Positions 1 through 31,259 of a DNA stretch of 31,259 nt are shown here, piece after piece. Positions within the stretch are counted from its first letter, which is position 1, and each line of letters starts with the position of its first letter. The notes under the pieces are model-generated. The model worked only from the letters and a program-made list of their open reading frames with translations. It did not search any database and was not told where the DNA came from. The position numbers were made by a program, and so were the translations under genes. Source of the DNA: an uncultured Halobacteriales archaeon (GTDB lineage: Archaea; Thermoplasmatota; E2; JACPAO01); NCBI GenBank assembly GCA_964641035.1, contig CAZXJU010000002.1, forward strand, positions 1 to 31,259. Reading direction: 5' to 3'.

Positions 1-1
1 C

Positions 2-904
2 GCCGAGGCCGACGCCGTAGCAGCCCTGTTCGTAGTTGGGCAGGGTGTCGTAGCTCTGCTGGCACAGCGGGTCTACCAGGTGCGTCTCGTCCTGGAGCTG
101 CCCTACGTACCACGTCTCGAGGTGGCCGTCGCCGTCGCCGGTGCCGATCTGCTGGTCGATCTGGTCCTCGGTGCACGGTAGCGTCGACCGGCCGTAGGTG
201 GGTTCGCCGACGTAGTCGCCGCACCGTTCGACGTAGAAGTGGACGGGGCTTTCGCTTCGGACGCGGTACCACATGCAGCTGGTCTCGCCGTCCTCGCCGC
301 ATTCTGCGTCGCGCGAGAGGAGGTCGAATCCGAGGAAGTCGGTGGTCTCCCAGCGGGCCTCGAAGACGGCGCCGGCGTAGTCTTGCGGGAAGCCGCCGAA
401 CATGAAGTAGCTGGTGTCGTTGGTGGTGCAGCCGGTGCAGGTGGCGGCGCGGATGAAGCCGATGCCGGTCTCCATGTAGCCGGTGTGGGGCAGGCTCTCG
501 ACCCAGGGTTCCTCGACGGCGACGGTCTCGAGGTGGATCTCGATGTCGGTTTGCTGGCCGGCGACGACGTCGACGCTGCGGGCAACGGATTCGAATCCGA
601 GCTTCTGGACCGCCAGCGTGTGGGTGCCGGGTGCGACGTTGGAGAGGACGAAGGCGCCGGAGTCCGACGTGGTGGCCGTGAGGTCGGCCTCGGTGCCGAG
701 GATGGCGACCTGGGCGCCGGCGACGGGGAAGAGGTCTTCGGTGAGGATGAGGCCTCGGACGGCGCCGGTGTCCTCGGTGAAGTTGGGTTGGTCGGGGTCG
801 TCGCCTTGGGGTGCGGGGCCGTCGCCTCCGAGGCAGCCGGCCAATGCGATGCCGATCATCAGGAGCGTGGCCAGCAAGGCCTTCGCGTGGGGTACGCGGA
901 TCAT
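2..904 (-). CDS. Cys-rich lipoprotein with carboxypeptidase-regulatory-like (beta-sandwich) N-domain, paralog 1; 3' end runs off the window
   Basis: Absent from the ORF track (no stop in window). Hand translation from ATG 904: MIRVPHAKALLATLLMIGIALAGCLGGDG...GAVRGLILTEDLFPVAGAQVAIL...GAFVLSNVAPGTHTLAVQKLGF...ECGEDGETSCMWYR...HLETWYVGQLQDETH...EQGCYGVGLG. It has a LAGC lipobox and is colinear with 2683..3660 and 3740..4723. Confidence 0.85.
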   Translation of the reverse strand, partial: MIRVPHAKALLATLLMIGIALAGCLGGDGPAPQGDDPDQPNFTEDTGAVRGLILTEDLFPVAGAQVAILGTEADLTATTSDSGAFVLSNVAPGTHTLAVQKLGFESVARSVDVVAGQQTDIEIHLETVAVEEPWVESLPHTGYMETGIGFIRAATCTGCTTNDTSYFMFGGFPQDYAGAVFEARWETTDFLGFDLLSRDAECGEDGETSCMWYRVRSESPVHFYVERCGDYVGEPTYGRSTLPCTEDQIDQQIGTGDGDGHLETWYVGQLQDETHLVDPLCQQSYDTLPNYEQGCYGVGLG

Positions 905-1059
905 CAAGGCAGTTCCGGCGTTGGTGGCTTATCTGCTTTGTGGGTGTGCGGCTGAAGGCGGGTGCGGGCCGGCCGCGGACGTGGATTTCGGCTTCGTACG
1001 CAGGCGCGAACCGTCCCGGCGGTCCTTCGACGGGAACGCGTCAGCGAGCAGACGCCAGG

Positions 1060-1110
1060 ACCTGGGTATACCCTGGCCAAGTTGGCCTCTAAACCAGGGT
1101 ATATTCAGGT
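1060..1110. promoter_or_regulatory. Imperfect inverted repeat (putative operator) upstream of the ATPase
   Basis: ACCTGGGTATACCCTGG (1060-1076) and CCAGGGTATATTCAGGT (1094-1110) are complementary at 15/17 positions. An inner palindrome GGCCAAGTTGGCC is at 1075-1087. The region is AT-rich. Confidence 0.5.
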
Positions 1111-1152
1111 TTGGACAAAGGTTTTACATAGTTTAGTGGAGTGTTTGGTGGT

Positions 1153-2595
1153 ATGGACCTTGATCCGCTGCGCGACTGGAACCCCCACTGGTACGGCGGT
1201 CCTCTCTCGCCCCGCATTCTAAAACATCCGCGCCCGCGCGCAATGGTCGAACCGTGGTTGGACGACGTGCTCGACCCGCAGGATGACCTGTGGGCCCTTA
1301 AGCCGGGGCCACGGCAGGTCGGGAAGACCACAAGTCTGGGCCACGTGGCGAGGCTTCTTTTGGACCGTCACGCAATCGAACCGCGCCGGGTCACGTTTGC
1401 TCCACTGGACGACGAATCGATCCAGGAGGCCAGCGGCGGCCGGTTGGAGGCCATCGTGGAGGCGACGACATCGTTGGCCGCGCCGGCTCCAGGCAAGGCG
1501 AATTTCTTGCTGCTCGACGAGGTCCAAGCGTTCCCGAACTGGTCGGCCCAGCTCAAGACGGCATGGGACCGGCACCATCGGCACATCCGGGTGCTTGCGA
1601 CGGGGTCGAGCGCGTTGCGGCTCCTCAGGCCGGTGGAAGCCGACTTCCACGGGCGTCTCCGGACCGTTCACGTGCACCCGATGAAGTTCCGCGAGGTGCT
1701 ACTGGCACGCCCCGACGTGGACAGACACGTGGACAGCGATACGACCGATGCGTTGTGGGCGCATGTCAAGGAATGCCGGCGGGCACTCCCGGATGGGCAC
1801 GGAGCGTTCGCCAGGGCGCTCGCGGAGTTTTATGGATTCGTCGTAGCGCGGGGTCTTTCCGACATCGTGAAGCAGACATGGCTGGAGTATTGCGCCTGGG
1901 GTGGATACCCTGCGACGCGACCCGGTGTGGACCTTTCGCCCGCGCAACGTCTGGACCGGATGGAAGCCGCGTTGAACACGGTGCTCGCTCGCGACGTGGT
2001 GGCTGGCGGCGTCCGGAAGCTACGTGAGTTCCGCCTTCTGCTTCGCCACATCGCCGTGAACCCCGGCGGCAAGTTCGAACCGTTCGGCGTCGGTCGCCGC
2101 CTGGATACGGAGGGCGAGACGATCAGGGAATGGAAGCAGATCCTGGAGGACGTGATGGTCGTCCATCAACTCGGCCCGTTGAAGCCGGACCTTCGGGCGG
2201 CCCGGAGCCGCGACAAGGCGTACCCGATGGACCCCGCATGGACCAGCTATTTTCGCGGGCACGCCCTTCCGGCGGTGGACGCCGATGATCCTGCGCTTGG
2301 ACCGATCGCCGAGTCGGTGCTTGTCGACCACGCCCGTCGGCTCCAGTTCAACGTGACGGGCGCGTCGGGCCTGCCCGTGGGGTACGTCGCGCGCCCGGAA
2401 GTGGATGTCGCGTTCGCCGTCGGCCCGCGATGGGTGCTCTTGGAGTCCAAACAGAGCCGGAACCCTCAGGCCCGGCTTCAGGGGGTGGGCCCCCGCGACG
2501 CGGTCCGTGTGCTGGCGACCCGCGACGACTTCGACGTCGGGGATCCGGGGCAGGCAATCTTTGTGCCTGCCGCCGTGTTCGCCCTCGTATGCTGA
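1153..2595 (+). CDS. ATP-binding protein, AAA_14 + DUF4143 type (COG1373-like)
   Basis: Walker A GPRQVGKTT, Walker B LLLDEVQ, TGSS and GGYP motifs, C-terminal EVDVAF..LLESK nuclease-like motif. ATG 1153 preferred over GTG 1141. Confidence 0.85.
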   Translation: MDLDPLRDWNPHWYGGPLSPRILKHPRPRAMVEPWLDDVLDPQDDLWALKPGPRQVGKTTSLGHVARLLLDRHAIEPRRVTFAPLDDESIQEASGGRLEAIVEATTSLAAPAPGKANFLLLDEVQAFPNWSAQLKTAWDRHHRHIRVLATGSSALRLLRPVEADFHGRLRTVHVHPMKFREVLLARPDVDRHVDSDTTDALWAHVKECRRALPDGHGAFARALAEFYGFVVARGLSDIVKQTWLEYCAWGGYPATRPGVDLSPAQRLDRMEAALNTVLARDVVAGGVRKLREFRLLLRHIAVNPGGKFEPFGVGRRLDTEGETIREWKQILEDVMVVHQLGPLKPDLRAARSRDKAYPMDPAWTSYFRGHALPAVDADDPALGPIAESVLVDHARRLQFNVTGASGLPVGYVARPEVDVAFAVGPRWVLLESKQSRNPQARLQGVGPRDAVRVLATRDDFDVGDPGQAIFVPAAVFALVC

Positions 2596-2682
2596 TGCCG
2601 GTTACGGCCGCGGCGTTGGACGTACCCGGGCCGTAGCACGTGTGGCGCAGGGAATTACGCGGGCCGAATGCGGCCATCGCGT

Positions 2683-3660
2683 CTATTGGTCGGGGAACGC
2701 GGTGTACGACTCGGCGTTGTCGGGCACTTCGACGTGGAAGATGTTGACCCACGTGTCCCACCGGGTCTCCGGGGCGGGTCCGACGCCGTAGCAGCCGGCC
2801 GCGTAGAGGACGGTGCACACGGGGTCGGCGGTGTGCGTCTCTTCCTGGAAGAGGCCGATGTACCACGTCTCGAGGCGTGCGGCGCTGCCGCCGGAGGTGT
2901 CGCGGTTGCGTTCGAACTCCTCTTCGCCGCACGGCATGCGGGTGGCGCCGTAGGTGGGCGCGCCGGTGTAGTCCTCGCACGGAAGCACGACGTAGTGGAG
3001 CGGGCTGGGGCTGCGGGTGCGGTACCAGATGCAGCTGGATTCGCCGTCCTCGCCGCACACGGCTTCGCGCGCCAAGAGGTCGAAGCCGAGCCAGTCCTGC
3101 GTCTCCCAGCGGGCCTCGACGACCATGCCGGCGAAGTCGTCCGGGTAGCCGCCGAACATGAACCAGGCGCGTTCCTCGCTGTTGCATCCGTAGCAGATGG
3201 TGCTGAGTACGAAGGCGAAGCCGATGCCGTATTGGCCGGCGTGGGGGATGCTTTCGACGTAGGGTTCTTCGACGGGGATCGGTTCGAGCATGATCTCGAC
3301 GAAGGTCTCCTCGGCGGCGACGACATCGACCTTCTTCGCCTGGGACGTGAAGCCGAGTTTCTGTACGGCGACCGTGTGGGTGCCTGGGGCCACGTTGGAG
3401 AGGACGAAGGCGCCGGAATCGTCGGTGGTGGTGGAGTGCGCGCCGTCGAGGCCGAGGATGGCGACCTGGGCTTCCTCGAGTGGCAGGAGTTCGGCGTCGG
3501 TGATGGTGCCGCGGATCGCGCCGGTGTCCTCGGTGAACTGCGGGCCGCTGGGCTCGTCGCCGGTCCCTTGGACGTCGCCGCCGCCGGTGCACCCGGCGAG
3601 CGTCACCGCCGTCATGAGAAGGGCTATGCCGATCGCTTTGAAAGAGGGAGTTCGCACCAT
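2683..3660 (-). CDS. Cys-rich lipoprotein with carboxypeptidase-regulatory-like domain, paralog 2
   Basis: LAGC lipobox; GAIRGTITD..LPLEEAQV and GAFVLSNVAPGTHTVAVQKLGF are typical of the CarboxypepD_reg fold; four Cys pairs. Confidence 0.85.
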   Translation of the reverse strand: MVRTPSFKAIGIALLMTAVTLAGCTGGGDVQGTGDEPSGPQFTEDTGAIRGTITDAELLPLEEAQVAILGLDGAHSTTTDDSGAFVLSNVAPGTHTVAVQKLGFTSQAKKVDVVAAEETFVEIMLEPIPVEEPYVESIPHAGQYGIGFAFVLSTICYGCNSEERAWFMFGGYPDDFAGMVVEARWETQDWLGFDLLAREAVCGEDGESSCIWYRTRSPSPLHYVVLPCEDYTGAPTYGATRMPCGEEEFERNRDTSGGSAARLETWYIGLFQEETHTADPVCTVLYAAGCYGVGPAPETRWDTWVNIFHVEVPDNAESYTAFPDQ

Positions 3661-3739
3661 GGCGGTGGCGACGCTGACCCCGGATATGAGGTTTGTGGGG
3701 TTCGGCCCGAAGGCGGGCGTTCCTGGACGCCGGTTGGGT

Positions 3740-4723
3740 CTACGCGTCGGGGAAGGCGGTGTAGGATTGGGCGTTGGGTGGCAGTTCCAGGTGGAAGATG
3801 CTCACCCACGTGTCCCACCGCGTCTCCGGTGCGGGTCCGACGCCGTAGCAGCCCTGCTCGTACGTCAATACCCAGTTCTCGTTTGTGCAGACCGGGTCCA
3901 ACGTGTGGGTCTCCTCTTGGAGGAGGCCGATGTACCACGTCTCGAGGTGCGCGTCGCCGGAGCCGGTGCCTTGGAAGTCGTCGAACGTCTCCGGGTCGCA
4001 CGGGACCGGCGTCCGGCCGTAGTAGGGCGGGCCGGTGTAGTCGCCGCACGGTTCGGCGAAGAAGTACATGGGGCTTTGGCTTCGGGTGCGGTACCAGACG
4101 CAGCTGGTGTCGCCGTCTTCGCCGCATTTGGCGTCGCGTGAGAGGAAGTCGAAGCCGAGGTAGTCGTCGGTCTCCCAGCGGGCTTCGGCGACCATGCCGG
4201 CGAAGTCGTCGGGGAAGCCGCCGAACATGAACCAGGCGCGTTCTTCGCTGCTGCAGCCGTAGCAGATGGTGCTGAGTACGAAGGCGAAGCCGATGCCGTA
4301 CTGGCCGGCGTGCGGCAGGCTCTCGACGTACGGTTCCTCCACGGGGACCGGGTCGAGCATGAGCTCGACGAAGGTCTCGTCGCCGGCTTGGACGTCGACC
4401 TTCTTCGCCTGGGATTCGAAGCCGAGTTTCTGTACCGCCAGCGTGTGCGTGCCGGGCGGTACGTTGGATAGGGTGAAGGTGCCGGCGTCGTCGGTGGTGG
4501 TGCTGATGCCGGTGTCGAGGTTGAGGATGGCGACTTGGGCGCCCTCGAGTGGCAGGAGTTCGGCGTCGGTGACGGTGCCTCGGACGGCGCCGGTGTCCTC
4601 GTTGAACTGGGGTCCGGTGGGCGCGTCGTCGCCTTGGGGTCCGGCGTCGTCTCCGCCGACGCAGCCGGCCAGGCCGATCCCGATCATGAGCGCCGTCAAG
4701 AGGAGGGTCTTTGGTTTTGCCAT
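3740..4723 (-). CDS. Cys-rich lipoprotein with carboxypeptidase-regulatory-like domain, paralog 3
   Basis: ATG 4723 (MAKPKTLLL...LAGC), same architecture as paralogs 1 and 2; TTTTAA box upstream on the minus strand. Confidence 0.85.
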   Translation of the reverse strand: MAKPKTLLLTALMIGIGLAGCVGGDDAGPQGDDAPTGPQFNEDTGAVRGTVTDAELLPLEGAQVAILNLDTGISTTTDDAGTFTLSNVPPGTHTLAVQKLGFESQAKKVDVQAGDETFVELMLDPVPVEEPYVESLPHAGQYGIGFAFVLSTICYGCSSEERAWFMFGGFPDDFAGMVAEARWETDDYLGFDFLSRDAKCGEDGDTSCVWYRTRSQSPMYFFAEPCGDYTGPPYYGRTPVPCDPETFDDFQGTGSGDAHLETWYIGLLQEETHTLDPVCTNENWVLTYEQGCYGVGPAPETRWDTWVSIFHLELPPNAQSYTAFPDA

Positions 4724-4916
4724 GGGCACCACACGGTAGCCTGAGCGGCGTTGGGAGGTTAAAAACGTTATGGCGTGATCTCTGGAGGGGGGTCAAAAGA
4801 CGCGTCTGGTCACGATGAACGCCAATTGGCCGCGGATTCACGGTGGTCGCTGCGGCCTAGAGCAAGAATTCGGGGTTCATGGACGGTACCCGAATGGCTT
4901 GTTGCGTTCGTGCGGG

Positions 4917-5756
4917 CTAGCATTGGCGCAACGGTTCTCCGCGGGCAACAAAGACGGTCGTGCCGGGTTCGTCGGGAACGATGATGTATTCGACGACATC
5001 GCCCGTAAGGTTTCCGTCTCGAAGATAGTTTAGACCATTCGCGTGGGCAATTAGCCAATAGTCGTGGCTGGTGTTGAGGGATGCGGGTGGTGGGTCGAAC
5101 GTCACGAAGGGCAGGGAGACGCAACCCCAGGCGGCAGCGCTGCCGGCGTCGATTCCTTCGCCTGCGCCGGCAATGCCGAGACCTACGACGGCGAGGAGCC
5201 CGAGGACGATGTTGCCAGTTCGCCTGTTGCCCATGAGGTGGTACCACGGAGATTCTTTTTCGCGGATTTGCGCATGGAATATCACTGCAATCAGACTGGC
5301 GATCAAGGCCCAGATTACAATGTCGGCCCAGGTTATCCCAAGGCCCGGAATCCGGGGCGTTTCGTCGCCGATCGATGCCGCCGCTTGCGCACCCGCGCCA
5401 AGGCTGATGGCGGCGGCTACGGCAGGCCAGGAAAAAAGCCGGAACAGTTTTTCGTCTTCCGGCTCAGAGTTGCCGTCCTCGCCGGCCGTCTTGATTTTCC
5501 GCCACAGGGGCCGGGTTCCGGCTTCGAACGCAGGATAAAGGAGGAATAAGAACACGGGATAGAGCAGGACAGGGAAGCTGGCCATCATGAAATTCTCGAC
5601 GGACAAGCCGAGATCTTGAACATTGATCCCGAGCCGGCCGTAGTACGCGCTTTGTCGAAGAAAGCCGACGAGCGCTACGAGCACGGTGGCGGCTGCGATC
5701 GCGAGCGTCGCTGTCGCGAAGGGTCCATTGCGAGCGTCGTGGGCGTCGGCCGTCAT
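4917..5756 (-). CDS. Hypothetical multi-pass membrane protein
   Basis: 279 aa with several hydrophobic helices and an AT-rich TATA-like region at about 5778-5795. No family recognised. Confidence 0.65.
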   Translation of the reverse strand: MTADAHDARNGPFATATLAIAAATVLVALVGFLRQSAYYGRLGINVQDLGLSVENFMMASFPVLLYPVFLFLLYPAFEAGTRPLWRKIKTAGEDGNSEPEDEKLFRLFSWPAVAAAISLGAGAQAAASIGDETPRIPGLGITWADIVIWALIASLIAVIFHAQIREKESPWYHLMGNRRTGNIVLGLLAVVGLGIAGAGEGIDAGSAAAWGCVSLPFVTFDPPPASLNTSHDYWLIAHANGLNYLRDGNLTGDVVEYIIVPDEPGTTVFVARGEPLRQC

Positions 5757-6031
5757 CGACGACGGCGAAATGCCGCTTTGTTAATTATTTGGCGTAAATG
5801 CGTCCACTCGGCGATTCCAGTGAGTCGGGCGCAAAGCACGGAAGAATGCGGCGCTCCGTATCAACTCGACCCGGATTCCTCTTCGGATGCCCTTTTCGTT
5901 GGTCCGTGTCTTCGCCAGAGCGTTGGTCATCGGCGGCGGCCGCACGATTTCATCTCGAAGGCCCAGTCGGGGGGTGACCGGTAAAGACGCTCTGTGCAGG
6001 CCGCAAGTGGAGAAGGCGGGAGGCGCGGGTA

Positions 6032-6598
6032 TCAGCAGGCGGCCCAGTTTAGGAAGGTGGCGTGGTGGATGACGGCGTTCGCCAGCGTGTCTTGGATCTC
6101 GATCTTGATGTCGGTCATGTCTGCGGATGCGGGGCTGCTGCAGAAGGCGAGGAAATCGTCGGACGCCATGGGCGCGCCGTTTGGGGAGATCGGCACAAAC
6201 GTGCCGGGGCCGCACGAGGTGCCTGTGGCGGCGGCCGTGTTGAGGGGGCCGCCGGTCGCGTCCGCAAGGCGGTTCTGGTAGGGTGCGGGGTCGGTGCCGA
6301 GGCGGCCGATGGCGCCGGAGCCGTCGCCCTGGTTGCAGGCGGCCACTCGTACGGCGAGGCGGGACCAGTCGGCGTTCTGAGCGGCGGAGACGACGACGAT
6401 GCGGTCTTGTGGGTCGTCGAGTTGCCAGGAGACCGCGGGCGCTGATTCCGTGGCGGTTCCGCCAAACTGGCTCACGAGCAGGAGGACAGTGGCTGCCAGG
6501 ACGATGGTGAGGGCCACCATGAGGATGGTCGAGATGATCGGGGACGCGGCGGATCCGCTGGCGTGGAATCTGCCGAATCGTCGGAGATGAAGCTTCAC
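6032..6598 (-). CDS. Archaeal type IV pilin-like protein (Pilin_N/DUF1628 type)
   Basis: Class III signal-like ...SGSA|ASPIISTILMVALTIVLAATV. It shares the DRxxV..A..xAxW, DF/YxxFC and terminal Cys motifs with the three neighbours. Confidence 0.8.
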   Translation of the reverse strand: MKLHLRRFGRFHASGSAASPIISTILMVALTIVLAATVLLLVSQFGGTATESAPAVSWQLDDPQDRIVVVSAAQNADWSRLAVRVAACNQGDGSGAIGRLGTDPAPYQNRLADATGGPLNTAAATGTSCGPGTFVPISPNGAPMASDDFLAFCSSPASADMTDIKIEIQDTLANAVIHHATFLNWAAC

Positions 6599-6721
6599 GA
6601 TCGTCCCTTGCCTTGTCGTACGCCGACTCCCCCATCGGGGCCGGGCCGCGTAGGTGTGAAAAAATGGTGTTGGTAAAAGGAGGTATCGATGGCAAGGCGT
6701 TTCGGACGCTCGACCGGTTGA

Positions 6722-7222
6722 TCAACAGGGTCGGATGTCGTTGAAGGTCCATGTGCCGAGGCGGACATTGGCTTCGGCGTCGTACACGGAGACGGCGACG
6801 CCGGCCGCGGTTCCATCGGCGCAGAACTCGAGGAAGTCGTTGCCCAGGATGCGCGTGGCGTCTTCGGAAGCGGCGACGCGTTGGCCGAGGAGTTGGCCGC
6901 CGGTCGCGGCGGCCGCGTCGTTGACCACGGTGGAACCGGTGCCGACGTAGAGGGCGGTCGCGGAGCCGCTTTGGATGGTGGCCTGGAGTTGGATGCGGTT
7001 CCAGTAGGCCCCGTCGACGGCGGACGCGACGACCAGGCGGTCCCGGTCCTCATCCTTGGTGAATCCGACGGCCGGTGCGGCATCTGAACGCTCGGAGGCA
7101 AGGATTTGGATAATGACGAAGGCGCCAGCGGCCAGACCGAGGACGACGGCCACGAGCAGGATGGTTGCGACGACGGCGGTCAAGCCGTCCTCGTCGGTGG
7201 CGAGATTCCAGCGGAGCGACAT
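6722..7222 (-). CDS. Archaeal type IV pilin-like protein
   Basis: MSLRWNLATDEDG|LTAVVATILLVAVVLGLAAGAF; TTATAT box about 30 nt upstream (7253-7258). Confidence 0.8.
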   Translation of the reverse strand: MSLRWNLATDEDGLTAVVATILLVAVVLGLAAGAFVIIQILASERSDAAPAVGFTKDEDRDRLVVASAVDGAYWNRIQLQATIQSGSATALYVGTGSTVVNDAAAATGGQLLGQRVAASEDATRILGNDFLEFCADGTAAGVAVSVYDAEANVRLGTWTFNDIRPC

Positions 7223-7311
7223 TGCGTATCGGCCCGGCTTCTGCCGGATGAGATATAATGGACTTCCCCATGGCGATTAAGTAGGCGTGGCGCGGGGGTG
7301 GAGACGGCCGG

Positions 7312-7815
7312 TCAGCAGGCGGCGATGTCGTTGAAGTGCCACGTTCCGAGGCGCGTGTTTGCCTCCGAGTCGAAGACGGAGACACGGACCTGGGTCGTTG
7401 TAGAATCGGCGCAAAATTCTACGTAATCCGGAGCGGAAACCGGGTGAGAGGAAGTCGCTAATTGCACCCGGCCGGCTAGCAGGTCGCCACCCGTCGCGGA
7501 CGCGTCTTCATTCATGTATGGTTCGGCGGTCCCCACATGGATGGTCGTGGCGAACCCGCCATTGTCGACGGCAGACAGCTGAATCATGTTCCAATCGGCG
7601 TCCTGGACGGCGGTCGACACAACAAGCCGATCGACCTCTTCATCCACGGTAAAGCCGACGGACGGTGCCGAATCCGCCTGCTCCTCCATTAGTAGTTTCC
7701 ATGCCAAGAAAACCCCGGTTACGATTCCGATGACGATTGCGACCAGGATGATTGTGCCCACGACGGCCGTCATCGCATCACATGATTTTCGGAAGCCGCC
7801 CTCGATTTCCGTCAC
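7312..7815 (-). CDS. Archaeal type IV pilin-like protein
   Basis: Start reassigned to GTG 7815, giving MTEIEGGFRKSCDA|MTAVVGTIILVAIVIGIVTGVF; TTTTAAA box about 37 nt upstream (7852-7859); paralog of 6722..7222. Confidence 0.75.
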   Translation of the reverse strand: MTEIEGGFRKSCDAMTAVVGTIILVAIVIGIVTGVFLAWKLLMEEQADSAPSVGFTVDEEVDRLVVSTAVQDADWNMIQLSAVDNGGFATTIHVGTAEPYMNEDASATGGDLLAGRVQLATSSHPVSAPDYVEFCADSTTTQVRVSVFDSEANTRLGTWHFNDIAAC

Positions 7816-7962
7816 GATGTACCCACAGCAAAGGGAAATTTTGGCACGGCGTTTAAAAAGATGTGTAAGTAGCCCGTTCTGAAGGTATCGCCGCCCGACA
7901 TGAAACAAGTGTCGTAACTGGCGGCGAGGGAAGGCTGCAATCCGTAACCTCTAGTCTACTTT

Positions 7963-7988
7963 GAAAAGGAGAAGAAGGGAAGAGGAGA
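7963..7988 (-). terminator. Pyrimidine/T-rich archaeal terminator after the pilin at 7999..8562
   Basis: The minus strand reads CTCCTCTTCCCTTCTTCTCCTTTTC just after the stop codon. Confidence 0.5.
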
Positions 7989-7998
7989 TTCGACCGGC

Positions 7999-8562
7999 CT
8001 ACGAGCAGTCCGCAACGTCCGTAAACGTGTACGTGTGGACGATTGCGTTGGCGGTCGTGTCCCGAATCTGGATTTCCACGTTGTCTACGGGCCCTGCGAG
8101 CGCGTCGTCAACGCAGAATTCCAGGAAGTCTCCGGCCTCAATGCGGTCAGCGGCGTCAGACACCTGTACGGCCGTACCGGTACACGACGATGCACCAACG
8201 GTACCAACATCATCGCCGGGAGCCAGGGCTGGCTTAGAGTGATGAGAACTGTCGGCTGCCGCGGAACCCAAGCTGATTGCGGATGCCGTGGTGCCGTCGT
8301 CAGCACCGCTGCAGCTGACCGCGGAAACCGTCAACCGGTTCCAATCGGCGTTCTGCCCGGCCTGGTTCACGCTCAGGCGGTCTTGCCCCTCGTCCGCGCT
8401 GAACGAGATGCTCGGCGCGGCCGAGCCCGTTTGTCCGCCGATGTCGCTTACCAGCACGAAGACGGTCGCAGCCAAGACCACCGTAATCGCCACCATCAAG
8501 ATGACGGCGATCACAGGGGAGACGGCTTCCTCCTCCGTGACAAATTTTCGGTTTGCTTTCAT
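7999..8562 (-). CDS. Archaeal type IV pilin (canonical Pilin_N/DUF1628; likely the major pilin)
   Basis: MKANRKFVTEEEA|VSPVIAVILMVAITVVLAATVFVLV matches the archaeal pilin consensus. Confidence 0.9.
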   Translation of the reverse strand: MKANRKFVTEEEAVSPVIAVILMVAITVVLAATVFVLVSDIGGQTGSAAPSISFSADEGQDRLSVNQAGQNADWNRLTVSAVSCSGADDGTTASAISLGSAAADSSHHSKPALAPGDDVGTVGASSCTGTAVQVSDAADRIEAGDFLEFCVDDALAGPVDNVEIQIRDTTANAIVHTYTFTDVADCS

Positions 8563-8740
8563 TTCTTTTTTTCCTGCCGCTGTATAGGCGGCCTTCCACC
8601 ATAATCAGGCACAGTTTATACGGCCTCCGGTAAAATTTGAAACGGCCTCGCGTACCTTCGGCCAACCTTAAATACGAAGAAATTCACCTCGGCCGGCTTT
8701 CTCGGAGATTTTAGCCCCATGTTCGACCCGCTCCCCCTTT

Positions 8741-8755
8741 TGACAAGTTTATAAC
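8741..8755 (+). promoter_or_regulatory. BRE/TATA promoter for the PQQ-propeller gene
   Basis: GACAAG-TTTATAA, with the TATA box (8748-8754) 31 nt before ATG 8786. Confidence 0.6.
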
Positions 8756-8785
8756 CAAGACGGCGGCATACCCAGTCGAACCCCG

Positions 8786-10483
8786 ATGCGCGCCCAGGCC
8801 GTCCTCCTTCTTGCACTCATGATCGCCGCGCCGCTGGCCATGGCCCAGAACGACTGGCCACAATACGGCCGCGACGCCACCCACCAAAGCGCCGTCCCCA
8901 CCAACCAGAACAGCGAATTCGAACCGTTCCTCGAACGCTGGTGGAACAACGTCTCCATCTCCGCCAAACCCGGATCCCCGGTCGCCTTCGACAACATCGT
9001 CTACGTCGGCGACGCCGACGGCAACCTCCACGCCTTCGACCGCGAAAGCGGCGGCCCCCTATGGACCGTCGAAGTCGCCGGCAACGCCGTCATCGAGGGC
9101 GCCCCCGCCGCCGGCGAAGAAGCCGTCTACGTGCTCGCCCGCACCGGCTCGATCTACGCCTTCGACCCCGACGACGGCAGCCCCGTCACCGGCTTCCCCC
9201 TCTCCACCGCCAGCCCCGCCTCCGGCTCCGTCCTCTTCCACAGCCAACAGAACCTCGTCATCGGCGCCGGCGGCGCCACCATCCGCTCCTACATCGCCGA
9301 CACCCAGGAACAGAAATGGACCTTCAGCGCCTCCGGCCTCTTCGTCGGAAACGCGACCAGCGGCATCAACTGCCCCGGCGGCACGATCGTCGGCACCCCC
9401 GTCATCTTCGAGAACCTCGTCTTCTTCGGATCCACCAACAAGTGCTTCTTCGCACTCGACAACCAAGCCTTCGGCACGATCTCCGCCACCGGCAATGCGC
9501 CGAACAAGCCACGATGGGTCTTCCAGGCCGACGACTCGATCCAAAGCTCGCCCGCCATCGACGTGCAGAACCGCCGCGTGCTCTTCGGCGACATCTCCGG
9601 CAACATGTACTCCATCAGCGTCGACAACAACGGCAAGGTCTCCACGGCCACATGGAAGTACACCGAACCGCTCGTCGGCAACCTGCCCTCCGAGTTCCGC
9701 GCCGGCGCCGCCATCGTCGACGACCGCGCGATCGTCGCCTCACGAAACGGCAAGGTCAACGCCCTGTCGTTGACCAACGGCGCCAAACTCTGGACCCAGG
9801 CAAGCGACCTCGGCGGCGAGATCGTGGGCACCCCCGCCGTCGCCGACGGCAAGATCCTCGTCGGCACCCGCACCGGCACCGCCGGCACCATGTACATGCT
9901 CAACGTCACCGACGGCGGCATCATCGACCAACGGCCCGCACTCGACAAGATCTCCGCCACCCCCATCATCCTCGGAACCCAAGGCATCTGGGCCAGCGAA
10001 GACGGCACCTTACACTCCTTCGGAGGCCAGAAACCCGCCCGCGCCGACCTCGCCGTCATCAGCCTTTCGCCGACGAGCATGATCAGCGGCCAGGCCACCA
10101 CGATCAGCGGCACGATACGAAACCAGGGCGAACTCGACGCACCCGCCACCGTCGTCTCCATCATCGTCGGCAGCCAACAGATCAGCGAGCAAAGCGTGAC
10201 GGCCCTCGCCGTGGATCAAACCGACTCCTTCAGCGTTTCCTACACGCCGTCGGCGGCCGGGAAACTCACCGTGACCGCGTTCGTCGACGCGGGCCGTCAG
10301 ATCCAGGAGAGCGACGAATCCAACAACGTACGCACCGTCGACGCGACCGTCACGAACCCGCCGCCGCCCGTCACCCAAGACCCGGCCAGCACGGAGAAGA
10401 CGCCGGCGCCCGGCGTCGCGCTCACGTTGTCGTTCCTGGCGCTTCTAGTGCTAGCCTTGGCGCGCCGACGCCGGGTCCGGTGA
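8786..10483 (+). CDS. Secreted PQQ-repeat beta-propeller + CARDB domain surface protein with C-terminal sorting-type anchor
   Basis: Signal peptide; DWPQYGRDATH N-terminal motif; repeated SP.....VYVG/A.D..G...W units; DLAVISL...IRNQGE...ESDESNN (CARDB); tail TPAPGV-TM-RRRRVR. Confidence 0.85.
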   Translation: MRAQAVLLLALMIAAPLAMAQNDWPQYGRDATHQSAVPTNQNSEFEPFLERWWNNVSISAKPGSPVAFDNIVYVGDADGNLHAFDRESGGPLWTVEVAGNAVIEGAPAAGEEAVYVLARTGSIYAFDPDDGSPVTGFPLSTASPASGSVLFHSQQNLVIGAGGATIRSYIADTQEQKWTFSASGLFVGNATSGINCPGGTIVGTPVIFENLVFFGSTNKCFFALDNQAFGTISATGNAPNKPRWVFQADDSIQSSPAIDVQNRRVLFGDISGNMYSISVDNNGKVSTATWKYTEPLVGNLPSEFRAGAAIVDDRAIVASRNGKVNALSLTNGAKLWTQASDLGGEIVGTPAVADGKILVGTRTGTAGTMYMLNVTDGGIIDQRPALDKISATPIILGTQGIWASEDGTLHSFGGQKPARADLAVISLSPTSMISGQATTISGTIRNQGELDAPATVVSIIVGSQQISEQSVTALAVDQTDSFSVSYTPSAAGKLTVTAFVDAGRQIQESDESNNVRTVDATVTNPPPPVTQDPASTEKTPAPGVALTLSFLALLVLALARRRRVR

Positions 10484-11323
10484 CACCGACTCCGAAGCAC
10501 CACCGCCGCGCGACGGCGCGACATCAAGACGTTCCGGGCAGCCGTGGCGCCTCGCGCACCCCGCGCACCGCGCCTTCGACCGGTGGTCCCGATGCGCCTC
10601 GCCCGTCCGCTCGGCCAACTGGATCCGAAGAAGCGTACGCACCAACTCGTCCTCCACCCGGTCCGAAAACGGCACCTCGAACTTCTCCTCAGGATACTCG
10701 ATGATGCCGTGCTCCGGCCGCGTGCCCGTCTCCGACTCGATGAGGTGACAGTACGCGGCCAACTGCAGGACGTGGCTGTCGTACGGCCGTTTCGGCGTCC
10801 GACCCGATTTCACCTCGACCGGCACCGGCCGGCCGTCGCGCTCGACCACGTAATCCGGCCGGCCCTCCAACGGCAACGTCTTGCTCACCAACACCTCCGG
10901 CCGGCCCGACTCGGTGTCCACGTACGCCACGTCCCCGCGCACCACGCGCGCGGACCGGCCCAACGCGTCGGCGCGGCCACGGAAGAACAAGTGGAACGCC
11001 AACAGGTACATCGCGCCCGCGCACCACAAGACCGACAAGAAGACGAGTAACCAGTAGACGCCCGTCGCCGCCTCCAAGAAGAGAAGCTCGATCCCCAGCA
11101 CCGCCGCGCCGATCGTAAGGAGCGCCAACAAGAAGGCGGTCTCGATGCTGAAGACGGCGTCGCGCTGCAACGACCCGATCCGGTCGACGCGCTCCGAGCG
11201 TTCCCGATGCGTCCGGACGCCGCCGCTGCCGCCGACGCCTTCGGTCCCCTCCTTCGCCCGCTGCCAATTGAGGGGGCAATACACGAACCGGTCGATGTCA
11301 CCGGCCGCGATCCGGTCAGACAC
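10451..11323 (-). CDS. Solo Cas4-like PD-(D/E)XK nuclease with two inserted transmembrane helices
   Basis: YCP (Cys1), GxxxH, GRPDY, EVKSG, QLAAY and C-terminal CAGCARRHGC (3 Cys). Two hydrophobic segments lie at about aa 61-83 and 89-114. No cas1/cas2 or array in the window. Confidence 0.8.
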   Translation of the reverse strand: MSDRIAAGDIDRFVYCPLNWQRAKEGTEGVGGSGGVRTHRERSERVDRIGSLQRDAVFSIETAFLLALLTIGAAVLGIELLFLEAATGVYWLLVFLSVLWCAGAMYLLAFHLFFRGRADALGRSARVVRGDVAYVDTESGRPEVLVSKTLPLEGRPDYVVERDGRPVPVEVKSGRTPKRPYDSHVLQLAAYCHLIESETGTRPEHGIIEYPEEKFEVPFSDRVEDELVRTLLRIQLAERTGEAHRDHRSKARCAGCARRHGCPERLDVAPSRGGGASESVSPDPASARQG

Positions 11324-11423
11324 GAGGCGACCATGAGAGGTGGACCAAGAAGTAACTATCGTTGAGGGCGAGGGACCCCGACATCCCCGCAGCTTCCGTC
11401 TGTCGTGTCCGCGGCCCGGGTGG

Positions 11424-11756
11424 TCAAACGAGGGCGTTCTGGATGACCTGACGGACTTTCAAAAGCGTGCCTTGCGTCACCCGACCCGCCCGGTCACGGA
11501 GACTCGCCACGTCGTCCGACACCATGATTTCCGGCACGACGACGGAGCCGGCGTCATTCAGTCCTCCTTCTTGGAACGCGGGCTCGACCGTCGTCCACTA
11601 CGCCTTGGGCGTGGTGGTGAACGAAACGACGATGACGACGCCGGTCAGCGCGGTCACGCCGGCCCGTGAGACGACGAGCACGGGTCGGCGCTTGGTGCCG
11701 CCGCCCTGAAGCGGGAAATCCATCCAGTAGACCTCGCCAGGCTCCGGGTTCGCCAC
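11424..11756 (-). pseudogene. MazF/PemK-family toxin, 110 codons, interrupted by an in-frame TAG at codon 53
   Basis: Hand translation: MANPEPGEVYWMDFPLQGGGTKRRPVLVVSRAGVTALTGVVIVVSFTTTPKA*WTTVEPAFQEGGLNDAGSVVVPEIMVSDDVASLRDRAGRVTQGTLLKVRQVIQNALV. TAG is at 11600-11598. The GTG start overlaps the upstream gene's stop (TAGTG). Absent from the ORF track. Confidence 0.8.
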
Positions 11757-12175
11757 TAGCCTTCCGCCTGGTCAAGCAGCCGGCCGGCCGAGGCGCGGCT
11801 TGCGTACAATAGTTCCGACTGCTCGCGTTCCGCCTCGGCCTCCATGTATTCCTCGAGTGCCGCCCGCGGCGCGAACACACGGTGTTCGTCGTCGAGGAAG
11901 TATCCACGGTGATGCCGTCGAAGGATCTCCAGGTGGCGCGCGACCGTCCGAGGATCCTTCTTCGCAGCCGCGGCAATCTTGCTCACGTGGACCGCGGGCG
12001 CGCCCGGCTTGGACAAACGGCGGACCGCCCGAACGACCGCCTGGTGGACTCGCAGCGACTTCTCGGCCCGGGGCGACGACAAGGCGACTTCGACCTCGGA
12101 CGGCGTCAACGGCCCCTTGTCGCGGGGCCCGTTCCTGGATGCGACCCGTTTCCCCTTCTTCGCCATCTCCATCAT
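11756..12175 (-). CDS. wHTH protein, putative antitoxin/regulator of the MazF-like gene
   Basis: Likely start ATG 12175, 12172 or 12166. HTH-like VSKIAAAAKKDPRTVARHLEIL and acidic helical tail ALEEYMEAEAEREQSE; 1-nt overlap with the toxin start. Confidence 0.6.
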   Translation of the reverse strand: MMEMAKKGKRVASRNGPRDKGPLTPSEVEVALSSPRAEKSLRVHQAVVRAVRRLSKPGAPAVHVSKIAAAAKKDPRTVARHLEILRRHHRGYFLDDEHRVFAPRAALEEYMEAEAEREQSELLYASRASAGRLLDQAEG

Positions 12176-12931
12176 AATGGATTCCAACTCCACGATTATG
12201 TAGTTTCCCTTCGTCCCCTTGCGTGCGATCAAAGGACCCCGGTCCAGGCCCCCAACCCACCGTAGCGACCAGGAACGCCATGCGAACCAGCCATTGCAGG
12301 CACGTTGGCCCTCCGTGGCTGTAACCATTTTGGAAACGGCGTTTGCAAGACGCCTGCACGCTCCGAACGCCCCACGACGGCCGTCGCGCGGCGCGCCCCA
12401 GCCGACAGCCAACGTGCGCGTCCTGCAAATCGTGATTGTGCACGCCACGTCCTTCCGGAAGGTTCACGAATCAGGGCGCGAGACGAACCGCGACGTCCCC
12501 CGGCTGAACCACGTTGGCGCCCGCCCGCTCGACCATCCACTCGGCCAAGTCCGCCAACCTCCACGGAACCTTGACAAGCGACAAGGCGGCGGAGCAAAGG
12601 GGTATAACCCTGGCGACCGGGCCTTCGTGCAGGACGGCGATACCGTCATCTGGGTCGGGGAGAAATCCAACGAGCGTGCAGAAGCGCTGGCCACCGCCGT
12701 CGACATCGAAACGCTATCGCTGAAGGACGTACGGAAAAAGGTAAAGAAATAGTGACCCTAGTTCGCACATGCGACGAAGACGCCCCGGCGTGGCGCGTCT
12801 TCGGATGTGATGTAGGCGGAGGTCATATTTTACCGTAATGGAAGTGACGCTTTCTCCAGGCCCCTTGTAGAGGGGGCCGGGCCCAGGTACCGGTCGGATA
12901 CGTCCCAAGAAGACGAACTCGACCGGCCATT

Positions 12932-13825
12932 TTACGCGTCCCGAATCGTCGTCCACGTCGCGCCCTGGTCCCGCGACTCCATCACGAGCCCGGCCCCCGT
13001 GCTGGCAAACGCGTGCGTCGAATCCGCCGGATCCACGGCGAAAAGCACAGGGGCGGACACGCCGCGCAGGGCCGCCGGCGTCAGCTCGGTCCATGAGGCG
13101 CCGCCGTCGACGCTGCGGTACGTCGATCCCGACTGGCCTTCGGCGGCGGTCGCGAACCACGCCTGGCCGTCGGACGAGACCGCCACGGTCACCACGAGCT
13201 CCGGCAACCCCTCGGCCTCGACCGCCGTCCAATTGCCGAACGACTCCAGGTCCCGCGTCTCGAAGAGACCCGACGCGGTGGCCGCCACCAACGACCCGGG
13301 CGCACCGGCCAACGCGATGACCTCCGCCGGTGGACCCGCATGGTCGGTCCACGTGGCGCCCGCGTCGGTGGAGACCTTGACGGCGGGCTTCCAATACCCG
13401 GCCAACCACCCCTCCTGGCCCGCGATGCTCGTCAGCGCATGGAAATCCACCTGACCCCTCAAGCTCCGCTGCTCCCACGTCTCCCCACCGTCCACGGACC
13501 GCCGCAGGCCCAGGTTCACGCCGCCGTACGCCAAGCGATCGTCCGGGTGGCCGCTCGAATAGAATACACCCGGCGTCTCCGCGTCCTGCGTGAACCCCAT
13601 GTAGTCGTACCGGTCCTCCCCGACGTACGACCACGACCAGGCGTCCCCGTCCGCCACCCCTCTGACCAGCCCGTCGTGCGTGGCCACGAAGAGCGCCTCC
13701 CGACCCGGGTCGTACGCCAGGCCGTGCACGTGGGTGAACTCCACGTCCGAGGCCGGCTCCGGTTGCGAACAGCCGGCCAACACGGGCGCCACGACGAGCG
13801 CCGCCAGGACGAAGGCCTTCCGCAT
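12932..13825 (-). CDS. BNR/Asp-box beta-propeller lipoprotein (F510_1955-like)
   Basis: MRKAFV...LAGC lipobox; THVHGL..ATHDGL, DYMGF, SGHP; Asp boxes SVDGGETW, STDAGATW, SVDGGASW, SRDQGATW. Confidence 0.8.
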   Translation of the reverse strand: MRKAFVLAALVVAPVLAGCSQPEPASDVEFTHVHGLAYDPGREALFVATHDGLVRGVADGDAWSWSYVGEDRYDYMGFTQDAETPGVFYSSGHPDDRLAYGGVNLGLRRSVDGGETWEQRSLRGQVDFHALTSIAGQEGWLAGYWKPAVKVSTDAGATWTDHAGPPAEVIALAGAPGSLVAATASGLFETRDLESFGNWTAVEAEGLPELVVTVAVSSDGQAWFATAAEGQSGSTYRSVDGGASWTELTPAALRGVSAPVLFAVDPADSTHAFASTGAGLVMESRDQGATWTTIRDA

Positions 13826-14189
13826 GCCGCCCGCAAGAGGCGGGCCAGTCTTTGGTTCCTTCCCTCGGACACGGGACCAAATCCCCGACGGCCAGGGCCA
13901 CATCATCGGCCAAGACGGCCGCAGCGCGCAGATTGGTGAGCGTATTCATAAAGAAATTCGAAGTCAGCACAGTTCAGATATAAGCGCGCTCACTGATCTG
14001 AGCATCTTTGTAAGGATTCCGCATCTTGGCTAGCGATGGACGACGCAGCCCGCGCGTGCGTCCAACGCGGTCCAAGGCGCTCCAACGCGCAACCGTGGCG
14101 CCGAATGGCCGCGCCGAAGATGAACGGCGCCGTCCCGGCTTCGCATGGGACCGGGGAAGTCTCGGAGCCGGCGGGGAGCCCAGTGCCTC

Positions 14190-14591
14190 TTAGCCGGATT
14201 CCCCCGCCACCACGGAATCGGCCCATGCGACGAGGCGCCGGGCCCGTTTCGTGGCCACCTCGGCCTCGTGCGCCTCGTACTCCCGCGCCTCGTACTCGAT
14301 GAGGTTCTTGTCGCGGATCAAACGCACGAACTGCTCCGCGCGGTCGTCCGCGTCGTCGAGCCCAGTTCGCCGCACGAGCTGGGAAGAGCGCTCGTGGTCG
14401 GCGTCGCGCGACCGTTCCCCCAGCATCCACGTCGTCACGGCGTCGACGGCCGAGATCCCGGCGTGGACCGCGCCAAGGCCCGCGGCGTTCCAGTCACCGC
14501 CTGAAAGCGAGGCCTCGGCGGCACGCAGGAACTCCGTCGATTTCCGGAGATAGACGTGGGATTTGCGTGCAGGAAGTCGTTTGACCCTCAT
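14190..14591 (-). CDS. HEPN domain protein (toxin partner of an MNT-HEPN module)
   Basis: Helical 133 aa protein: KSTEFLRAAEASL..GDWNAAGLGAVHAGISAVDA...KNLIEY. ATGA overlap with the upstream MNT gene. Confidence 0.8.
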   Translation of the reverse strand: MRVKRLPARKSHVYLRKSTEFLRAAEASLSGGDWNAAGLGAVHAGISAVDAVTTWMLGERSRDADHERSSQLVRRTGLDDADDRAEQFVRLIRDKNLIEYEAREYEAHEAEVATKRARRLVAWADSVVAGESG

Positions 14592-15187
14592 CCGTCGGCC
14601 GCCAGCATCGCGACCCCGTCCTTCTCGATGGCTCGGACCAAGGCCAGGTCGCGCTTGCTGTCAAATTCGTCTTCCGAGTAGATAACCTCCGCCAGGGGGT
14701 TGGTGAAAGTGGCTTCGATCGCCTTGCGCAGGGAAGCCACGGCGTCCCGGACACCGGCCTTGTCGTCATCGGCCCGGACGACGATGAGCAGGTCGATGTC
14801 GCTCGACGGGGTCTCCTCGCCCCGCGCGATGGACCCGAAAAGCGTCGCCTGGACGACGCGCGGGTCGGAGCCGACGTGGTCCCGGACCAGGTCCCGCAGC
14901 CGCCGGATCCCGCCGTCTTGCGCGGCGAGCAGGGCGCTGAGCGGTTCGACAAGGAAGTGCGTCCGCTGGAGCCGCCATTCGTGCGCGCGGCCGACGGTCC
15001 TGCGGTGGACCAATCCGTGCGACTCCAGCCGGCGAAGCGTCGTCAGGGCGTCGGAAGGATGCACATCGGCCGTTCGCGCCAGTTCCCGTCCTGTGAACCC
15101 CTTCGCCGGATGTCGCAGGAGGGTGCCGATGACGCGCAACGCACTGCGTCCCCGGAGGATGTCGTCCAGCGGAGAATGGAACCTCAT
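14588..15187 (-). CDS. wHTH + minimal nucleotidyltransferase (MNT) antitoxin
   Basis: N-terminal wHTH (FTGRELARTADVHPSDALTTLRRLESHGLV) and NTase motif LFGSIARGEETPSSDIDLLIV. Start is ATG 15187 (or 15205), not 15532. Confidence 0.85.
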   Translation of the reverse strand: MRFHSPLDDILRGRSALRVIGTLLRHPAKGFTGRELARTADVHPSDALTTLRRLESHGLVHRRTVGRAHEWRLQRTHFLVEPLSALLAAQDGGIRRLRDLVRDHVGSDPRVVQATLFGSIARGEETPSSDIDLLIVVRADDDKAGVRDAVASLRKAIEATFTNPLAEVIYSEDEFDSKRDLALVRAIEKDGVAMLAADG

Positions 15188-15225
15188 GTACGGAACCCTG
15201 TACATATGTACGGTATCACGTACAT
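15186..15225. promoter_or_regulatory. Two tandem 20-bp palindromic operators ATGTAC-N8-GTACAT
   Basis: 15186-15205 ATGTAC ggaaccct GTACAT and 15206-15225 ATGTAC ggtatcac GTACAT; they overlap the MNT start region. Confidence 0.7.
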
Positions 15226-15364
15226 AAGGGTTCGTTTGTGCCGCGGGCGTTGGCCGCCCGGCCGGTCGTCGACCGAGCCGCCGTGAAATCATAGCGTATG
15301 ATGGTTCTAAGGTGGTTCGCGCGGGCGGAAATGAGTCCTGGACTCCACATGCAAACCCGAACAC

Positions 15365-15379
15365 CAAACTCGCTATAAG
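15365..15379 (+). promoter_or_regulatory. BRE/TATA promoter
   Basis: CAAACtcgcTATAAG; shares CACCAAACTCG with the promoter at 26173-26190. Confidence 0.55.
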
Positions 15380-15404
15380 CGGGACAACGACCAAACCGGC
15401 CTTT

Positions 15405-15602
15405 GTGAACGTGAACATCGAACGGATGGCGGAGACGGTCCAATGGTCGCACACATGCGGTGCCGAGGGGTCCACGGTGGCCCCCATCGACGTCACACCC
15501 TTGGCCGAGCACCTGGCCGCGTGCCCCGACAACCGCGTGATCGTCGTCGAGCTACGCGAATCCTACGTCGTCTACGGCGACTGGATCCGCCCCGGCCGGT
15601 AG
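15405..15602 (+). CDS. Small hypothetical protein (65 aa; His/Cys pair motifs)
   Basis: GTG lies about 25 nt after the TATA box (leaderless spacing); alternative ATG at 15426. Contains WSHTCG...EHLAAC. Confidence 0.45.
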   Translation: MNVNIERMAETVQWSHTCGAEGSTVAPIDVTPLAEHLAACPDNRVIVVELRESYVVYGDWIRPGR

Positions 15603-15727
15603 CCGGCGACCTCGCCGCCATCCGGCCGCAGCGGACGCAGGACGTCCCCGATCGGCGTCCATCGGACGATCACCAGTCCGGACCGACCGTCGAAAAGGAC
15701 CCGGGTGTGCCTTCCGGCCAGGTGCGC

Positions 15728-15850
15728 TCACAGGACGACGAGGCCCACCGCGAGGAGGCCGAGGGCGCCCAGGGCGATCGCCACCGCCGTCAGGCGGAGA
15801 AAGACGAGGGTCGAGTCGCCGTCGAAGAGCCATGCGAACATGAACGGCAT
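15728..15850 (-). CDS. Small single-TM protein (40 aa)
   Basis: MPFMFAWLFDGDSTLVFLRLTAVAIALGALGLLAVGLVVL; the ATG directly follows the TAA of the upstream ORF. Confidence 0.45.
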   Translation of the reverse strand: MPFMFAWLFDGDSTLVFLRLTAVAIALGALGLLAVGLVVL

Positions 15851-16054
15851 TTATCCGAGCCTCCGCATCTTAATCGTTTCTATCACCAGCGCCAGCGCGA
15901 CCATCGCGACGGCCGTACCTGTCCATAACGCGAGATGATCGAGGCGTCCATCGAGGAAGCCTTGAAAGGCTTGGGCCGCGGCGTTGGCGCTGGCTAGGAT
16001 GGCGATCAACCAGGCCAGATGACGGTCCGCCAGTCGGACGACAGCCCTTTCCAT
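15851..16054 (-). CDS. Small two-TM protein (67 aa)
   Basis: MERAVVRLADRHLAWLIAILASANAAAQAF...LALWTGTAVAMVALALVIETIKMRRLG. Confidence 0.5.
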   Translation of the reverse strand: MERAVVRLADRHLAWLIAILASANAAAQAFQGFLDGRLDHLALWTGTAVAMVALALVIETIKMRRLG

Positions 16055-16259
16055 GCAAACCCGATTCACCGTTGACAGCAAAAGCCTCGTTGGTAACCGG
16101 GTTTGCGCGTCGGCCTCAATCCGTGTTCCTGCCGCATGCGAAGGCGAACGGCCGGATCCGTCCGGCGCAAGCTCCACCGCACGAACCCGAAGACGAAGCC
16201 GCCGCCCAAGGGGCCCCGAATCGAAAGGCTCAGGAGGCGACGACCCATCGAAGCCTCCG

Positions 16260-16880
16260 TTGGCTTCCCTCTTCACCCTCGTCGAAGCCCTCTGGCTCTT
16301 CCTGCCGGCCTACATCGCCAACATGACGCCGCCGGTCGCCGCCAAGGTCCTCCCCAAGTGGAACGCGCCGATCGACGGCGGCCGGACCCACCGCGACGGA
16401 CGGCCCGTGCTCGGGAAATCCAAGACGTGGCGCGGCCTCGTCACCGGCGCCGTCGCCGCCGCCCTCGTCGCCCTGGCCCAGAGCCTCGTGGTCCACACCG
16501 ACTGGGCGCTCTCCGACTTCGCGTACACCGCATTCGGAGACAACGTCGCCGCCCCGCTCGCCATCGGATTCGCGCTCGGATTCGGCGCCGTCGCCGGCGA
16601 CGCCATCAAATCCTACTTCAAACGCCGCACCGGCCGCCAAGGCGGCGCCCCCTGGATCCCCTTCGACCAGCTCGACTTCGTCGTCTTCGGCCTCGCCGCC
16701 GCCTTCCTCACCGCCACCCTCCTCTTTATGGCGGGCGCCACCAACCACTGGTTCCTCGACGGCTTCGTCCAGGGCGACGGCTGGATCCGCCTCCTCATCA
16801 TCGTCCTCGCCACCCCGCTTCTGCACCTCGCGGTCAACGTGATCGCGTACAAGCTCGGCTTCAAAGAGGTCCCGTGGTAG
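16260..16880 (+). CDS. carS: CDP-archaeol synthase (CDP-2,3-bis-O-geranylgeranyl-sn-glycerol synthase, DUF46)
   Basis: LPAYIAN..P, PIDGG...DGRP.LG.SKTWRG, GD..KSYFKRR.G...G.PW..FDQLDF; TTG start at 16260. Confidence 0.9.
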   Translation: MASLFTLVEALWLFLPAYIANMTPPVAAKVLPKWNAPIDGGRTHRDGRPVLGKSKTWRGLVTGAVAAALVALAQSLVVHTDWALSDFAYTAFGDNVAAPLAIGFALGFGAVAGDAIKSYFKRRTGRQGGAPWIPFDQLDFVVFGLAAAFLTATLLFMAGATNHWFLDGFVQGDGWIRLLIIVLATPLLHLAVNVIAYKLGFKEVPW

Positions 16881-16882
16881 CG

Positions 16883-17224
16883 ATGGGCGTCGATCTGTTG
16901 CGCGACGAACTCATCCGTTTCGAACGCCAAGGCGACGAGCAACCCACCAACCAGGAGCTGGAGGAATGGGCCGCGCAGGCACGCGCCAAAGGCAACGAAC
17001 TGCCCGAGCCGCCCAAGGCCCGCCGGCCGGAAGGCCCCTGCCGCCTCTGCCAGGAACGCCCCTCCGCCCACCGCTGCGTCGCCTGCGACCGCGACGCCTG
17101 CCGCGAAGACTACTGGGTGATGCTCGGCCTCTGCCGCGAATGCCTCACGGAAGAGGAACTGGCCGAGGCACGCCACCGGGAGAAAACCCCGCCCGAACTG
17201 GACATCAAGTGGGTCGAGGAGTGA
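16883..17224 (+). CDS. Zinc-finger protein (113 aa), probably co-transcribed with carS
   Basis: ATG 2 nt after the carS stop; CRLC-x8-CVAC-x4-C-x9-CREC; appears in the track only as the tail of 16103..17224. Confidence 0.8.
   Translation: MGVDLLRDELIRFERQGDEQPTNQELEEWAAQARAKGNELPEPPKARRPEGPCRLCQERPSAHRCVACDRDACREDYWVMLGLCRECLTEEELAEARHREKTPPELDIKWVEE
17080..17224 (+). repeat. 145-bp direct repeat, copy 1 (3' end of the zinc-finger gene)
   Basis: 138/145 identical to 19361..19505; both copies end at TGA. Confidence 0.95.
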
Positions 17225-17463
17225 TCGCCGCGGTGTCGTCGCGGCCACCGAAACCGGGACACTTCAGAGGACTTGCGCATAGGGACAAGCGAAGCACCAA
17301 TCCGCGCAGCCGGTTCGCCTCGGGGCACTGCCGTATGTCCTACACCGGCGCGTCCCGGCCTGGCGGCGCCCCGATTGCGTAGGGCGTAGTCAGGCCGAAA
17401 GTCGGCGTGAGACCAAGCGCCGGGATCTCGAACGGGCGCGCGGTGGTTCGGCAGGGCGAAGGG

Positions 17464-18441
17464 CTACTCGGGCGCGCCTTCCCGACCATCTCGCTTGCCA
17501 TGGGGATGCATCGCGCGCCACAAGGCAGCGGGATGGCGGTCGATGCCATCGGCCACCGGGATGTCGCCGAACAGCAGGTCAGGTTCGTGGCGCCCCCGTT
17601 CGAGTTCCAGCCCATATTTGATCTCGTCGTCGCTCCTCTCCAGCATCGCCTCGACCCGGGGAAGGACGGCAGCCTGAAGGTCCCGGGCCGTAGGAACGCC
17701 TTGCGCTCGGAGCATGGGGTGCAGGTGGGTGGCCAGGTCGTCGTCCGTCACCGCCCGAGTGTGGTCCAGGTCGACGAGGTCGAGCGTGGCGTCGTCCATA
17801 TGGCAGTGAAAAAGGAACGCGGCGCGGAGCATACGATCGTCAGGATGGACGTGCCCGTCGAAAAGGCGCGCGGCGTCGAACAGGTCCCTCGGATGGCCCC
17901 GGGCCACGAGAGCCTTGAGCTTCCCGCCGTAGACCTCCTCGGCGCGGAGCGCCGGCACGTGGGCCGCGTCGAGCTCGAACACCTCCGGCAGGTCGTGTTC
18001 CAAGAATCCGTACAATGAAAGGCGCATCAGGTAATTGATGTCGGCCCGGATGCTGTCCCGGTGACCATGGACGTTCGTGTAGCGAAATCGCAGCTTCCGG
18101 TGCGCGTGCGAGCGCGGACGCGGATCCCACTCGTACCCAAGGCTGTGCGTGAGGGCGCCGAGCTCGGCTTCGACCTCGTCGCGCTCCGCGACCATGGTGT
18201 CCCTGTCGAGGCTGCCGACGTAGTTGAGGTCCATATCGACGCTGAGGCGCGGCAGGTCGTCGTAGAAGAAGTTGATGCAGGTGCCACCCTTCAGGACGAG
18301 GCGTTCCCGGAGCCAGGGGTGTTCACCAATCCCCCGGAGCACCCTCGCAAGTCGGTACGCGCGCTCGAACTCCACGACAACGAAGCCCTCGTCACGGGCA
18401 GTGCGCTGAAGCCAGTCGGCGTCGATGTGTTCGTCAGGCAG
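17464..18441 (-). CDS. AbiEii-family nucleotidyltransferase toxin (type IV TA)
   Basis: LVLKGGTCINFFY..LPRLSVDMDL, K..AL..R..PRDLFD. The frame is open 22 codons upstream of GTG 18375, to CTG 18441, which has a GGTGA SD and overlaps the antitoxin stop. Confidence 0.88.
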   Translation of the reverse strand: MPDEHIDADWLQRTARDEGFVVVEFERAYRLARVLRGIGEHPWLRERLVLKGGTCINFFYDDLPRLSVDMDLNYVGSLDRDTMVAERDEVEAELGALTHSLGYEWDPRPRSHAHRKLRFRYTNVHGHRDSIRADINYLMRLSLYGFLEHDLPEVFELDAAHVPALRAEEVYGGKLKALVARGHPRDLFDAARLFDGHVHPDDRMLRAAFLFHCHMDDATLDLVDLDHTRAVTDDDLATHLHPMLRAQGVPTARDLQAAVLPRVEAMLERSDDEIKYGLELERGRHEPDLLFGDIPVADGIDRHPAALWRAMHPHGKRDGREGAPE

Positions 18442-19213
18442 ATCCGCTCACCGCCGGCGCGTGCGCGGGCACGATGACCTGCCAGTCGGGCTCGCTCCGC
18501 CCTCCACGGTTGGGCTTGACGCCGAAGTACGTGGTCCCCGTACCGAGCTTGGCCCTGAGTTCGCGGCGGACCGCGTCCGGCAGCCGCCAGCTGTCCGCAT
18601 TCGCGGCCACGAGGTAGCCGACCTTGCGATACAGTACCGTCTTGCCATAGATGGCGAGCAGGTCGAGCAGCCTGCCCCAATCGACGTAGGGGAAACCGCT
18701 CACGCTGGCGAGCACCTCCGGCAGGCCGCCGGCGTACTCGAGACGGTCCGCACATTGAATCAAAGCCAGCTCGCGGCACGCCACGTGGAGCGTGCCGCCG
18801 CTGCGCTTGGTGGTCGAGCGGCCCGCGTCGAGCACTTCCATGTCAATGGCGACGGGGTGGAACGCTTGGCGGTTCCACGTGAACGGGGTGAAGCGTGTGG
18901 GGGCGGCGACGTACACGGAGTGGAAGAAGGCCGACTCAGCGACGCCGTTGAGTTCGAGCGCGGTGTGGTAGGAAAAAAGGTAGGGTTCTACGACCTTGCT
19001 GGCCACGACCAGCGGGTCGGGTGAATCCGATCCGGCGCGTTCGGGGACGAGCACGTAGAGGCCTCGCCGGACGCGCTCGACGTAGCCCCGGTCCAGGAGA
19101 TACTTGACCTGCTTCCACGTGGCCTCGCGGTCCTCCCCCGTCACGGCCACAGCCTCATCCATCGTAAAGCACGCGGGTGTCTGGAAGGCCTCCACGAGGC
19201 GAGGGCGAGGCAT
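18434..19213 (-). CDS. AbiEi-family antitoxin / transcriptional regulator
   Basis: N-terminal wHTH (YLLDRGYVERVRRGLY) and LFSYHTALELNG motif; directly upstream of the AbiEii gene; ATG 19213 preferred. Confidence 0.85.
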   Translation of the reverse strand: MPRPRLVEAFQTPACFTMDEAVAVTGEDREATWKQVKYLLDRGYVERVRRGLYVLVPERAGSDSPDPLVVASKVVEPYLFSYHTALELNGVAESAFFHSVYVAAPTRFTPFTWNRQAFHPVAIDMEVLDAGRSTTKRSGGTLHVACRELALIQCADRLEYAGGLPEVLASVSGFPYVDWGRLLDLLAIYGKTVLYRKVGYLVAANADSWRLPDAVRRELRAKLGTGTTYFGVKPNRGGRSEPDWQVIVPAHAPAVSGSA

Positions 19214-19230
19214 TGTCTTCAAGCACGAGT

Positions 19231-19333
19231 AACCTCCCATGCATTTAGAGGTTTCTCTATTCAATCGATAAGAAAACTAAGGTGAGATGTTACTATCTCT
19301 TCATCAGAGAAACCTCCAACGTTTTAGGAGGTT
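19231..19333. promoter_or_regulatory. Two AACCTC-N11-GAGGTT palindromes in the abiE promoter
   Basis: Located at 19231-19253 and 19311-19333, 80 bp apart, in an AT-rich stretch. GAGGTTTCTCT (19248-19258) is also the reverse complement of AGAGAAACCTC (19306-19316). Confidence 0.6.
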
Positions 19334-19360
19334 TTTCAATTCACCCGGTAGTTGTTCACA

Positions 19361-19505
19361 CGCCTGCGACCGCGACGCGTGCCGCGAAGACTACTGGCTG
19401 ATGCTCGGCCTCTGCCGCGAATGCCTCACAGAAGAGGAACTGGCCGAGGCACGCCACCGCGAGAAGCCCCCGCCCGAACTGGACATCAAGTGGGTCGAGG
19501 ACTGA
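19361..19505 (+). pseudogene. 145-bp direct repeat, copy 2: orphan 3' fragment of the zinc-finger gene
   Basis: Encodes ACDRDACREDYWLMLGLCRECLTEEELAEARHREKPPPELDIKWVED*, without the N-terminal part of the gene. Confidence 0.9.
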
Positions 19506-19598
19506 CTTCGCCGGGAGGCCGCCTCGAACCAAAATCACCAGAAACTTTATTCTATGGTGGTTGTAATACTCATAAAATCGAATCTGTGAGAAGTATAC

Positions 19599-20867
19599 AT
19601 GCCAAATCTTCGAGAGGCGCTGGTGGAACGCAACCCGTGGTGGAAAGGCGAATTCCAGGTCGCGTACCGACCACGACGAATCTACGACCGCCTCCAGAAA
19701 TTCCAGGACCACCGCCAGATCATCGCCCTCACCGGGCTACGCCGCGTCGGAAAGACCACCCTTCTCCTCAAACTCGTCCAAGACGCCCTCGACGGCGGCA
19801 CGGAACCCCAAGCGATCCTCTACTTCGCATTCGACGAATTCCCCGACGCCGACCTCCGTGAGGTACTACGCACGTACGCCGACCTGTTCGACCGCGACCT
19901 CCGAAACGACCACCACCTCATCCTCCTCGACGAAATCCAGAAAGTCGAAGGCTGGCAAGACCAACTGAAGGCGCTCTACGACACGTACGACCACCTGAAG
20001 TTCATCGTCTCCGGCTCCGAGTCCCTCTTCATCCGACAGGGAGCGCGCGCCACCCTGGCCGGCCGCCTTTTCGAATTCCAAGTCGACCCGCTTACGTTCG
20101 CCGAGTACCTCGAATTCCGAAACATCCCGCACCAGCCGCGCAAGCTGCACGAGGCGGAGATCCGGCGCGCCTTCGAGGCGTACGTACCCACCCAAGGATT
20201 CCCGGAACTCGCCGAGACGCGCGACAAGGACGTCATCCGCAAGTACGTCCGCGAAAGCATCGTCGAGAAGCTCGTCTACCGGGACCTTCCGACGCTCCTT
20301 TCCCTCCGGCAACCCGGCGTCCTCGAATCGATCCTCAACATCCTCCTGGACGACCCAGGCCAGATCCTATACGCATCCGACCTCGCCGGCGAGCTCGGTG
20401 TCTCCCGCCAGACCGTCGCCGCGTACCTCTCGTATTTGGAGCAAGCGTTCCTCATCCGGAAACTGTACAACTACTCCACCGGCCCACGCAAGGTCGAACG
20501 CAAGCTCCGCAAGTACTACGCCACCGTCGCCTCCGTCGACCTCCTCTTCCGAGAGGACCCCGCCTCGCGGGGCCGCGCCCTCGAATGGGTCATCGTCAAC
20601 CAATTGCGCGCCGAATACTTCTGGCGCGACGCGCAAAAGAACGAGGTCGACATCGTCGTCGCCGGCGACCCACCGCTCCCAATCGAGGTCAAGTCCGGAC
20701 GCGTCCGGACGCGCGGCATCGAAGCCTTCCTCCGCACGTTCGACGCGCCCCGCGGCGTCGTCGTCACACGGGACGCGGAAGCCCACCATCAGAAAGACGG
20801 ACGCACCATCGAAACGATCCCCGCGTACAAGTACCTCCTTCGCCCACCGACAGACGACGAACGCTGA
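19599..20867 (+). CDS. ATP-binding protein, AAA_14 + DUF4143 type (COG1373-like)
   Basis: GLRRVGKTT, ILLDEIQ, VSGSES, GFPE; C-terminal NEVDIV..PIEVKSG. Confidence 0.9.
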   Translation: MPNLREALVERNPWWKGEFQVAYRPRRIYDRLQKFQDHRQIIALTGLRRVGKTTLLLKLVQDALDGGTEPQAILYFAFDEFPDADLREVLRTYADLFDRDLRNDHHLILLDEIQKVEGWQDQLKALYDTYDHLKFIVSGSESLFIRQGARATLAGRLFEFQVDPLTFAEYLEFRNIPHQPRKLHEAEIRRAFEAYVPTQGFPELAETRDKDVIRKYVRESIVEKLVYRDLPTLLSLRQPGVLESILNILLDDPGQILYASDLAGELGVSRQTVAAYLSYLEQAFLIRKLYNYSTGPRKVERKLRKYYATVASVDLLFREDPASRGRALEWVIVNQLRAEYFWRDAQKNEVDIVVAGDPPLPIEVKSGRVRTRGIEAFLRTFDAPRGVVVTRDAEAHHQKDGRTIETIPAYKYLLRPPTDDER

Positions 20868-20930
20868 TCACGCCCACGGGTTCCACGGGAACCACGACGG
20901 CACGTACGCCGCCAAGAAGTCGAAGGCGCC
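20868..20930 (-). repeat. 63-bp perfect direct repeat: orphan last 21 codons of the membrane gene 22114..22320
   Basis: Identical to 22114..22176 (GAFDFLAAYVPSWFPWNPWA*); its stop abuts the ATPase stop (TGA|TCA). Confidence 0.95.
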
Positions 20931-21076
20931 GCCCTTCGACCTGACGGCAACGACGGCGGGGCGGCCTCTAGGGTCAAACCATGTCCGGGCCGAATCCCGT
21001 GCACCGCAGGTCGAATCCGGGTTCGACCCGCGCCTGGCGGGAACGTTCATATAGGAACAAACGCCATTGTTTGCTC

Positions 21077-21457
21077 ATGGGCAATGCGTCGGCCATCCCG
21101 GACCTCAACGACAGGTACGAGTTGAACGTCGCCGTCCAGCTTCTCAACGGACCCGACCTCGACCTGGAAATCCTCGAACAACTGGTCGGGCGGCCGCGCC
21201 GGTGGAGCGAACTCCGGGACGCGCTCGGGGTGGACGCCGACATGCAATTGAACCGCAGCTTGCGGCGACTCCTCGACTTCGCGGCCATCGACAAGGTCAC
21301 CGACCATGCGAAGAAACCAGCCGTAAGCACGTACCGGCTTACACCGATCGGCGTCCACGTGTTCTACACCTTAGCCGCGGTCCGCACACCGCTGCGCGAT
21401 TACACGGAAATCGCCCGCGCCCTCAAGGAAACCGGCGGCGTCCGGACGACCGCCTGA
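21077..21457 (+). CDS. Winged-helix (HxlR/ArsR-like) regulator
   Basis: LEILEQLVGRPRRWSEL..ALG....LNRSLRRL...YRLTPIG; ATG 21077. Confidence 0.7.
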   Translation: MGNASAIPDLNDRYELNVAVQLLNGPDLDLEILEQLVGRPRRWSELRDALGVDADMQLNRSLRRLLDFAAIDKVTDHAKKPAVSTYRLTPIGVHVFYTLAAVRTPLRDYTEIARALKETGGVRTTA

Positions 21458-21471
21458 GGACGTTGGACGCG

Positions 21472-21954
21472 ATGCCACCAATCCCTGGGCTCCCGCCCGG
21501 CGCAATCGAACGGGTCCGGCCGCACCTCCAGAAAACAGTCGGGTTCATTCTTGCCGCCAGCGGCGATTGTCTGGACATCCAGGCACGCGAAGTCGATACC
21601 ATCAAGACGCGCCGGTTCCAGTCGGTGGGCCCGCACCAGTTGGAATCGCTGGAATTGCCGGAAAGTTGGATTCTTGCCGCCGTGATGTGCCCAGGCGACG
21701 ACACACGCGCCATCGCCCGGTTCACCGAGGGACTCGACGCGGGCGACCGCCAACGCATCCGGTTCTACTGGTACCCGGAGACACGCCCCGCCGACGCTCT
21801 GAAGCCGTGGCTCGCCGCAGGCCTTGGTCCAATCCAAGAAGACGACATCGACGGCTGGCAACGGTTTCACAAGCTCTTCGGCGCGCACCATTCCATCCAG
21901 GTGTTCATTGACCAAGCAGACCGTGGCCCCGCCACCGCGAAACGCGTGCGATGA
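21472..21954 (+). CDS. Hypothetical protein (160 aa), operonic with the wHTH gene
   Basis: ATG 14 nt after the wHTH stop; protein-like composition (MPPIPGLPPGAIERVRPHLQKTVGFILAASG...). No family recognised. Confidence 0.6.
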   Translation: MPPIPGLPPGAIERVRPHLQKTVGFILAASGDCLDIQAREVDTIKTRRFQSVGPHQLESLELPESWILAAVMCPGDDTRAIARFTEGLDAGDRQRIRFYWYPETRPADALKPWLAAGLGPIQEDDIDGWQRFHKLFGAHHSIQVFIDQADRGPATAKRVR

Positions 21955-21973
21955 GCGGAACTTCGGATCCTGG

Positions 21974-22019
21974 GGGAACTGGACGTGCCAAGATATCGAA
22001 CCCTGGCACTCCGGTTCCC
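21974..22019. terminator. Strong hairpin between convergent genes
   Basis: GGGAAC-TGGA-c-GTGCCA / 13-nt loop / TGGCAC-TCCG-GTTCCC: 16 bp with one bulge and one G-U pair. Confidence 0.45.
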
Positions 22020-22113
22020 ACACGTTCTGCGGGCGACGGTCAGGTAACGAAGCCCCGAAGGCACGGCGTGGCCGGGCCTCACTATCGCACCCGAAAGGAC
22101 CCGGGGCCCCGAT

Positions 22114-22320
22114 TCACGCCCACGGGTTCCACGGGAACCACGACGGCACGTACGCCGCCAAGAAGTCGAAGGCGCCCAACTGCCACGCCACGAAGACCAC
22201 GAACGCGACCGCGCCCGCCACGATCGCGAACTTGATCAGGCTCTTGATGATGAAGAAGACCACGACGATCGCGATGATCACGATGACCGTGAAGGGGACC
22301 GCCGTCTCGAGCGCAACCAT
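22114..22320 (-). CDS. Small membrane protein (68 aa); target gene of cassette B
   Basis: Two hydrophobic helices, a Trp/Pro-rich tail and a GGAG SD upstream; its last 63 bp are duplicated at 20868. Confidence 0.8.
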   Translation of the reverse strand: MVALETAVPFTVIVIIAIVVVFFIIKSLIKFAIVAGAVAFVVFVAWQLGAFDFLAAYVPSWFPWNPWA

Positions 22321-22362
22321 CCAACGCTCCTACGCCGACGTCCGCTTTATGCGTTCTGCTTT

Positions 22363-22518
22363 TCAACTGGTGACCGGCGGCGACTCCGGCCCGCCGCCCT
22401 TGGCGCACCGGTGACGCCCCGTCGCCTTGCAGTCCGCACAGATCTGGGCGCCGCAGACCGGACAGCCGACCAGCACGGCCATCGTGTGACATTCAACGCA
22501 CGGGCCCGGGACTTCCAT
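22363..22518 (-). CDS. Zinc-finger micro-protein (51 aa)
   Basis: MEVPGPCVECHTMAVLVGCPVCGAQICADCKATGRHRCAKGGGPESPPVTS: three CxxC plus HxC. TTTAAG box about 28 nt upstream. Absent from the ORF track. Confidence 0.75.
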   Translation of the reverse strand: MEVPGPCVECHTMAVLVGCPVCGAQICADCKATGRHRCAKGGGPESPPVTS

Positions 22519-22546
22519 ACCGGTACCGACATGGGCGCCCGACCCG

Positions 22547-22607
22547 CTTAAAGGTGCGGTCGGCGCACCCGGTCGGACTTCGAACGGATTACCAAACTAC
22601 TTAAATA
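22547..22607. promoter_or_regulatory. Divergent TATA promoters
   Basis: Minus strand CTTTAAG (22553-22547). Plus strand CAAAC-tac-TTAAATA (22593-22607), 24 nt before GTG 22632. Confidence 0.6.
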
Positions 22608-22631
22608 GCGCCAGCCGGGCTCGAACGCCTA

Positions 22632-23813
22632 GTGGCACAGAAACCGCTCCTCCTCCTCACCATCCTAGCCCTCCTTTTCGCCGGCTGCAGCGGCGGAGGC
22701 GGCGACGCCGGCCTGCCCCAAGACACCGGCACGCCCACCGACGGCGCCAGCCCCAGCCCCGGCGGCTCCGACGACGACGACACCGACCCCGACGACCCGA
22801 CGCCGGGCGTCGAATGCGCCTCCGACGACCCCAAGTTCCACACCCACGACTACTGGGGCCTGCGGACCGACTACGTCCTCTTCGAAGACACCCTCACCCT
22901 CGCCCAGGACGCCACCAAGGAGACCGAGACGACCGCCGACGGCACCATCATCGGCAAGAAGGTCTTCAACACGGAAACCGACGGCGACGACGACCAGGCC
23001 CTCGACAAGACCGACATCGTCTACCAAGGCACCAAGGAGATCGCCGTCATCCTCGACTGGGACGCCGCCACCGTCCCCGGCGTCGCCTTCGCCTTCAAGC
23101 ACGCCAGCACCCCCGAGTTCAGCCCGCTCATCCCGACGCAATCAGGCCAAGAGTTCACGATCAAGCTACAATCCCGGTGGGCCGACATGGCGCACCAGGA
23201 CAGCGTCAGCCGCTGGTCCTTCCAGGTCGTCGCCTACGACCAGCAACAATCCGCGTCTCCCTACCCCGTGCACGCCGCCCGAGGCGACGTAACCGTCTTC
23301 ATGGAGATCCGTAAGGGCGACGGCGCCTCCATCGACCCGCCCCACCCGCCGTTCTACTGCGGCACCGACGTCCTCTACGGCGGCGAGATCAACGCCACCG
23401 TCTCAAACGCCGCCATGGTGACCGTCTCGGCTGGCGACGTGCACAACCAGGTCGCCGCCGGCAGCGAACTCGAAGACTTCGCCCCGTCGGCACCGCACGT
23501 CGTGCCCACCGAGACGACGCTCCTGCGCGCATGGCTCCACTACAACTACACCGGCCCCGCCGCCGACCAACAACACACCCTCGGCCTCAAGTTCCACGGC
23601 GCCGACACCGTCGAATACCAGTTCCCCGACCCAGCCGACACCGACGCCGGCTACGCCTACTACGAGATCCCCGTCGACGGGATGATGACGGACTCCCCCT
23701 ACGCCTTCCAGACCGATTGGCGCTACGGCGTCTACCCGATCCTCAACGGACAGGCCCAACAAGGCGACTTCCAGGGCGACTTCCACATCGTCCTCCAGAC
23801 GCTGAAGGTGTGA
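22632..23813 (+). CDS. Secreted lipoprotein, unknown function
   Basis: FAGC lipobox, G/D/P/T-rich linker and beta-rich acidic body. Confidence 0.8.
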   Translation: MAQKPLLLLTILALLFAGCSGGGGDAGLPQDTGTPTDGASPSPGGSDDDDTDPDDPTPGVECASDDPKFHTHDYWGLRTDYVLFEDTLTLAQDATKETETTADGTIIGKKVFNTETDGDDDQALDKTDIVYQGTKEIAVILDWDAATVPGVAFAFKHASTPEFSPLIPTQSGQEFTIKLQSRWADMAHQDSVSRWSFQVVAYDQQQSASPYPVHAARGDVTVFMEIRKGDGASIDPPHPPFYCGTDVLYGGEINATVSNAAMVTVSAGDVHNQVAAGSELEDFAPSAPHVVPTETTLLRAWLHYNYTGPAADQQHTLGLKFHGADTVEYQFPDPADTDAGYAYYEIPVDGMMTDSPYAFQTDWRYGVYPILNGQAQQGDFQGDFHIVLQTLKV

Positions 23814-23820
23814 ACCGCAG

Positions 23821-26151
23821 ATGAACCGACGCGTCCTAGCCGGCCTCCTCGTCGCCGTCATGCTCGGCGCCTTCGTCGTCGCCGCGACCGCCGCCGCCCA
23901 AGACGGCGGCAACGTCTACGAAGCCACCGACCCGGCCGCCGACGTCGACATCCAGACGCAGGGCCAAGGCGCCGGCGCGCCGCCGCCTACCGCGCAGAGC
24001 ACGGACCTGGTCGCCTTCCGCATCCTGGACGAGAACGCCGAGACGATGCTCCTTGAAATCCAGGTCGCCGACATGCGCGCGCCCGACTCGAACACCGACA
24101 GCTTCTACGACCCGGCTGCCTACATCCGGTTCCGCGCCGAAGGGTCGGCCGCCTACTACCACATCTTCGCCCACGGCATCACCGGCGGAGGCTTCGGCTC
24201 GCTCGCCGGCGACGAACCCTGGTACGTCCAGTCCTTCCTCTGCATCTCGAACAACGCCGACGAACCCATCCCGACCTTCATCTTCAATCTCCCCGAAAGT
24301 TGCTACATCCAGGAGATACCCGCCATCACGTTCCCCGGCGACGACGTCGTCCAGATCCTCGTGCCCAAGCTCGCGCTGCTCGGCGTCGGCGGCGACGGCG
24401 ACGCCCGACCCGGTGGGATCCCCGACACGCTCGACGCCGGCGACCGCCTCGTCGACTGGCGCGTCATCACGCAGAAACGCGCCGAAAACCTGTTCTTCGG
24501 CTTCTCGGTCTTCGGCGGCCAGTATTCCGTCGTCTACCGCGACACCCTGCCCGACGACGGCGTCGCCGACGCATACACACTCCAAGCGCCGGCAGCCAAC
24601 GCCGAGATCGTCCTGCGGGCCCACGGCGGCGACACCGGCGTCTTCACCGGCACCACCTCGGGGATCACCTGGCAGGACATCTACCCCGTGACGTACGTCG
24701 GCATCGCACCGGACCAGACGCTCGTAGTGCCCGTCGACGCCTACAACGGCGCCGACTCGAAACGCCTCGTGAACCTCACCGTACGCTTCCCCGACGGCGG
24801 CGCCGACCGGTTCGACGTGCGGATCGCACCCGTCGTCGAGGTACCCGCCGACCAGAACCGCCGCGTCAACCTCATCCTCAACGTCACGAATCCGCTTGCG
24901 CACCGCGAGATGGTCGACCTGGAGGTCCGCGGGGCAAGCCTCGGCCACGACGGCGAAGTCGGCTCCGCCCTCATCCGCCTGGTCGGCAACGAGCCGCCCG
25001 ACACCGACGCGAACACCCTCCGCTTCCACGCCGTCCAGGACTACGGCGACACCGTACGGGTCGGCTCCTCCTACACGTGCATCAACAATTGCAACATCCG
25101 CATGGCCACCTGGATGAACACGCTGGCCGACGACCCGCTTGCCGAGGTCGGCGACGAAGGCTACGAAGCCAACTACTTCTACGGCATCATCAACGCACTC
25201 TTCGGCGAGGCGATCATCTTCGCCGCCGGGTTCCCCCTCGACGCGCCGCTGGCCAAAGACCTCCACTACGACCCCGGCCAACCCGTGACCGCCCAACTCA
25301 CCTTCTCCACCATGGTAGAACTCGACGTCACGGCCCGGCTCCAGATGTACGGGACCATCGTCGCCGACGACTGCCCGCAGCAGGAACGATGCGTCGAGAG
25401 CGTCTTCCTCGGCGAAGGCACGACCGACCTCACCATCGGCTCCGACCCCACCACCGCCGACGTCAGCTTCATCCTGCCCGCCGACCTCAATGTACTCGCA
25501 TCCGCCGGCGGCTCCCTCCAAGCCGCCATCTTCCTAGAATCCGACGACCCGCGGATGCTCACCACCGGCCTCCACGAGAGCGCCAACCTGCGCTTCCACA
25601 CGACCCAAAGCCAGATCCGGCTGCCGGTCGTCGCCGACCCCGAACCCGAACCCGTCAGCGACCTCTTCGTCAGCCTCGACGCAGCCGGAGACGACGAACA
25701 GTTCGTCAACCCCGGCAAGACCCGGGCCTTCCACGTCTTCGCCATCAACGAGGGCGCCGAAGACGCCGCCATCCGCATCGAAGCGTCACCCGACGCCACC
25801 ACATGGGCGGCCTCCGTCGAACCCGGCGACCAGTACCGGCTCCAACCCGGCCAATCCGTCAACGTCACCATCCTCGTCACCGCCCCCGCCGACGCGCCCG
25901 AAGGAAACGCGACCCAGGTCAAGGTCGTCGCGCACGACCGCGACGGCGAAGGCGCGTCCCGGCCGGTCACCCTCCGGGCGATCGCCACCAGCGGCCTCGA
26001 CATCGAGGACCAAGCCGGGGAGGTCGAAGCCGACGAAGACACGAAGGCCCGCCTCGACATCGACGACGGCGGCGACAGCCCCGGCGTCGGCGCCGGCCTC
26101 ATCCTCGCCGGCGTCTTCGCCGCCGCCATCCTCATCCGCCGTCGCCGGTAG
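23821..26151 (+). CDS. Large surface protein with C-terminal Ig-like (NEW3/COG1470-like) domain and sorting-type anchor
   Basis: Signal peptide; FVNPGK..AINEG...L.PGQSVNVTILVTAP; tail GGDSPGVG-TM-RRRR. Confidence 0.8.
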   Translation: MNRRVLAGLLVAVMLGAFVVAATAAAQDGGNVYEATDPAADVDIQTQGQGAGAPPPTAQSTDLVAFRILDENAETMLLEIQVADMRAPDSNTDSFYDPAAYIRFRAEGSAAYYHIFAHGITGGGFGSLAGDEPWYVQSFLCISNNADEPIPTFIFNLPESCYIQEIPAITFPGDDVVQILVPKLALLGVGGDGDARPGGIPDTLDAGDRLVDWRVITQKRAENLFFGFSVFGGQYSVVYRDTLPDDGVADAYTLQAPAANAEIVLRAHGGDTGVFTGTTSGITWQDIYPVTYVGIAPDQTLVVPVDAYNGADSKRLVNLTVRFPDGGADRFDVRIAPVVEVPADQNRRVNLILNVTNPLAHREMVDLEVRGASLGHDGEVGSALIRLVGNEPPDTDANTLRFHAVQDYGDTVRVGSSYTCINNCNIRMATWMNTLADDPLAEVGDEGYEANYFYGIINALFGEAIIFAAGFPLDAPLAKDLHYDPGQPVTAQLTFSTMVELDVTARLQMYGTIVADDCPQQERCVESVFLGEGTTDLTIGSDPTTADVSFILPADLNVLASAGGSLQAAIFLESDDPRMLTTGLHESANLRFHTTQSQIRLPVVADPEPEPVSDLFVSLDAAGDDEQFVNPGKTRAFHVFAINEGAEDAAIRIEASPDATTWAASVEPGDQYRLQPGQSVNVTILVTAPADAPEGNATQVKVVAHDRDGEGASRPVTLRAIATSGLDIEDQAGEVEADEDTKARLDIDDGGDSPGVGAGLILAGVFAAAILIRRRR

Positions 26152-26175
26152 CCTCCGACACCGCGAGAAGACCAC

Positions 26176-26190
26176 CAAACTCGTTATATA
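26176..26190 (+). promoter_or_regulatory. BRE/TATA promoter
   Basis: CAAAC-tcg-TTATATA, 25 nt before ATG 26216. Confidence 0.6.
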
Positions 26191-26215
26191 TCGTCATCTG
26201 GGCTGGACGTACTTG

Positions 26216-28438
26216 ATGCGCGTCACCGCGACCCTCGCCCTCCTGGTCCTGCTTCTGGCGAGCCTCGCAGCCAGCGTGCCCGCCACCGCGCAACCGCCGG
26301 CGGTACCGGAAGGCGAACCGCTCTACCAGATCGACGACGCCGAGGGCGACGTCACCGTCGCCCCCTTCGGCCTCAACGCCGGCGGCCCCGGTATCCCGGC
26401 GCCCCCGGTGACCGACCCGTACGACCTCACCGCGTTCCGGATCCTCGCCGACGACCCCGACCGCCTCGCCTTCGACTTCACCGTCAAAGACTGGCAGGCC
26501 GTCGGCAACCCGAACACGCAAGGCCCGTTCGTCGGCATCTTCTCCAACCCCCAGTTCAGCCTCACGTTCGCCCTGGCCGGCACCGACATCATGTACGAGA
26601 TCGACGCCAGCGGCTACTCGTACAGCTGCTCCAACTTCGTCAGCTGCGAATACAGGTTCTTCGTCGACCTGTGCATCCGCACGCCGGAGACCGGCTGCTA
26701 CTACCAACCGGTGCGCGCCTGGTTCCTCGGAAACGAAGACCGGTTCGCCTTCGACGTCAGCAAACGCGCGCTGCTGGGCCTGGAGGAAAACCAAGGGTTC
26801 GGGTCCTCCGAACGCCCCGACCGCCTGCCGCGCCACATGCCCGCCGGCACCGCCTTCGACTCCTTCTTCGTCTCCTTCGGCAACCTCTACTTCCGCGACG
26901 AGGCGCCCGACCAAGGCCAGGCGGCGCCGTACCGCACCCAGACGCCGTCGGCCAACACCCGCGTCGTCGTCGACCTGGAAAACCAGGAAGAAGAATCCTT
27001 CAACCCGTTCTTCGGCCCGCCCCAGGACGAGGACACGACGCCCCGCGTCGGCGTCAGCCCCGGCGTCCCCAGCGTCGTCCCGCTGGAGGTCACCAACAAC
27101 GCCGACACCAAGCGGCTGGTGAACCTCACCGTCGAGTTCCCCGACGCGCCGGGCGCCAAATGGTCGGCGCAGATCGCGCCGGCCGTCCAGGTCCCCGCGG
27201 GCGAGACCCGCGTCGTCAACCTCATCCTCAACGCCACGCAAGCCGTCGCCCACCGCGAGAACACGACCGTCTTCGTCCACGCGCGCGCCGTCGGGCACGA
27301 CGACGAGATCGGGTTCCTCCGCGTCCTCGCCGAAGGCAGCGTCCCGCCCACGCCCACCAGCAACGTGCTCCACTTCCACGCCGCCGGCACCAACTACGAC
27401 GCCGCCGAATGGTTCCTCTACGGACAACAACCCGAACAATGGGTCAACACGCTCGACGAAGACCCGCGCGCCAACCTCGACGCCGAAGGCTACGCCACCA
27501 CCTTCAGCTTCCCCGGCTTCGGCATCCAATGGGGCGCATCCTTCGAGATGGACACGCCACTGGTCCGCGACGTCCTCTTCGACCCCGAGGAACCGGTCAC
27601 CGCCAGCGCCTACTTCAGCGCCCAAGTCCCCTATGAAGGAAACGCCGAACTCAACCTGTACGCCGGCGACCAATACCTCGGCGGCGCCAACGTGCCCGGA
27701 ACCGTCGGGTCCGACCCCACCGAGTTCGCCTTCACCTTCTTCATCGACCCGGAGGCCGCCCGCGTCGCGCCCGACGACGGCCGTCTGCGCATCAGCCTGC
27801 TTCTGGGCGGCGGGCTCGAATCCGCCAACACGGCCGACATGGTGAAGTTCCACGCCGCCGACAGCCGCGTCGTCCTGCCCGTCATCCCCGACCCCGACGC
27901 CGACGAGCAAGAGGTCCACCTCGGACCGGCCCGCCTCGGCCTCAGCCTCGCCGCCGACACCGACCAAGAGGAGTTCGTCAACCCGAACCGCACAAAACTC
28001 TTCCAGCTCATCCTCGTCAACGAGGGCGTCGAGACCGACAGCGCCCACCTCAACGTCACCTACCCCGAGGACACCGGGTGGGGCGTCCGCGTGGAACCCG
28101 CCGACGAGTTCGACGACCTGGCACCCGGCGAATCCGTCACCGTCGGCGTCCTCGTCCGCGCCCCGTCAAACGCCTCCGAAGGCGACCAGTTCGACGTCTC
28201 CATCGAAGCGGTCAGCGGCAAGGACGCCGACGCCACCAGCCGCATCATGATCACCACGATCGCGACCCAAGGCGTCGACATCCCCGACGAAGCCGACACG
28301 TACGAGGCCGACAAGGACACCCTCTCCAAAGCCCAACAGGAAGAAGGCGGCGACAGCCCCGGCATCGGCCTCTTCGCCGCCGCCCTCGCCGCCACCGCCG
28401 GCCTCCTCATGGCGCGCCGGCGCAAGGAAAAACGCTAA
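26216..28438 (+). CDS. Large surface protein, paralog of 23821..26151
   Basis: Shared blocks KRLVNLTV.FPD, VNLILN.T....HRE, L.FHA, W.NTL..DP, FVNP..T, LAPGESVTVGVLV.AP; tail GGDSPGIG-TM-RRRKEKR. Confidence 0.8.
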   Translation: MRVTATLALLVLLLASLAASVPATAQPPAVPEGEPLYQIDDAEGDVTVAPFGLNAGGPGIPAPPVTDPYDLTAFRILADDPDRLAFDFTVKDWQAVGNPNTQGPFVGIFSNPQFSLTFALAGTDIMYEIDASGYSYSCSNFVSCEYRFFVDLCIRTPETGCYYQPVRAWFLGNEDRFAFDVSKRALLGLEENQGFGSSERPDRLPRHMPAGTAFDSFFVSFGNLYFRDEAPDQGQAAPYRTQTPSANTRVVVDLENQEEESFNPFFGPPQDEDTTPRVGVSPGVPSVVPLEVTNNADTKRLVNLTVEFPDAPGAKWSAQIAPAVQVPAGETRVVNLILNATQAVAHRENTTVFVHARAVGHDDEIGFLRVLAEGSVPPTPTSNVLHFHAAGTNYDAAEWFLYGQQPEQWVNTLDEDPRANLDAEGYATTFSFPGFGIQWGASFEMDTPLVRDVLFDPEEPVTASAYFSAQVPYEGNAELNLYAGDQYLGGANVPGTVGSDPTEFAFTFFIDPEAARVAPDDGRLRISLLLGGGLESANTADMVKFHAADSRVVLPVIPDPDADEQEVHLGPARLGLSLAADTDQEEFVNPNRTKLFQLILVNEGVETDSAHLNVTYPEDTGWGVRVEPADEFDDLAPGESVTVGVLVRAPSNASEGDQFDVSIEAVSGKDADATSRIMITTIATQGVDIPDEADTYEADKDTLSKAQQEEGGDSPGIGLFAAALAATAGLLMARRRKEKR

Positions 28439-28469
28439 AGCGCGCCCCTTTCTCGGACGGCACGCCACG

Positions 28470-30311
28470 ATGAACGACGACGAGCCTGCCGTCGACCCAG
28501 AGACGGAGGAAACCGAACCGCCCGACGACGAGGCCGCCCACGCGGCCCACACGTACATCCGGCAACCCATCGTCGGCGTCCTCGGACACGTCGACCACGG
28601 CAAAACCACCCTCCTCGACAAGATCCGCGGCGGCACCGTCGCCGCACGCGAACCCGGCGCCATCACCCAGCACATCGGCGCCACCGAAGTGCCGATGGAG
28701 ACCATCATGAACGTGTTGGGGCCCCTGGGCAAAGGGAAATCCTTCTCCGTGCCCGGACTCCTGTTCATCGACACGCCCGGCCACCACTCCTTCAACGCGT
28801 TGCGCGCCCGCGGCGGCGCCCTGGCCGACATCGCGATCCTCGTCGTCGACCTCAACGAAGGCCTCATGCCCCAGACGATCGAATCGATCCGCATCCTCCG
28901 CTCCACCAAGACCCCGTTCGTCGTCGCCGCCAACAAACTCGACCTCATCCCCATGTACGAATCCGCCGCCGACTCCCCCTTCCTCGCCAACCTCAAGAAG
29001 CAGAGCGACGGCGTCCAAAGCCGCGTCGAGGACCGCCTCTTGGAACTCATCGGCCGCCTCTACGACCACCAACTGCCCGCCGAACGCTACGACCGCATCA
29101 AGGACTTCAAGAAGAACGTCGCCGTCGTCCCCGTCAGCGCCGAGACCGGCGAAGGCGTCCCCGACCTGCTGCTGGTCCTCGTCGGGCTCGCCCAACGCTT
29201 CCTCGAAGACCGGCTCGAGACCGACGAGGAAGGCCCCGGCCAAGGCACCGTCCTCGAAGTCAAGGAAGAACGCGGGCTCGGGCTCACGCTCGACACGATC
29301 ATCTACGCCGGCACACTGCACGCCACCGACCACATCGCCGTCGCCGGCAAGAACGGACCCTTCATCACCTCGATCCGCGCGCTCCTGAAGCCGAAGGAGC
29401 TCGACGAGATCCGCGACCCACGCGAACCGTTCCGACGCGTCAAGAGCGTCCGCGCCGCCTCCGGCGTCAAGATCAACGCCCCCGACCTCGAAGACGTACT
29501 GCCCGGCGCACGCGTCCGCGCGCTGGCGCCCGAAGACGACGAGGACGAGATCCTCGCACGCCTGGCCGAAGAGTCGGAGATCACCGTCCCCCTGGACACG
29601 GTGGGCCTCGCGATCAAGGCCGACACGCTTGGAAGCCTCGAAGCGCTGGCCAACGAACTGCGGGAGAAGGACGCCAAGATCCGGTTCGCCGACCTCGGCC
29701 CCGTCAGCCGCCGCGACGTCATCCAGGCCGCCGCCACCGACGACCCGCTGACCCGCGTCCTGGTCGCCTTCAACGTGAAGATGCTGCCCGACGCCACCTC
29801 CGAGGCCAACGCCCAGGACCTGACCGTCCTGCACGGCAACATCATCTACCAACTCCTCGACGACTACGACGAGTGGCACGCCAAGGCCAAGGAGGCCAAA
29901 GACCAGGCCGAACGCGTCGAGATCGTCCACCCATGCATGATCCGCTTCCTGCCCGACTGCACGTTCCGAGTCTCGAGCCCCGCCGTCATCGGCGTACGCG
30001 TGATGGCCGGCCGGCTCGTGCCGGGCATGAAGCTGCTCAAAGAGGACGGCCGGACCGTCGGCCCCATCAAATCCATCCAGAAGGAAGGAAACACCATCGA
30101 CATGGCCACCCGAGGCGACGAGGTCGCCGTCGCCATCGACGGCGCCACCGTCGGCCGCCAGATCAAGGAGGAGGACATCCTCTACCTCGACATCCCGGGA
30201 CGCGACGCGAAGCAGCTGTTCCACATGGAGAAGCTGTCGACCGACGAACGGGAGGTCCTGGAGAAGGTCGCCAAGATCAAACGGCGCGGCGACCGGTTCT
30301 GGGGGATGTAG
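28470..30311 (+). CDS. infB: Archaeal translation initiation factor IF-2 / aIF5B
   Basis: IRQPIVGVLGHVDHGKTTLLD, GAITQHIGAT, LFIDTPGH, NKLD, VSAETGEG, KADTLGSLEAL; archaeal length (613 aa). Confidence 0.97.
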   Translation: MNDDEPAVDPETEETEPPDDEAAHAAHTYIRQPIVGVLGHVDHGKTTLLDKIRGGTVAAREPGAITQHIGATEVPMETIMNVLGPLGKGKSFSVPGLLFIDTPGHHSFNALRARGGALADIAILVVDLNEGLMPQTIESIRILRSTKTPFVVAANKLDLIPMYESAADSPFLANLKKQSDGVQSRVEDRLLELIGRLYDHQLPAERYDRIKDFKKNVAVVPVSAETGEGVPDLLLVLVGLAQRFLEDRLETDEEGPGQGTVLEVKEERGLGLTLDTIIYAGTLHATDHIAVAGKNGPFITSIRALLKPKELDEIRDPREPFRRVKSVRAASGVKINAPDLEDVLPGARVRALAPEDDEDEILARLAEESEITVPLDTVGLAIKADTLGSLEALANELREKDAKIRFADLGPVSRRDVIQAAATDDPLTRVLVAFNVKMLPDATSEANAQDLTVLHGNIIYQLLDDYDEWHAKAKEAKDQAERVEIVHPCMIRFLPDCTFRVSSPAVIGVRVMAGRLVPGMKLLKEDGRTVGPIKSIQKEGNTIDMATRGDEVAVAIDGATVGRQIKEEDILYLDIPGRDAKQLFHMEKLSTDEREVLEKVAKIKRRGDRFWGM

Positions 30312-30368
30312 CGGCGGCGGATACCGGCCAACGATTCCGATAAAACCCTCAAGTTGGATGCAGGACGC

Positions 30369-30623
30369 ATGAATCGGAAGAACGTTCGCCTCACCGATGA
30401 GGCCTATCAGGGCCTAGTCCGGTGCCGACGGGCGGGAGAAACCTTCTCGGACACGATAATCCGCCTGTCGCGCGGCCAGGACCTCAGGCGGTACGTCGGC
30501 TCCATCTCCGAGGAGTACGCCGAAGCGCTTCGGAAAAGCTCACGGGAGGTCCGAAATCGACTGGACCGCGACATGCGGCGACGCCGTCGCCGGCATGGAT
30601 TCACCGCTCACGACGACCGGTAG
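30369..30623 (+). CDS. VapB-type (COG1753-like) antitoxin, orphan
   Basis: MNRKNVRLTDEAYQGL....GETFSDTIIRL matches the K.I.I.DEAY..L....ESFSDVI.RL pattern. No PIN gene follows. Confidence 0.75.
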   Translation: MNRKNVRLTDEAYQGLVRCRRAGETFSDTIIRLSRGQDLRRYVGSISEEYAEALRKSSREVRNRLDRDMRRRRRRHGFTAHDDR

Positions 30624-31259
30624 AAGACCGCCCGGCGCGTCGCGCCGCCCTTCCGGCTCTCCAACCGCATCTCCTTCCGGTGCCGCACGCGGTCCTCCAG
30701 GATGTCGAACGCCTCGTCCGTCGCCTGCAGGATGTCCCACGCGTCCGCCTTGGCCACGTAGAACTGCTTCTGCGTCGACAGGTGCGCCGTCAACGACCAC
30801 TTGGCCGCGTCGCCCTTGGCCTTGTACGCCTTGTAATGCAGGCCCAGGAACTCCAGGTCCTCCTCCTGCGCCGCCTTCTTCAACGTCGTCTGCGCCTTCG
30901 AGTAGATCTCGTCGTAGACCGACTGGTCCACCCGGTCCTGCAGCCCGCTGATCTGCACCACGACGCCCTCCTCGGCCTGCGTCGCGGCCATCCGCGCCAG
31001 AATGTCCGCCCGGGCCAGGACGCCCACAGGACGCCCCTCCTCCACCGCGACCACGTACCACGTCTTGTGCTCCTGCATCAGCTCGATCGCCTCGCCCAGC
31101 GTCGCCTCCGGCCCGACCGACGGCGCCGTCCGCGCCAGGCTCCCGACGCGGACCGCCCGGTCCTTGCGTTGGCCCGGCCCGCGCGCCGGCGCGCCGTCGA
31201 AGCCGTGGCCACGGTCCACCGTGTCCGCCCGCTGCAACGCCTCCGCGATCTCCTCGTTG
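30608..31259 (-). CDS. CBS-domain protein with C-terminal HPF/RaiA-like domain (putative archaeal ribosome hibernation factor); 5' end outside the window
   Basis: CBS motif PSVGPEATLGEAIELM...VVAVEEGRPVGVLARADIL, then V.ISGL...helix...LHYK.YK..G..KWSL.AHL...Y.A.A.AWD..A.DEAFD.LE.RV. The frame is open to the window edge. Confidence 0.7.
   Translation of the reverse strand, partial: NEEIAEALQRADTVDRGHGFDGAPARGPGQRKDRAVRVGSLARTAPSVGPEATLGEAIELMQEHKTWYVVAVEEGRPVGVLARADILARMAATQAEEGVVVQISGLQDRVDQSVYDEIYSKAQTTLKKAAQEEDLEFLGLHYKAYKAKGDAAKWSLTAHLSTQKQFYVAKADAWDILQATDEAFDILEDRVRHRKEMRLESRKGGATRRAVFYRSS

Follow-up and report, generated by a model that had tools for sequence, protein, structure and literature searches.

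Known Cas4 Proteins and Related Nucleases

About half of the genes of the Cas4 family lie outside CRISPR loci, and the roles of these genes are largely unknown (PMC5704561). The closest described systems are the canonical Cas4 enzymes SSO0001 (4ic1), Pcal_0546 (4r5q), the type I-C Cas4 (8d3l) and a Cas4-Cas1 fusion (7mi4). The archaeal protein described here, called TM-Cas4 in the following, shares with them the fold (as predicted; Z 19.8 to 7mi4_A) and the motifs, that is, the N-terminal Cys helix, the motif I His, D/ExK, QhxxY and C-x2-C-x5-C. TM-Cas4 differs from these enzymes in a predicted transmembrane (TM) hairpin of about 60 residues placed between motifs I and II, in the additional conserved residues C192 and R245-x-H247, and in having no cas1, cas2 or CRISPR partners. 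The described solo-Cas4 proteins (Hudaiberdiev et al. 2017, PMC5704561; M. mazei, PMC12501428) are, like TM-Cas4, encoded outside cas loci; they are soluble, whereas TM-Cas4 is predicted to be integrated into the membrane, is core-like in one phylum and also occurs in a form split between two genes.

The full-text literature searched contained nothing relevant on a transmembrane or membrane-anchored Cas4. In the 2017 survey of solo-Cas4 genes the word "transmembrane" is absent and the only use of "membrane" is unrelated (PMC5704561), a paper in which both terms occur deals with a soluble Cas4-DEDD fusion (PMC13621843), and Cas4 goes unmentioned in two reviews on the type IV pili of archaea. 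A membrane-anchored Cas4 family is thus undescribed in the literature searched.

Among more distant relatives, AddB, RecB, Dna2, Exo5 and MGME1 share the PD-(D/E)XK core with TM-Cas4, and in AddB, Dna2 and Exo5 an Fe-S clamp spans the nuclease domain, as is predicted for TM-Cas4. In contrast to these enzymes, TM-Cas4 is much smaller, has neither a helicase domain nor a helicase partner, and is predicted to be membrane-anchored. EndA, NucA and the nuclease domain of ComEC are nucleases held at the membrane; their likeness to TM-Cas4, which can lie beside type IV pilus genes, is one of position only, and their folds are unrelated to it. EndA and NucA work at the outer face of the membrane, whereas the catalytic domain of TM-Cas4 is predicted to be cytoplasmic, and neither ComEC (PF03772) nor DprA (PF02481) was found in its own genome, which is 86% complete.

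The Gene and Its Cas4 Signature

The window, that is, the whole stretch of 31,259 nucleotides that was analysed (contig CAZXJU010000002.1, from an uncultured archaeon of the Thermoplasmatota), carries on its reverse strand an open reading frame of 290 amino acids with a GTG start and a TAG stop, as given by the list of open reading frames and its translation (features as shown in Table 1). Its GC3 of 0.89 fits a genome of 66% GC, so that the frame can be regarded as a real gene, and full-length homologues share its start site, e.g., P0002 with 96% identity and 100% coverage. The 3′ end overlaps by 33 nt that of a convergent PQQ/CARDB gene (8786-10483, forward strand). Reads containing the nuclease sequence come from soil DNA metagenomes only; no RNA run is listed among the datasets matching the sequence.

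Table 1. Features of the TM-Cas4 gene and its product in the window.
Feature	Residues	Position	Strand	Basis
TM-hairpin Cas4 family nuclease gene, whole	1-290	10451..11323	-	ORF, GC3, Pfam and NCBIfam Cas4 matches, full-length homologues
Putative TATA-like box ATAGTTAC, about 32 nt upstream of GTG		11352..11359	-	inferred by reading the sequence directly
N-terminal Cas4 module, predicted cytoplasmic: helix with Fe-S ligand C16 (11276-11278), W20, motif I G35xxxH39 (H39 at 11207-11209)	1-55	11159..11323	-	family conservation, Cas4 alignment, model superposition
Transmembrane helix 1 (predicted)	about 57-83	11075..11155	-	Kyte-Doolittle 19-residue mean peaks at 2.46 (residues 65-83); Hessa sum -1.43 kcal/mol; in model helix 33-82
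Short loop EAATG, predicted extracellular	84-88	11060..11074	-	low K+R; split point of f4/Chloroflexota genes
Transmembrane helix 2 (predicted)	about 89-114	10982..11059	-	Kyte-Doolittle 19-residue mean peaks at 2.27 (residues 92-110); Hessa sum -0.92 kcal/mol; in model helix 89-125
PD-(D/E)XK / Cas4 catalytic core, predicted cytoplasmic	115-266	10526..10981	-	PF01930 (residues 153-262), PF12705 (121-263), Foldseek, superposition
Motifs II and III, D157 ... E170-V-K172 (predicted metal site)	157-172	10808..10855	-	conservation; SSO0001 equivalents
QhxxY motif Q187-L-A-A-Y191 and family-specific C192	187-192	10748..10765	-	conservation
C-terminal Fe-S cysteines C253-x2-C256-x5-C262 (predicted ligands)	253-262	10538..10567	-	conservation; Cas4 alignment
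Non-conserved C-terminal tail and stop codon	267-290	10451..10525	-	absent from most homologues; pLDDT about 60

The first-pass annotation of this DNA had described a solo Cas4-like protein with a 1+3 cysteine arrangement, PD-(D/E)XK motifs and QLxxY, and had seen no CRISPR genes in the window. All of this is borne out. The product matches the Pfam families Cas_Cas4 (PF01930; 7e-10, 39.6 bits against a cut-off of 22.7) and PDDEXK_1 (6e-9) and, by a narrow margin, the NCBIfam model TIGR00372 cas4 (67 bits against a cut-off of 65), and its profile matches in the PDB are the Cas4 structures 4r5q, 8d3l and 4ic1. The complete Cas4 motif set is present (C16, G35xxxH39, D157, E170xK172, Q187xxxY191, C253x2C256x5C262), including the motif I histidine, which was absent from the earlier list. 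When aligned with 4r5q and 8d3l, the stretch of residues 1-55 falls on the N-terminal Cys motif, and C253, C256 and C262 fall on the cysteines near the C-terminus; the counterparts of D157, E170 and K172 in SSO0001 are D99, E113 and K115, residues described in PMC13621843.

The catalytic residues, the loss of which in orthologues the annotation had named as an argument against its reading, and the cysteines are kept at 97-100% in the 357 cores and 224 N-modules compared. In the N-module, C16 is found in 220, W20 in 221, G35 in 221 and H39 in 217 of the 224 family members; in the core, the corresponding counts out of 357 are 354 for D157, 347 for E170, 357 for K172, 357 for Q187, 355 for Y191, 354 for C253, 354 for C256 and 349 for C262. 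Beyond the canonical Cas4 residues, the family also conserves C192 (298/357) and R245-x-H247.

Membrane Hairpin and Predicted Fold

Motifs I and II, and hence the first cysteine and the core, are separated by a pair of hydrophobic segments, just where two TM helices had been proposed. The TM calls were made from hydropathy scales, for which the usual Kyte-Doolittle threshold is 1.6, and both peaks (Table 1) agree with the proposal. The basic stretch RGRADALGRSARVVRG follows helix 2 directly, and the mean number of K+R among 41 homologues is 2.95 in the N-terminal flank, 0.76 in the loop and 4.46 in the C-terminal flank. According to this positive-inside pattern, both soluble parts are predicted to be cytoplasmic, and since both halves would thus be on the same side, the Fe-S site can form. 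The gene product is therefore predicted to be an integral membrane protein with an N-in/C-in hairpin, and the earlier suggestion that a hairpin would keep the two halves together agrees with the charge pattern, the even helix counts and the split forms described below. The residues of the TM helices are poorly conserved while their hydrophobicity is kept, which fits a role as an anchor and gives no hint of a partner.

In the AlphaFold2 model (pLDDT 89.4, pTM 0.83), a long helical hairpin made of one continuous helix (33-82) and a second helix (89-125) sticks out from the enzyme. When residues 1-273 of the model were superposed with VIA-align on the Cas4 domain of 7mi4_A (residues 7-210), 182 residues were aligned with a Z of 19.8 and an rmsd of 2.9 Å; in the model, the two soluble parts together make one whole Cas4 domain. 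The Cys-Cys distances, the packing of the N-terminal helix on the C-terminal Cys region and how far the hairpin is exposed were assessed from such superpositions only. The best Foldseek matches of the core are Cas4 chains, and for residues 31-126 the only matches are free helical hairpins of great length. The hydrophobic segments are thus predicted to protrude rather than to form part of a buried soluble core, the outcome that the annotation had regarded as contrary to its reading.

Family Architecture and Distribution

The arrangement recurs in hundreds of homologues, so it is not a matter of chance. Among 136 fused homologues the insert contains 2 helices in 54, 4 in 56 and 8 in 12, which together make 122; in 13 with apparently odd counts the insert lengths match the 2-, 4- or 8-helix forms, and no clear odd number was found. 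As for a known membrane domain in the 4- and 8-helix inserts, only sub-threshold Pfam matches were obtained, e.g., to DUF2339. In the split genes, which occur in three archaeal genomes (family f4) and at three Chloroflexota loci, the break falls in the hairpin loop and leaves a tail-anchored N-piece and a signal-anchored core. The order of genes in the Chloroflexota operon is DUF3467, a translin-like gene, the N-piece and the core, with SSB ahead of them in some cases.

The distribution in archaea, a survey of which had been proposed together with that of the neighbourhoods, shows the family in 140 of 197 high-quality genomes of Thermoplasmatota and in 29 of 31 of the window's class, and in the window's order 28 of the 37 relatives searched have the nuclease. 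The gene is single-copy and near-universal in the class and across much of the phylum; on this distribution it is vertically inherited and near-core in the phylum, not an isolated oddity.

Gene Neighbourhoods

No universal gene partner exists: when the neighbours of 96 unique loci were clustered, only lineage-specific contexts were obtained. At 17 unique loci a pilin gene lies within two genes of the nuclease, in divergent as well as co-directional orientation, and T2SSF/T2SSE genes are nearby at 9 loci. All 17 pilin loci belong to the window's order and no such adjacency was seen at the loci of other lineages, so it could be inherited synteny. In another lineage, a gene on the same strand directly upstream encodes a protein with a signal peptide, an LTD domain, two HKD motifs, a PKD domain and a C-terminal anchor, and at 14 unique loci this surface PLD-type gene overlaps the nuclease gene or is within 21 nt of it. 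The closest PDB matches of the PLD-type protein are a "phospholipase" and the mitochondrial cardiolipin hydrolase, and it could act on lipids, not on DNA. Outside the window's order the neighbours in most lineages are housekeeping genes (GlmS, a GlmU-like enzyme, AcnX, Trm1, an NTPase, TIM, Kae1). The annotation had suggested uptake, viral entry or segregation as roles. The pilins and the surface PLD-type enzyme point to passage of DNA through the membrane; on the other side, the 86%-complete own genome yielded neither ComEC nor DprA, and the gene has housekeeping neighbours in most other lineages.

The gene of CDP-archaeol synthase, CarS, lies within three genes of the nuclease at 10 unique loci. 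In the window, toxin-antitoxin and Abi cassettes adjoin the nuclease gene and lie between it and CarS; in an orthologue with 55% identity, CarS is only 89 nt from the nuclease gene, from which it follows that the cassettes of the window are local insertions, and a reading of the region as a defence island was rejected. Replacement of NurA, the archaeal resection nuclease, was also considered and rejected, as the two distributions are not complementary: the families f5 and f9 have both genes, f10 and f12 mostly neither, and f24 and f4 only TM-Cas4.

Possible Roles of TM-Cas4

The nuclease works without CRISPR. The window holds no cas genes; Cas1, Cas2 and a CRISPR array were not found in the own genome (86% complete), and a search of 37 relatives in the order found Cas1 in none, although most of them have the nuclease gene. 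It is extremely improbable, then, that the protein is an adaptation Cas4 serving in trans a cas locus elsewhere in the genome, although TIGR00372 scores just above its cut-off and databases label its relatives "CRISPR-associated exonuclease Cas4". Nor is it at all probable that the hydrophobic helices are not transmembrane and form instead a soluble coiled-coil or oligomerisation hairpin, or are buried in the fold. Hairpins of similar shape do occur in the soluble proteins ESCRT-III and ROP, but here the hydropathy is well above the TM threshold across 20-26 residues in both arms, the insert grows only by pairs of helices (2, 4, 8), in the split forms one hydrophobic helix remains in either half, serving as tail anchor in one and as signal anchor in the other, the charge distribution is positive-inside, and hydrophobicity is kept despite poor sequence conservation. 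Some neighbours would suit a membrane substrate that is not DNA, e.g., RNA or a lipid-linked phosphodiester: CarS is near some loci, and directly upstream of others is the PLD-superfamily enzyme, whose best PDB matches are lipid hydrolases. Such a substrate is highly improbable, because the signature of a Cas4 DNA nuclease is strictly conserved, QhxxY and the Fe-S domain included, the characterised members of the fold family are nucleic-acid nucleases, and the PLD protein itself has an LTD domain. LTD domains are common in secreted nucleases.

Two further roles deserve more weight, and both are nevertheless unlikely. In one of them, the anchored enzyme would be an innate defence at the point of entry, an end-dependent nuclease degrading injected linear viral or plasmid DNA in the manner of RecBCD, but at the membrane. 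Cas4-family enzymes act on DNA ends, and the solo-Cas4 of M. mazei degrades linear dsDNA (PMC12501428); ACE1, a member of the Cas4 family that is among the structure matches, is reported to cooperate with Argonaute against invading DNA; and the toxin-antitoxin and Abi cassettes adjoin the gene in the window. These cassettes are, however, local insertions, and defence genes are usually patchy, whereas the nuclease gene is nearly universal in the class, single-copy and placed in conserved housekeeping synteny. The other role, quite unlikely in its turn, is housekeeping DNA metabolism at the membrane (processing of ends in repair, in replication termination or in the segregation of chromosomal DNA attached to the membrane), in which case the pilin and PLD neighbours would be there by accident of synteny. 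A core-like, vertical distribution and the housekeeping neighbours of most lineages would suit it, as would the relatives AddB, Dna2, Exo5 and MGME1, which are repair or replication nucleases and of which MGME1 is among the structural matches; but no helicase, Mre11/Rad50 or HerA partner occurs in the neighbourhoods, the distribution of NurA is not complementary, and we know of no reason why the processing of ends should need membrane anchoring.

On the whole, TM-Cas4 is probably an integral-membrane nuclease of the Cas4 family that functions without CRISPR and acts, most likely, on DNA entering the cell. The analysis establishes the domain composition, the residues conserved, the predicted fold and topology, the architecture of the family and its independence of CRISPR; the cutting of DNA and the choice of substrate are inferred. 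The two-TM hairpin, which follows the motif I helix and precedes the first strand of the core, would anchor the enzyme in the cytoplasmic membrane, while the N-terminal 55 residues and the C-terminal core of 150 residues would remain cytoplasmic and together form a complete Cas4 fold, holding a [4Fe-4S] cluster on C16 and C253/C256/C262 and an Mn2+/Mg2+ site on H39/D157/E170/K172. As this cytoplasmic fold would sit on a membrane hairpin, a few nanometres would separate the active site from the inner face of the membrane. If it behaves as the characterised Cas4 enzymes do, the protein should trim or cleave the ends of DNA, and its most likely substrate would be free-ended DNA appearing at the membrane, that is, DNA entering the cell. 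The pilins in the window's order and the surface PLD-type phosphodiesterase in the other lineage would make the uptake or scavenging of extracellular DNA more likely than other roles. A more specific proposal, tentative and rather doubtful, is that these archaea take in extracellular DNA by a route without ComEC, for which the family would provide a cytoplasmic nuclease docked at the membrane. Type IV pili (in the window's order) or the surface-anchored LTD-PLD phosphodiesterase (in the other lineage) would capture and cut DNA outside, and the anchored Cas4 would trim or degrade the strand emerging inside.

Significance of the Family

If the route without ComEC proposed above is real, solo Cas4 would have a cellular role that predates CRISPR adaptation and is independent of it. 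The family gives solo Cas4 a defined, though predicted, location in the cell. Its design is unusual, since a membrane hairpin lies within an Fe-S nuclease fold, which also tolerates inserts of 4 or 8 helices and a split into two genes; the natural split forms may thus serve as a ready-made system for the study of Fe-S assembly across two membrane-anchored polypeptides. The gene is near-universal in Thermoplasmatota, among them the Poseidoniia, which are abundant in the sea, and the Methanomassiliicoccales; because some isolates of the latter are cultivable, the role of an end-processing nuclease at the inner face of the archaeal membrane becomes testable.

The nuclease gene and its Cas4 signature

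The Cas4-like nuclease gene (TM-Cas4) begins with GTG, which is the right start codon because full-length homologues start at the same position; the GC3 of the ORF, 0.89 where the window as a whole has about 66% GC, fits a real gene. The protein matches Pfam Cas_Cas4 at residues 153–262 (7e-10) as well as PDDEXK_1, and it reaches 67 bits against NCBIfam TIGR00372 'cas4', the cut-off of which is 65. C16 sits within FVYCPLNW and is followed, in order, by G35xxxH39, D157, E170-V-K172, Q187-L-A-A-Y191 and C253-x2-C256-x5-C262. The interval from H39 to D157 holds two hydrophobic stretches, with Kyte–Doolittle 19-residue mean peaks of 2.46 (residues 65–83) and 2.27 (residues 92–110), and the Hessa-type free-energy sum is negative for both. 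The Cas4-like motifs and the two hydrophobic segments between the first cysteine and the core, as described in the first-pass annotation, are thus present in the sequence.

Predicted structure

Based on an alignment of 41 two-helix homologues, AlphaFold2 gave a model (mean pLDDT 89.4, pTM 0.83) in which two very long helices (33–82 and 89–125) precede a nuclease core made of strands and helices. The top PDB matches found by Foldseek are type I-C Cas4, the Cas4-Cas1 fusion, MGME1, Pcal_0546 and ACE1. In VIA-align, model residues 1–273 were superposed onto residues 7–210 of the 7mi4_A Cas4 domain (Z 19.8, 182 residues, rmsd 2.9 Å), and residues ~31–126 were matched solely by free helical hairpins, such as ESCRT-III and ROP. 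From these superpositions, 55 N-terminal and 150 C-terminal residues make up, in the model, a single ordinary Cas4 domain with a protruding hydrophobic hairpin, so that the helices are not buried in a soluble fold, the outcome against which the first-pass annotation had wished its proposal to be checked. A profile search of PDB sequences, in which the N-terminal Cys motif aligns with those of 4r5q and 8d3l, agrees with the model, and we infer the Cys–Cys geometry from the superposition on Cas4.

Helix number, topology and conservation in the family

Homologue searches yielded 117 close clusters and 994 representatives at E ≤ 0.001. The N-module (N-terminal Cys helix and motif I part) and the core (C-terminal PD-(D/E)XK part) were delimited by HMMs, and the hydrophobic helices in between were counted in the fused proteins: two helices are found in 54 proteins, four in 56 and eight in 12. 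The odd counts of another 13 are ascribed to one weak helix under the counting threshold, because their insert lengths equal those of the two-, four- or eight-helix forms. Of the homologues without an N-module, 109 possess a single helix, at the N-terminus. Mean K+R numbers in fused proteins of the two-helix form are 2.95 ahead of helix 1 and 4.46 beyond helix 2, against 0.76 in the loop between them; the helices are poorly conserved in sequence and retain their hydrophobicity, which looks like the pattern of an anchor. The family thereby supports the prediction that the hairpin anchors the protein in the membrane and leaves its two soluble parts on the same side, predicted to be the cytoplasmic one.

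The catalytic residues, whose loss in orthologues was the other outcome to be checked, are nearly invariant. In the N-module, the putative Fe-S ligand C16, likewise nearly invariant, is conserved in 220/224 and H39 in 217/224; in the core, K172 and Q187 are kept in all 357 members, Y191 in 355, D157 in 354 and E170 in 347, and the putative Fe-S ligands C253/C256/C262 in 349–354. Outside the classical Cas4 motifs, there are also a family-specific fifth cysteine directly after QhxxY (C192, window 10748–10750; 298/357) and a family-specific R245-x-H247 just before the Cys cluster (window 10583–10591; R 346/357, H 348/357).

Split two-gene forms

In three genomes of family f4, one of the archaeal families in the Thermoplasmatota sample, an N-piece ORF of ~87–123 aa (Cys helix, GxxxH and one helix at the extreme C-terminus) abuts or overlaps a core ORF of ~177–201 aa, which consists of one N-terminal helix, a lysine/arginine-rich stretch and the core; the split point is the hairpin loop. 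Phylum-wide matches (core open frames of 179–257 aa) suggest that the split form is common to the whole of f4, and the one-helix proteins lacking an N-module are predicted halves of split genes. The soluble part of such a tail-anchored N-piece must be cytoplasmic, and the charge pattern of the core piece is that of an N-out/C-in signal anchor. In one f4 genus, profile matches cover model positions 3–268 of 269 (N-part and core) within one reading frame, interrupted by an in-frame stop; here the halves appear to be parted by a single stop codon. The same split occurs in Chloroflexota, in a conserved operon of DUF3467, a translin-like protein of ~220–250 aa, an 80-aa N-piece and a 171–175-aa core, preceded in some loci by SSB; the upstream gene cluster of L040 recurs in another locus (L116).

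Coordinates of the nuclease gene, its neighbours and related forms in homologue loci (L) and genomes (G, followed by contig C)
Feature	Location	Strand	Remarks
TM-Cas4 nuclease ORF	window 10451-11323	minus	290 residues
PQQ beta-propeller and CARDB surface protein	window 8786-10483	plus	convergent with nuclease, 33-nt 3′ overlap
Cassette insert, ~4.7 kb	window 11324-16052		between nuclease and CarS, relative to L014
LTD/HKD/PKD protein upstream of four-helix Cas4	L015:5438-8038	same as Cas4	overlaps Cas4 start by 38 nt
LTD/HKD/PKD protein upstream of four-helix Cas4	L019:4456-7038	same as Cas4	overlaps Cas4 start by 38 nt
~105-aa two-TM protein (example)	L067:6994-7314	minus	
Split TM-Cas4, f4	L037:6998-7791	minus	two abutting/overlapping ORFs
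Split TM-Cas4, f4	L038:6618-7522	plus	two abutting/overlapping ORFs
Split TM-Cas4, f4	L039:6720-7525	plus	two abutting/overlapping ORFs
N-part and core in one frame	G058:C61:2906-3676		profile match; in-frame stop (TAA or TGA)
N-part and core in one frame	G172:C25:5163-5933		profile match; in-frame stop (TAA or TGA)
Chloroflexota split Cas4 operon	L040:3368-5516		SSB annotated directly upstream
Chloroflexota split Cas4 operon	L043:3765-5528		
Chloroflexota split Cas4 operon	L119		

CRISPR independence and distribution

No cas gene is present in the window, and the genome to which it belongs, a soil MAG of 2.1 Mb and 86% completeness, has one Cas4 gene and yielded neither Cas1, Cas2 nor a CRISPR array. 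Among 37 relatives of the same order, Cas1 was found in none and TM-Cas4 in 28. The gene occurs in 49 of 61 genomes of the class (the window's own and 60 relatives; 29/31 in the high-quality subset) and in 140/197 high-quality genomes of the phylum-wide sample, where it is all-or-none by family (e.g., f24 32/32, f4 29/30, f10 1/29). By record title, the homologues come from Thermoplasmatota, Thermoplasmata, Methanomassiliicoccales and Poseidoniia, together with Chloroflexota for the split bacterial form. TM-Cas4 is a CRISPR-independent, vertically inherited gene, close to a core gene. Databases name the homologues simply Cas4 or PD-(D/E)XK nucleases, and the searchable literature yielded no account of a Cas4 that is transmembrane or split; the enzyme family is rated as known, and the membrane-integrated and split architecture with its phylum-wide, CRISPR-free distribution as new.

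Gene neighbourhoods

Neighbouring genes were clustered over 96 unique loci and annotated by Pfam. Within the taxonomic order of the window, 17 unique loci have an archaeal type IV pilin at most two genes from TM-Cas4 (divergent in family f2, co-directional in f1), T2SSF/T2SSE assembly genes are nearby in nine, and CDP-archaeol synthase (CarS) often adjoins. The window itself shows pilins, the PQQ-propeller/CARDB surface protein, the nuclease, 4.7 kb of cassettes (toxin–antitoxin and others) and CarS; the cassettes are insertions, since the gap between CarS and the nuclease is only 89 nt in a 55%-identical orthologue (L014), and the region resembles an insertion hot spot. It contains a MazF/PemK-like frame (52-aa ORF, 11598–11756), a 230-aa gene without Pfam match, a BNR-repeat protein, HEPN and a MarR-type wHTH-nucleotidyltransferase fusion. 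Compared with the gene order in relatives (nuclease, pilin, PQQ), the PQQ/CARDB gene has been inverted and displaced, and its product ends in a hydrophobic helix and RRRRVR, resembling a PGF-CTERM-type anchor.

In one lineage with the four-helix form, a gene lies directly upstream on the same strand in 14 unique loci and encodes a protein of 650–870 aa, whose parts are a signal peptide, LTD, two HKD motifs, PKD and a membrane anchor at the C-terminus; the overlap with Cas4 is 38 nt in four loci, and in the 12 loci besides L015 and L019 the gene overlaps Cas4 or stops at most 21 nt away. The product is a predicted surface-exposed phosphodiesterase of the PLD superfamily, whose PDB relatives fail to discriminate between DNA and lipid as substrate. 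In 17 loci with differing upstream contexts, the four-helix Cas4 gene converges with a gene for a ~105-aa protein that has two TM helices, a coiled coil at its C-terminus and no Pfam match.

Proposed activity and role

The protein consists of a Cas4-family domain that is predicted to lie on the cytoplasmic side and into which a predicted membrane hairpin is inserted; its nuclease and putative cluster residues are strictly conserved. If it behaves like SSO0001 and further Cas4 enzymes (PMC13621843) and like the M. mazei solo-Cas4 (PMC12501428), it would be a DNA nuclease that depends on metal and works on ends. Entry-point defence by a membrane-anchored nuclease and membrane-linked housekeeping DNA processing are both live alternatives for its role. 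The pilus and phosphodiesterase associations are each lineage-specific, housekeeping genes surround TM-Cas4 in other lineages, and neither ComEC nor DprA was found in the window's own genome at its 86% completeness. A swap of TM-Cas4 for NurA is not supported. In the role proposed here, anchoring would restrict the nuclease to DNA appearing at the membrane, and two independent contexts, the pili and the surface phosphodiesterase, suggest that this substrate may be incoming extracellular DNA.

What the first reader, a model, noticed from the sequence alone, without database searches (positions are those of the whole stretch)
11424..11756. Hidden MazF/PemK toxin split by a single in-frame amber codon
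A full-length 110-codon MazF-like frame is intact on both sides of one TAG (codon 53) and remains translationally coupled to its upstream partner. No other lesion is visible. Possible explanations are a recent nonsense inactivation, regulated read-through giving low toxin dose, or pyrrolysine insertion (known in Methanomassiliicoccales). TAG ends aIF5B and carS in this window, which argues against global reassignment.
Basis: partly seen in the sequence, partly recalled or inferred. Interest (0 to 1): 0.65.

Follow-up and report, generated by a model that had tools for sequence, protein, structure and literature searches.

The report
MazF toxin gene killed by nonsense mutation
A toxin gene of a toxin-antitoxin pair in an uncultured soil archaeon was recently switched off by one base change that made a stop codon, which is ordinary gene decay and not an unusual genetic code.

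Summary
On the minus strand, 11756..11424 is a 110-codon MazF/PemK frame (GTG start, TGA stop) broken only by TAG at codon 53 (window 11600..11598). Its start overlaps the TAG stop of an upstream winged-helix partner gene (TAGTG).

The TAG is real. It stands in separately assembled contigs from two soil samples, and one of these differs from the window by 5 flanking SNPs.

The only close ortholog is syntenic and 91% identical in protein. It has GAG (Glu) at that codon, so the lesion is a single G-to-T change.

Pyrrolysine is effectively excluded:
- No PylS, PylC, PylD, MttB or McrA was found in this 86%-complete genome.
- No PylS was found in 60 relatives.
- No tRNA with anticodon CUA was found.
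- TAG ends about 33% of long ORFs, including the partner gene 156 nt upstream.

No read-through signal was found.

dN/dS against the ortholog is 0.07 (0.04 before the TAG, 0.11 after it) at dS 0.46. The gene was therefore under purifying selection until very recently.

The stop removes three strands and the C-terminal helix of the MazF fold, so the product should be inactive.

Verdict: a young toxin pseudogene with its antitoxin retained. This is ordinary. The only mildly new aspect is the conserved wHTH-type partner of this small MazF subfamily.

The parts
11424..11756 (-). MazF/PemK-family toxin gene, pseudogene: 110 codons, GTG start at 11756..11754, TGA stop at 11426..11424
   Evidence: Translation. 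Pfam PF02452 at E 7e-13 over profile positions 2-108 of 109. Intact ortholog P0002 is 91% identical.
11598..11600 (-). In-frame TAG at codon 53. The ortholog has GAG (Glu), so this is a single G-to-T change at the first codon base.
   Evidence: DNA alignment with L006. TAG is also in L010 from a second sample. Position 53 is Glu in the two closest relatives and variable in more distant ones.
11601..11756 (-). The 52-codon ORF that remains translatable. It covers strands 1-3 and helix 1 and holds the catalytic Arg24 and Thr47/48 equivalents.
   Evidence: ORF list. Pfam 34.6 bits. Alignment to B. anthracis and B. cereus MazF chains 4hke and 7bxy. This 52-aa product is on record in NCBI and Logan.
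11427..11597 (-). 57 codons after the TAG, no longer translated as part of MazF. They encode strands 4-6 and the C-terminal helix.
   Evidence: AlphaFold model of the ortholog (pLDDT 90.2): strands 61-64, 72-82 and 86-93, helix 95-109. dN/dS for this half is 0.108.
11756..12175 (-). Upstream partner gene, the putative antitoxin: 139 aa, winged-HTH type with an acidic C-terminal helix, intact. Its TAG stop is at 11758..11756.
   Evidence: Weak HTH hits HTH_20, HTH_5 and HTH_38. Ortholog P0004 is 87% identical. Homologous partners lie directly upstream of the MazF relatives P0007 and P0008. dN/dS is 0.26.
11754..11758 (-). TAGTG junction: the partner's stop codon overlaps the toxin's GTG start by one base
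   Evidence: Sequence. Read-through of this TAG would add 33 residues to the partner protein.

Best explanation
This is a two-gene type II toxin-antitoxin module: a wHTH partner gene followed by a MazF endoribonuclease gene. A recent point mutation, GAG (Glu53) to TAG, knocked out the toxin gene.

Translation now ends after 52 residues. The fragment keeps the catalytic Arg and Thr positions. It lacks three of the six barrel strands and the C-terminal helix, so it should neither fold nor dimerise, and the toxin is null (inferred). The antitoxin gene is still intact.

The allele is carried by at least two closely related haplotypes in two soil samples from one study. The mutation is young. Apart from the stop, the gene has accumulated no excess of amino-acid changes, no frameshift and no second stop since it split from the nearest known relative.

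Shown: the TAG, its presence in two assemblies, the sense codon in the ortholog, the lack of Pyl machinery, and the MazF fold. Inferred: loss of activity, and the absence of any meaningful read-through.
For: - TAG at codon 53 of a full PemK_toxin match.
- The same TAG in the X1 contig and in L010/X2, which carries 5 flanking SNPs.
- The syntenic ortholog L006 (Cas4-like and PQQ/CARDB genes downstream, same partner gene upstream on the overlapping contig L013) has GAG there.
- Nei-Gojobori dN/dS against the ortholog is 0.074 overall (0.038 before the TAG, 0.108 after it; dS 0.46). This is lower than for the neighbouring genes (0.135 to 0.49).
- If all 8 replacements were neutral, the neutral period would be about 7% of the path between the two lineages (95% bound about 14%).
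- The model of the ortholog has pLDDT 90 and matches solved MazF structures at TM 0.73-0.81. Codon 53 lies in the loop after strand 3.
- Arg24 and Thr47/48 align with the catalytic Arg25 and Thr48 of Bacillus-type MazF (the residue roles come from the published MazF-RNA structures, from my own knowledge).
- TAG is an ordinary stop in this genome: 441 of 1317 long ORFs, including the partner gene of the same operon.
Against: - dN/dS of the part after the stop is still low (0.11). On its own this would also fit continued translation. The test is pairwise over a long branch, so it cannot tell 'young pseudogene' from 'still selected'.
- I could not see the base at this site in the more divergent contigs of runs X4 and X6, because the table was cut. 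The age and spread of the allele are therefore only loosely bounded.
- Logan contigs hide minor alleles, so a co-existing intact allele in the same population is not excluded.
- No expression or activity data exist.
Confidence: 0.86

Rival explanations
1. Leaky amber: near-cognate decoding of TAG gives a small amount of full-length MazF. The allele is then an attenuated toxin, not a dead one, and is held in check by the retained antitoxin.
For: The frame after the TAG is undamaged, with dN/dS 0.11. The antitoxin is intact. tRNA-Gln(CUG) and tRNA-Glu(CUC), which are near-cognate for UAG, exist in the genome.
Against: The stop is not conserved: the ortholog has GAG. No stable structure lies downstream (z -0.65) and there is no Rfam element. 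The same codon ends the partner gene 156 nt upstream and about a third of all genes. The intact downstream frame is fully explained by the mutation being young.
Confidence: 0.06
2. Pyrrolysine, or another amino acid, is inserted at TAG by a dedicated suppressor system.
For: The organism belongs to Thermoplasmatota, the phylum that also holds the Pyl-using Methanomassiliicoccales. The genome is only 86% complete.
Against: - There is no PylS over cut-off; the best hit is 30.6 bits against a cut-off of 178 and lies on other class II synthetases.
- There is no PylD, PylC, MttB or McrA. PylB was not searched.
- None of 61 genomes of the same family, order and class has PylS, while the control Methanosarcina acetivorans is found.
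- There is no tRNA-CUA among the 36 tRNAs.
- TAG makes up 33% of stops. Published values are 1.6-11.3% in Methanomassiliicoccales and 4-5% in Methanosarcina (PMC4153887).
- Junctions where one coding frame runs on into another across a single stop follow overall stop usage (TGA 65, TAG 41, TAA 20), with no TAG excess.
- The ortholog has Glu at this codon, not a conserved TAG.
Confidence: 0.01
3. The TAG is a sequencing or assembly error, or a minority variant that the assembler happened to pick, and the population mostly carries an intact gene.
For: Word depth at the locus is low (about 5.5 and 7.5). Both samples that hold it come from one study. Contigs drop rare variants.
Against: Two separately assembled runs give the same base. 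One of them is on a haplotype with 5 SNPs relative to the window. No alternative contig covers the site in X1 or X2.
Confidence: 0.04
4. The toxin-null allele is selected, not neutral. The retained wHTH antitoxin serves as an orphan 'anti-addiction' or immunity gene, or simply as a regulator, after the toxin was disarmed.
For: The antitoxin is intact and under purifying selection (dN/dS 0.26). The window and the genome are rich in other toxin-antitoxin modules: AbiE, HEPN and two AbrB-MazE/MazF pairs.
Against: The mutation is so young that an intact antitoxin is expected anyway. No related intact MazF of this subfamily exists elsewhere in the genome for the antitoxin to neutralise.
Confidence: 0.1

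Closest known systems
MazF/PemK (Kid, ChpBK, Bacillus MazF/EndoA/MoxT) type II toxin endoribonucleases, Pfam PF02452
   Same: Full-length profile match. The predicted fold matches solved MazF structures (5hkc, 4hke, 4mdx, 4mzt, 5ckb) at TM 0.73-0.81. Arg24 and Thr47/48 sit at the catalytic positions. The gene lies directly downstream of, and overlaps, a small DNA-binding partner gene.
   Different: The reading frame is broken at codon 53, so no full-length protein is encoded. Sequence identity to characterised MazFs is only 21-30%. The partner is a winged-HTH protein instead of an AbrB-type MazE or an RHH.
Decaying chromosomal toxin-antitoxin cassettes with a nonsense-mutated toxin or antitoxin
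   Same: A single nonsense codon in one gene of an otherwise intact pair, inherited within a lineage. Earlier notes of this scan describe several MazF genes with one in-frame TAG in other genomes, and the follow-ups judged them ordinary decay (not checked by me).
   Different: This one is in an uncultured archaeon, it is a very early stage with no second lesion, and its partner is non-canonical.
Pyrrolysine decoding of in-frame TAG in Methanomassiliicoccales and Methanosarcina (pylTSBCD; MtmB, MtbB, MttB; extra Pyl proteins in 'Ca. M. alvus', PMC4153887)
   Same: One in-frame TAG in an otherwise intact gene of an archaeon from the same phylum.
   Different: The defining machinery was not found in the genome or in 60 relatives. 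TAG is a common stop in this genome. The ortholog has Glu at this codon.

Membership tests
MazF/PemK toxin (PF02452) | Sequence match to the family profile above the curated cut-off | tested here: met
   49.1 bits against a cut-off of 23.1 when read through; 34.6 bits for the first 52 codons alone. Own-genome scan: 47.5 bits with 1 TAG inside.
MazF/PemK toxin (PF02452) | SH3-like barrel plus C-terminal helix (MazF/CcdB fold) | tested here: met
   Model of the intact ortholog has pLDDT 90.2 and pTM 0.84. The top 50 PDB matches are all MazF/PemK-type toxins, with TM 0.69-0.81. This was tested on the ortholog, not on the broken gene's product.
MazF/PemK toxin (PF02452) | Catalytic Arg and Thr/Ser (Arg25/Thr48 in B. 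subtilis MazF, Arg29/Thr52 in E. coli MazF) | tested here: met
   The phmmer alignment to 4hke and 7bxy puts query R24 on the RPVLV Arg and T47/T48 on the Thr. The residue roles are from my own knowledge of the published structures.
MazF/PemK toxin (PF02452) | Uninterrupted reading frame encoding the whole domain | tested here: not met
   TAG at codon 53 in the window and in L010. This is therefore a pseudogene of the family.
MazF/PemK toxin (PF02452) | Cognate antitoxin gene immediately upstream in the same operon | tested here: met
   A 139-aa partner gene overlaps the toxin start. Homologous partners lie upstream of MazF relatives in L013/L006, L094 and L095. Antitoxin activity itself was not tested.
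MazF/PemK toxin (PF02452) | Sequence-specific endoribonuclease activity and growth arrest | not testable with these tools
   Needs expression and cleavage assays.
Pyrrolysine (amber) decoding system | Pyrrolysyl-tRNA synthetase PylS | tested here: not met
   Best own-genome hit is 30.6 bits against a cut-off of 178. 0 of 61 related genomes have it at E 1e-20; the control M. acetivorans is positive. The genome is 86% complete.
Pyrrolysine (amber) decoding system | Pyl biosynthesis genes pylB, pylC, pylD | tested here: not met
   PylD: no match. PylC: 26 bits against a cut-off of 248. PylB was not searched.
Pyrrolysine (amber) decoding system | tRNA-Pyl with anticodon CUA | tested here: not met
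   ARAGORN finds 36 tRNAs in the assembly, none with anticodon CUA and no Pyl or Sec call. tRNAs can be missing from MAGs.
Pyrrolysine (amber) decoding system | Methylamine methyltransferases with in-frame TAG, and depletion of TAG stops (archaeal users) | tested here: not met
   No MttB and no McrA. TAG makes up 33% of stops of 1317 long ORFs, against 1.6-11.3% reported for Methanomassiliicoccales (PMC4153887).
Programmed stop-codon read-through | Stop codon conserved among orthologs, with a stimulatory context or structure downstream | tested here: not met
   The ortholog has GAG. The fold of the 87 nt around and after the TAG has z -0.65. Rfam gives only chance-level hits.

The most novel reading that the evidence does not exclude
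The amber allele is not dead but leaky. Rare near-cognate decoding of UAG would yield a trickle of full-length MazF, kept in check by the retained wHTH antitoxin. That would make it a naturally attenuated toxin in a previously undescribed wHTH-MazF module of soil Thermoplasmatota.
Probability: 0.05. Interest if true: 0.45.

Novelty: new member of a known kind. Interest (0 to 1): 0.15.

Why it matters
It matters little beyond annotation. The 52-aa ORF on record should be labelled as the 5' part of a mazF pseudogene, and the in-frame TAG should not be taken as evidence for pyrrolysine or code expansion in this non-methanogenic Thermoplasmatota lineage.

It is a clean example of the earliest stage of toxin-antitoxin decay: one nonsense codon, everything else intact, and a datable sense-codon ortholog.

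The side observation has more potential. A small MazF subfamily is consistently paired with a winged-HTH partner instead of an AbrB or RHH MazE, which would be a modest addition to antitoxin diversity if confirmed.

Tried and rejected
- **Pyrrolysine.** I searched PylS, PylD, PylC, MttB and McrA in the own genome, PylS in 60 relatives and tRNAs with ARAGORN. All were negative.
- **Genome-wide TAG recoding.** Stop usage and same-frame coding-stop-coding junctions show no TAG-specific excess.
- **Read-through signal.** An RNA fold and an Rfam scan found nothing.
- **More orthologs, to date the mutation.**
  - The search for homologous proteins gave one hit.
  - Sixty relatives' genomes gave only distant MazFs.
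  - JGI metagenome contigs gave only distant hits, genome contigs gave none and plasmids gave none.
  - The exhaustive representative search gave 9 hits, of which only one is above 40% identity apart from the gene's own fragment.
- **State of the site in other studies' runs (X4, X6).** A 61-nt word search centred on the TAG found only X1 and X2. This is compatible with a different base elsewhere but does not prove it.
- **Cluster look-up of the 52-aa fragment.** It showed no further truncated variants.
- **Promoter and terminator scan.** It was uninformative; the scan uses a bacterial consensus and this is an archaeon.

Full report
**What is there**

The minus strand from 11756 to 11424 reads as 110 codons, starting at GTG and ending at TGA. 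There is a single internal stop, TAG, at codon 53 (window 11600..11598).

Read through, the product matches Pfam PemK_toxin (PF02452) over profile positions 2-108 of 109 (E 7e-13, 49.1 bits, cut-off 23.1). The first 52 codons alone score 34.6 bits. The last 57 alone fall below detection but add about 14 bits in context.

The start GTG shares its G with the TAG stop of an upstream 139-codon ORF (11756..12175, TAGTG junction).

GC by codon position (0.68/0.47/0.81) is like that of the neighbouring genes.

**Is the TAG real?**

Public soil-metagenome runs hold this locus. A 661-nt contig of run X1 is identical across the gene.

A 909-nt contig of run X2 was recovered independently as L010 (SRR12687321) by looking up the 52-aa product. 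It differs from the window at 5 positions in the flanking genes and carries the same TAG and an identical mazF.

A word search with 61 nt centred on the TAG finds all three sampled 31-mers only in X1 and X2. The stop is therefore an inherited base on at least two haplotypes, not an assembly slip.

So far it is seen only in two samples of one study. Contigs hide minor alleles, so polymorphism within the population is untested.

**What was the codon before?**

The protein database holds one close relative, P0002. It is 110 aa, uninterrupted and 91% identical.

Its contig L006 has the same downstream neighbours, a Cas4-like nuclease and a PQQ-propeller/CARDB protein. It overlaps by 30 nt the contig L013, which ends with the ortholog of the partner gene (P0004, 87% identical). 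It is a true ortholog.

At codon 53 it has GAG (Glu). One G-to-T transversion therefore accounts for the TAG.

In an alignment with the few more distant relatives, position 53 is Glu in the two closest and variable beyond them. In Bacillus-type MazF it aligns with a Lys in a loop. Nothing marks it as a special residue.

**How old is the lesion?**

Nei-Gojobori dN/dS, window against ortholog:

| Gene or part | dN/dS |
|---|---|
| mazF, whole (8 replacements, 30 silent changes, dS 0.46) | 0.074 |
| mazF, before the TAG | 0.038 |
| mazF, after the TAG | 0.108 |
| partner gene | 0.26 |
| Cas4-like gene | 0.135 |
| BNR gene | 0.27 |
| PQQ gene | 0.49 |

The difference between the two halves of mazF is not significant (Fisher p 0.26). 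MazF is the most constrained gene of the neighbourhood.

If every one of the 8 replacements had arisen neutrally after the nonsense mutation, the neutral period would still be only about 7% of the path between the two lineages (95% bound about 14%). There is no second stop and no indel.

So the gene was a working, selected toxin gene until recently. This pairwise test cannot formally separate 'very young pseudogene' from 'still translated'. The other evidence decides that.

**Recoding is not supported**

The assembly is a 2.1-Mb MAG in 305 contigs, 86% complete.

Searches for pyrrolysine machinery and related genes:
- PylS: only weak matches to other class II synthetases, 30.6 bits against a cut-off of 178.
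- PylD: no match.
- PylC: 26 bits against a cut-off of 248.
- MttB and McrA: no match.
- PylB: not searched.
- PylS in relatives: none of the 61 genomes (own genome plus 60 of its family, order and class) has PylS at E 1e-20. The control Methanosarcina acetivorans is found.
- tRNAs: ARAGORN finds 36, none with anticodon CUA.

Stop-codon usage:
- TAG ends 441 of 1317 long, high-GC3 ORFs, or 33%.
- Published values are 1.6-11.3% in Methanomassiliicoccales and 4-5% in Methanosarcina (PMC4153887).
- That paper also notes 20-30% in Pyl-decoding bacteria with regulated cassettes. The frequency alone is therefore not decisive, but together with the missing genes it is.
- Places where two coding-like stretches in one frame are separated by a single stop follow overall stop usage (TGA 65, TAG 41, TAA 20), with no TAG excess.

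Within the operon itself, TAG is the stop of the partner gene 156 nt upstream. Reading it through would add 33 residues to that protein.

The 87 nt around and after the internal TAG fold no better than shuffles (z -0.65). Rfam gives only chance-level hits.

**The organism**

aIF5B of the window is 67% identical to that of a 67%-GC groundwater MAG labelled Methanobacteriota. It is 53-55% identical to Thermoplasmata and DHVE2 MAGs, and 51% to a Methanomethylophilaceae MAG.

Together with the absence of McrA, this is a non-methanogenic, high-GC soil or groundwater Thermoplasmatota lineage. It is not a Methanomassiliicoccales methanogen.

**Consequence for the protein**

An AlphaFold model of the intact ortholog (9-sequence alignment, pLDDT 90.2, pTM 0.84) has:
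- strands at 8-15, 21-28 and 40-47, and a helix at 32-38;
- then strands at 61-64, 72-82 and 86-93, and a C-terminal helix at 95-109.

The model superposes on solved MazF toxins of M. tuberculosis, B. anthracis, B. subtilis, S. aureus and E. coli at TM 0.73-0.81.

Arg24 and Thr47/48 align with the catalytic Arg and Thr of Bacillus-type MazF.

Codon 53 lies in the loop after strand 3. The 52-residue product keeps the catalytic positions but loses half of the barrel and the C-terminal helix. I infer that it cannot fold or dimerise and that it is not toxic. This step is inference, not test.

**The module**

The partner (P0003) has only weak HTH matches (ArsR-like and HTH_20). Its protein-language look-alikes are wHTH families (DUF977, MarR, ArsR; scores 0.83-0.87, leads only).

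Homologous partner genes abut the MazF genes of two more distant relatives:
- L094, 55% identical to P0003.
- L095, 37% identical, with a weak WHD_HrcA match on record.

They share a conserved HTH core and a C-terminal helix. The wHTH-MazF pair is therefore a conserved two-gene module, seen in four loci.

The genome's two other MazF genes (contigs C169 and C10) are intact, distant, and paired with ordinary AbrB-type MazE genes.

**Verdict**

This is an ordinary, very recent nonsense knockout of a MazF toxin gene with its antitoxin retained.

| Reading | Probability |
|---|---|
| Recent nonsense knockout | about 0.86 |
| Leaky read-through | about 0.06 |
| Error or minority allele | about 0.04 |
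| Pyrrolysine | about 0.01 |

The separate idea that the toxin-null state is selected (orphan antitoxin) is compatible with the main reading. It cannot be tested here.

Earlier notes of this scan list several other MazF genes with a single in-frame TAG in other genomes, and their follow-ups judged them decay. I did not check those, and they are not used as evidence.

Noticed in passing
window 11756-12175 (-); L013:3757-4194; L094:37-351; L095:130-471: The partner of this MazF subfamily is a winged-HTH protein, not an AbrB or RHH MazE. Homologs (87%, 55% and 37% identical) sit directly upstream of MazF relatives in three other contigs, with a conserved HTH core and C-terminal helix. The window's protein and its ortholog carry an extra basic N-terminal stretch of about 45 aa.
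   Followed up: partly
L006:2-96 and L013:4192-4220, compared with window 11754-11760: In the ortholog, a 95-nt insert lies between the partner gene's last sense codon and the TAGTG junction and supplies a TAA stop. In the window the two genes overlap. The two ortholog contigs are joined only by a 30-nt graph overlap, so strain variation at this point is possible.
   Followed up: partly
window 10451-11323 (-): A Cas4-like PD-(D/E)XK nuclease (TIGR00372 at 67 bits against a cut-off of 65; Pfam Cas_Cas4 and PDDEXK_1) lies just downstream of mazF. It has a hydrophobic N-terminal part, and no CRISPR-Cas genes are in the window. It is conserved next to mazF in the ortholog contig (dN/dS 0.135).
   Followed up: partly
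window 14190-14591 (-), 17464-18375 (-), 18434-19264 (-), 1141-2595 (+), 19599-20867 (+): The window holds further toxin-antitoxin or defence-like genes: a HEPN protein, an AbiEii/AbiEi pair and two AAA_14/DUF4143 ATPases. They sit between housekeeping genes (carS, aIF5B).
   Followed up: no
G000:C169:526-915 (L003) and G000:C10:13547-13855 (L004:1474-2062): Two intact, distant MazF paralogs elsewhere in the genome. Each is preceded by an AbrB/SpoVT-type MazE-like gene.
   Followed up: partly
window 6032-8562 (-), 8786-10483 (+): A run of archaeal type IV pilin-like genes (Pilin_N) lies next to a PQQ-propeller/CARDB surface protein. The surface protein evolves fast against the ortholog (dN/dS 0.49).
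   Followed up: no

Follow-up and report, generated by a model that had tools for sequence, protein, structure and literature searches.

Recombination hotspots between conserved core genes are known to hold flexible islands, either of the replacement kind or of the additive kind. A more specific arrangement, insertion with long target duplication, was described by Nobusato et al. 2000 (cited in Furuta et al. 2010, PMC2853133). According to PMC2853133, the inserts are small blocks without mobility genes that carry bacterial restriction-modification systems, the repeats measure tens to hundreds of bp, well beyond the length of transposon duplications, and sometimes overlap the 3' end of a gene, and no archaeal case passed the filters of the survey. 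C-terminal displacement, which forms orphan arrays at rhs, CDI and T6SS effector loci, has been attributed to homology-facilitated illegitimate recombination (Jackson 2009; PMC5361080), and for displaced gene ends a combination of one-sided homologous and illegitimate recombination has been proposed (Kirchberger 2017, PMC5361080).

The locus described here lies in a window of 31,259 nucleotides, the whole stretch of DNA that was analysed, which is a 31 kb contig of a Thermoplasmatota MAG from soil metagenomes (305 contigs, 2.1 Mb, 86% complete). Three small defence-type blocks have gathered at the junction of two convergent genes, and two of the three adjoin a spare end of the neighbouring gene. 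The features, from left to right, are:

16053..16880, plus strand: CDP-archaeol synthase (CarS), upstream neighbour of the zinc-finger gene (Pfam CarS-like, 6e-33)
16883..17224, plus strand: host gene 1, intact, encoding a 113-aa Cys-rich zinc-finger protein (ORF and translation; no Pfam family)
17080..17224, plus strand: tail copy A, the final 145 nt of the zinc-finger gene, attached to the intact gene (repeat search, alignment)
17225..19360: cassette A, 2136 nt, a self-contained AbiE toxin-antitoxin / abortive-infection module bounded by tails A and B
17464..18375, minus strand: predicted AbiEii nucleotidyltransferase toxin (Pfam PF08843, 4e-29; PADLOC AbiEii, 5e-76)
18434..19264, minus strand: predicted AbiEi antitoxin/regulator (Pfam AbiEi_4, PF13338; PADLOC AbiEi, 1e-40)
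19247..19338: inverted copies of a 12-nt motif in the AbiEi start/promoter region (19247-19258, plus; 19306-19317, minus)
19361..19505, plus strand: tail copy B, the displaced 145-nt zinc-finger end, frame open and stop kept (alignment)
19506..20867, plus strand: ATPase block, occupying precisely the space between the two stops, without any long repeat at its flanks
19599-20867, plus strand: ATPase gene, AAA_14/DUF4143 (Pfam; PADLOC candidate defence family PDC-S01, 3.7e-66)
20868..20930, minus strand: tail copy R1, the final 63 nt of the membrane gene with its stop, without the rest of the gene
20931..22113: cassette B, 1183 nt, a winged-helix (wHTH) gene and a 160-aa gene, bounded by R1 and R2
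21077..21457, plus strand: 126-aa winged-helix protein of the HxlR type (Pfam HxlR, 1.3e-4, which narrowly passes the curated cut-off)
21472..21954, plus strand: 160-aa protein of an uncharacterised family, predicted Rossmann-like alpha/beta fold (AlphaFold)
22114..22320, minus strand: host gene 2, intact, encoding a 68-aa membrane protein; its final 63 nt, 22114-22176, are tail copy R2
22363..22518, minus strand: small zinc-ribbon ORF upstream of the membrane gene, in the conserved right flank (ORF)

Pfam and PADLOC searches confirmed the gene content given in an earlier sequence-only reading of this DNA (AbiE, an ATPase, and a winged-helix gene with an unknown partner), and both intact host genes do face into the locus, the zinc-finger gene on the plus strand and the membrane gene on the minus strand. 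The strands of the cargo had to be corrected: the winged-helix gene and its partner, previously placed on the minus strand, lie on the plus strand and converge on the membrane gene, and AbiE lies on the minus strand and converges on the zinc-finger gene. The AbiEi gene is followed after 58 nt by that of AbiEii on the same strand, the arrangement of a predicted AbiE system (type IV toxin-antitoxin / abortive infection). None of the seven proteins matched an NCBIfam profile, and a promoter and terminator scan was uninformative, its consensus patterns being bacterial and the host an archaeon.

The left flank is conserved: zinc-finger homologues were found in 28 of the 41 genomes searched (the MAG itself counted), the homologue adjoins CarS in 5/5 relatives' loci examined, and the CarS pairing is kept in relatives from several families. 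Homologues of the membrane gene converge on the zinc-finger gene in two relatives, G001 and L035, and G001 has a similar small Cys-rich ORF at the place corresponding to the zinc-ribbon ORF. A search of the zinc-finger protein against JGI metagenomes retrieved a single unrelated short match, and a scan of genome contigs for CarS retrieved distant relatives only (best 43%, in a Thermoplasmatota MAG).

Repeat search and alignment bear out the claim that a 145-bp and a 63-bp gene end are each present twice and stop precisely at the stop codon. Repeat 1 pairs 17080-17224 with 19361-19505 (145 nt, 7 mismatches), both copies ending at the TGA of the zinc-finger frame. Repeat 2 pairs 20868-20930 with 22114-22176 (63 nt, identical), both copies starting at TCA, the stop of the minus-strand membrane gene. 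Across the whole 2.1-Mb genome each repeat sequence occurs at its two places only (E 1e-62 and 1e-27). In the alignments the repeats begin sharply. The displaced tails, B and R1, are found on the far side of the cargo, still next to the outer neighbours that they had originally: there is no gap between the ATPase stop (TGA) and the TCA of R1 at 20868, just as there is none between the zinc-finger stop and the membrane-gene tail in a related lineage (L038).

The slot is occupied differently in relatives. In G001, which belongs to another genus, the stop codons of the two convergent genes overlap, and in X8/L038 the zinc-finger stop is joined directly to the membrane-gene tail. Among closer lineages, an S8 peptidase stands alone in the slot of L035, and L033 has S8 plus 5 kb (five genes); both fillings end at a single membrane-gene tail. 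X4, from an independent study, carries AbiE, tail B and the ATPase, with depth near zero over cassette B; its cassette A is ~93-94% identical to ours, and its contigs cross the junction between the cassette and tail B. The X8 lineage is without AbiE and the ATPase, and its contig speaks to these two blocks and not to cassette B, the k=31 graph being unable to resolve the 63-nt repeat. L042 has cassette B at 94.4% identity, adjoining the membrane-gene tail. The zinc-finger tail is single in L038, L033-L036 and G001, and the membrane-gene tail is single in L035 and G001. These variant alleles at the same two gene ends indicate that the junction is a real hotspot filled from both sides, as had been proposed; the search for such alleles was a check that the proposal itself had named. 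The cassettes have diverged about as much as the flanks, which suggests that they are old and have been passed on vertically. In the right flank X8 (~97%) is closer than X4 (~92%), and in the left flank X8 and X4 stand at about equal distances; this pattern hints at recombination between lineages at this locus. Tail duplications were looked for in the relatives' CarS-zinc-finger loci and none was found, nor did we find among the slot alleles a donor having AbiE or the wHTH pair but no tail duplication, an absence that counts against the reading favoured below.

A genome-wide scan for further gene-tail repeats, as the sequence-only reading had advised, yielded two more loci of like design with ordinary, non-defence cargo: C47 (a UbiA gene, a histidine kinase, then a tail copy) and C42 (a 163-aa gene, a 516-aa secreted protein, then a tail copy). 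Matches on C9, C38, C51, C62 and similar ones are tandem paralogues and not tail duplications. Each of the four cassettes thus sits at a different, unrelated gene end; the repeats measure 63 to ~170 nt, and the paired copies are 100, 95, 88 and 83% identical. The cargo converges on the host gene in 4/4 cases (chance ~1 in 8).

The locus has the marks of insertion with long target duplication: its inserts (2136 and 1183 nt) stay below 20 kb and lie between direct repeats (145 and 63 nt) that exceed 30 bp, the repeats match a single-copy stretch in relatives without the insert, no transposase, integrase or other mobility gene is present, and the cargo is of an addictive, defence type. The locus differs in its archaeal host, in its cargo (AbiE and the wHTH pair, with a histidine kinase and a secreted protein at the two other loci), in repeats that end at stop codons, and in two events that face each other across one slot. 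The order of a full gene, then cargo, then the displaced 3' fragment of the same gene is that of C-terminal displacement, which likewise is proposed to combine a homologous anchor with an illegitimate join, builds arrays by successive additions and involves no integrase. In rhs, CDI and T6SS loci, however, a different toxin tip arrives as the incoming 3' end, and the displaced piece has no more than a bit of the conserved core in common with it, whereas the two ends here are alleles of one ordinary small gene, nearly identical, and only the cargo is new. Like core-gene hotspots, the locus is a fixed slot with differing cargo in related strains, mostly without mobile-element genes; unlike them, its slot has a width of zero (abutting stops), and the gene-tail scars of two additions preserve a record of how these came about.

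We favour, with a little better than even confidence, a reading in which recombination anchored in a gene end was combined with one illegitimate join, in events that are ancient and inherited rather than recent. Two mechanisms had been put forward from the sequence, and homology-driven capture is preferred over a trans-acting recombinase because four unrelated ends share no motif and the tails differ like coding alleles. The 7 differences between tails A and B comprise 4 synonymous and 3 replacement changes; a tally by steps that includes one codon just outside the repeat gives 4 synonymous and 5 replacement changes, with a pN/pS of 0.34. Three tail pairs have pN/pS values of 0.34-0.43, with few differences behind the figure, the two indels between tail pairs (6 and 12 nt) preserve the frame, and no frame is interrupted before the stop. 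Judged by this pattern, the tail pairs differ in the manner of coding alleles. Roughly the same pN/pS, ~0.4, would also be expected if one copy were under constraint and the other free, a point against the favoured reading.

The analysis shows repeats, variable alleles of the slot, neither a recombinase nor a common end motif, and tails that have diverged as coding sequence does; from these we infer the following route and order of events. In the unfilled state the zinc-finger and membrane-gene stops would touch or overlap, forming a slot for differing accessory DNA. Most exchanges probably replaced one content cleanly by another, through homologous recombination in the two genes at the sides, and would leave no scar (S8 peptidase, ATPase). 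Twice, DNA from a related lineage would have been added rather than swapped, the incoming piece consisting of a host gene end and the cargo just past its stop codon; on one side it would have entered by homologous recombination in that gene, and on the other by an illegitimate join inside the resident gene. A circularised piece entering by a single crossover within the tail would give an equal product, namely the intact gene, then the cargo, then a displaced spare tail. We propose that the repeat ends at the stop codon because the likeness between donor and recipient ends there. No element-encoded recombinase would be required. In the closest AbiEii homologues elsewhere (~68% identity; L040, L041) no gene-tail repeats lie on either side, which means that the repeats do not come with AbiE as such; this also counts against the favoured model, and the convergence of cargo on the host gene is not something that the model predicts.

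That the target was instead duplicated in place, by staggered breaks or replication-based repair, with the copies diverging later in the same genome, seems to us unlikely. The 63-nt copies are identical, the spread of identities among the four pairs could reflect age alone, and insertion with long target duplication is a described class for which the mechanism is not established (PMC2853133). Tails A and B are moreover mutually nearest among the sampled sequences (138/145, against at most 136/145 for others), which fits in-place duplication equally well and so counts against the favoured model. Yet the displaced copies have stayed open to the stop, with in-frame indels and synonymous changes dominating per site, and the residues common in relatives are found in tail B while the odd ones are in the working copy A. 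In-place duplication also leaves the exact end at the stop codon unexplained, except in that the slot starts there.

A site-specific tyrosine recombinase acting in trans, or CIME-like remnants, would make the tails attL and attR, with the att site having restored the gene end; we regard this as decidedly unlikely. Integration at a 3' end with that end restored is the classical integrase signature, and the locus resembles the archaeal and bacterial integrative elements that target 3' ends, and their integrase-less derivatives (CIMEs), in that the insert is bordered by directly repeated gene ends, the gene survives intact, and cassettes pile up at one site. However, searches of all ORFs (Pfam and PADLOC, with profile searches) found no integrase or resolvase in the contig, in keeping with the earlier remark that the locus has neither integrase nor transposase. 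A genome-wide search with PF00589, PF00239 and PF07282 returned two tyrosine recombinases only, none in this contig, and no serine recombinase or TnpB in the 86%-complete genome. One of the two, on the 2.2-kb contig C277, is non-Xer-like (62 bits), and this protein and the incompleteness of the MAG are what leave room for a recombinase in trans. Against it, no motif is common to the cassette ends and no att core is shared by the four targets, so that several recombinases or a very loose one would be needed. The non-coding margins of the cassettes (96-240 nt) are too small for integrase remnants, no integrase was found in seven relatives' alleles of the slot, and the ATPase and S8 blocks occupy the same slot without repeats. 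Unlike integron gene cassettes, the cassettes have no attC-type imperfect inverted-repeat site in common and no integrase nearby.

Overlaps of 55 nt next to 100-N gaps show that the MAG was assembled with k = 55. The longest exact run common to tails A and B is 34 nt, shorter than k, so repeat 1 needs no repeat resolution by the assembler; together with its independent recurrence in X4, this speaks against an artefact at repeat 1. The arrangement around the 63-nt exact repeat rests mainly on the read-pair resolution of the assembler, and the chimeric ORF across the joint of R1 and cassette B has no record in other assemblies. In the probable source sample, one Logan contig runs from 20867 directly to 22114, skipping cassette B. 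Its reading as an empty site or excision product was dropped because the k=31 graph cannot resolve the 63-nt repeat; Logan contigs (k=31) look alike whether the cassette is integrated or exists as a circle next to a site that is unfilled. That alternative alleles of co-occurring strains were threaded into one contig is very improbable: a 305-contig soil MAG with scaffold artefacts at k=55, a 63-nt repeat longer than k and the Logan contig joining the ATPase straight to the membrane gene would suit it, but no 55-mer can mislink A and B, the joins of cargo to truncated ends must occur in real molecules, X4 (~94% identity) has the same order across cassette A and tail B, cassette B has the depth of its flanks (6.9 vs 6.6), and it lies by the membrane-gene tail in L042 too, a replication-less 1.2-kb circle being unlikely to persist so long.

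Under the favoured reading, capture anchored in a gene end, the relatives form a natural allelic series of small defence and accessory genes entering a compact archaeal genome without mobile-element machinery, running from an unfilled slot, through swapped contents and one-sided addition, to additions on both sides. Insertion with long target duplication would no longer be confined to bacteria and restriction-modification systems but would take in archaea and further kinds of cargo, and the displaced tails, as molecular scars, could be mined across genomes to count events and identify donor lineages. It is a long shot that gene-tail-flanked cassettes make up a working recombinase-free cassette system in archaea. 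If they did, recombination between tail copies would release a circle of the cargo plus one gene end, and that end would serve as an address for homologous re-insertion into any relative with the conserved gene. Core-gene ends at such convergent junctions would in that case do the work of integron attachment sites, with no integrase involved, and the four cases in one 2.1-Mb genome would be the footprint of such a system.

AbiE, a PDC-S01-type ATPase and a six-copy wHTH/160-aa module make the slot look like a small islet of defence genes in a soil lineage about which little is known. The ATPase block has a GC content of 0.617, as against 0.645-0.67 in the other four cassettes measured. The family of the 160-aa protein comprises 83 representative clusters in 1.8 billion proteins, and five paralogues occur in this genome, three of them adjoining a wHTH gene. 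Its AlphaFold model has a pLDDT of 95, and a fold search with it gave generic Rossmann, SIS and CheY-like matches only, all below TM 0.5. The inverted 12-nt motif near the AbiEi start is possibly an operator, and a third related copy can be read near the same start.

The gene-tail duplications at this locus are real. The genome (G000) is an 86%-complete metagenome-assembled genome (MAG) with 2.1 Mb in 305 contigs, one of which, C2, is the window in its entirety; the sequencing runs that contain this stretch are soil metagenomes. Its CDP-archaeol synthase identifies the organism as an archaeon, and the named genomes closest to it are Thermoplasmatota and Thermoplasmata MAGs. The features of the locus are as follows.

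Features of the locus
16053-16880, plus strand: CarS (CDP-archaeol synthase)
16883-17224, plus strand: ZnF, a 113-aa Cys-rich zinc-finger gene
17464-18375, minus strand: AbiEii
18434-19264, minus strand: AbiEi
19361-19505: tail copy B, duplicating the last 145 nt of ZnF
19599-20867, plus strand: AAA_14/DUF4143 ATPase, a match to the PADLOC candidate defence family PDC-S01 (3.7e-66)
20868-20930: R1, a 63-nt copy of the membrane-gene end
21077-21457, plus strand: HxlR-type winged helix-turn-helix (wHTH) gene
21472-21954, plus strand: gene for a 160-aa protein of unknown function
22114-22320, minus strand: intact 68-aa membrane gene

The two copies of repeat 1 (copy A, 17080-17224; copy B, 19361-19505) show 7 mismatches over 145 nt and are both closed by TGA, while the two 63-nt copies of repeat 2 are identical and both open with TCA, the stop codon of the membrane gene on the other strand. 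A whole-genome search of G000 found no further copy of either repeat sequence. The sequence-only reading had thus given the order of the elements and the repeats ending at stop codons correctly, and had erred on the strand of the wHTH and 160-aa genes. As both lie on the plus strand, each cargo block (cassette A, the AbiE genes between tail copies A and B; cassette B, the wHTH and 160-aa genes between the membrane-gene tails) is convergent with the host gene that has the duplicated tail.

CarS and ZnF lie 2 nt apart in the window, and their adjacency (window 16053-17224) is kept across several families of the class (relatives' loci L025-L029 and L033-L036). The ZnF gene is present in 28 of the 41 genomes searched, G000 included, and its protein matched no Pfam family. 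In a lineage whose ZnF is 79% identical (L033, 281-2876), the genes directly upstream of CarS encode a Cas4-like nuclease and a further AAA_14/DUF4143 ATPase, so this ATPase family recurs on either side of the CarS-ZnF pair.

Comparison with relatives shows that the slot between ZnF and the membrane gene is variable in content, with at least five different fillings, which supports the earlier proposal that the junction of these two convergent genes is a hotspot. In G001, of the same family and another genus, CarS and ZnF are followed by a convergent membrane-gene homologue with overlapping stop codons, and beyond it by a small zinc-ribbon ORF and a large surface protein that match the right flank of the window. 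A contig from the public soil run X8 (L038, ~94% identity) has the ZnF TGA directly abutting the TCA of the membrane-gene tail; X8 lacks AbiE, tail B and the ATPase (depth near 0). Since cassette-B-like DNA is found there at similar depth, the X8 lineage may have cassette B beyond a second copy of the tail. In L035 (same 90% protein cluster), ZnF is followed by a 425-aa S8 peptidase and, three bases past its stop, the membrane gene; in L033 the S8 peptidase and five more genes (6.1 kb) precede the membrane-gene tail, and in L034 and L036 S8 also follows ZnF. The soil run X4 has AbiE, tail B and the ATPase, with cassette B at zero depth. Neither the S8 alleles nor the loci examined in relatives showed tail duplications. 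The ATPase and S8 blocks occupy the slot scarlessly, stop to stop, as expected from homologous-recombination swaps in both flanking genes.

Self-comparison of G000 and two stop-anchored tail scans retrieved two more repeats ending at stop codons, on contigs C47 and C42.

Further tail duplications in G000
C47 (L044, 6920-10789), 6920-7933, plus strand: UbiA-family prenyltransferase gene
C47, 8197-10566, strand opposite to the UbiA gene: 789-aa GAF-PAS histidine kinase gene
C47, after the kinase gene, closed by a TGA of its own at 10789: duplicate of the final ~145 nt of the UbiA gene (6-nt in-frame indel, 83% identity)
C42 (L045, 3302-5683), 5192-5683, minus strand: 163-aa gene
C42, plus strand, between the 163-aa gene and its tail copy: 516-aa secreted-protein gene with collagen-like and MopE-like motifs
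C42: tail copy covering the final ~160 nt of the 163-aa gene (12-nt in-frame indel, 88% identity); a converging gene of oxidoreductase size ends ~50 nt away

In each of the four cassettes, cargo and host gene are convergent. On contig C7, 449-nt direct repeats of 91% identity (569-1017 and 21363-21799) are separated by 20.8 kb and may flank a larger island; another pair, of 70 nt, occurs close by.

In the three diverged tail pairs, pN/pS is 0.34, 0.43 and 0.40, that is, synonymous exceed replacement differences per site, albeit on small numbers. Both indels are in frame, and all displaced copies are open to their stop. Tail B carries the residues usual in relatives (Leu, Pro, Asp) and the working copy A the unusual ones. 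From these few differences, the tail pairs look like two alleles, each evolved as coding sequence. Incoming DNA from a related lineage would have carried a host gene end with cargo immediately past its stop, and would have entered by homologous recombination in the host gene and an illegitimate join inside the resident gene; a circularised piece entering by a single crossover in the tail would give an equal product. By either route, cargo would be added and the resident tail displaced downstream. As the slot starts at the stop codon, and with it the difference between donor and recipient, the repeats would end there. A recombinational origin that requires no dedicated recombinase is most likely, and is the simplest account that fits these data.

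One rival is a site-specific recombinase acting in trans. A search for a tyrosine recombinase elsewhere in the genome, as the sequence-only reading had proposed, gave two matches in G000, a strong one on C13, probably an Xer-type enzyme, and a weaker one on a 2.2-kb contig (L031, C277:1102-2160; 62 bits to PF00589), where the gene runs off the contig end. Neither is in the window contig, no serine recombinase or TnpB was detected in this 86%-complete MAG, and no end motif is common to the four cassettes and the ATPase block. The second rival is duplication of a long target in place. The finding that tails A and B are mutually closest (138/145, versus at most 136/145 to the other sequences sampled) fits it equally well; the allele-like differences within the pairs speak against it. 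Insertion with long target duplication is known from bacterial restriction-modification genes, in a survey that contained no archaeal case (PMC2853133), and C-terminal displacement via homology-facilitated illegitimate recombination is a known pattern (PMC5361080). The locus matches both, and is a well-documented further example of a kind already known from bacteria, not a new category.

The last rival, an assembly artefact, is the least likely of the three. Many contigs of this genome contain 100-N gaps with a 55-nt overlap on either side, as left by a k=55 scaffolder. Such identical stretches occur at more than 20 places (e.g., C3:25367-25576) and are unmerged scaffold joins, artefacts that mimic direct repeats at 155-nt spacing. 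For repeat 1, the longest exact run common to tails A and B is 34 nt, so no 55-mer could misjoin them and the joins between cargo and truncated gene end must exist in real DNA. Logan contigs from four public soil runs were aligned to the region; those of X4, which belongs to a different study and matches at ~93-97% identity, cover ZnF to tail A, tail A to AbiEii, AbiEi through the joint to tail B, and tail B through the ATPase to the membrane-gene tail, thus independently reproducing repeat 1 and its order. The 63-nt repeat 2 is longer than k, so its arrangement rests on the assembler's read-pair resolution. In X1, the probable source sample, one Logan contig (L037) runs from the ATPase straight into the membrane gene, with cassette B on a contig of its own at the same depth (6.9 vs 6.6); an integrated cassette would yield the same contigs at k=31, so these neither favour nor oppose excision. 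In L042, from a sample of another study, cassette B adjoins a membrane-gene tail at 94.4% identity. Since a 1.2-kb circle without a replication gene is unlikely to persist across such divergence, cassette B is probably, though not provenly, integrated in the chromosome as assembled.

The divergence of cassette A in X4 (93-94% identity) and of cassette B in L042 (94.4%) is similar to that of the host-gene flanks (92-97%), so both insertions would be older than the lineage split and inherited since; neither cassette appears to be a recent arrival. The right flank of the window is ~97% identical to X8 versus ~92% to X4, with the left flank about equidistant from both, which fits a mosaic from inter-lineage recombination. 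Within the non-coding margin of cassette A, X4 has 114 unrelated letters in place of the 115 nt (window 17267-17383) between the ZnF and AbiEii stops, with ~90-94% identity on both sides.

As to the cargo, the AbiE module is complete, with two genes and an inverted 12-nt motif at the promoter end. The family of the 160-aa protein is small (83 clusters) and uncharacterised, with conserved Cys33, Arg47, Trp66, Cys73, Gly75-Asp76 and Arg95; the protein's predicted fold is a Rossmann-like alpha/beta domain (pLDDT 95), and a fold search with this structure found no close structural relative. Besides the module in the window (21077-21954), G000 has five paralogues at 22-38% identity (C65:5181-5994, C76:1407-2185, C207:270-1028, C55:6248-6727 and C301:232-660), three of them with a detectable wHTH gene alongside. 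In G002, a homologous pair is found 1.2 kb upstream of CarS. By resemblance, this multi-copy wHTH/160-aa module may represent a toxin-antitoxin or defence pair not described before.

Follow-up and report, generated by a model that had tools for sequence, protein, structure and literature searches.

The usual view is that defence and accessory genes of archaea travel on integrase-bearing elements or are exchanged by clean double crossover in the core genes that flank them. Elements with a tyrosine integrase are classically recognised by their insertion at the 3′ end of a gene, for which the element supplies a new tail. Integrase-borne islands in gene 3′ ends have integrase-less derivatives (CIMEs and tycheposon-like cargo arrays); the direct repeats found in this group are the 3′ end of the target gene, which is restored by the element's own copy, and integrase-less cassettes lie between att-like repeats, with tandem growth possible. 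Campbell-type "pop-in" is a laboratory procedure in archaeal genetics. E. coli conjugation events in which circular DNA recombined by one crossover at its only homologous segment yielded duplications of that segment of 109–950 bp (PMC3240628), and the insert, flanked by direct repeats of that segment, can be lost again through recombination between them. Homology-facilitated illegitimate recombination (HFIR) has been put forward as the source of the orphan modules and displaced 3′ ends of Vibrio T6SS arrays and is cited for Rhs (PMC5361080). In Rhs, CDI and T6SS effector-immunity arrays a conserved upstream gene is the single homologous anchor, new cargo lies directly after it, the earlier 3′ end is displaced downstream as an orphan, and a dedicated recombinase is unnecessary.

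The locus described here lies in a 31,259-nt stretch of DNA (the window) from the 2.1-Mb genome of an uncultured archaeon. The process that we favour for it is of a known kind, HFIR or single-crossover pop-in. In contrast to Rhs/CDI/T6SS arrays, with their polymorphic toxin tips, the displaced tail here appears to be a conserved, near-identical allele; the cassette brought in is of a defence or accessory kind and has no relation to the anchor gene; housekeeping genes (aIF2-gamma and UbiA) are among the anchors; and the host is an uncultured archaeon. Unlike the E. coli conjugation events, this event would be a natural one, and the hybrid tails that pop-in predicts on both sides would have to be read from seven sites, too few to resolve them. 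Unlike integrase-borne islands and their derivatives, the locus has no linked integrase, its repeats are long and diverged throughout instead of forming a short identical core, and the target is different at each of six loci.

Organization of the locus

The part of the window that holds the first cassette (cassette A) contains the following features:

16053–16880, plus strand: gene for a CarS-like (CDP-archaeol synthase family) membrane protein (Pfam PF01864, E=6e-33)
16883–17224, plus strand: gene X, translated as 113 aa with seven Cys (CxxC-x8-CxxC-x4-C-x10-CxxC)
17080–17224, plus strand: repeat copy L, with which X natively ends (the last base of codon 66, then codons 67–114, stop included)
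17225–17463: non-coding left flank of the cassette, beginning at the base right after the X stop
17464–18375, minus strand: AbiEii nucleotidyltransferase toxin gene, 303 aa (Pfam PF08843, E=4.4e-29)
18434–19264, minus strand: AbiEi antitoxin/regulator gene, longest open reading frame 276 aa (Pfam PF13338, E=5e-7)
19231–19333: AT-rich imperfect inverted repeat upstream of abiEi, with 40-nt arms that are 70% complementary
19361–19505, plus strand: repeat copy R, an orphan 3′ end of X (X′) without codons 1–66

Gene X starts 2 nt past the stop codon of the CarS-like gene, to which it is coupled, and the CarS-X pair is present in all five contigs of relatives. A Pfam scan assigned X to no family and gave no match below E=0.01. 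Orthologs with 79–93% identity were found on five Logan contigs; an alignment scan with the X protein found no further homologs in JGI metagenome contigs or GTDB genome contigs, and a DNA search in 60 relatives returned only short, distant matches. The orphan copy R lies within a 72-codon open reading frame (19287–19505) that is most likely a spurious gene call.

Only two genes, AbiEii and AbiEi, lie between L and R, in a cassette of 2136 nt flanked by the 145-nt repeats. The called AbiEi product is 262 aa long, with a start at 19222. The cargo resembles AbiE type IV toxin-antitoxin/abortive-infection systems in having both Pfam families, in its gene order of antitoxin then toxin on one (minus) strand, and in the inverted repeat at the promoter region. 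It differs from described AbiE systems in being a predicted one, 65% identical to its nearest database homolog. AbiEi is known to autoregulate, and by analogy the inverted repeat, which is the last cassette-specific sequence before R, is likely the promoter/operator of the cassette. All nearest database homologs of AbiEi are at most 65% identical. Homologs of the AbiE genes with 60–65% identity (L016, L017 and one NCBI contig) are found in unrelated contexts with no X tail, so that an association with X is not a general property of the cassette. The AbiE pair is cargo, distinct from the mechanism of insertion at issue here.

A Pfam scan of all open reading frames between X and Y revealed no integrase in or next to cassette A, and a repeat search found no terminal inverted repeats pairing the two cassette ends. 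A transposon or casposon with target-site duplication was considered and rejected: no inverted repeats pair the ends, and the direct repeats at the six loci are 63–170 nt long, variable in length and 0–17% diverged. An integron cassette was rejected as well.

Downstream of R, the order X – AbiE – X′ – ATPase – Y′ – winged-helix (wHTH) cassette – Y is completed by the following features:

19599–20867, plus strand: AAA_14/DUF4143 ATPase gene, with the orphan X′ on one side and the orphan Y′ on the other (Pfam PF13173, E=4e-32; PF13635, E=2e-19)
20868–20930, minus strand: Y′, an orphan 3′ end of Y comprising the last 20 codons and the stop (63 nt), 100% identical to 22114–22176
20931–22113, plus strand: cassette B, with an HxlR-like wHTH gene (20981–21457) and a family-less 151-aa open reading frame (21499–21954)
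22114–22320, minus strand: gene Y, for a 68-aa hydrophobic protein, convergent with X

The TGA stop of the ATPase gene, whose product is 64% identical to its closest database homolog, abuts the TCA of Y′. The Pfam scan revealed no integrase in or beside cassette B. A contig of run X1 joins 20867 to 22114 without this cassette; at k=31 this contig runs through an exact repeat of 63 nt, and the joint may be a graph artefact.

Two tails of gene X

A repeat search followed by pairwise alignment showed that 17080–17224 and 19361–19505 form a direct repeat of 145 nt with 7 mismatches (4.8% divergence) and no indels. On the 3′ side the similarity ends at the TGA stop codon, past which the two copies share only the 6-nt TCGCCG after a 2-nt indel. 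Four changes are synonymous (GCC/GCG at codon 72, ACG/ACA at 89, CGG/CGC at 99 and AAA/AAG at 101) and three are replacements (GTG/CTG, V79L; ACC/CCC, T102P; GAG/GAC, E113D). Five of the seven fall at third codon positions, two at first and none at second positions, and C68, C73, C84 and C87 are present in both copies. Every change listed in the first-pass annotation of this DNA was reproduced. Its statement that recombination between the copies would swap the C-terminus of the protein is correct as well, with the limit that only three conservative residues are at stake.

The probability of at least five of seven changes at third positions is 0.045, and that of at least four synonymous changes under full neutrality is 0.041. 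The pN/pS ratio of L versus R is 0.20, within the range of true orthologs (0.08–0.28). Taken alone as statistics, this codon pattern is only marginal.

Exact runs common to L and R measure 31–34 nt, none being longer than 34 nt, which bears on whether the contig could be an assembly artefact that strings together strain variants, with the two tails being alleles of two co-assembled strains. The metagenome-assembled genome (MAG) is fragmented and was built with k=55, its scaffold joins carry 55-nt duplications, and Logan contigs made with k=31 break at the single 31-mer common to L and R and cannot phase the tail halves. Any 55-mer spanning the repeat is, however, copy-specific. Moreover, the junction 19360|19361 places non-homologous sequence against the middle of a gene, which a strain mixture cannot create; an independent contig of run X1 spans it with no mismatch, and so does a 94%-identical contig of run X4 from another study at that identity. 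Logan contigs of the probable source sample have 0 mismatches over 17118–17508 and 19007–19428. Since these contigs cross the junctions of X stop with cassette and of cassette with orphan, the junctions are not artefacts of MAG assembly, and we regard a strain-mixture origin of the tails as highly improbable.

An empty site and a hot spot behind gene X

In the relative L014, X and Y are convergent with 0 nt between their stop codons, which represents an empty site, and a contig of run X7 joins 17224 directly to 22114. In L013 an S8 peptidase gene separates X from Y and the X-Y interval measures 1.4 kb, whereas in L011 the interval is 6.1 kb long; L012 and L015 have other genes after X. The X|Y junction is a hot spot, with different content in every sampled relative. 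No duplicated tail or X′ remnant was found in L011, L012, L013 or L015, and the left flank of cassette A has no similarity to the sequence after X in any relative.

Cassette A itself was found in only one lineage. A strain of run X4, 3–7% diverged, has both cassette junctions at the same positions, probably by descent. The cassette-plus-tail unit is therefore old. AbiE genes differ by 6–7% between the strains that share this unit with identical junctions. In the X4 strain 114 nt of the left flank (17268–17382) are replaced by unrelated sequence of similar length, and cassette B is uncovered (depth near 0 over 20983–22087). Protein search and cluster look-ups gave nothing above 65% identity in the protein collection for the AbiEi or ATPase of this strain. 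No joint of 17224 to 19506, the product expected of a popped-out cassette, was present in four runs.

Depth in run X4 was 9.9 for cassette contigs and 6.7–8.0 for flanking contigs. Extra circular copies of the cassette were considered and rejected, as contig depths in a mixed soil sample cannot support such a claim. A run search with the orphan alone, using 10 sampled words, gave shares of 0.3–0.5 in other studies, which is too coarse to interpret.

Alleles or a local duplication

The first-pass annotation proposed that both tails had evolved as functional gene ends and that the cassette had arrived with the tail of a related strain's allele, as opposed to local duplication and decay. The differences were polarised against the five orthologs. 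Two of the seven substitutions are private to L and none to R; each of the five remaining sites is polymorphic for the same two states among the orthologs. R is also closer than L to all five orthologs (9, 13, 20, 12 and 31 differences compared with 10, 18, 22, 14 and 33).

These data can be set against a local origin, by which insertion of the cassette was accompanied by a tail duplication in situ, for example through unequal sister-chromosome exchange, and the seven differences accumulated later, mainly on L, by mutation or allelic recombination. Both unambiguously polarised changes are indeed on L, and the identity of the 63-nt Y/Y′ repeat indicates that duplication without initial divergence is possible at this locus. 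A neutral orphan is, however, expected to change at least as much as a selected copy, and the probability that R would have no private change under local duplication is about 0.003–0.017. Also at odds with a local origin is that the orthologs are themselves polymorphic at five of the seven differing sites.

In a tree of X tails built on the five Logan contigs (IQ-TREE, HKY+G, ultrafast bootstrap), L and R come out as sisters with UFBoot 80, a topology for which the AU test gives p=0.86. The first-pass annotation had expected them to group with different strains, and this result formally goes against it. The sister relationship is of little force: L014, the closest of the other strains, lies 6.3% away, a greater distance than that between L and R. 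Three derived states are common to the two copies and occur in none of the five orthologs; either the duplication was local, therefore, or the donor was a nearer relative than the strains sampled.

A further limit on the allelic reading is that the empty-site relative is a mosaic at the seven sites, R-like at four and L-like at three. Mosaics of the four-gamete type among X alleles show that the tail is shuffled by recombination, a point in favour of the local origin. Allelic replacement of L after a local duplication could likewise have produced the two tails. A scan of X and CarS against L014 for a recombination breakpoint revealed no clear step in divergence. If L and R are split as hybrids at a putative crossover somewhere in repeat positions 70 to 100, one of the resulting hybrids lies nearer to L014, at 7 differences; this model was dropped as over-fitting with seven sites.

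Recurrence at six loci

The same geometry was found at five more loci of the genome: Y with cassette B, C42, C194 (aIF2-gamma tail), C9 and C47 (UbiA tail). All six target genes are different, and the differing repeat lengths and targets argue against a single site-specific enzyme.

Pooled over the six loci, mismatches at first, second and third codon positions number 14:11:38, and the three indels (12, 3 and 6 nt) are all in frame. A neutral pattern in this larger set had been named as evidence against selection on the tails. The pooled bias rejects neutrality of both copies (P=3e-5); a model with the intact copy selected and the orphan neutral is rejected only weakly (P=0.02–0.08). Second-position changes in the C194 and C47 orphans point to decay. 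Cluster look-ups found no relatives for the anchor genes of C9, C42 and C47, where polarisation of the orphans was not possible.

The six-locus recurrence weakly supports the reading of the tails as alleles. A local origin would demand that the coincidence seen for X had repeated itself at four further loci, three in-frame indels included, and we consider such an origin rather unlikely. The view that the two tails are alleles under purifying selection, and not a duplicate and its decaying copy, appears partly supported; we favour it, short of proof. The absence of private change on R, the polymorphic sites and the six loci speak for that part of the first-pass proposal, and the sister position of L and R speaks against it.

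A different source of allele-like tails would be site-specific integration. The cassette would then be a remnant, or a trans-mobilised CIME-like satellite, of an integrative element whose attP carries the last 145 nt of X and restores the gene, L and R being attL and attR. Insertion at a gene 3′ end with an element-supplied replacement tail is typical of tyrosine-integrase elements, the repeat ends at the stop codon, the exact runs of 31–34 nt could hold a core site, and the cassette-plus-tail unit is conserved in the X4 strain. Two PF00589 recombinase genes (C13 and C277) are present elsewhere in the genome, but one of them scores like a housekeeping Xer (159 bits, 317 aa) and is presumably of Xer type. 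No integrase is found in or beside either cassette, nor, in a Pfam scan of the cargo, in or next to the other four, and six target genes with repeats of 63–170 nt would require several specificities. Relatives with other cargo after X lack an X′ remnant, which also weighs against such an element; we think this origin unlikely.

A model of tail displacement

We infer, with somewhat more confidence than doubt, that the tail was displaced by recombination anchored in X with DNA of a related strain, through HFIR or pop-in and with no integrase. In the ancestral state X and Y would have been convergent, stop codon abutting stop codon. The DNA of the related strain would have carried X directly followed by the AbiEi/AbiEii pair, and would have recombined with the resident chromosome with X as sole homologous anchor, the opposite end making a non-homologous join within the resident X at a point 145 nt short of the stop codon. 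This could have occurred by HFIR of a linear fragment or by single-crossover pop-in of a previously circularised one, for neither of which an integrase or transposase would be necessary. Such an event would leave X intact but ending in the donor's version of the tail (L), with the cassette behind it and, on the far side, the resident tail left over as an orphan (R). Most of the seven differences would then be allelic variation that already existed, dating from a time when each tail still belonged to a working gene. The route, the assignment of L to the donor and the arrival of cassette and tail in one event are thus conditional parts of this model.

Several observations match HFIR: a conserved anchor adjoins the cargo, an orphan is retained downstream, and the other junction is non-homologous, pairwise alignment having shown that the sequences left of 19361 and left of 17080 have no similarity. 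The direct repeats of 145 nt on either side of the cassette agree with pop-in as well. No donor was found among the sequences searched, and no circular form or excised form was observed; any microhomology at the junction would show only against the donor sequence.

In its simplest form, a single insertion that was afterwards inherited vertically, the model fails to account for these data. The unit is old, a neutral orphan of such age should carry private changes, and R has none. As a speculative extension, which we hold to be improbable, the cassette and its captured tail could be a self-contained, integrase-free mobile unit with the tail as an address label. Host homologous recombination would pop a circle out and back in behind X in any X-bearing strain, each cycle exchanging tail segments with the working allele. 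If true, this exchange would explain the undecayed orphan, and cycling would explain identical junctions in strains with 6–7% different AbiE genes; the six loci in a genome of this size would then mark a general recombinase-independent traffic of cassettes in the lineage.

For annotation, a direct repeat of a gene 3′ end within a few kb can serve as a search rule for recent insertions and their boundaries in MAGs, and calls such as the 72-aa open reading frame at 19287–19505 should be treated as displaced fragments. Under the favoured model of displacement anchored in X, allele-like orphan tails beside recombinase-free cassettes, at six loci of one small genome, would document, at the level of sequence, that one-sided homologous recombination is at work among uncultured archaea in a natural soil population.

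The repeated gene end and the AbiE cassette

A repeat search and pairwise alignment revealed a direct repeat of 145 nt (17080-17224 and 19361-19505), with seven mismatches and no gaps between the copies. A gene referred to as X ends with the left copy (L), while the right copy (R, or X′) is an orphan. The interval between them contains only the AbiEii and AbiEi genes and non-coding flanks.

Features of the X locus
16883-17224, gene X, 113 aa, seven cysteines, no Pfam family; starts 2 nt past the stop of a CarS-like gene
17080-17224, copy L, third base of X codon 66, then the last 48 codons (47 residues plus stop)
17464-18375, minus strand, AbiEii toxin gene
18434-19264, minus strand, AbiEi antitoxin gene
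19361-19505, copy R, orphan lacking X codons 1-66

The substitutions listed in the first-pass annotation were all correct: four are synonymous and three are conservative replacements (V79L, T102P and E113D), with five of the seven at third codon positions, none at second positions, and all four cysteines of the repeated part kept. R lies within a 72-codon ORF (19287-19505) that the protein collection lists as a gene call on this contig (P0002), without relatives. This ORF is most likely a spurious call, in which promoter-region sequence is fused to the displaced fragment.

Polarity and ancestry of the two tails

The annotation had concluded from the codon pattern that both tails are alleles. 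By itself this pattern is weak evidence, since it departs from full neutrality (P=0.04) but not significantly from selection on L only. The seven differences were polarised using orthologs of X from five Logan contigs as reference. Two states are private to L, a C at repeat position 19 and an A at position 107 that gives T102, and none is private to R; at the remaining five sites both states are present among the orthologs. R is nearer than L to each of the five orthologs, and its pN/pS against the four close ones (0.08-0.14) is as low as that of L. After duplication of the tail in place and neutral drift of R, half or more of the seven changes would be expected on R, with about 88% of these private. 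The probability of no private change on R under this model is 0.003-0.017.

Over 145 nt, L and R differ at 7 positions, R and the ortholog of contig L014 at 9, and L and L014 at 10, with 12-33 differences to other orthologs. In a maximum likelihood tree of tails, L and R are sisters (ultrafast bootstrap 80) and L014 is next (77). The AU test permitted grouping of L with L014 (p=0.26) and rejected that of R with L014 (p=0.0025). Three states, at repeat positions 91, 109 and 121, are common to L and R and absent from all other sequences. The two copies are nearest to each other, formally the outcome that the first-pass annotation had set as refuting the allelic reading. This outcome has little force, because the nearest other strain, L014, is farther from the window (6.3% different in the X body and CarS) than L is from R (4.8%), and a donor closer than the L014 lineage would yield an identical tree. 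A local origin of the tail followed by allelic replacement of L is a less probable alternative, in favor of which stands the sister position of L and R in the tail tree. L014, the empty-site relative, has neither copy: of the seven sites, four match R and three match L.

The X-Y boundary as a recombination hot spot

A second, identical repeat pair of 63 nt (20868-20930 and 22114-22176) is formed by the 3′ end of a gene convergent with X, referred to as Y, and its orphan copy Y′.

22114-22320, minus strand, gene Y, 68-aa membrane protein; its 3′ end is the 63-nt repeat

The order at the locus is thus X, AbiE, X′, an AAA_14/DUF4143 ATPase, Y′, a wHTH gene with a 151-aa ORF, and Y. Only five relatives of X were found in a collection of 15 billion proteins, all on short Logan contigs from soil. 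In L014 the site is empty, the TGA of X being followed at once by the TCA (reverse stop) of Y; this contig is also present in sequencing run X7, as a joint of 17224 to 22114. In L013 an S8 peptidase stands between X and Y, in L011 the two genes are separated by 6.1 kb, and in L012 and L015 genes other than Y come after X. A duplicated X tail is present in none of the five contigs. Since the content of the X-Y interval varies among relatives, we consider the X-Y boundary a recombination hot spot, usually filled without a footprint, with two footprints in this genome.

The wHTH gene and the 151-aa ORF, which has no family, make up cassette B between the identical Y tails (20868-22176). One contig of run X1, the probable source of the assembly, connects the ATPase straight to Y (20867 to 22114), and this joint may reflect either a haplotype without the cassette or a shortcut in the k=31 graph. 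The ATPase TGA abuts the TCA of Y′, as the X stop does in the empty site, and 66 nt including this TGA (20865-20930) are perfectly identical to L014:696-761. The abutment may be due to chance, or the ATPase insert may have entered just before the old X stop.

Elsewhere in the window, a HEPN-domain gene (14190-14591) and a wHTH-nucleotidyltransferase gene (14588-15532) overlap on the minus strand and form a predicted HEPN/MNT-type toxin-antitoxin pair, and a second AAA_14/DUF4143 ATPase is located at 1132-2595. Together with AbiE, the pair and the ATPases mark the whole CarS neighbourhood as a variable region rich in defence and toxin-antitoxin genes.

The same geometry at other loci

The window contig belongs to a fragmented soil MAG (2.1 Mb, 305 contigs, 86% complete). 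The host is an archaeon, as seen from a CDP-archaeol-synthase-family gene, archaeal pilin domains and an aIF2-gamma gene, and named database matches point to Thermoplasmatota. A whole-genome self-BLAST was searched for an intact gene followed by a cassette that begins at its stop codon or no more than 7 nt away, with an orphan tail on the far side. Four loci in addition to that of Y have this geometry.

Further loci with a displaced 3′ end
C42:3302-5359, 163-aa gene without family; repeat 156/168 nt, 12-nt indel; cargo, Collagen/MopE-like secreted protein
C194:2039-3931, aIF2-gamma; repeat 82/85 nt, 3-nt indel; cargo, VWA-like protein
C9:3432-4792, 260-aa gene without family; repeat 132 nt, 18 mismatches (13 third position, 0 second); cargo, ORF of unknown family
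C47:7785-10789, UbiA-family (prenyltransferase) gene; repeat 143/149 nt, 6-nt indel; cargo, GAF-PAS histidine kinase

Pooled mismatches are distributed over codon positions as 14:11:38 (P=3e-5 against uniform), and all three indels are multiples of three. The third-position bias is present in this larger set, of the kind suggested in the first-pass annotation, but against a fairer null, with the intact copy selected and the orphan neutral, the excess is marginal (P=0.02-0.08), and second-position changes in the C194 and C47 orphans indicate some decay. The larger set supports the allelic reading, short of proof.

On about 20 contigs (e.g. C3:25367-25576) perfect 55-nt direct repeats flank exactly 100 N. 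These are a non-biological scaffolding artefact, the largest assembly k of the MAG being 55.

Age of the AbiE-plus-tail unit

In run X4, from a different study, both cassette junctions are spanned, at unchanged positions, by contigs of 90-97% identity to the window.

Contigs of run X4
17123-17267, onward into abiEii
18248-19430, abiEii through abiEi into R
19404-20905, R through the ATPase into Y′

The AbiE-plus-tail unit is therefore older than the split from this strain, whose AbiE genes are 6-7% diverged, while cassette B, which is not covered by X4 contigs, is recent. An orphan of such age is expected to decay, yet R of the window has no private changes. Constraint, repeated pop-out/pop-in exchange with functional alleles, or passage of the entire module from strain to strain are possible reasons. 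The tails are not phased by the contigs of X4 and X1, which were built at k=31 and break at a single 31-mer common to L and R; the window assembly (k=55) does phase them, the longest exact run common to both being 34 nt. Within the non-coding stretch that separates the X and abiEii stops, the X4 strain has unrelated sequence of equal length in place of 114 nt (17268-17382), with both sides still 89-93% identical.

Mechanism and meaning

No recombinase gene is encoded in any of the six cassettes, no inverted repeats were found at cassette ends, and each of the six loci has its own target gene and its own repeat length (63-170 nt). These features disfavour a site-specific enzyme or a transposase and fit general recombination, two known routes of which yield exactly the observed product. 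In homology-facilitated illegitimate recombination (HFIR), put forward to account for 3′ ends displaced within T6SS and Rhs arrays (PMC5361080), a linear donor fragment would recombine homologously in X, upstream of the repeat, and its far end would be joined illegitimately within resident X, leaving the resident tail downstream. Alternatively, a circularised fragment with one homologous segment would integrate by single crossover, the natural counterpart of the laboratory "pop-in"; in E. coli, single crossover of such circular DNA gave 109-950 bp duplications of the homologous segment (PMC3240628). By either route the tails would be donor and recipient alleles. The routes would differ in the make-up of L and R, pure or hybrid, for which seven sites are too few to tell. 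Under HFIR the donor tail would be L and the resident tail R, in keeping with the closer match of R to the consensus.

The allelic interpretation of the tails is partly supported: R is undecayed and resembles a functional allele, with the same direction genome-wide, but separate ancestry is not shown by the tail tree. The process is of a type already known, in which one-sided homologous recombination displaces a 3′ end; the present case is from an uncultured archaeon, and its cargo is a defence cassette. It would gain in significance only should the cassette and its tail together turn out to be a mobile element that needs no recombinase of its own.

Follow-up and report, generated by a model that had tools for sequence, protein, structure and literature searches.

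Type II toxin-antitoxin (TA) operons, such as VapBC, HigBA, and AbiEi/AbiEii, consist of two short genes, the first encoding a DNA-binding protein, separated by a small gap or sharing a 4-nt overlap. The gene pair analyzed here, herein referred to as W-T, has the same layout and adjoins an AbiEi/AbiEii pair. W-T also resembles these operons by a palindromic operator at its own promoter, a predicted tight heterocomplex of the encoded proteins, and many divergent, insulated paralogues, which are patchily distributed, often decayed, and found in TA hotspots. In contrast to type II TA systems, the second protein, T, cannot be assigned to any known toxin family, has a flavodoxin/receiver/TIR-like fold, and is only presumed to be toxic. 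The modelled arrangement differs as well: the wing of the first protein, W, is placed on the α4-β5-α5 face of T, and the conserved pocket of T is open. To our knowledge, no TA toxin family has a T-like fold. Literature searches on HxlR with antitoxin and on TA with Thermoplasmatota returned nothing on the W-T family.

Regulators of the HxlR/DUF24 family are known for Cys-based sensing, and a sensing Cys in the N-terminal helix is typical of YodB, HypR, and HxlR. Like B. subtilis HxlR, YodB, and HypR, W is a small dimer-type winged helix-turn-helix (wHTH) protein with a match to Pfam HxlR and a palindromic operator at a single promoter. Unlike these sensors, W has no sensing Cys; a conserved Cys pair is found in the separate, co-translated T, which is predicted to bind W. 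Moreover, W-T is multi-copy and patchy and does not form a fixed stress regulon. T itself shares with CheY-like receivers and TIR domains a five-stranded parallel sheet with flanking helices (VIA-align Z of 8-9 for receivers and 9.1 for TIR-STING), and its predicted partner face, α4-β5-α5, is the usual output face of receivers. Judging from the topology, T has Cys residues where receivers have their acidic pocket, and, unlike in NADase TIRs, no conserved catalytic Glu is apparent.

Arrays formed by gene-end ("C-terminal") displacement, or homology-facilitated illegitimate recombination, include Rhs loci and the T6SS effector-immunity arrays of Vibrio cholerae (PMC5361080). As in these arrays, cargo units in the hotspot analyzed here pile up at one site and are split by orphan 3' ends of a border gene, an intact copy of the border is kept, and no recombinase gene is present. 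In contrast to them, the hotspot has both members of a convergent gene pair as borders (ZnF on the left, TM on the right), carries cargo of the TA type, and belongs to an archaeal host, and its mechanism is read from the scars only.

Structure of the Locus

The window, i.e., the whole stretch of DNA analyzed, is a contig of 31 kb (31,259 nt) from a fragmented soil metagenome-assembled genome (MAG) of 305 contigs and 2.1 Mb. The locus has the following features:

16260..16880, + strand: CDP-archaeol synthase (CarS-like) gene, conserved left anchor of the locus (Pfam PF01864, E 1.8e-33)
16883..17224, + strand: ZnF, a small Zn-finger-like gene, left border of the hotspot (gene call)
17080-17224, + strand: repeat A, copy 1, the last 145 nt of ZnF (repeat comparison D4)
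17464-18375, - strand: AbiEii toxin, cargo of cassette A (Pfam PF08843, E 4e-29)
18434-19264, - strand: AbiEi antitoxin, cargo of cassette A (Pfam PF13338, E 5e-7)
19361..19505, + strand: repeat A, copy 2, orphan 3' end of a ZnF allele (138/145 identical to copy 1)
19599..20867, + strand: AAA_14 + DUF4143 ATPase, COG1373 type (Pfam E 4e-32 and 2e-19)
20868..20930, - strand: repeat B, left copy, orphan copy of the last 20 codons and stop codon of TM (63/63 identical to 22114-22176)
20931..21045, no strand: spacer unique to the source lineage, with an inverted repeat with 7-bp arms at 21010-21029
21046..21057, + strand: TATA-like box TTCATATAGGAA (from sequence; conserved in L006 and L001)
21058..21073, + strand: candidate palindromic operator CAAAC-N6-GTTTG, between the TATA-like box and the ATG of W
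21077..21457, + strand: W, HxlR/DUF24-type winged-helix protein, 126 aa (Pfam HxlR above the cut-off)
21472..21954, + strand: T, 160-aa protein of an undescribed family (no Pfam, NCBIfam, or PADLOC match)
21955..22113, no strand: T-TM spacer, conserved together with the module in L162, L161, and L006
22114..22320, - strand: TM, gene for a 68-aa two-helix membrane protein, right border of the hotspot (gene call)
22114-22176, - strand: repeat B, right copy, the 3' end of TM (exact direct repeat, 63 bp)

The layout agrees with the initial annotation, made from the sequence alone, in that the 63-bp flanks of the module are identical, the cargo is a wHTH gene followed 14 nt later by a gene for a 160-aa protein with no recognized family, and the neighbors are a TA pair and a COG1373-type ATPase. 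The latter matches the PADLOC candidate system PDC-S01 (PDLC04787, E 3.7e-66).

The gene order CarS-ZnF is common to the related genomes G001, G002, G003, and G005, and ZnF orthologues were found in 28 of 41 relatives. ZnF and TM form a convergent gene pair, with W-T located between them. In G001 these two genes abut with overlapping stop codons, which corresponds to an empty site. Downstream of CarS-ZnF, the AbiE pair is found in the source genome, MazE and a PIN gene in G003, and DUF5678 in G002.

The copies of repeat A bracket the AbiE pair and have seven differences, five of them at codon position 3, and no indels. This prevalence of third-position differences fits gene ends that evolved in different strains, i.e., recombination between alleles and not duplication in place. 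For repeat B, the identity breaks sharply on the inner side and ends at the stop codon of TM on the outer side, and the left copy directly abuts the stop codon of the ATPase gene (TGA followed by TCA). Direct repeats of at least 13 bp closely bracketing the module were found at none of the other five W-T copies of the source genome; thus, the repeat is a trait of the locus, and flanking repeats were rejected as a trait of the W-T family.

No recombinase gene was found among the called genes of the window, and no integrase in the 31-kb contig; the two PF00589 tyrosine recombinases of the assembly are located on contigs C13 and C277. A tRNA fragment considered for the interval 20931-21076 (GGTCGAATCC...TTCGACC) was rejected: no tRNA was detected in the window by ARAGORN, the only Rfam match was a chance one to a miRNA, and the fold z-score was -1.15.

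Insertion History

Three other lineages retain T followed by the 3' end of TM, at 94%, 84%, and 81% nucleotide identity. In the most distant of them, L006, which comes from another study, a decayed left copy of repeat B is found (36/45). The left neighbor is different there, being a subtilase gene, and the copy of the TM end is still located to the left of W-T; about 100 bp of the spacer 20931-21045 are missing. The conserved W-T-TM adjacency together with the decayed left copy in L006 indicates that the association of W-T with TM, as well as its duplication, is old. The module was initially described as a recent insertion; given the same two observations, this proposal finds no support in that form. 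The identity of the two 63-bp copies in the source genome points to recent recombination or gene conversion at the left junction. We read the orphan gene ends as traces left by homology-anchored recombination between strains (gene-end displacement) and not as attachment sites of an active element.

Insertion/deletion polymorphism was seen at another locus as well. The W-T copy G016:C3 has no counterpart in five congeners, which retain the genes on either side but neither W nor T. In L001, RHH and PIN genes and a transposase gene are inserted around the W-T module. In a sequencing run of a related strain from another study (X4), contigs cover the AbiE pair and the ATPase gene, and none covers W-T at a likeness of at least 90%; such absence of contigs was not used as evidence.

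W Protein and Its Promoter

W matches the HxlR family (Pfam: PF01638) over residues 32-103 with 22.2 bits, the cut-off being 20.8 bits (E 1.3e-4), and weak HxlR matches were also found for its relatives. The AF2 model of W (pLDDT 84) has a MarR-type winged-helix fold. The top Foldseek matches are 7bzd (HxlR), 2fsw, 1z7u, 7kd3, HypR, and YodB, with TM of 0.56-0.72, and the best PDB structures for the model include 7bzd, 5hs7, and 4a5m. The C-terminus consists of a helix and an Ala-rich tail, modelled with low confidence. No column with a conserved Cys was found in an alignment of 28 W sequences. A search of W against PADLOC-DB 2.0 gave a chance-level JetB match only (E 0.056).

The TATA-like box at 21046-21057 is located ~26 nt upstream of the start codon of W; read by the placement rule for archaeal promoters, this distance implies a leaderless or short-leader transcript. 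The arms of the candidate operator are conserved in L006 and L001, where they are lengthened to 9 bp, and the site at 21058-21073 has no second occurrence in the 2.1-Mb assembly. Within 32 nt upstream of the start codon, perfect inverted repeats with arms of at least 7 bp were found at 12 of 27 W loci vs. 24 of 1022 control genes; with arms of at least 6 bp, the respective numbers were 18 of 27 and 80 of 1022. The operator sequences differ among W paralogues, each of those in the source genome occurring exactly once in the assembly. A search of the assembly thus found no regulon for W, every operator being confined to its own promoter. Autoregulation of W-T through the operator at its own promoter is predicted from these sequences.

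T Protein

The T family includes ~80 protein clusters, none of which is covered by Pfam, NCBIfam, or PADLOC. Residues C33, C73-x-G75-D76, R47, W66, R95, W113, G137, and D147 are near-invariant. The two Cys (C33 and C73) and the Asp (D76) are located at the C-terminal edge of the sheet and form an exposed pocket.

A Foldseek comparison with the product of 21472..21954 had been proposed together with the initial annotation. T has a five-stranded, flavodoxin-like fold, i.e., a generic flavodoxin/receiver/TIR-like sandwich, and fold comparisons gave no match that stands out (best Z 9.1; Foldseek TM <0.65). Fold searches in AFDB clusters and Swiss-Prot gave only generic flavodoxin, SIS, and NrdI matches with TM up to ~0.5, a search of the ESM Atlas by features gave no usable match, and a sequence profile search of the PDB gave a chance match only (E 0.16). 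The Response_reg family (PF00072) was matched by 0 of 63 T family members, and the near-invariant Cys73 follows β3, in place of the phospho-acceptor Asp. No Pfam match of T was found for TIR (PF01582/PF13676) either, the TIR-STING score being tied with those of the receivers.

Several other leads were rejected. DUF7509 (PF24349) was the best shape match of T in the ESM Atlas (TM 0.63), but its HMM was silent in 41 genomes holding dozens of T genes, although the Haloferax control was found. Possible fusion proteins gave no clue to the function of T: P0088, P0089, P0060, P0074, and P0063 have no Pfam domains, and P0041 and P0090 are SpaA-repeat surface proteins with spurious matches. A further protein, P0042, has 5584 aa and 11 matched stretches.

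Pairing and Distribution of W and T

In the source MAG, each of the six T paralogues follows a W paralogue on the same strand. W was found beside T in 23 of 23 loci checked in relatives and metagenome contigs and, at loci with long flanks, adjacent to 15 of 16 called T genes. The pairing with the wHTH that had been suggested for verification is therefore conserved; only a few T genes have no adjacent W (L137, L152, and L165:2075-2536). Start/stop overlaps of 4 nt between W and T are common in the family. Overall, W-T is a genuine and conserved module with near-obligate pairing.

The distribution of the module, which has ~85 genomic copies, is patchy. T was found in 15 of 61 relatives, with 0 to 23 matches per genome within one order, and W-T in 18 of 401 Thermoplasmatota genomes, belonging to 12 of 162 genera. 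The paralogues of the source genome are only 24-39% identical. Many T copies are frameshifted or truncated, some of them beside an intact W (L164 and L170). A search of genome contigs with alignment A2 returned no relatives. No T homologues were found on plasmids, phages, or IMG/VR contigs, a result of little weight because these collections hold few archaeal elements.

Defense-island neighborhoods, also suggested for verification, are not the usual setting of the module. Of the 91 genes lying no more than three positions away from 16 W-T loci, most have housekeeping roles (e.g., Hsp70, GrpE, aconitase, and CarS), this being a purely descriptive count. Only two conflict-type families recur among these neighbors, PIN (3/91) and Fic (2/91).

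Predicted W-T Complex

The model of the W-T complex scored 0.87, vs. 0.06 for the best control. Of 80 solved complexes, 58 attain the mark used for complex scores, compared with 2 of 110 mismatched pairs; these counts hold only roughly here, own alignments having been used. At least 63% of contacts recur between model runs, with a partner pLDDT of at least 86. W and T are thus predicted to bind each other. The modelled interface is formed by residues 106-149 of T (α4, β5, and α5) and the wing of W (66-101), with a predicted strand pairing between W 73-77 in the wing and T 119-124 in β5, and the conserved Cys pocket of T is outside this interface and not covered by W. In this model, T, sitting on the wing of W with its pocket free, looks more like a co-regulator or an anti-repressor than a neutralized toxin.

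Interpretation of the Module

We tentatively interpret W-T as a new type II TA-like module, autoregulated, self-contained, and accessory, and hold this reading at slightly short of an even chance. Pairing, operators, distribution, and insertion/deletion polymorphism were observed in silico. The proposed functioning of the module would be as follows. W, as an HxlR-type winged-helix dimer, would repress the leaderless W-T operon by binding a private palindromic operator located downstream of the TATA box and upstream of the start codon, and T would be produced in step with W. The N-terminal arm and the α4-β5-α5 face of T would contact the wing and the N-terminal arm of W. T would be the effector, presumably toxic, and its Cys33/Cys73/Asp76 pocket would hit a cellular target once W is lost or outnumbered, both the pocket chemistry and the lability of W being assumed. 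As a result, the module would be stabilized or an infection aborted.

This interpretation draws on the near-obligate pairing, the selfish-type distribution, the insertion/deletion polymorphism, the TA cargo at the same site, the restriction of regulation to autoregulation, and the predicted binding. The antitoxin-like layout of W, in which a C-terminal helix and tail of low confidence come after the DNA-binding domain, is in line with it; this C-terminal region with its Ala-rich end is the sole hint, from the model, of a labile W. Against it stand the generic fold of T with no standout match, the Cys pocket left uncovered by W in the model, the few T genes having no adjacent W, the mostly housekeeping neighbors, and the lack of a homologue on plasmids, phages, or IMG/VR contigs. 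In the model, the uncovered pocket neither shows nor excludes neutralization of T by W. The candidate TA or defense module proposed by the initial annotation withstood each test applied: pairing, patchy multi-copy occurrence, private operators, predicted binding, and TA cargo at the site speak for it. The generic fold of T, the uncovered Cys pocket, the membership of W in the thiol-sensing HxlR/DUF24 family, and the housekeeping neighborhoods, however, make a thiol switch a serious alternative. The initial interpretation as a whole, including the recent insertion, is thus supported in part. As a new TA-like family, W-T is credible but unproven.

The main alternative, which we consider possible but rather unlikely, is a thiol (or metal/ligand) switch coupled to a repressor, with T as the receiver-like switch and W as the repressor. 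Oxidation, alkylation, or metal binding at the Cys33/Cys73/Asp76 pocket would alter the α4-β5-α5 face, and hence the grip of T on the wing of the Cys-free W, turning the operon on or off. By analogy with HxlR/DUF24 regulators having one adjacent target gene, T itself may be the protective product. The nearest structures of W, namely HxlR, YodB, HypR, and other DUF24 proteins, fit such a switch, as do the contrast between a W with no conserved Cys and a T with two near-invariant ones at its sheet edge, the interface (T 106-149, W 66-101) that leaves the pocket free, and the presence of receiver domains among the best fold matches (Z 8-9). Cys33, at the start of α1, and Cys73, at the end of β3, would occupy the acidic-pocket positions of CheY-type receivers, with Asp76 nearby, but this equivalence comes from the order of secondary structures and not from a residue-level alignment, and TIR-STING scores as high as the receivers. 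With operators only at their own promoters and no regulon, regulation would reach no product other than W-T itself. For a stress sensor, it would be unusual to be present in one genome as up to 23 insulated, divergent copies sharing their pocket chemistry and to be absent from most congeners, and equally unusual to decay frequently and to reside in TA hotspots.

Other alternatives concern the origin of the locus and have to be set against the displacement of gene ends. A recent mobile mini-cassette, i.e., a 1246-bp circle of one 63-bp copy and W-T integrated into the 3' end of TM by site-specific or Campbell-type recombination and perhaps still able to excise, is in our view unlikely. It would account for flanks that are identical at 63/63 positions and end exactly at the stop codon of TM, and the TM-end copy beside the subtilase gene in L006 looks as if the repeat travels with the cassette. 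A 2335-nt Logan contig of run X1 even joins 20867 to 22114, skipping exactly 1246 bp. This contig, however, comes from a k=31 assembly at ~6x, and under such conditions a 63-bp repeat whose junction stubs lack coverage is collapsed in exactly this manner; the depth of the contig is 6.6 vs. 6.9 for the contig with the cassette. Furthermore, the 31-kb contig has no integrase, the two tyrosine recombinases being elsewhere in the assembly; the other five W-T copies of the genome have no such flanks; the adjacency kept at 94%, 84%, and 81% and the 36/45 left copy in L006 indicate an old association; and the mostly third-position differences in repeat A (5 of 7) fit recombination between alleles. 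An assembly artefact, with the MAG contig stringing strain alleles together and the repeats being assembler joints, is highly improbable, even for a fragmented soil MAG of 305 contigs with strain variants of the locus co-occurring in the same study. The interior of every unit is matched with 0 mismatches by independent Logan contigs of three runs; one of these contigs, from run X2 (record 12), runs through the ATPase gene and stops exactly at the end of the left repeat. The same architecture of left copy, W-T, and TM is found in L006, from another study, and the two ZnF copies share only 95% identity, which rules out the inner one as a collapsed k-mer joint.

A more far-reaching version of the TA-like interpretation, which is speculative and quite improbable, is a new class of archaeal addiction or defense modules. 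Here a receiver-like effector, with a Cys-Cys-Asp pocket replacing the phospho-acceptor site, would hold the DNA-binding wing of its HxlR-type repressor via α4-β5-α5, both controlling this repressor and being controlled by it. Thiol chemistry, arising from oxidative or electrophile stress or from a redox change that a virus induces, would set off toxicity or immunity. With no recombinase of its own, the module would spread through recombination anchored in gene ends where convergent genes meet.

Little is known of the TA and defense repertoires of archaea, and cultured models are lacking for soil Thermoplasmatota. W-T offers a confident fold of T, a predicted interface, a testable pocket (C33, C73, and D76), and a defined candidate operator. 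The locus is a clean archaeal case of TA cargo building up between two convergent core genes, with orphan gene ends as scars, and this pattern could guide the finding of more cargo families. A toxic T would be a new type of effector for type II systems, and a T acting as a thiol switch would make W-T an HxlR-type regulator with the sensing Cys moved into a separate subunit.

Locus and Gene Content

The window belongs to a metagenome-assembled genome (2.1 Mb in 305 contigs, 86% complete, 67% G+C) of an uncultured soil Thermoplasmatota archaeon. Cassette B (20868-22176) holds two genes, W (HxlR/DUF24-type winged helix) and T, referred to here as the W-T module. The features of this region are as follows:

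19599-20867: AAA_14/DUF4143 ATPase gene, matching the PADLOC candidate PDC-S01
20868-20930: left copy of the 63-bp direct repeat
21046-21057: TATA-like box, ~26 nt upstream of the W ATG
21058-21073: palindrome CAAAC-N6-GTTTG, between the TATA-like box and the ATG
21077-21457: W, 126 aa, between the repeat copies
21472-21954: T, 160 aa, starting 14 nt past W
22114-22176: right copy of the repeat, an exact match to the left copy
22114-22320, minus strand: TM, a 68-aa two-helix membrane protein

The repeat, correctly described as identical in the initial annotation, consists of the stop codon and the last 20 codons of TM; its left copy immediately adjoins the ATPase stop codon. The neighbors of cassette B are also as first described, a toxin-antitoxin (TA) pair (AbiEii/AbiEi) and this COG1373-type ATPase. 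A paralogous AAA_14 + DUF4143 ATPase was found at 1243-2595 (plus strand). Additionally, a further TA-type pair was found at 14190-15187 (minus strand), where genes for a HEPN protein (14190-14591) and a MarR-like winged helix fused to a minimal nucleotidyltransferase (14588-15187) overlap by 4 nt.

Distribution of T and Its Pairing with W

W scores above the Pfam threshold for HxlR (22.2 bits vs. 20.8), and T, already described as a protein of no recognized family, has no match in Pfam, NCBIfam, or PADLOC. Five close T homologs (57-96% identity) were found by word-indexed search and 83 (best E 4e-36) when HMMER was run exhaustively over 1.84 billion cluster representatives. No T homologs were found in the plasmids, phages, and IMG/VR contigs searched. 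The distribution of the family is patchy: it is present in 15 of the 61 relatives, with 1 to 23 matches per genome, and at the level of the phylum 18 of 401 genomes (12 of 162 genera) carry it. Approximately one-tenth of the genomic T matches are frameshifted or truncated, some of them adjoining an intact W (L164, L170). The largest expansion, 23 T-profile matches, was found in the 3.4-Mb genome of the relative G002, and includes tandem and head-to-head copies (C5:39367-40463, C134).

The pairing with a winged-helix gene is conserved. All six T paralogs of the source genome (24-39% mutual identity) have a same-strand W paralog upstream, as do 23/23 loci examined in 13 relatives and on three metagenome contigs; W lies beside T in 15 of 16 long-flank loci. 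A 4-nt overlap between the two genes is frequent. In a few cases T has no neighboring W (L137, L152, L165:2075-2536) or the two genes are divergent (L138, L163, L166). In the metagenome contigs L138 and L139 (T homolog P0018), the gene divergent from T encodes 272 aa and has a weak HxlR match; close by are an HVO_2833_C + DUF6036 pair and another HxlR-like gene.

Predicted Structures and Complex

T is predicted, at high confidence, to form a five-stranded parallel α/β/α sandwich (pLDDT 93, pTM 0.88). The initial annotation left its conservation and fold to be checked: the family is conserved, and the matches of the modeled fold are generic flavodoxin-like only. These were flavodoxin and SIS domains in Foldseek (TM < 0.5), DUF7509, receivers, and TIR in ESM Atlas (highest TM 0.63), and in VIA-align a TIR-STING protein (Z 9.1), level with many CheY-type receivers (Z 8-9). 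The DUF7509 HMM picks up no T genes. Near-invariant residues are C33, in the first turn of the post-β1 helix, C73-x-G75-D76, directly after β3, and R47, W66, R95, W113, G137, and D147. Judging by topology rather than residue-level alignment, the two cysteines would occupy the place of the acidic pocket of receivers.

The W model (pLDDT 84) is a MarR-type winged helix, with B. subtilis HxlR, YodB, HypR, and other DUF24 proteins as its nearest structures. No Cys is conserved in the W family. The C-terminus is a long helix followed by an Ala-rich tail of low confidence. In the family alignment, the low-confidence helix of most W proteins is followed by a short terminal Ala-rich motif (RG..AA.SA and similar); that this motif is a degradation signal, fitting a labile antitoxin, is pure conjecture.

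Binding between W and T is supported by controlled complex prediction. The pair scored 0.87, compared with 0.06 for the best of three controls; among 80 solved complexes 58 attained this mark, and among 110 mismatched pairs 2 did, counts that are rough since own alignments were used. Runs shared at least 63% of contacts, with partner pLDDT of at least 86. The predicted interface joins W residues 4-16 (N-terminal arm) and 66-101 (wing region) to T residues 6-16 (N-terminus) and 106-149 (α4-β5-α5 face), and the Cys pocket of T lies outside it. The tightest predicted contacts, W 73-77 with T 119-124, suggest strand pairing.

Candidate Operators

The palindrome arms upstream of W are kept, and lengthened to 9 bp, in two related loci (L006, L001), with a variable center. 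Perfect inverted repeats with arms of at least 7 bp, at most 32 nt from the start, were found at 12/27 W loci and at 24/1022 control genes having an upstream gap; with arms of at least 6 bp, the counts were 18/27 and 80/1022. The candidate operators differ among W paralogs, and for each one in the source genome the 2.1-Mb assembly has no second copy. W therefore appears to control its own operon only. A perfect inverted repeat with 7-bp arms (GGTCGAA-TCCGGG-TTCGACC) also lies at 21010-21029, inside the spacer that separates the W promoter from the left repeat copy; L006 lacks the ~100-bp stretch containing it.

Insertion Hotspot and Age of the Unit

The locus between ZnF, a Zn-finger-like small gene, and TM is an insertion hotspot. 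In G001 (from another genus of the family; C167, L046 1567-2063), the orthologs of ZnF and TM (window 16883-17224 and 22114-22320) are convergent, with common stop codons (TTAA) and no sequence between them. An insertion at this site must therefore bring along a substitute gene end; this may explain why each cargo unit of the window is marked by an orphan end. ZnF is followed by a MazE-type antitoxin and PIN toxin in the relative G003 and by a DUF5678 protein in G002. The 4.9-kb ZnF-TM interval of the window contains the AbiE genes, a 145-nt orphan 3' end of ZnF, the ATPase gene, a 63-nt orphan 3' end of TM, and W-T. Comparison of the two ZnF ends gives 7 differences in 145 positions, five of them at third codon positions, without indels, which fits two alleles that would have evolved as coding sequence in different strains. 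The pattern of orphan gene ends resembles the gene-end displacement, via homology-facilitated illegitimate recombination, suggested for Rhs loci and for Vibrio T6SS arrays (PMC5361080).

The initial annotation took the identical flanks as a sign of recent W-T insertion. This claim is not supported. In three metagenome contigs, T is likewise followed by this spacer and the 3' end of TM, at 94% (L162), 84% (L161), and 81% (L006) nucleotide identity. In L006 a decayed left TM-end copy, directly 3' of a subtilase gene, retains 36/45 positions of the right copy of L006 itself, an alignment score reached by 0/2000 shuffles. Therefore, the W-T/TM association and a duplication of the TM end predate ~19% nucleotide divergence. 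Recent arrival accounts less well for the perfect 63-bp identity, which is better explained if the left junction underwent recombination or gene conversion recently; for example, a ZnF'-ATPase-TM' segment of another strain could have been brought in, anchored in the old left copy.

At other sites, W-T moves as one unit. In G016:C3, it lies between two genes that adjoin each other in five congeners, where the corresponding position is occupied by 485 to about 1240 nt of unrelated sequence, without W or T homologs. The window contig has no integrase. One Logan contig of the sequencing run X1 links 20867 to 22114, omitting exactly 1246 bp, at the same depth as the cassette contig (k=31 assembly, ~6x, junction stubs uncovered); this contig is no more likely to represent a genuine empty-site or excised form than a repeat collapsed in assembly. 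Two metagenome contigs of one study, L001 and L002, carry the same W-T copy in two variants of one neighborhood, another TA/IS hotspot: an RHH_12 + PIN_2 pair inserted upstream and a Transposase_20 gene inserted just past T are present only in L001.

Possible Function of W-T

The initial proposal of a new TA or defense module stands in part. Genes near the W-T loci are mostly housekeeping, and only PIN (3/91) and Fic (2/91) recur as conflict genes; thus, a classical defense island is unsupported. A type II TA-like module is, tentatively, the best explanation, because W-T shares with such modules near-obligate pairing, a predicted complex, private operators without a detected regulon, divergent, insulated paralogs, copy numbers that vary widely among close relatives, frequently decayed copies, and insertion/deletion polymorphism, and because it sits at a site gathering TA cargo. 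The main rival, considered less likely, would be a switch responding to thiol chemistry (or to a metal or ligand). The family of W is one of thiol-sensing regulators, yet its Cys was lost or never present; the exposed pocket of T contains two near-invariant Cys, and T is predicted to hold the DNA-reading wing of W via the face that receivers use for output. Copy number, decay, the hotspot, and the operators that occur only once are the main grounds for preferring the TA-like reading to the switch. The two readings could each hold in part, were T an effector triggered by thiol chemistry.

W-T is a real module, undescribed in the family libraries searched (Pfam, NCBIfam, and PADLOC). It would rank among autoregulated two-gene, TA-like modules.
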